From the NCBI GenBank assembly GCA_964584035.1, contig CAZOYL010000040.1, positions 1-19,475 of the forward strand: a stretch of DNA of 19,475 nucleotides, in the 5' to 3' direction. The notes under the pieces are model-generated. The model was not told the origin of the DNA, did not search any database, and worked only from the letters and a program-made list of their open reading frames with translations. Source of the stretch: an uncultured Gemmatimonadota bacterium. Its GTDB lineage: Bacteria; SM23-81. This document shows, in pieces, positions 1 to 19,475 of this stretch. The translations under genes and the position numbers were made by a program. The stretch's first letter is position 1; every line of letters begins with the position of its first letter.

Positions 1-17
1 TATGTATCAGATTTAGA

Positions 18-45
18 TTGACTTTTAAACGAAACAGGACATATT
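18..45 (+). promoter_or_regulatory. Putative sigma70-type promoter for the signalling operon
   Basis: TTGACT at 18-23 (5/6 to TTGACA), 16-nt spacer, CATATT at 40-45 (4/6 to TATAAT), in an AT-rich stretch upstream of ATG 74. Confidence 0.45.
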
Positions 46-50
46 CCTGT
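34..50. promoter_or_regulatory. Inverted repeat ACAGGA-N5-TCCTGT overlapping the putative -10 (candidate operator)
   Basis: ACAGGA (34-39) and TCCTGT (45-50) are exact reverse complements around CATAT. Confidence 0.35.
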
Positions 51-73
51 CTGGCGGGAAGGGATGTGACAAC

Positions 74-754
74 ATGTTCCGAAGAACGAGACCCATGAAG
101 CTCTTTCTCTCGATGTGTCTGAGCCTGTGGCTTTGTCTGTTCATCGGCTCACGGGTTCATGCCTACCAGGATGGCGATTGGCAGTTTTGGAATTCCAGCA
201 GTCTGGAGGGAAATGTCCATACGAAGTGGAAACTCAGGTTTGAAGAGCAATTTCGAATCGGCCGGGATGTCTCTGAACTTTTTTATCATCAGACCGGCAT
301 TGGACTGACCTGGAAAACGACCAAATGGTTTCAGGCCGCGGTGACGTATGCTCAGGTGTATGAATTGAAAAAGGGTGACTGGAAAGAGGAAAACCGTCCA
401 TCCGCCGATGGAACATTACAGCGGGAATGGAGGGGCGTTCAGCTCTCCGATCGAAATCGGCTGGAGCTCCGCATTCGTGAAGAAACTGAGAACATTTGGC
501 GGTACCGAAACAATCTCACCTTTTCCCCGGCCAAGAAAGTGTCTCCTCTTCATATACAGCCATACATGAGCGCTGAGATATTCGTCGACATTGAGCAGGA
601 AGATCTCAATCAGTACCGCCTCACGGGAGGTCTCAAGGGCCAATTGATCGATGTTCTCCAGGCCAGCCTGTACTATCTCCGCCAGGGGAAAGAGAAGGAT
701 GGAGATTGGACCGCCTGTCATGTCCTTGGAGCCACGATCAGGGTGCGTCTGTGA
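74..754 (+). CDS. DUF2490-like outer-membrane beta-barrel protein
   Basis: N-terminal signal-peptide-like stretch ending VHA-YQ. Amphipathic strands with motifs typical of DUF2490 (LRFEEQFR, EENRP, RNRLELR, WRYRN, PYMSAEIF, NQYRL). GGAAGGGA upstream; alternative start at ATG 95. Confidence 0.75.
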   Translation: MFRRTRPMKLFLSMCLSLWLCLFIGSRVHAYQDGDWQFWNSSSLEGNVHTKWKLRFEEQFRIGRDVSELFYHQTGIGLTWKTTKWFQAAVTYAQVYELKKGDWKEENRPSADGTLQREWRGVQLSDRNRLELRIREETENIWRYRNNLTFSPAKKVSPLHIQPYMSAEIFVDIEQEDLNQYRLTGGLKGQLIDVLQASLYYLRQGKEKDGDWTACHVLGATIRVRL

Positions 755-775
755 GGCCGCCAGCGGAGATGTTTT

Positions 776-2770
776 ATGCTGCGTTTGTCGTTGAGAGCTA
801 AGCTGATATTCAGTTTTTCTGCGGTCATCGTGGTGGGCGTTTTCCTGGCGGTCTTGGTCGGCATTCACTTCATCGGCGACACCATTATCCGGCAGACACA
901 GGACAAGGTGCGGTTGGATCTCAACTCGGCCCGGGAGGTGTACCAGGAAGAGAGCGGCCAGATAAGGGACGTGGTTCGCTTGACCGCCGTCAGGTTCTTT
1001 ATCAAAGATGCCATGGCGAAAGGCGACAGAAACGTCTTGAGCCGGGAGCTGCAGAAGATCAGACAAGAAGAGAATCTCGACGTCCTCAACCTGGTCGATG
1101 AGAGCTGCCGAGTCATCGTCAGGACCAGCAGGCCGGAGCTATACGGAGACGATATCATAGAGGATGCGGTGATCGAGAGGGCCTTGTCGCGCGGAGACGT
1201 TGCCGTGTCGACCGAGCTGATCTCCCGGGAACAGTTGGAGAAAAACGGCGACGATTTAGCCAAAAAGGCGGCCATCATGCTGGTTCCCACTCCAAAGGCC
1301 AGACCGAGATCGGAGACGGAGGAAACTTCAGGGATGATGATCGCAGCGGCCGCCCCCATCTTCGGATACGATGGAACCCTGCTTGGAGTGCTTTATGGCG
1401 GAAAGCTATTGAATAGAAATTACCAGATCGTTGATAAGGTGAAAGATATCGTCTATCGCGGTGAGCGATACAAGGAGAAGGACATAGGGACGGTCACCAT
1501 TTTTCAGGGAGACCTGCGTGTGACCACAAATGTGATGCGCTCCGAGGGCACTCGGGCCATCGGCACCAGAGTGTCACAGGAGGTCTACGATCAGGTCATC
1601 GGTCAGGGACAGCCCTGGATCGGGCGGGCCTTCGTCGTCAATGATTGGTACATCACCGCCTATGAGACCATCAAGGATATCAATGGTAACATCATCGGAA
1701 TGCTCTATGTGGGTATGCTGGAAGCGCCATATGTGGATATGAAAAATAGAGTTGTGCTCACATTTCTGGGAATCGCCCTGCTCTGCGTGGCACTGTTGAC
1801 CGTCATTGCCTGCATCACGTCGACCAGCATCGTCAATCCCCTGAAAGAGCTTCTCCATGCGACCCAGAGGGTAGCTCATGGAGATCTCGACCACCGGCTG
1901 CAGGTCACATCGCAAGATGAGATCGGGCACCTGGGAAGATCGTTCAATCGCATGACCGAAGAGCTTCAAAAAGCCACCGAGAGCTACCGCGCTCTGATGA
2001 GCACCCTGGAGGATAAGGTCAGAGAAAAGACCGAGGAGCTGCGCCAGGCGCAGGATCAACTGGTGCAATCGGAGAAATTGACCTCTCTGGGAAAGTTCGC
2101 GGCCGGCATTGCCCATGAAGTGAACAATCCTCTGACCTCGATACTGATCAACAGCCATCTGGTCGCCGAGAGGCTGGAACAGGACGATCGGCTTCAGGAG
2201 CATCTCAAACTGATCGTCGATGAAACCGCCCGCTGCGGGACCATCGTCAAGGGGTTGTTGGATTTTTCCCGCCAGACGCCGCCCCGGAAGGTGCGCACCG
2301 ATATCAACGAAGTGGTGGAGAGAACGCTGCGGCTGTTGAAGAGCCAGATCATCTTGCAGAAAGTGGAAGTGGAGACACGGCTTGAAAAGGACCTGCCGGA
2401 GCTGCAGATCGATGTCAATCAAATGCAGCAGGTGTTCGCCAATCTGATCCTCAATGCCCTGGATGCCATGCCGGGAGGCGGCCGGTTGACCTTCCGGACC
2501 CGGAAGCTGGCCGACGCTGAACGGGTCGAGGTGAGCATCGCCGATACGGGACGAGGCATCTCAAAAGAGCATTTGGGGAAGGTCTTCGACCCTTTTTTCA
2601 CCACCAAGGGAACGGCCGGGACCGGGCTGGGGCTGTCGGTGAGCTATGGTATCGTGCGCCGTCATGGCGGCACCATAGAGGTAAACAGCGAGGAGGGAAG
2701 AGGGACTGCTATGATCATCCGTCTGCCGGTGGAGAAGGCAGGTAAACCATCTGCCAAGCGAGGTGATTGA
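776..2770 (+). CDS. Membrane sensor histidine kinase (periplasmic Cache, HAMP, HisKA, HATPase_c; NtrB-like core)
   Basis: Two TM segments flank a periplasmic region with the Cache-type motif TIFQGDLRVTTNV...RAIGT. HAMP (NPLKEL...DEIGHLGRSFNRM), H-box AGIAHEVNNPL, N-box QVFANLILNALDAM, G1 DTGRG, F-box FDPFFTTK, G2 GTGLGL. GGAG at 765-768. Confidence 0.95.
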   Translation: MLRLSLRAKLIFSFSAVIVVGVFLAVLVGIHFIGDTIIRQTQDKVRLDLNSAREVYQEESGQIRDVVRLTAVRFFIKDAMAKGDRNVLSRELQKIRQEENLDVLNLVDESCRVIVRTSRPELYGDDIIEDAVIERALSRGDVAVSTELISREQLEKNGDDLAKKAAIMLVPTPKARPRSETEETSGMMIAAAAPIFGYDGTLLGVLYGGKLLNRNYQIVDKVKDIVYRGERYKEKDIGTVTIFQGDLRVTTNVMRSEGTRAIGTRVSQEVYDQVIGQGQPWIGRAFVVNDWYITAYETIKDINGNIIGMLYVGMLEAPYVDMKNRVVLTFLGIALLCVALLTVIACITSTSIVNPLKELLHATQRVAHGDLDHRLQVTSQDEIGHLGRSFNRMTEELQKATESYRALMSTLEDKVREKTEELRQAQDQLVQSEKLTSLGKFAAGIAHEVNNPLTSILINSHLVAERLEQDDRLQEHLKLIVDETARCGTIVKGLLDFSRQTPPRKVRTDINEVVERTLRLLKSQIILQKVEVETRLEKDLPELQIDVNQMQQVFANLILNALDAMPGGGRLTFRTRKLADAERVEVSIADTGRGISKEHLGKVFDPFFTTKGTAGTGLGLSVSYGIVRRHGGTIEVNSEEGRGTAMIIRLPVEKAGKPSAKRGD

Positions 2771-2772
2771 CC

Positions 2773-3564
2773 ATGGAATCAAAAGAAAAGATTCTGGTCG
2801 TCGATGACGAGCTGCCTGTCTGCAGGAGCATCGCCAGCGCCCTTGAGTCGGAGGGCTACCAGGTGGACACGGTCCAAAGCGGGGAGGAAGCATTGGAGCG
2901 GGAACGCGGGACCGGTTACGATGTGTTCCTGGTGGACCTGATGATGCCCGGCATGAGCGGCATGGAGGTCTTGGAAGCTGTCATGGAGCGGAAGCCCAAA
3001 CCGGTGGTGATCATGATTACGGGATACCCGACCATGAAAACGGCCGTCCAGGCGGTCAAGATGGGAGCGTTCGATTATCTGCCAAAGCCTTTTACACCGA
3101 AAGAATTGCGGATTCTCGTCTCGCGAGGATTAGGCCAGCGCCGGCTTATGGAGCAGGCGGCTGCGGCCGGCCGGCCGCCGGGAGCTGAGGGCTCGTCCAT
3201 GACCAAAGACATTTACTGCATTCCGGGCCACTCCTGGGCTCGGGTGGAGGCGGACGGAAAGGTGCGTATCGGGGTTGAAGAGACCTTTCTGATCTCCCTT
3301 CACCAGGTCAGCTCGGTGGAATTCCCCTACGAAGGTGAGCGGCTGTCTCAGGGTGAGGCCTGTCTATGGCTGACGGACAAGCAGAACAATCTGCATCGCA
3401 TTTGGGCTCCTCTGAGCGGTCAGGTCGTTGCCATTCATACGGAGCTGAAGATGGATCCGTCGCAGATCCTGCGGGATCCCTACGGGTCCGGCTGGCTTTT
3501 GCTGCTCGAGCCCGAACGGTTGCAGGAAGATCTGGAAAATCTGGTGCCCTTACAACACCAGTAA
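2773..3564 (+). CDS. Response-regulator receiver fused to a glycine-cleavage-H (GcvH)-like domain
   Basis: REC motifs ILVVDDE, DLMMPGMSG (phospho-Asp), ITGY, YLPKPF. Ala/Pro linker. C-terminus has GcvH-like motifs HSWARVE, VRIGV, APLSGQVV, DPYGSGWL. ATG 2773 preferred over TTG 2767 because AGGTGA lies at 2761-2766. Confidence 0.85.
   Translation: MESKEKILVVDDELPVCRSIASALESEGYQVDTVQSGEEALERERGTGYDVFLVDLMMPGMSGMEVLEAVMERKPKPVVIMITGYPTMKTAVQAVKMGAFDYLPKPFTPKELRILVSRGLGQRRLMEQAAAAGRPPGAEGSSMTKDIYCIPGHSWARVEADGKVRIGVEETFLISLHQVSSVEFPYEGERLSQGEACLWLTDKQNNLHRIWAPLSGQVVAIHTELKMDPSQILRDPYGSGWLLLLEPERLQEDLENLVPLQHQ
2794..2813 (+). repeat. 20-nt exact repeat shared by the two receiver genes (copy 1)
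   Basis: CTGGTCGTCGATGACGAGCT at 2794-2813, identical to 3642-3661; reflects REC-domain paralogy. Confidence 0.8.
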
Positions 3565-3593
3565 GCGGCGCAGGGGCGGATGATGCACCGTTA

Positions 3594-3610
3594 CCGCATT
3601 GAGAATGCGG
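3594..3610. promoter_or_regulatory. 7-bp perfect inverted repeat abutting and overlapping the RBS of the single-domain regulator
   Basis: CCGCATT (3594-3600), GAG, AATGCGG (3604-3610). The last GG starts the GGAG Shine-Dalgarno-like element. Confidence 0.4.
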
Positions 3611-3620
3611 AGCCATGAAG

Positions 3621-4022
3621 ATGGACGAGAAAATTAAAATCCTGGTCGTCGATGACGAGCTTCCGGTGGGTAAAAGTATCTCACACGCTTTACGGGAAGA
3701 AGGCTATGATGTCGATATGGCGCTCAGCGGAGAGGAGGCGCTGCAACGGCTGCGCCAGTGCTCCTATGCCGTCATGGTCGCGGATCTGATGATGCCTGGC
3801 ATGAGCGGCATGGACCTTCTCTCCGCTGTGAAAGAAACGAACATGAACATCTCGGTCATCATCACCACAGGGTATCCGTCCACCAGGACGACCGTTCAAT
3901 CGATCAAGCTGGGAGCCTTCGATTACCTGCCCAAGCCCTTTGCACCAGGAGAGCTTCGAGCGATTGTAGCTCGGGCCCTGGAAAGGCGCCGGCCGGAAGA
4001 AAAAAGGAATCCTTCGGACTGA
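3621..4022 (+). CDS. Single-domain response regulator (receiver only)
   Basis: ILVVDDE, DLMMPGMSG, TTGY, YLPKPF with only a short charged tail. ATG 3621 preferred (GGAG 3609-3612, 8-nt spacing); ATG 3615 is in frame. Confidence 0.9.
   Translation: MDEKIKILVVDDELPVGKSISHALREEGYDVDMALSGEEALQRLRQCSYAVMVADLMMPGMSGMDLLSAVKETNMNISVIITTGYPSTRTTVQSIKLGAFDYLPKPFAPGELRAIVARALERRRPEEKRNPSD
3642..3661 (+). repeat. 20-nt exact repeat shared by the two receiver genes (copy 2)
   Basis: Identical to 2794-2813. Confidence 0.8.
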
Positions 4023-4032
4023 CCGCCCGCGT

Positions 4033-7000
4033 ATGCCGTTCAACCCAGGTGTGGCCATGAAACCTCCCGCTATCGACAGATGCATCCTGCAAACTCTCGA
4101 TCTGTTGAGAGGATTCGATCCCCGGACCGTCATGTTCTTAGACCGCCGGGGCCGGTGGACGAAAGGTCCCCAAACGGCCCGGGACCGGGTATCGAATGAG
4201 TTGTGGTTCTTTATCTGGCAGAGCCATCGCCAGGATGCCCGGCTTGAGGTTCTGCGGGATATCTTCGCGCCGTTCCTCGGCGATCCGACCGGCTGGGCGG
4301 TCACTGGGAAGATCTATCGCTGGCTCTGCTCGTCGGCTCCTCAGGATCCGGGTGAGGTGCTCCAGGTGGTGGAGGTGATCACGGCTCTCATCCAACATCG
4401 TGCCTGGCAAAGAAATGGGACGGCCTATCGGCCCGATTGGGATTCCAGAGGAAAAGCTCTGCGGGCCGGATATATGGAAAGAGCCCGGGCTTTCGCTGCG
4501 GGCCTGGAGGGATGCCTGGAGGGTGAATCTGAGCTGGCCCGCTGGCGCGAGATGTGGCCGCAGCTCATGGCCGCCGCGGGAGGATCGATCGACCGCCTGT
4601 GCGCCATCATCTCAGAGGAGGAGAGCATACGGGACCAGATCGAGACCGTCCTTCATGCTCTTTGGGCAGCGCGTCAAAAGGATCAAGCCCTGGCCCTGCT
4701 GGAAGAACAGGTTGGGCCCCTGTTGACCATGAGGCCGGCCCATCAGCAAGCGCTCTTGAGACCCTGCCTCGATCTGCTGACGCTTCCTCAGCTCGAGATG
4801 GTCAGCGGCCTGCCGTATGAGGTGACCGGCATCCTGGGGAAATTGCGTGATATCCGCTCTACGGAACATCTCCTCACCGTGCTGGAGAATTGCGCTCGGA
4901 AATACACTCAGGTAAGATGCAACGCCATTTACGCCCTGGGCCATTTCAGAGACAGGTCCGCCCTGCCGTATTTTCTTGAGGTTCTTACGGGACCCAACAG
5001 CACCGATGTTGACCTCTCCGGCCGGTCCTCCGGTTATTCGCTCTCTTTACGCGGTGAAAAGCGGGAATGCATCTGGGCTCTGGGCCGGCTGGGAGCCGAA
5101 GCCCTGGAGGCGATACCGGTCTTGGCCAGATACGGCCGCAATCCCGAACGGGATATCAGTGCTGTGTTAGCCTGGGCATTGGGGTGCATCGGGAAGGGGC
5201 AGAAGGAAACAAGTGGAGGGCTGGACGCCGCCCTGGTGACCAGCCTGCTGCAATTGCTGCAGGTCGACGACCACCTCGTTTTCGAGGAATCGGCCATGGC
5301 CATGAGGGGGCTGGGGCTGCCCGACTTCCTCCACCATCTCTATCTGCACGACTTCGCCACGGTGCCGATATTGTCTCTCAAACCGAGCAGCACCGGGTTG
5401 TACGAGCTGTCGGAGACGCTTTTTTACCTGATGTCGATGAGATCCCCGGTGGTCATGGCGGTCACCGGGGATTCCGGAACCGGAAAAACTTACTTCTGCG
5501 AGACTCTCATCGAAGGATTCGGCAGCCTGCGCCGGAAGGATATTCTCTATCTGCAGAGAGATCGCCCCGGCCATATGATGATCTTGAACAGGATCCTCGG
5601 TCTCAGATGGCTGCGCGATCATGTGGCCCCTCAACATTATGAAAATTACCCTCTGGCCGAAGACCGGGACGATCCGGACCTGTTCTTTGGACAATTTATG
5701 CAGCAGCATTCCCGGAGAAAATTGATCATCCTGGATGGCTGGAGAGATTCGGATTACTTTCATGAGGTGATCCGGCGCTTCTATGAATACGGACATCTCG
5801 ATGTGCTGGTGAAGTTTCATAGCACCTATTCGACCAAACGGCTCAATCTCGAGGAGCGCGAGGGAACGCTGGAGCGCGTCACGGCCCATCTGCCGCTGGT
5901 AGAAGATCCGGCCATCGAGGAGACCGATTTCTATCGCGAGGGAGCCGTGCTGCTGTATCAGCTCGACAACTCTATATCCTCACGCTTGAATGATCATGAG
6001 ATCAGAGAGGTTTTCCGGCGGAAGAAGGTCGCTGCCTGGGGCCAGACCGTTCATATCGGAGAACTGCTGCACCGGGCCGAGCGGGTAGATGCTCAGGAGT
6101 CGCTGCTGGCATCTTGCCGGGAAAAGAGCACTTTAAAAAAGAAAATTCTGAGAGCGAAGGAGACGATCCCCTTCACGCCCCGGGAGACGGCTTTCCGGAG
6201 AATATTGAACGAACAGCCCGAGCGGGATCAGAACCTGCTTCAGGACATCGATCTGGACGGCGGCGACATTCGGCGAATCGGGTTCTTCACTCAGGGGCAG
6301 GTTGCCTATGGGGATGCGAATGGGGCCATCGGTATTCTGTCCGGTTTTCAGGACAGGAATTTCTCAACCGACGTTCATGAGCAGCCGGTCAGGTGTCTGG
6401 CGGTCACCGGGGGGGCCATTCTCTCGTCGGACACGGTCGGCGAATTGAAGGAAACATGCTTTCGTAAAAAGGAGATAACGGTATGGCCGGCCGGCCCTTC
6501 TCCCATTTGCTCGCTGGCCTGTGGACGGGATGGTCTTGTGGCCATGGGGCACGAGGATGGAACCGTTCGACTGTGGGATCGAACAGCTCAGGAGATGTAT
6601 GCGCTCGGCAGCCATGCCGATCAGGTTCGAGCCCTGGCCATCGGCCGCAAGGGAGCCGTTTTCTCGGGAGACGCGGCGGGTGAGATGCATCTGTGGGATC
6701 TAAGGAAGGGGACCAAGAGCGTCTTCAGAAGCCCGGGCCATTCTATTCAGGCCGTTGAGATGTGTCCTGATGGCAGATGGGTGATCGCCCAACAGGTCCC
6801 GGAGCCGATGGATGAGACGGCCCGGAAGGAGCAGGCGGCCATCTGGATTTTGGACCCTGAGAGCGGCCGCCGTGAGGTCTTTGACCTCAAGGTGAACGCC
6901 CGGATCAAGGCCCTGAAGGTCTATTTCGACGGCCGGATATTTATAGGATTAGGCGGCCGCCGGCCTGTTTCTGCCGGACACACGCTTCTGGTCATCGATC

Positions 7001-7224
7001 CCCGGCCGAAGCGGCCGCAGATTTTTTCCCTTCCCGGGCACGGGCTGGAAACCACCGATTGCCTCACGATGGGACCCCGCATCATCACCTGCGGTCGGGA
7101 GGAAGGCGGGCCGGGAACCCTGCGCATATGGGGAGGCCTATCGTATATCAAATCCGAGTTGAAGAAATCCGCGCTCTTGCCGGACCATATGGAGAAACCG
7201 CCCTATTGCCGGACCATCTTCTGA
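4033..7224 (+). CDS. Large multidomain protein: unknown N-terminus, HEAT/PBS-lyase-like repeats, P-loop NTPase/kinase domain, WD40-like beta-propeller
   Basis: HEAT-like repeats VRCNAIYALGHFRDRSALPYFLEVL, RECIWALGRLGAEALEAIPVL, LAWALGCIG (about 4910-5320). Walker A VTGDSGTGKT (5461-5490), Walker-B-like LIILDG (5722-5739). WD repeats GHEDGTVRLWD and HADQVRALAI...GEMHLWD (about 6250-7140). Alternative start ATG 4057. Confidence 0.8.
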   Translation: MPFNPGVAMKPPAIDRCILQTLDLLRGFDPRTVMFLDRRGRWTKGPQTARDRVSNELWFFIWQSHRQDARLEVLRDIFAPFLGDPTGWAVTGKIYRWLCSSAPQDPGEVLQVVEVITALIQHRAWQRNGTAYRPDWDSRGKALRAGYMERARAFAAGLEGCLEGESELARWREMWPQLMAAAGGSIDRLCAIISEEESIRDQIETVLHALWAARQKDQALALLEEQVGPLLTMRPAHQQALLRPCLDLLTLPQLEMVSGLPYEVTGILGKLRDIRSTEHLLTVLENCARKYTQVRCNAIYALGHFRDRSALPYFLEVLTGPNSTDVDLSGRSSGYSLSLRGEKRECIWALGRLGAEALEAIPVLARYGRNPERDISAVLAWALGCIGKGQKETSGGLDAALVTSLLQLLQVDDHLVFEESAMAMRGLGLPDFLHHLYLHDFATVPILSLKPSSTGLYELSETLFYLMSMRSPVVMAVTGDSGTGKTYFCETLIEGFGSLRRKDILYLQRDRPGHMMILNRILGLRWLRDHVAPQHYENYPLAEDRDDPDLFFGQFMQQHSRRKLIILDGWRDSDYFHEVIRRFYEYGHLDVLVKFHSTYSTKRLNLEEREGTLERVTAHLPLVEDPAIEETDFYREGAVLLYQLDNSISSRLNDHEIREVFRRKKVAAWGQTVHIGELLHRAERVDAQESLLASCREKSTLKKKILRAKETIPFTPRETAFRRILNEQPERDQNLLQDIDLDGGDIRRIGFFTQGQVAYGDANGAIGILSGFQDRNFSTDVHEQPVRCLAVTGGAILSSDTVGELKETCFRKKEITVWPAGPSPICSLACGRDGLVAMGHEDGTVRLWDRTAQEMYALGSHADQVRALAIGRKGAVFSGDAAGEMHLWDLRKGTKSVFRSPGHSIQAVEMCPDGRWVIAQQVPEPMDETARKEQAAIWILDPESGRREVFDLKVNARIKALKVYFDGRIFIGLGGRRPVSAGHTLLVIDPRPKRPQIFSLPGHGLETTDCLTMGPRIITCGREEGGPGTLRIWGGLSYIKSELKKSALLPDHMEKPPYCRTIF

Positions 7225-7412
7225 GCCGGCCCGCCTTTCGTCCATCCGAAACATCATCCCCCGCATAAACAACTTGATATATTGTCCAGAGGGGCTCGTC
7301 TGTCCGGCCGTTTGATGACCTATCTGTTCATGCGAAAATCGGTCAACCGGCATCCGGCTCTGGCCCTGGTAGTGGGCACGGTGTTATCCGCCCGGCCAAG
7401 GTGAAAAAACAT

Positions 7413-7441
7413 TTGGAAAAGGCCGGATTTATATTTACTAT
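7413..7441 (+). promoter_or_regulatory. Putative sigma70-type promoter for the GNAT/redox operon
   Basis: TTGGAA (7413-7418), 17-nt spacer, TACTAT (7436-7441) in the most AT-rich part of the 7225-7447 intergenic region. Confidence 0.55.
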
Positions 7442-7447
7442 ATAAAA

Positions 7448-7888
7448 ATGATAGAATGTATCCATATCAGACCGTTCCGCATGGAGGATTACGATGCCGT
7501 GGTGTCTCTGTGGAAGCGGTCGCGGCTGCCGTATAAACCAGCCGGCCGGGATGCCCGGGAACGGATCGCCCGGGAGCTGGAGGGCGCCGGCGCCGTTTTT
7601 CTGGTGGCCGAACACGGGGGCCAGGTGGTCGGCACGGTCTTTGCCACCCACGACGGGCGAAAGGGATGGATTAATCGGCTGGCGGTGATGCCGGCCTCCC
7701 GCCGGCAGGGTGTTGCCGCCAGGCTGGTGAAGGAGGCCGAACACCGGCTGGCGGAAGCGGGCATTCAGATCGTGGCCTGTCTCATCGAGGACGGCAACGC
7801 CGATTCCAAAGAATTTTTTCAGAGCATTGGCTATCAGCGGTTCGACGAAATCAGTTATTTCACCAAGAAACAGCACCCCGAGGTCTGA
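7448..7888 (+). CDS. GNAT-family N-acetyltransferase (YpeA-like)
   Basis: IRPFRMEDYDAVVSLW, VFLVAE, HDGRKGWINRLAV, acetyl-CoA motif RRQGVA, N...FFQSIGY. Confidence 0.9.
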   Translation: MIECIHIRPFRMEDYDAVVSLWKRSRLPYKPAGRDARERIARELEGAGAVFLVAEHGGQVVGTVFATHDGRKGWINRLAVMPASRRQGVAARLVKEAEHRLAEAGIQIVACLIEDGNADSKEFFQSIGYQRFDEISYFTKKQHPEV

Positions 7889-7918
7889 TCTGGTCGATAC
7901 ACGGGGAGGTGATGTCAG

Positions 7919-9574
7919 TTGAAGGACGGTCTGTTGACATTCCTGGTGGGTGGAGAGGCCGGGCATGGCGTCAAAAAGGCCGGCTCGGTGGCCGCCGGCA
8001 TCTTCGCCGGCATGGGCAGACACATCTTTCAGATGGACGATTATCAGAGTCTCATTCGCGGCGGGCACAACTTCTCGGTGGTCAGCACCGCGGTGGACGA
8101 GATCACCAGCCACTATATGAAGGCCGATCTGGCCGTGGCTCTGGATGCCAGAAGTTACCGGATGCACCAGGAGGATCTGGCCGAGGGCGGCATCATGGTC
8201 TTCAACGCCGATCAGGTCAAGGATGGTCAGGGCCTGGGCGTCGCCATGACGGCCGAGGCCGGTAAATATTCCCGTCCCGATCTCATCCTGGGCGTGGGGG
8301 CGATAGCCGCGCTGGCCTGCGGGCTGGGTTGGGATCGGGAGAAGACCGGACAGGTCATCGAGGAGGTCTACCCCGGAGGGGCCGAGGAAAACGTCGCCTA
8401 TGCCGGCCGGATCTATGGGCTGGTCGAGAGCCGGCTGAAAGGACACTTCGCGCTGAGGCCGGGAGACCGGCGGCGCCCGGTGCTCTCGGGCAACCAGGCC
8501 ATCGCACTGGGGGCCCTGGCCGCCGGAGTGGATATGTATCTGGCCTATCCCATGACGCCGGCATCCCCGATATTACACTTTTTGGCCGAGCAGGCGGAGG
8601 AATTCGGCATCGCGGTGATGCATCCGGAGAGCGAGGTGGCGGTGGCCAACATCGCCGTCGGAGCCGCCGCGGCCGGAGCCCGGACCATGGTGGGGACCAG
8701 CGGCGGCGGGCTGGCCCTGATGGATGAGGCTTTTTCCCTGGCGGGGATGACCGAGACGCCACTGTTATGCATCCTGGGATCCCGGCCGGGTCCGGCCACA
8801 GGCGTTCCCACGTATACGGAGCAGGGAGATCTGAAATTTGCCATGAACAAGGGCCACGGCGAGTACCCCAGGATCGTCGCCTCTCCGGGCCACATCGCGG
8901 AGGCCTACCGGCTGGCCGCCCAGTTGCTGGACCTGGCCTGGCAATTTCAGACCCCGGCCATCATGATTACCGAGAAACATCTGGCCGAAAGCCGCATGAC
9001 GGTGGAACTGGACCTCAAAGAGGCCGTCTGGGCCGGAGCCCTGATGCACCGGGAAGGGACTTACGGCCGTTATAAGGACGCCGATGATGGCCTGTCGCCC
9101 ATGCTTTTCCCCCCGTCCTCGGAGGTCATCAAGTGGAACAGCTACGAGCATGACGAAGCGGGCATCACCACCGAGAAAGCCGAGATCATCGCTCAGATGC
9201 ATGACAAGCGTTTCCACAAGGGGGAATCGCTGGTCGGGCACATGAAGGAGCTGCAAACGGTGAACGTATACGGCCAGAGCGGTCCCCTGATCTTCACCTA
9301 TGGATCCTCGACCCTGAGCGTGCTGGAGGCCCTGCGAGTGCTGGATACCGATGCCCGGGTGGTCCAGCCGATCTATCTGGAACCGCTGCCGGTCTGGGAT
9401 CTGGAAAAATACCTGGGCAGCGCTCCGGTGGTGGTGGAGCAAAGCCGAACCGGACAGTTCGCCAATTTGCTGCGGGAGAAAATGGACATGGAGCCCGCGG
9501 CCGTCATTCGGCGGTACGACGGCCGGCCCTTCGAGCCGGTCGAGCTGGCCCGGCAGATAGAGGAGGTGATCTAA
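7919..9574 (+). CDS. korA: 2-oxoacid:ferredoxin oxidoreductase alpha subunit (gamma-alpha fusion)
   Basis: N-terminal gamma domain GGEAGHGV and YQSLIRGGH; SGNQAIALG, YPMTP, ESE, TSGGG, RPGPATGVPT, terminal RYDGRPF. TTG start with GGGGAGGT at 7903-7910. Substrate specificity cannot be read from the sequence. Confidence 0.92.
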   Translation: MKDGLLTFLVGGEAGHGVKKAGSVAAGIFAGMGRHIFQMDDYQSLIRGGHNFSVVSTAVDEITSHYMKADLAVALDARSYRMHQEDLAEGGIMVFNADQVKDGQGLGVAMTAEAGKYSRPDLILGVGAIAALACGLGWDREKTGQVIEEVYPGGAEENVAYAGRIYGLVESRLKGHFALRPGDRRRPVLSGNQAIALGALAAGVDMYLAYPMTPASPILHFLAEQAEEFGIAVMHPESEVAVANIAVGAAAAGARTMVGTSGGGLALMDEAFSLAGMTETPLLCILGSRPGPATGVPTYTEQGDLKFAMNKGHGEYPRIVASPGHIAEAYRLAAQLLDLAWQFQTPAIMITEKHLAESRMTVELDLKEAVWAGALMHREGTYGRYKDADDGLSPMLFPPSSEVIKWNSYEHDEAGITTEKAEIIAQMHDKRFHKGESLVGHMKELQTVNVYGQSGPLIFTYGSSTLSVLEALRVLDTDARVVQPIYLEPLPVWDLEKYLGSAPVVVEQSRTGQFANLLREKMDMEPAAVIRRYDGRPFEPVELARQIEEVI

Positions 9575-10420
9575 ATGGCCGATGAACTGACCACCGGCGC
9601 CGAGATCACCTGGTGCCCCGGCTGCGGCAATTTCGGCATATTCAATGCGTTTAAGAAGGCCATCGGACGGCTTGAGGAACAGGGCATCGGCCGGGATCAT
9701 CTCTTCATGGTGGCCGGCATCGGCCAGCATGCCAAGATCTTCGATTACGCCAACATCAGCGGCTTCTACGGTCTTCACGGCCGCTCCATGGCGACCGCTC
9801 AGGGCGTGAAGCTGGCCAATCCCGATCTGAAGGTGATCGACTTCGTCGGGGACGGCGACGCCATGGGAGAGGGTCTGGAGCATCTGCTCTTCGCCGCCAA
9901 GCGCAACGCTGACATCACCGTGGTGATGCACGACAACGGCATCTATGCCCTGACCACGGGACAGCGCAGTCCCCTCAGCGAGAAGGGATACCAGGGACCA
10001 TCCACGCCCCGGGGCAGCGAGGAGGAACCGTTCAATGCCCTCACCCTGCTGCTGGAGGCTGGGGCCACCTTCGTGGCCCGGTCCTACTCCGGGAATATCG
10101 ACCATCTGACCGAGATGATGGTCCGGGCCGTCCAGCACCAGGGATTCTCCTTTCTCGATGTGCTCCAGGTGTGCGTCACCTTCAACAACAAGTACGACCT
10201 CTACAACGAGAAGGTGATGGTTATGGACAAGGTTCCCGGCAGCGTGGATGAGGCCGCGGCTCTGGCCCGGCAGAAGGATCGGCTGCCCATAGGGATTTTT
10301 TATCAAGTGGAGAAGACACCGCATCACCGGGCCCTTTATGGAGATCATCATCCGCTGGTGAAGCGCCGGCCACGAAAAAAACGGCTGGAGAAGATACAGA
10401 GGATGCTGCGTTCCATGTGA
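9575..10420 (+). CDS. korB: 2-oxoacid:ferredoxin oxidoreductase beta subunit (TPP-binding)
   Basis: WCPGCGNFG, LHGR, TPP motif GDGD...DNGIYALTTGQ.SP, LQVC. Starts directly after the alpha stop (TAAATG) with AGGAGGT upstream. Confidence 0.92.
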   Translation: MADELTTGAEITWCPGCGNFGIFNAFKKAIGRLEEQGIGRDHLFMVAGIGQHAKIFDYANISGFYGLHGRSMATAQGVKLANPDLKVIDFVGDGDAMGEGLEHLLFAAKRNADITVVMHDNGIYALTTGQRSPLSEKGYQGPSTPRGSEEEPFNALTLLLEAGATFVARSYSGNIDHLTEMMVRAVQHQGFSFLDVLQVCVTFNNKYDLYNEKVMVMDKVPGSVDEAAALARQKDRLPIGIFYQVEKTPHHRALYGDHHPLVKRRPRKKRLEKIQRMLRSM

Positions 10421-10464
10421 GCCGCGATGATCCTGGCCATTACATCATCAGAAGGAGAGGAAAG

Positions 10465-10932
10465 ATGACGACGAAAATAAAAGTGGGCGATCGAGCCAAG
10501 AACTTCACCCTTTCCGATCAGTACGGCAAGAAGTTTCAGCTGTCAGATCTGCGGGGCAAAAAGCGGGTACTGTTGTCCTTTCACCCGCTGGCCTGGACCG
10601 GCCTGTGCGCCAAGCAGATGAAATCCCTGGAGCGTTACCGCGAGCGCTTCGATGCCCTCAACACCGTGGCGGTGGGCCTAAGCGTCGACTCGGTGCCCTG
10701 CAAGGCGGCCTGGGCCAAAAGCCTGGGCCTGAACAAGACCCGCATCCTGGCCGATTTCTGGCCCCATGGCGAGGTGGCCAGGAAGTACGGCGTGTTCCGG
10801 GACAAGAACGGCATCTCCGAGCGGGCCAACATCATCGTAGATCAGAAGGGCCGCATCGTTTTCTATAAAGTCTATCCTATTAAACAGTTGCCATCTGTCA
10901 GCGAGATCATAACCTTTCTCAAGCGGCTGTAG
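10465..10932 (+). CDS. Peroxiredoxin, AhpC/TSA family (AhpE-like)
   Basis: Peroxidatic motif PLAWTGLC (PxxxTxxC), SVDS, ADFWPHGEVARKYGVF, conserved Arg in ERANIIVD. ATG 10465 preferred (AGGAGAGG upstream) over GTG 10417. Confidence 0.88.
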   Translation: MTTKIKVGDRAKNFTLSDQYGKKFQLSDLRGKKRVLLSFHPLAWTGLCAKQMKSLERYRERFDALNTVAVGLSVDSVPCKAAWAKSLGLNKTRILADFWPHGEVARKYGVFRDKNGISERANIIVDQKGRIVFYKVYPIKQLPSVSEIITFLKRL

Positions 10933-10943
10933 GGGCAGACGAC

Positions 10944-11504
10944 ATGGACGTCAGGGAAGCCATCGAGAGACGGCGTGCTTACCGCTCACTGGATCCGGTC
11001 GAGATCACCGGGGAGACGGTCCGCGACCTGGCCGGGTGTGCCCGCCTGGCCGCCTCCTGTTTCAACAAGCAGCCCTGGCGGTTCGTCTTCGTCACCGATC
11101 CCAGGGTCCTGAAACAGATGCACGCCGCCCTGTCCAAGGGCAATGAGTGGATCCGCCATGCCTCCATGATCGCGGCCGTGTTCTCCAAAAAGGATCTGGA
11201 CTGTGTGGTCAAGGGACGGGAGTATTACCTGTTTGATACCGGAATGGCCACGGCGCAGATCATCTTGAGGGCCACCGAGCTGGGTTTTGTGGCCCATCCC
11301 ATCGCCGGGTTTGATGAGGTAAAGATCAAAGAGATCCTGGACATTCCGGCGGAGATGACGGTTATCACCCTGATTAATTTCGGCCTTAAGAGGGAGGAGA
11401 TGCGTCCCGAGCTGTCCGAGGGACAGATCGACGCCGAGCGGGAGCGGCCGGAGCGGCTGCCGTTCGAGAAGATCGCCTGCCTGAACCGATACCGAGAGGA
11501 GTGA
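10944..11504 (+). CDS. Nitroreductase-family FMN-dependent oxidoreductase
   Basis: AIERRRAYR, AASCFNKQPWRFV, DTGMA...LRATELG, terminal R.PFE motif. Confidence 0.9.
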   Translation: MDVREAIERRRAYRSLDPVEITGETVRDLAGCARLAASCFNKQPWRFVFVTDPRVLKQMHAALSKGNEWIRHASMIAAVFSKKDLDCVVKGREYYLFDTGMATAQIILRATELGFVAHPIAGFDEVKIKEILDIPAEMTVITLINFGLKREEMRPELSEGQIDAERERPERLPFEKIACLNRYREE

Positions 11505-11508
11505 TGGT

Positions 11509-11793
11509 ATGCCGGAGCCGGTCCATGTGGAGGGGTCCAACGCCGATCACAAGGTCATGTTGTTCGCCCTGAGCACCTGCGGGTGGTGCCGGCGGACCAA
11601 GAAGCTGCTGGAAACGCTGGATGTGGCCTACGAGTACATCGATGTCGATCAGCTGGTGGGCGAGGAAAAGGAACGAGTCCGGGAGGAGATCACCCGCTGG
11701 AACCCGGCCTGTTCCTTTCCCACCCTGGTGATCGACGATGACCGCTGCCTCGTGGGCTACCGGGAGCAGGAGATCCGGGAGGTGCTGGGATGA
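11509..11793 (+). CDS. Glutaredoxin-like (NrdH-type) redoxin
   Basis: STCGWC active site, cis-Pro motif SFPT, VGY tail, 94 aa, GAGGAG upstream. Confidence 0.88.
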   Translation: MPEPVHVEGSNADHKVMLFALSTCGWCRRTKKLLETLDVAYEYIDVDQLVGEEKERVREEITRWNPACSFPTLVIDDDRCLVGYREQEIREVLG

Positions 11794-12326
11794 AAGAGAT
11801 GGAAGTGACCGAGGAAGAGATACAGCGGGCCTACGAGAAGCTGAACAAGGATGTCCAGGCCGGGGGCTATCACCTCAATCCCGATGAGGAGTTCGTCCGT
11901 GACCTGATCCGGGGCATGCTGGTCAATGAGCAGCGCTACGGCTACGGGTCCTGCCCCTGCCGGCTGGCCTCCGGGGTCAAACAGGAGGATGTGGACATCA
12001 TCTGCCCCTGCGACTACCGAGATGCGGACCTGGACGAGCACGGAGCCTGCTATTGTGCCCTGTATGTCACCCGGGAGGTGTTGGACGGCAAGCGTCAGGT
12101 GGGCTCCATCCAGGAGCGGCGGCCGCCGCTGGAGGAGCGCCGTAAGGCCGCGGCCGGGGCGTCGAAGTCTGCCCCCGGAGAGGCCGGGCCGGCGGCCGGT
12201 CCTGGAGCGCTGCCCCTGCCGGTGTGGCGCTGTAGAGTCTGCGGCTATTTGTGCGCCCGGGAGGGCCCGCCGGAGGTCTGTCCGGTGTGCAAGGCCAAGA
12301 GGGAGAGGTTTGAGCGGTTTATGTAA
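11790..12326 (+). CDS. Ferredoxin:thioredoxin-reductase catalytic-subunit homologue with C-terminal rubredoxin-like domain (ferredoxin:disulfide/glutaredoxin reductase)
   Basis: FTR motifs CPCR, CPCDY, CYC. C-terminal WRCRVCGY...PEVCPVC. ATGA overlap with the glutaredoxin stop. Confidence 0.9.
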   Translation: MKEMEVTEEEIQRAYEKLNKDVQAGGYHLNPDEEFVRDLIRGMLVNEQRYGYGSCPCRLASGVKQEDVDIICPCDYRDADLDEHGACYCALYVTREVLDGKRQVGSIQERRPPLEERRKAAAGASKSAPGEAGPAAGPGALPLPVWRCRVCGYLCAREGPPEVCPVCKAKRERFERFM

Positions 12327-12347
12327 GCAAGAATAAGCCCCGATTCG

Positions 12348-12380
12348 AAACGTCCTCACTTGAGTGAGGACGTTTTTTTT
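12348..12380 (+). terminator. Rho-independent terminator of the redox operon (possibly bidirectional)
   Basis: AAACGTCCTCAC (12348-12359), TTGA loop, GTGAGGACGTTT (12364-12375), running into a T8 tract (12373-12380), between convergent genes. Confidence 0.9.
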
Positions 12381-12403
12381 GATTACGGTGTTTTCGAAAT
12401 CAT

Positions 12404-13573
12404 TCACCAGCTCCACCGCATCTGGGCCAGCAGAGTGGTCCCGTTATCGCCGAACTCGGTTCCGGGACTCCCGCCGAAGAGCAAACCGGTGAGGATCACA
12501 TCCAGGTCGGTCAGGGCGTTCCAGGTGACGGCGGGGCCGGCATACCGGGAACCGTCGGTCGGGTTCACAATGCCGGCCAGACTGGCAGAGACCAGTGGAT
12601 GAAGCTGGCGGGCCGCCTCGGCGAACAGCGACCAGCGCGCCGGGGTGAGGCGGTGGTCTTGCAGTGCCCGTATCAGATGCAACCCTCCCGCATCTCCGGT
12701 GGTCCCTTGGCTGCCGTACAGCGCTTCACCATGCAGGTAGAGAGAGGATTTGAAGGCATAATCGCCCGACAGGACGGCGGTCAGATCGGGGTGTTCTGAT
12801 GCCCCATCCTCCTCTGACGAAAAACGCTCCAGCAGCTCGCCGCGGAAGCCACCTCCCCTGATGTGCCCGGCCCAGGCGAATCCGGCCACCCACTCCTTGG
12901 CCCGGCGTCCCCCCAGGAAGTGCCAGTCATATTCCCAGCGGTTCAGGACCAGCTGAGCCACGGCGATGGAATTCTCTTCCGGTTCCTGCAGCGCTGCGGC
13001 GATCTCGAATCTGGAAGCGGGACCGAGGTAGTACTGGACGCGGAGACCATCGGCTCCCGGTTTCTCGACATTGGCGAAATCCAGCGGCGAGGAAGGGTTG
13101 AACAGGTCGGTCGGGTTCCAGATCAGCGTCGTGCCCCAGGCGATGCGCTGGCGGCCGAGCGTGATCTGCAGGTCTCCTATGTATGCAGCGATCCAAAGGC
13201 GATCGATCTTCCCCGCCAGGACGATCTTCTCTTCCTCGACAAAGGTCCGCTGCCAGTCGAAGTAGGGCTCCTCGAAGCGGTAGGCCTCCGAAGCACCCGG
13301 CACGAGGCCGGCCGATTCGCCAAGCAATAATCGCTCATCGACCTCCACCGCGACCGTGATCTGGTGGCCGGGGTACCACCTCAGGTTCTGCCGGGCCAGC
13401 GTCCGGCTGTCCAGCCGCCACTCCCGGCCGGCGGCCAGAGGCGGAGAGAGCTCCCACAGCAGCGGCATCTCGATGACATAGCCCCGCAGCGACCATTCGG
13501 AGGCGACGCCATCCGATCCCATGAGGCAGAGGACCAGCAGGCAGATGGTGAACGCCATCCGCCGGACGATCAC
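12404..13573 (-). CDS. Uncharacterised exported protein, predicted outer-membrane beta-barrel linked to the ABC system
   Basis: Signal peptide (MIVRRMAFTICLLVLCLMGSDGVA), amphipathic strands, motif IDRLW...LGRQRIAWG...NPTDLFNP...EKPGADG, aromatic C-terminus QMRWSW. GTG start overlaps the ATPase stop. Confidence 0.7.
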   Translation of the reverse strand: MIVRRMAFTICLLVLCLMGSDGVASEWSLRGYVIEMPLLWELSPPLAAGREWRLDSRTLARQNLRWYPGHQITVAVEVDERLLLGESAGLVPGASEAYRFEEPYFDWQRTFVEEEKIVLAGKIDRLWIAAYIGDLQITLGRQRIAWGTTLIWNPTDLFNPSSPLDFANVEKPGADGLRVQYYLGPASRFEIAAALQEPEENSIAVAQLVLNRWEYDWHFLGGRRAKEWVAGFAWAGHIRGGGFRGELLERFSSEEDGASEHPDLTAVLSGDYAFKSSLYLHGEALYGSQGTTGDAGGLHLIRALQDHRLTPARWSLFAEAARQLHPLVSASLAGIVNPTDGSRYAGPAVTWNALTDLDVILTGLLFGGSPGTEFGDNGTTLLAQMRWSW

Positions 13574-14259
13574 GGTTCCCTCCGCTCGTCCTCGACGATT
13601 TGTCCGTCGCGCAGCGTGATCACCCGGCGAGCTCGTTTGACCACCCGGCTGTCATGTGTCGAGAACAGGAAGGTGACCCCCTGTTCACGGTTCATGCGCT
13701 CCATGATGTCGAGCAGATTATCCGCCGAGGCGGTGTCCAGGTTGGCGGTCGGCTCGTCGGCCAGAACGAAGGCCGGCAGGGAGGCCAGGGCGCGGGCCAC
13801 GGCCACCCGCTGCTGCTGTCCGCCGGAGAGCTGGATCGGCCGGCGATCCAGGTAGTCCGCTAAGCCGACGGCCCGCAGCAGTTCCTCGGCGCGCTTTTTT
13901 CGCTCTGCCTTGGGCTTTTTCTGCAGCAGCATGATGAACTCGACGTTCTCCCGGGCGGTCAGCACCGGGATCAGGTTGAAAGCCTGAAAGACGAAGCCGA
14001 TGCGGTGCAGGCGCAGCTCGACCAGCTCGTCCCGCTTCATGCGGGTCAGGCTTTGGCCCTCCACCGTGACCTCGCCTTCGGTGGGGCGGTCCAGGCCGCC
14101 GATGATGTTCAACAGGGTCGATTTGCCCGACCCCGAGGGACCGACCACGGCCGTGAACTCGCCCTCGTCGATCTCCAGATCCACGCCGCGCAGCGCTTGT
14201 ACCGGAACGCCTTTGTCATCGTAAACCCGGGTGATCTGTGTTGCGGTAATGACACTCAT
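13570..14259 (-). CDS. ABC transporter ATP-binding protein (LolD/MacB-type)
   Basis: Walker A GPSGSGKST, Q-loop GFVFQAFNLI, signature LSGGQQQRV, Walker B LADEPTANLD, H-loop STHD. ATG 14259 preferred (GAGGT about 10 nt upstream) over TTG 14289. Confidence 0.95.
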   Translation of the reverse strand: MSVITATQITRVYDDKGVPVQALRGVDLEIDEGEFTAVVGPSGSGKSTLLNIIGGLDRPTEGEVTVEGQSLTRMKRDELVELRLHRIGFVFQAFNLIPVLTARENVEFIMLLQKKPKAERKKRAEELLRAVGLADYLDRRPIQLSGGQQQRVAVARALASLPAFVLADEPTANLDTASADNLLDIMERMNREQGVTFLFSTHDSRVVKRARRVITLRDGQIVEDERREP

Positions 14260-14302
14260 GATGATGTGAACCTCGGTTATTGGTAACACAGGAGACTGTT
14301 TC

Positions 14303-15517
14303 TCAATAGGTCCGGATGGCTTCCACAGGATTCAGTCGAACGGCCTTGATCCCCGGGTAAATGGCCGAGATCAGAGCGGTCAGGATGACCAGCAGGGTGA
14401 CGTTGAGATAATCATGCCACCCCAGAGCGGGATAGACTATGGTGTCCATTCCGAATTCCGCCAGCCCCTCCGAGACGACGGACAGGTCGAGTCCCGTTCG
14501 TGCGAATATCTCGATAGTGCCGGCGCCGGCAGCGATCCCGACCAGGCCGCCGATCACCGAGAGCGCCAGCGTCTCGAGCAGGATCATGGCGAACATCCGG
14601 CCCCCCTTCATGCCCAGAGCCTTGAGCACGCCCAGCTCTCGGATGCGCTCCAGGACCCCCATCAGCATGGTGTTGGTGATGCCGAAGACCAGTGCCAGCA
14701 GGATGATGATCAGAAAAATGTACAGCATCTGATCTCCCATCTCGGTGGTGACGGCCAGCTCGGGGGACAGCTCACTCCACGTCTCCACCGCCAGGTCGGG
14801 GTAGGCTTCGGCCAGAGCCTGATGAACCGGACCGATGTTCTCGAAATCGTTCAGCACCAGGGCGATTTCATGGATGGCCTCTCCCAGCCCGAAGGCCCGC
14901 TGGACATCCTCACGGCGCGCGAAGACAAAGGTCTCGTCGAAAGCGCTGGAGGCGGTCTTGAAAATGCCCGCGATGCGGAAGGCGCCAGCTCCGATGGACC
15001 CGTCAGGGGTCTGTGCCTGCAGCACCACCTTCTTTCCCAGCTTGACCTCGAGCCGCTCGGCCAATTTGGCGCCGATCGCGATGGGATTGCGCCGGTCGGT
15101 CTGGAACCAGGTGCCTTCAAGGAGACGCTCATGGACATCGAAGACCCGGGCGTCGGCGGCCGGGACGATGCCCAGCACCACCACTCCGGCGGCCGTCTGG
15201 GGCGAGGACGCCATCCCGGTCACCACGGCACGGCCGGTGGCGGCACGCACGTCCGCTCGTTCGCTCACCTGCCTCAGAACGGAGGGGCCGTCCGGGATCA
15301 TCCTGGTGACCTCCGGGTGCTGGCGATAGCCCGGCGCATGGATCTGGATGTGACCCAGCCGGGTCGAGACGCCGGTCGTGATCATCTGGGCATACATCCC
15401 TTCCATCAGGCCCATGGAGAAAATCCCGGCCCAGATGCCGAAGGCGATGGCCGACAGAATGATGGCGCTGCGCTTCTTGTTGCGCCAGATGTTGCGCCAG
15501 GCGATGGGGATCAGCAT
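14303..15517 (-). CDS. ABC transporter permease, LolC/E-FtsX/MacB type
   Basis: AWRNIWRNKKRS, TM1, large periplasmic domain, NTMLMGVLERIRELGVLKALGM, C-terminal TMs, LNPVEAIR. Confidence 0.92.
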   Translation of the reverse strand: MLIPIAWRNIWRNKKRSAIILSAIAFGIWAGIFSMGLMEGMYAQMITTGVSTRLGHIQIHAPGYRQHPEVTRMIPDGPSVLRQVSERADVRAATGRAVVTGMASSPQTAAGVVVLGIVPAADARVFDVHERLLEGTWFQTDRRNPIAIGAKLAERLEVKLGKKVVLQAQTPDGSIGAGAFRIAGIFKTASSAFDETFVFARREDVQRAFGLGEAIHEIALVLNDFENIGPVHQALAEAYPDLAVETWSELSPELAVTTEMGDQMLYIFLIIILLALVFGITNTMLMGVLERIRELGVLKALGMKGGRMFAMILLETLALSVIGGLVGIAAGAGTIEIFARTGLDLSVVSEGLAEFGMDTIVYPALGWHDYLNVTLLVILTALISAIYPGIKAVRLNPVEAIRTY

Positions 15518-15599
15518 TCTGGATGGTCCGGCTTGAGATTGAAAGATAGGCCGTCAGGAAGGTCGCCGTGCTGGTTTCTGGCCGGCAGCAGACTGAAAT

Positions 15600-16820
15600 T
15601 TATCCGGTGCGAAGAGCCTGCACGGGATCGACCCGGCTGATGCGCCAGACCGGATAGCTGGCCGCGACCAGGGCGATGACCAGCACGATCAGGGCCTGCC
15701 AGAGGAAGATCATCGGGTCGAGCGAAAACGGCAGCACGGGCTCCCAGCCATAGCTGATCATCATCTCCCGCACCTGGCCCTTCAGCGGGATGGGATGAAA
15801 ATAAAGATACACCAGCACCGGCACTCCCAGCGCCGTTCCGGCGATCACCCCGACGAAGGTCAGCATCAGGCTTTCCAGGATGGCCACCAGGCGCAGCCGG
15901 CCGCGCTTCATCCCGATGGCCACCATCATCCCGAACTCGCGGGTCCGCTCCATGGTCATCATCAGCACCGTGCCCAGGATGCCGAAGCCGATGACCATGT
16001 AGATGATCATGAGCATGATCAATCCACTGGCGTTGTCCGCCTCAATCGACTGGACGATCCCCGGCAGCATCTGTTCCCACGACATCACCTCATAGCGGTT
16101 GCCAAATTGGTTCTTTAGCTCCTTCATCAGACCGGGGAGGCGGTCCTGGCGGTCAATCATGATGGCCAGCGCGGTCGCCCGGCCGGGAGCCCCGACCAGC
16201 CGCTGCATTTCTGGCAGCGACAGATAGGCCATGCGGTTGTTCAGCTCCGGCAGGGGATATTCGACCAGGCCGGCGACCCCGTATTTCCCCGCCGCCGTGA
16301 TGCCGTGAAAGCCCTGCCCCAGGAGAACGACTGTGTCCTGAAGGCCCACCCGGAGGTGTTCGGCCAGCCCGCTGGCGAGAAGGATGCCCTGATCTTCCGG
16401 CAGCAGATACTGACCCGCCACCAGTCGGTCCTTCAGGTGGGTGAAGCGGTTCTCCGGGGCCGGATCGATGCCGGTCACCAGCGCGCCGTCCGTGATGTCG
16501 CCCGAGGAGATCAGCGTGAATGTCTCCAGCCGCGGGGTCGTTCTGGTGACGTGCCGGATCTGCTCCGCCTGCCGGGTCAGCGAATCGGTCAGCACGAAGC
16601 TGTCATCGATCGACTGGCTGTCCCAGAAGCCCCTGCCGTGGATCTGGGCATATCCGGTCTGGAAGCCGACCGTGTTCTCGATCAAATGGTGATAGCTGCC
16701 CAGCTGCATCGAGCGCATCGCCAGGGCGATGATAACGGCGAACAGCACCGAGGCCATTGCGATCAGGCTGCGCCGCTTGTTGCGCCAGATGTTGCGCCAA
16801 GCCAGGCTGAGATACATCAT
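15600..16820 (-). CDS. ABC transporter permease, LolC/E-FtsX/MacB type
   Basis: AWRNIWRNKRRS, periplasmic domain, MMTMERTREFGMMVAIGM, VDPVQALR; paralogue of the neighbouring permease. Confidence 0.92.
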   Translation of the reverse strand: MMYLSLAWRNIWRNKRRSLIAMASVLFAVIIALAMRSMQLGSYHHLIENTVGFQTGYAQIHGRGFWDSQSIDDSFVLTDSLTRQAEQIRHVTRTTPRLETFTLISSGDITDGALVTGIDPAPENRFTHLKDRLVAGQYLLPEDQGILLASGLAEHLRVGLQDTVVLLGQGFHGITAAGKYGVAGLVEYPLPELNNRMAYLSLPEMQRLVGAPGRATALAIMIDRQDRLPGLMKELKNQFGNRYEVMSWEQMLPGIVQSIEADNASGLIMLMIIYMVIGFGILGTVLMMTMERTREFGMMVAIGMKRGRLRLVAILESLMLTFVGVIAGTALGVPVLVYLYFHPIPLKGQVREMMISYGWEPVLPFSLDPMIFLWQALIVLVIALVAASYPVWRISRVDPVQALRTG

Positions 16821-16839
16821 CGTTTCGCCGGTCTCCGGT

Positions 16840-17595
16840 TTACGGACGGATGCGCTTCATGTTCTGCTGACTGAAGAAGGATTCCTCGATCTCGATATTG
16901 AACTCCAGGGCCTCGTATTCCATGATGGTCTCATGCCCCTCCTTGTCCACCGGGCGCATGACCAGCCTGGCGGGCAGCAGCCGTCCCCCCATCTCCTTGA
17001 TCTGGGACATCTCCATCACGTTGACCAGCTCGCCATCTTCGTCATAGTATTTGGCCAGCAGCTCCAGGTACTGTTCCTGACCCACCCAGAGATGGATCTG
17101 GCCCCAAACGACCGCCGCCTCCGGCTTGGGCGTGAGCTTGATCTCCCAGGCCTGGCGGCCGTCCAGGGTGGTGTCGCCGACGATCTCGTGCCGATAGTCA
17201 TTGACGATGGACGATTCCTTGACCAGATCGTCATTGGTGAAGTCGGTGCCCATCCACGACTGGCTCATCATCGACGGCGGCAGCTTGATCACCCGGTCGA
17301 TGTCGGACCGGTAATTCCAGACTTCATCTCCGCGCATGAGGAAGGTCGTCCCCCGGTCGCGCGCCGGTGAGGTGATCAGGATCAGAGCACGATCGTTGCC
17401 CTTTGCCCAGAGCTTCAGGCCTATCTCCCGGGACCAGTCGGGGCGGACGATCTTCATGGATACTTCCGCCCGGCTCGATTCGCCGCGCACATGCTGGTCG
17501 GCCAGGCGGACGATATCCGCGGCATCCGGGATTTCTTCAGCGGCCGGGCCCGCTGCCGTCAGCAGGGCGGCCATTATGACTCCGGGCAGATTCAT
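16840..17595 (-). CDS. LolA-like 'outer membrane lipoprotein-sorting' periplasmic protein
   Basis: Hydrophobic N-terminus, then MKIVRPDWSR, SPARDRGTTFL, KLPPSMMSQSWMGTDFTNDDL, PKPEAAVVW, FFSQQNMK, which are typical of the LolA_like family. Confidence 0.85.
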   Translation of the reverse strand: MNLPGVIMAALLTAAGPAAEEIPDAADIVRLADQHVRGESSRAEVSMKIVRPDWSREIGLKLWAKGNDRALILITSPARDRGTTFLMRGDEVWNYRSDIDRVIKLPPSMMSQSWMGTDFTNDDLVKESSIVNDYRHEIVGDTTLDGRQAWEIKLTPKPEAAVVWGQIHLWVGQEQYLELLAKYYDEDGELVNVMEMSQIKEMGGRLLPARLVMRPVDKEGHETIMEYEALEFNIEIEESFFSQQNMKRIRP

Positions 17596-17672
17596 GAGTA
17601 TCTTATTGTTCCCTTTTTGTCGTACAGGAAGCCGTCCTTATTTTATCTTTCTGTTTGCTTCTGTCCCGGCCT

Positions 17673-18851
17673 TTATTTCTCTCTCACATCACTCTCGTAG
17701 ATCCGATACGTTTTATAGATCTTGCCCCCCATCAGCTCCATGGCCCGCTTCATCATCTCATTGTCCTCCAGGATCCAGGACATCTCCCCCCAGGTGTAGC
17801 CTCTTTTTTCCCCGGCGTCCCAGGTCTTGACATAAAAGACCGCGTCGATGCCCCGGCGCTGGTACTCGTGCACCACTCCCATGACCAGGATGCGGGGATG
17901 GTCGATCCGTCGCGAGTGCCACAGCAGTTTGAGGATCCCGAAGGGGAACAGGCGGCCGTTGAGGTGTTTCAGGGCCTGGTTGTAATCCGGCAGGGTCAGC
18001 GAGAATCCGGCCGGCCGGCCGTTGACCTCTGCGAACAGGACCAGCTCGGGGACGATCAGGGGCTTGAGCTGTTTGGCCAGGTGATCGAACTCCGCCTCGG
18101 TCATGGGCACGAAGCCCCAGTTTTTACTCCAGGCATTGTTGTAGATGACCTTGATCCGTTTCAACTCGTTGTCGAAGTCCTTCATGTCGATCGGACGGAT
18201 GGTCAACCCTTCCTTCTGTTCGATCTTGGCGGCCATGCGCCGCAGCCGCTCCGGAAGGCCCTCCTCGATGATCATCCGGTAGGCATAGAGGTCTTTGGCC
18301 TTGGTCAGCCCATAGCCCTCCAGGAGCCCGGGGTAGTAAGGCGGGTTGTAGGGCATCATCAGCACCGGGCTCATGTCGAACCCCTGGACCAGCAATCCCC
18401 ACTCGTCATTGGAGGAAAAATTGGCCGGCCCGCGGAAGGTCTCCATGCCCCGCTGGCGCAGCCACTCCCGGGCGGCACCGAGGAGTTTTCCGGCCGCCTC
18501 CGGGTCGTTGACGCATTCGAAGAACCCGAAAAAACCGGTCCGCTCGTCGTGGAACTCGTTGTGGGCATGGTTGACCACGGCGGCGATGCGGCCGACCGGG
18601 CGGTCTCCGCGATCGGCCAGGAACAGCTGTATGTCAGCGTGCTCGTAAAAGGGATTTTTCCGGGGGTCGAAGGTCTCTTTCAGTTGACCGATGAGGGGCG
18701 GGACCCAGTGGGGATCGCCGCGATAGATCTTCCAGGGGAATTTGATGAATGCCCGCCGCTGCCACCGGGAGGTCACCGGCCGGATGCGGATCTCCGGGGG
18801 ATTCCGGCGGAGGTTCATGGGATAGAGATCATCTGTCAGCGGTATCGGCAT
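17673..18851 (-). CDS. Tandem-GNAT acyltransferase of the YghO / bacterial ceramide synthase (bCerS)-like family
   Basis: FIKFPWKIY..DPHWVPPL, GRIAA, FGFFEC, GP.NFSSNDEWGLLVQGFD, MMPYNPPYY, YNNAWSKNWGFVP, PDYNQ, GV..EYQRRG, EMSWILEDN. Lies directly downstream of an SPT-like gene. Alternative start ATG 18818. Confidence 0.78.
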   Translation of the reverse strand: MPIPLTDDLYPMNLRRNPPEIRIRPVTSRWQRRAFIKFPWKIYRGDPHWVPPLIGQLKETFDPRKNPFYEHADIQLFLADRGDRPVGRIAAVVNHAHNEFHDERTGFFGFFECVNDPEAAGKLLGAAREWLRQRGMETFRGPANFSSNDEWGLLVQGFDMSPVLMMPYNPPYYPGLLEGYGLTKAKDLYAYRMIIEEGLPERLRRMAAKIEQKEGLTIRPIDMKDFDNELKRIKVIYNNAWSKNWGFVPMTEAEFDHLAKQLKPLIVPELVLFAEVNGRPAGFSLTLPDYNQALKHLNGRLFPFGILKLLWHSRRIDHPRILVMGVVHEYQRRGIDAVFYVKTWDAGEKRGYTWGEMSWILEDNEMMKRAMELMGGKIYKTYRIYESDVREK

Positions 18852-18873
18852 GAGCCGGCGTCCTCGGCGTCGA

Positions 18874-19475
18874 TCAGGGGATGATGTCCATCTCCTTGCC
18901 CACCCGGCGGAAGATCTCCAGAACCGTGTCCAGCTCCTCGTCGGTGTGAGTGGCCATGTAGCTGGTCCGGATCAGGGCCTGGCCGGGGGGCACCGCCGGG
19001 GTGATCACCGGGTTGGAGAAGATGCCGTTCTCGAACAGGGTCTTCCAGAAATAGAAGGTCTTGACGTCCTCGCCGATGACGACCGGGATAATGGGCGTGC
19101 AGCTGGTGCCGGTGTTATAGCCCATGGCCTGAAAGCCGGTGCGCATTTTCTCCGTGTTTTTCCACAGCTTTTCGCGCCGCTTGGGCTCGGCCCTGATGAT
19201 CTCCAGGGCGGCCCGCACAGCGGCCACGGCGGCCGGCGGCATGCTGGCGCTGAAGATCAGAGCCCGGCCGTGGTGCTTGACGAAATCGATGACGTCGAAG
19301 TCGGCGGCGATGAATCCCCCGATGGAGACGAAGGACTTGCTGAAGGTGCCCATGACGATGTCGACCTCGTCCTGGAGGCCGAAATGGGCGGCGGTGCCGT
19401 TGCCCTGCGGGCCCAGCACGCCCACCGAGTGGGCGTCGTCCACCATCAGGCGGCAGCCGTACTTGTTTTTCAGCT
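18874..19475 (-). CDS. PLP-dependent alpha-oxoamine synthase, serine-palmitoyltransferase-like (5' end outside the window)
   Basis: Frame stays open to the window edge (LKNKYGCRL-MVDDAHS). DDAH motif, PLP-lysine motif GTFSKSFVSIGG (GTFSKS at 19333-19350), FSASMPP, PAVPPG..LIRTSYMATH. Family is clear; SPT versus BioF/Kbl is inferred from the motif and context. Confidence 0.85.
   Translation of the reverse strand, partial: LKNKYGCRLMVDDAHSVGVLGPQGNGTAAHFGLQDEVDIVMGTFSKSFVSIGGFIAADFDVIDFVKHHGRALIFSASMPPAAVAAVRAALEIIRAEPKRREKLWKNTEKMRTGFQAMGYNTGTSCTPIIPVVIGEDVKTFYFWKTLFENGIFSNPVITPAVPPGQALIRTSYMATHTDEELDTVLEIFRRVGKEMDIIP

Follow-up and report, generated by a model that had tools for sequence, protein, structure and literature searches.

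The window, by which we mean the whole 19,475-nucleotide stretch of DNA analyzed, carries a cassette in which a sensor histidine kinase, a response regulator with a GcvH-like domain (P0122), a second, REC-only regulator (P0123), and a large ORF (P0001, hereafter the large protein) follow one another, overlapping or 10-50 bp apart, with the kinase stop overlapping the start of the next gene at 2767 (Table 1). The initial annotation had described the large ORF as a protein of unfamiliar architecture, with an unrecognized N-terminus, HEAT-like repeats, a P-loop followed by a LIILDG string, and a C-terminal propeller; all of these features were recovered by translation, Pfam, and solved WD40 matches, and the architecture is indeed an uncharacterized one.

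Table 1. Genes of the cassette, and domains and motifs of the large protein, in window coordinates
Feature	Position	Strand	Basis
Sensor histidine kinase (dCache_3/sCache_3_3, HAMP, HisKA, HATPase_c)	776..2770	+	Pfam; first cassette gene
Response regulator P0122, REC + GcvH-like domain without lipoyl lysine	2767..3564	+	Pfam, solved GcvH matches
Second response regulator P0123, REC-only	3615..4022	+	Pfam; paralogue of P0122 REC
P0001, 1063-aa ORF	4033..7224	+	Six-frame list; translation free of stops
N-domain, aa 1-185	4033..4587	+	Helices and small hairpin; without recognized fold
Alpha-solenoid, HEAT/ARM-like repeats, aa 186-440	4588..5352	+	Pfam; armadillo and HEAT matches
Lead-in helix aa 441-470 (LKPSSxGLYELSET) and P-loop domain aa 471-680	5353..6072	+	Conservation, AF2, fold matches
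Walker A, G479-T486	5467-5490	+	Invariant columns
Walker B, L564-G569	5722-5739	+	Invariant columns
Linker, aa 681-735	6073..6237	+	Poorly conserved
WD40 beta-propeller aa 736-1040 and C-terminal tail aa 1041-1063	6238..7221	+	Pfam; 2ymu_A

Domain content assigns the upstream genes to a two-component system, with HisKA and HATPase_c domains in the kinase and a complete receiver pocket in the regulator (all 33 sequences compared share D13, D14, D57, T85, and K107). Kinase identity is 54-64% across the best 12 of the listed loci, which by their record titles belong to several phyla. P0122 combines a Response_reg domain (2.1e-29) with a predicted H-protein-like domain (GCV_H 6.5e-15, 55.6 bits against a cut-off of 22.2; Pfam), which solved bacterial GcvH chains also match at E values of 2.8e-14 to 2.3e-12. 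While the fold-level match is clear, the lipoyl lysine appears not to be conserved: N207 stands opposite the V-K-T Lys of 1onl in the alignment, a Lys that we take to be the lipoylated residue, and the regulator family carries G21/N13/K11/Q5/R4 and others at that column (65 sequences). Conserved instead are C199 (59/65), D204 (54/65), R211 (55/65), and W213 (65/65), with H210 being His in 51 sequences and Tyr in the other 14. Because P0122 has an intact phospho-acceptor REC and no DNA-binding output domain in the Pfam search, its output would have to act on a protein or ligand. P0123 is 60% identical to P0122 over 126 aa, and its place in the two closest loci (L001 and L002) is taken by another complete REC-GcvH gene.

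The large protein is real and conserved, at 1055-1063 residues. The ATG at 4057 (M9), giving 1055 aa, is the more likely start, since AGGTG lies 6 nt upstream of it, homologues begin at M9, and the database copy is also 1055 aa long. An assembly chimera, a caveat raised by the initial annotation, was ruled out by full-length relatives and by contigs from four other DNA runs (at least 95% identity) that span the REC/ORF, HEAT/P-loop, and P-loop/WD40 junctions. Matches at E<=1e-3 number 284, with identities of 33-72%, and query coverage was 96-100% in 117 of the best 120 of them, which points to ~280 full-length relatives.

Around its core, the large protein is built from a novel N-domain and two predicted repeat domains. 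The AF2 model of aa 1-275 (pLDDT 93.0, pTM 0.91) is confidently all-helical; searches against solved PDB structures yielded no Foldseek match for aa 1-185 (best E 0.34) and, in a wide VIA-align search with aa 1-275, nothing at Z>=8 and matches to aa 186-275 only, and aa 1-270 are covered by no Pfam or NCBIfam family. The alpha-solenoid is assigned from HEAT_PBS (35.8 bits, cut-off 20.9) and HEAT_2 (31.5 bits, cut-off 27.7), from designed armadillo proteins that match aa 284-464 (E about 1e-5), and from HEAT proteins that match aa 186-275 (Z<=7.8, VIA-align). Likewise, the seven-blade-sized C-terminal region is assigned as a WD40 propeller from PF00400 (31.2 bits against a cut-off of 27) and propeller families in Pfam, and from the solved WD40 protein 2ymu_A (E 1.6e-27, 12 matched stretches). 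Conservation is unevenly spread over these parts: columns conserved at >=95% across 65 sequences number 3/185 in the N-domain, 6/305 in the WD40 region, and 3/55 in the linker (which also has low pLDDT at the model end), while the P-loop domain, at 60/210, is by far the most conserved part.

Within the P-loop domain, VVMAVTGDSGTGKT (aa 473-486) is followed by LIILDG (aa 564-569), K485 and D568 lying 83 residues apart. Beyond the Walker A and B columns, R509, D510, D572, S600, R603, N605, E607, R609, N646, S647, and R651 are invariant, a pattern typical of an active site. When the domain was compared with 1.84 billion representative proteins, 71 matches were found. In 44 of these, proteins of 994-1073 aa, the domain occupies about residues 375-725; the remainder were shorter proteins with partial matches, or weak matches. 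No other architecture containing the domain was found in this set.

Pfam and NCBIfam gave only sub-threshold P-loop matches to aa 470-590, and NACHT/AAA models were as frequent among these as the uridine-kinase/PRK family PF00485 (NACHT in 37/40 members, best E 5.8e-4; PF00485 in 27/40, best E 8.3e-3), with NB-ARC in 13/40 and nSTAND3 in 11/40. On the window member, PF00485 scored 12.6 bits against a gathering score of 22, over the P-loop only, and NACHT scored 14.0 bits (E 0.044) against a cut-off of 26.7; no NACHT, NB-ARC, or STAND model passed its Pfam cut-off in the full protein. In searches of the source genome, the PF00485 profile matched three other places and not the window, and the NACHT profile also left the window unmatched. 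With the P-loop included, hhalign aligned the family with uridine kinases at 95.1% (E 3e-8) over 139 colinear columns, in which the P-loop and Walker B motifs coincide, D510 falls on an Asp that the kinases conserve, and STRRLNLEERE falls on their lid RRxxxxxR motif; a NACHT/AAA mix reached 95.9% over 42 columns, the P-loop alone, and the controls were 18.7% for ADK and 76.3% over 66 columns for CoaE. With the P-loop removed, Udk fell to 1.5% (P 0.034), alongside P values of 0.041 for the mix, 0.13 for CoaE, and 0.25 for ADK. Because the likeness vanishes in this way, membership in the uridine-kinase/PRK family is not established, and the remaining sequence appears to place the domain in no kinase family. 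Further, the invariant N-x-D-x-P stretch of uridine kinases was not recognized by eye in the family consensus, and none of the substrate-binding motifs of known kinase families was recognized in the domain.

The AF2 model of aa 432-700 (pLDDT 76.3) has the order of a P-loop kinase: its P-loop core counts five strands, strands 2 and 3 being separated by an insertion and strands 4 and 5 by a low-confidence lid. P-loop kinases fill 36 of the 38 listed Foldseek rows (best E 3.9e-5, TM 0.37-0.47). In VIA-align, Clp1 (4ohw; Z 9.1, rmsd 3.1, 134 aligned) ranks first, followed by Grc3 (6of2_B, Z 8.9), 4c0b_B (Z 8.5), and the AtTTM1 kinase domain (Z 8.4); the Clp1/Grc3 values, at 11-17% sequence identity, compare with Z 7.7 for the next unrelated rows, and the program's own note places chance best matches at Z 7-8. 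PRK, UCK2, and NRK1 are also among the fold matches, SIMIBI-type NTPases (FlhF, SRP/FtsY, MinD/ParA, GPN-loop) make up a large share of the VIA-align rows, with Z of 6.8-7.7, and ASCE-type NTPases are few among the listed rows (T7 gp4 helicase, LlaBIII, Rad5, and Pex1/Pex6; Z<=6.5 or Foldseek probability 0.54). No STAND-type helical or winged-helix arm follows the core in the model, where the last strand leads into helices 223-229 and 238-241 (model numbering) and then into no regular structure. The predicted fold class appears to be kinase/SIMIBI-like rather than STAND/AAA+, on matches that are weak (TM 0.35-0.47, Z about 9). The initial proposal of a kinase-type P-loop rather than NACHT is partly supported, by the predicted fold, while the uridine-kinase/PRK likeness it invoked belongs to the P-loop itself.

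Gene linkage, the strongest of the results, ties this protein to the two-component genes across phyla; the initial annotation had named an effector of the upstream phosphorelay as one possibility. Of 71 loci with enough DNA, 69 have the GcvH-like regulator immediately before the large gene and on its strand. The sensor part of the kinase is encoded upstream, again on that strand, in 54 of the 56 loci with >=3200 bp of upstream DNA, under record titles that include Zixibacteria, Eisenbacteria, Stahlbacteria, Gemmatimonadota, Aminicenantes, WOR-3, and Edwardsbacteria. Downstream of the large gene no conserved gene was found (the largest other cluster occurs in 17/80 loci). Among 151 Aminicenantes-class genomes, 18 encode both proteins, one the large protein only (at a contig edge), and five the regulator only; in three of these five loci (L136, L138, and L140) the regulator still has a related kinase gene as its neighbor, and in none of the five is the large gene found beside it. 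This asymmetry suggests that the large protein depends on the phosphorelay and not the reverse, and since five of 23 regulator-positive genomes do without it, the large protein cannot be the regulator's sole output. It is also dispensable, given its patchy presence in the window's phylum (3/7 genomes, and 1/3 within one genus). Among the papers listed by full-text search, none described a REC-GcvH-like regulator paired with a HEAT/P-loop/WD40 protein; the one listed paper with the term GcvH, a Lipocone superfamily preprint, does not do so in its abstract.

Separately, a XerC-type integrase cluster was seen in 13 loci, several kb off in the representative locus.

From the linkage and its asymmetry, the receiver without a DNA-binding output, the constraint on the P-loop domain, the predicted fold, and the gene spacing, we propose, at about an even chance, that the large protein is the dedicated, NTP-dependent cytoplasmic effector of a conserved non-transcriptional two-component pathway. 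The Cache-HAMP kinase would sense an extracytoplasmic ligand and phosphorylate the response regulator, which would signal through its lipoyl-less H-protein domain in place of a DNA-binding domain and, here possibly together with the REC-only paralogue, act on the large protein. The core of that protein, an orphan P-loop domain that appears catalytically intact and whose predicted fold is kinase-like, would then spend NTP either on phosphorylating a substrate or on a conformational switch, while the HEAT solenoid, the WD40 propeller, and the N-domain may hold the regulator and the substrate or partners.

A credible though distinctly less probable reading is that of a nucleotide-gated scaffold, in which the P-loop binds or slowly hydrolyzes NTP as a switch and partners assemble on the HEAT and WD40 domains under phosphorelay control, with no phosphotransfer. 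The two large protein-binding repeat domains flanking the P-loop, the SIMIBI switch NTPases in the VIA-align list, and the lack of a recognized kinase substrate-binding motif are consistent with such a switch, but small-molecule kinases rank first in Foldseek, and the Asp after strand 2 (R509-D510) and the lid-like Arg residues (R603, R609) are invariant; such residues are usual in phosphotransferases. Rather doubtful is a reversed arrangement in which the large protein acts on the phosphorelay itself, either as a co-sensor in the cytoplasm or by controlling response-regulator phosphorylation, like auxiliary third components. REC-binding helical-repeat proteins are known (e.g., Rap phosphatases), the linkage to kinase and regulator is tight, and an extra REC-only gene directly precedes the large gene both in the window and in L004; against this, likeness to a known REC phosphatase is absent in Pfam and NCBIfam, and the kinase and regulator persist without the large protein, which fits an optional accessory and an optional output equally.

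We consider it unlikely that the large protein is a repeat-regulated small-molecule kinase of the uridine-kinase/PRK/pantothenate-kinase lineage, whose substrate would be a nucleoside, a sugar phosphate, or a metabolite related to CoA, perhaps at the acetate/acetyl-CoA node. The colinear hhalign alignment and the fold matches to PRK, UCK2, NRK1, and the TTM1 kinase domain point that way, as do an acetyl-CoA hydrolase/transferase gene inside the cassette in five loci, a REC-acetate kinase fusion in one, and the ATP-grasp_5 and AAA_26-DRTGG genes that adjoin two cassettes lacking the large protein; yet only 10/86 loci have acetate or acyl-CoA genes in the vicinity of the cassette, and the sub-threshold PF00485 scores, the missing N-x-D-x-P stretch, and the loss of similarity without the P-loop argue against it. 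A STAND/NLR-like antiphage or conflict sensor (Avs-like) that oligomerizes on ligand binding, the defense role floated initially, is very improbable despite its matching layout of an NTPase with a C-terminal WD40 domain, the sub-threshold NACHT, NB-ARC, and nSTAND3 matches, the patchy distribution, and a Walker B string (IILDGWRD) that we take to resemble that of NACHT, as PADLOC assigned the protein to 0 families, no effector domain was recognizable in Pfam or in the N-domain fold searches, few ASCE-type NTPases were recognized among the listed rows, nothing but a pair of short helices and a variable linker of 55 aa follows the core, and the gene, present in a single copy, stays with a two-component system in one phylum after another and has housekeeping genes, with no defense genes among them, on its flanks.

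Most two-component pathways end at DNA. The pathway described here, in which a regulator with a repurposed H-protein domain is paired with a fixed multi-domain partner of ~1050 residues, recurs across several candidate phyla, and the large protein is probably a new kind of non-transcriptional signaling output in uncultured sediment bacteria; to our knowledge, metagenomes are the only source of data on Aminicenantes, Zixibacteria, WOR-3, and the other organisms involved. Should the core prove to be an active phosphotransferase, it would define a kinase family of its own and give bacterial phosphorelays a new post-translational output. It is conceivable, if improbable, that these genes form a three-part machine of uncultured anaerobic sediment bacteria, in which a carboxylate- or nutrient-sensing Cache kinase signals to the regulator, the lipoyl-less H-protein domain docks on a HEAT-kinase-WD40 enzyme, and this new P-loop phosphotransferase lineage has as its target either a metabolite or a metabolic enzyme of the acetate/acetyl-CoA node. 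If true, the H-protein fold would be a signaling output domain, the P-loop domain a new kinase family, and the whole a bacterial, non-homologous counterpart of eukaryotic repeat-flanked nutrient-signaling kinases. The occasional acetyl-CoA/acetate enzymes inside the cassette offer a testable lead to its physiological role.

Finally, the cassette can be contextualized against known systems. Like non-DNA-binding response regulators (CheY-type and enzyme-output), P0122 has a HisKA/HATPase_c kinase, a complete REC, and an output that presumably works through protein-protein contact; it differs from them in its GcvH-fold output and its large fixed partner, and from the glycine-cleavage H protein in lacking the lipoyl Lys, in its fusion to REC, and in its own conserved C199/D204/H210/R211/W213. 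With uridine kinases and PRK (PF00485), the large protein shares a GxSGxGKT Walker A, an Asp after strand 2, an hhhhDG Walker B, an Arg-rich lid-like segment after strand 4, and a matching predicted five-strand core, whereas it stays below the Pfam threshold, has no significant similarity outside the P-loop, and carries a conserved lead-in helix (aa 441-470) before strand 1; we know of no PF00485 member that has HEAT repeats on one side and a WD40 domain on the other, or that is tied to a two-component system. Clp1 and Grc3, which are polynucleotide (RNA) 5'-kinases, are the best structural matches, with alignments that take in the helix before the P-loop strand, and also hold their P-loop core between other domains, but their Z scores lie only about 1 above the next rows, near chance level, their flanking domains are unrelated, and CLP1_P is absent from the 25 most frequent Pfam families among members. 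STAND/NLR proteins (NACHT, NB-ARC, Avs) share the order of P-loop NTPase then WD40 and the NACHT-like Walker B context, and differ in predicted fold class, arm or winged helix, effector domain, PADLOC assignment, and defense neighborhood. In overall plan, the large protein recalls the eukaryotic HEAT/ARM, enzyme, and WD40 signaling scaffolds Vps15 and LRRK2/ROCO, whose cores are likewise flanked by helical repeats and a C-terminal propeller; this is analogy only, as those cores are a eukaryotic-type protein kinase and/or a Ras-like GTPase and are presumably not homologous to that of the large protein.

The large gene is read through 1063 codons without a stop (six-frame ORF list and translation), although the ATG at position 4057 (M9) is its likelier true start because an AGGTG lies 6 nt upstream, homologues begin there, and the database copy has 1055 residues; we number residues on the 1063-residue version. 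All landmarks noted in the initial annotation were found: the motifs VVMAVTGDSGTGKT (aa 473-486) and LIILDG (aa 564-569), HEAT repeats (above Pfam thresholds at ~aa 279-322), a C-terminal propeller (WD40 from ~aa 733 by Pfam and solved-structure matches), and an N-terminus without any Pfam or NCBIfam family (aa 1-270). The ORF is not an assembly chimera, a case the initial annotation had named as refuting: contigs of four further salt-marsh DNA runs cover 2767-7224 at ≥95% identity, spanning every domain junction of the protein, and all come from DNA runs (21 runs listed, no RNA holder among them). Single-copy in its own genome, the gene is carried by three of the seven species genomes in its phylum and, within one genus, by one of three.

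A word-indexed protein search returned 284 relatives at E ≤ 1e-3, named in the database as hypothetical, HEAT, or WD40 repeat proteins; among the 120 listed, 117 span 96-100% of the query at 33-72% identity (~1011-1178 aa), and the remaining three are shorter and apparently partial. A survey limited to a single genome for each species confirmed 98 loci and retained 80, with record titles from Zixibacteria, Eisenbacteria, Stahlbacteria, Gemmatimonadota, Aminicenantes/Acidobacteriota (the majority), WOR-3, and Edwardsbacteria, and a few doubtful labels. The titles of L009, L065, and many "Eubacteriales" loci (Heimdallarchaeota archaeon; uncultured Eubacteriales) clash with their otherwise bacterial candidate-phylum or Aminicenantes-like cassettes, and these MAGs are likely mislabelled or contaminated. 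Two copies of the gene are possibly broken (see table).

The genomic context is the strongest evidence on this protein. In the window, genes for a DUF2490 protein, a Cache-HAMP histidine kinase, a REC-GcvH-like regulator, and a REC-only regulator precede the large gene in that order, the cassette genes overlapping or lying 10-50 bp apart. In 69 of the 71 loci with at least 900 bp of upstream DNA, the ORF immediately ahead of the large gene, in the same orientation, has a GcvH-like domain; the exceptions are L046, whose large gene looks broken, and L004, where a REC-only gene takes that place. The kinase's sensor part is found upstream in 54 of 56 loci with at least 3200 bp (absent in L046 and L059), and this linkage of both genes bears out the suggested link with the upstream phosphorelay. 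No other neighbour is conserved (the next largest cluster reaches 17/80 loci), and the Aminicenantes flanks are housekeeping genes (Rrf2, DPP-IV-type peptidase, Ham1, UbiA, topoisomerase, XerC-type recombinase). The downstream window genes (GNAT, 2-oxoacid:ferredoxin oxidoreductase, AhpC, nitroreductase, Grx, FTR) were rejected as parts of the system because a POR homologue lies nearby only in L059 and homologues of the other genes are missing from the surroundings of all 80 loci.

Several features of the surroundings deserve separate record. Apart from the window, only its two closest loci, L001 and L002 (Zixibacteria SM23_81, a genome with two paralogous cassettes), have a DUF2490 gene ahead of the kinase. 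The GNAT acetyltransferase ORF, between the large gene and the oxidoreductase genes, is not conserved elsewhere. Downstream of the oxidoreductase, a redox cluster (AhpC, nitroreductase, glutaredoxin) includes a ferredoxin-thioredoxin reductase catalytic chain that carries a fused rubredoxin-like domain. Four further long window ORFs match no Pfam family at E ≤ 0.001; two of them occupy opposite strands of the same DNA at 17.6-18.9 kb, and either may be the gene.

Positions of genes and protein regions discussed in the text
Feature	Source	Position	Strand	Remarks
DUF2490 gene	window	74-754		
Cache-HAMP histidine kinase gene	window	776-2770	+	
REC-GcvH-like regulator gene (P0122)	window	2767-3564	+	
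REC-only regulator gene (P0123)	window	3615-4022	+	
Large gene (P0001)	window	4033-7224	+	
GNAT acetyltransferase ORF	window	7448-7888		
FTR-rubredoxin fusion	window	11790-12326		
Long ORF, no Pfam family	window	12404-13573	-	
Long ORF, no Pfam family	window	17673-18851	-	
Long ORF, no Pfam family	window	17655-18884	+	
Long ORF, no Pfam family	window	18850-19473	+	
N-domain and solenoid start	large protein	aa 1-275		helices and small hairpin; predicted model pLDDT 93.0, pTM 0.91
Alpha-solenoid, HEAT	large protein	~aa 186-440		Pfam, armadillo, and VIA-align matches
Conserved lead-in helix and compact P-loop domain	large protein	aa 441-680		
Variable linker	large protein	aa 681-735		
WD40 propeller	large protein	aa 736-1040		
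C-terminal tail KPPYxRTxF	large protein	aa 1041-1063		last 30 columns of family alignment A1
Second full REC-GcvH gene	L001	4531-5370		
Acetyl-CoA hydrolase/transferase gene	L006	5527-6822		
Acetyl-CoA hydrolase/transferase gene	L008	4868-6166		
Acetyl-CoA hydrolase/transferase gene	L010	5749-7080		
Acetyl-CoA hydrolase/transferase gene	L048	3391-4695		
Acetyl-CoA hydrolase/transferase gene	L003	1-618		
REC-acetate kinase fusion	L004	2922-4691		590 aa
Double-REC protein	L004	4695-5507		271 aa
Possible broken large gene	G094:C4	47286-47933		one TGA inside match
Possible broken large gene	L046	7848-10402		split into 598- and 269-aa ORFs; no kinase or regulator upstream

The regulator's REC domain has all phospho-acceptor residues, and GcvH chains of known structure match its C-terminal domain (E 2.8e-14). 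N207 aligns with the Lys of the V-K-T motif in 1onl, which we take to be the lipoylated residue; across 65 sequences of the regulator family this column holds G21/N13/K11/Q5/R4 and others, while C199, D204, H210, R211, and W213 are conserved instead. There being no conserved lipoyl Lys, the H-protein fold would therefore serve as an output domain, not as a lipoyl carrier. The REC-only gene shares 60% identity with the REC domain of its REC-GcvH neighbour, and in L004, too, a REC-only gene immediately precedes the large gene; L001 and L002 hold a second full REC-GcvH gene at this position, which suggests that the GcvH-like domain was lost from the window's copy. A complex prediction pairing aa 200-1063 of the large protein with the GcvH-like domain (aa 140-265) scored 0.00 against a mark of 0.32, an outcome that speaks neither for nor against binding.

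Some neighbours suggest a tie between the cassette and the acetate/acyl-CoA node. In five loci, kinase and regulator flank an acetyl-CoA hydrolase/transferase gene (PF02550 and PF13336, ~432 aa) of the same orientation, and in a Stahlbacteria MAG (L004) genes for a REC-acetate kinase fusion and a double-REC protein are directly upstream of the cassette's kinase. At L136 (G111:C49) and L140 (G203:C245), kinase and regulator occur without the large protein, with ATP-grasp_5 and AAA_26-DRTGG genes ahead of them and a gene for an SBP_bac_11 solute-binding protein behind; we take ATP-grasp_5 to be typical of ADP-forming acyl-CoA synthetases, and AAA_26-DRTGG presumably resembles the N-terminal part of Pta. 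A 2-oxoacid:ferredoxin oxidoreductase is near the cassette in the window and L059. Such neighbours total only 10/86 loci, and we rejected the theme as a general rule and keep it as a lead.

Conservation along the large protein is very uneven: among 65 sequences, columns at least 95% conserved number 60/210 in the P-loop domain and 7/30 in the lead-in helix, with 14/165 in HEAT, 6/305 in WD40, and 3/185 in the N-domain. Invariant residues include the nucleotide motifs G479-T486 (Walker A) and D568-G569 (Walker B), together with R509-D510, D572, Y575-F576, S600, R603, N605-E607, R609, N646-S647, and R651. Because Foldseek of the N-terminal model against PDB gave no fold match (best E 0.34) and VIA-align of aa 1-275 gave no Z ≥ 8, only HEAT-type solenoids over aa 186-275 (Z ≤ 7.8), we assign aa 1-185 no recognised fold and begin the solenoid at ~aa 186; ESM Atlas look-alikes of aa 1-240 peak at 0.76, under the tool's informative level, and designed armadillo proteins align as far as ~aa 464. 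The C-terminal tail is common to the window's group and absent from Aminicenantes-type members, which end ~13 residues earlier.

The P-loop domain is an orphan with a kinase-like predicted fold. Searched exhaustively against 1.84 billion representatives, its HMMER profile matched 71 proteins at E ≤ 1e-3 (59 at ≤ 1e-30), 44 of them 994-1073 aa long with the domain at ~residues 375-725 and the others shorter proteins matched in part, or weak; no other architecture with this domain was seen, and no further family could be reached. A PDB profile search with the domain alignment gave nothing below E 0.019, ESM Atlas look-alikes of aa 432-700 peaked at 0.81 (again under the informative level), and Pfam/NCBIfam matches are sub-threshold, including P-loop-only phosphoribulokinase and uridine kinase models. 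The AF2 model (pLDDT 76.3) shows a five-stranded domain in which helices are inserted between strands 2 and 3, and strands 4 and 5 are bridged by a lid predicted with low confidence. Kinases (adenylate, thymidylate, gluconate, uridine-cytidine, phosphoribulo-, dephospho-CoA) make up 36 of the 38 Foldseek rows shown (best E 3.9e-5, TM 0.37-0.47). VIA-align ranked Clp1 (Z 9.1), Grc3 (8.9), yeast Clp1 (8.5), and the AtTTM1 kinase domain (8.4) highest, then SIMIBI NTPases, BY-kinases, and other kinases, with few ASCE proteins (Z ≤ 6.5), and since these Z are near the tool's stated chance level, our claim is limited to fold class.

We give about even credence to the large protein being an NTP-dependent effector downstream of the Cache kinase and REC-GcvH-like regulator, in which the repeats and N-domain would hold the regulator and substrate or partners while the invariant P-loop core would carry out phosphotransfer or NTP-driven switching. 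The analysis shows the architecture, the pattern of constraint, the fold class, and the linkage with its asymmetry, from which contact, catalysis, and direction of signalling are inferred. A nucleotide-gated scaffold without phosphotransfer is a lesser but real possibility. The protein might also regulate the phosphorelay itself, as its linkage to the kinase and regulator could suggest, but this is unlikely. Across 151 genomes of the class holding L022 (cut-offs E ≤ 1e-20 for the large protein's domain and E ≤ 1e-30 for the GcvH-like domain), the former occurs in 19 and the latter in 23, both together in 18; the large protein stands alone once, at a contig edge, and the regulator five times, with a related kinase gene beside it at three of these loci (L136, L138, L140) and the large gene next to it at none of the five. 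The large protein therefore depends on the phosphorelay and not the reverse, an asymmetry that fits an optional downstream effector and also implies one or more further targets for the regulator.

A narrower form of the effector reading's kinase branch, in which the protein is a small-molecule kinase of the PRK/uridine-kinase lineage, is quite improbable; being nested there, its weight is not meant to sum with those of the other readings. By hhalign, the P-loop domain matched nine uridine kinases of related genomes at 95.1% over 139 colinear columns, a match whose specificity the sequence controls undercut (ADK 18.7%; CoaE 76.3% over 66 columns; a NACHT/AAA mix 95.9% over 42 P-loop columns). 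With the P-loop removed, none was significant (Udk P 0.034, NACHT/AAA mix 0.041, CoaE 0.13, ADK 0.25), and because of this we dropped the membership drawn from the 95% probability. When the 40 domain sequences were scanned with Pfam, every one hit AAA_18, presumably the family of AK6/Fap7-type kinases (best E 1.7e-8), while 37 hit NACHT (best 5.8e-4) and 27 hit PRK (best 8.3e-3), and whole-genome PF00485 and NACHT searches of the window's genome matched the window with neither. Thus, of the initial view that the P-loop is kinase-type rather than NACHT, the kinase-like character stands in the predicted fold, while uridine-kinase/PRK membership is not established. The STAND-like defence sensor also proposed, for all its P-loop and repeats, is highly improbable, because the model has no STAND arm domain, PADLOC gave no match, and the context does not fit.

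The domain combination, orphan P-loop lineage, N-domain, and REC-GcvH-like regulator are undescribed in the family libraries searched (Pfam, NCBIfam, PADLOC), and the papers listed by full-text literature searches, judged by titles and the opening of abstracts, gave no description of a HEAT/P-loop/WD40 bacterial protein, of this P-loop lineage or N-domain, or of a REC-GcvH regulator. The building parts are nonetheless of known kinds, namely HEAT repeats, a P-loop NTPase, WD40 repeats, and a two-component system, and the regulator's output domain has the same fold as GcvH but lacks its lipoyl lysine.
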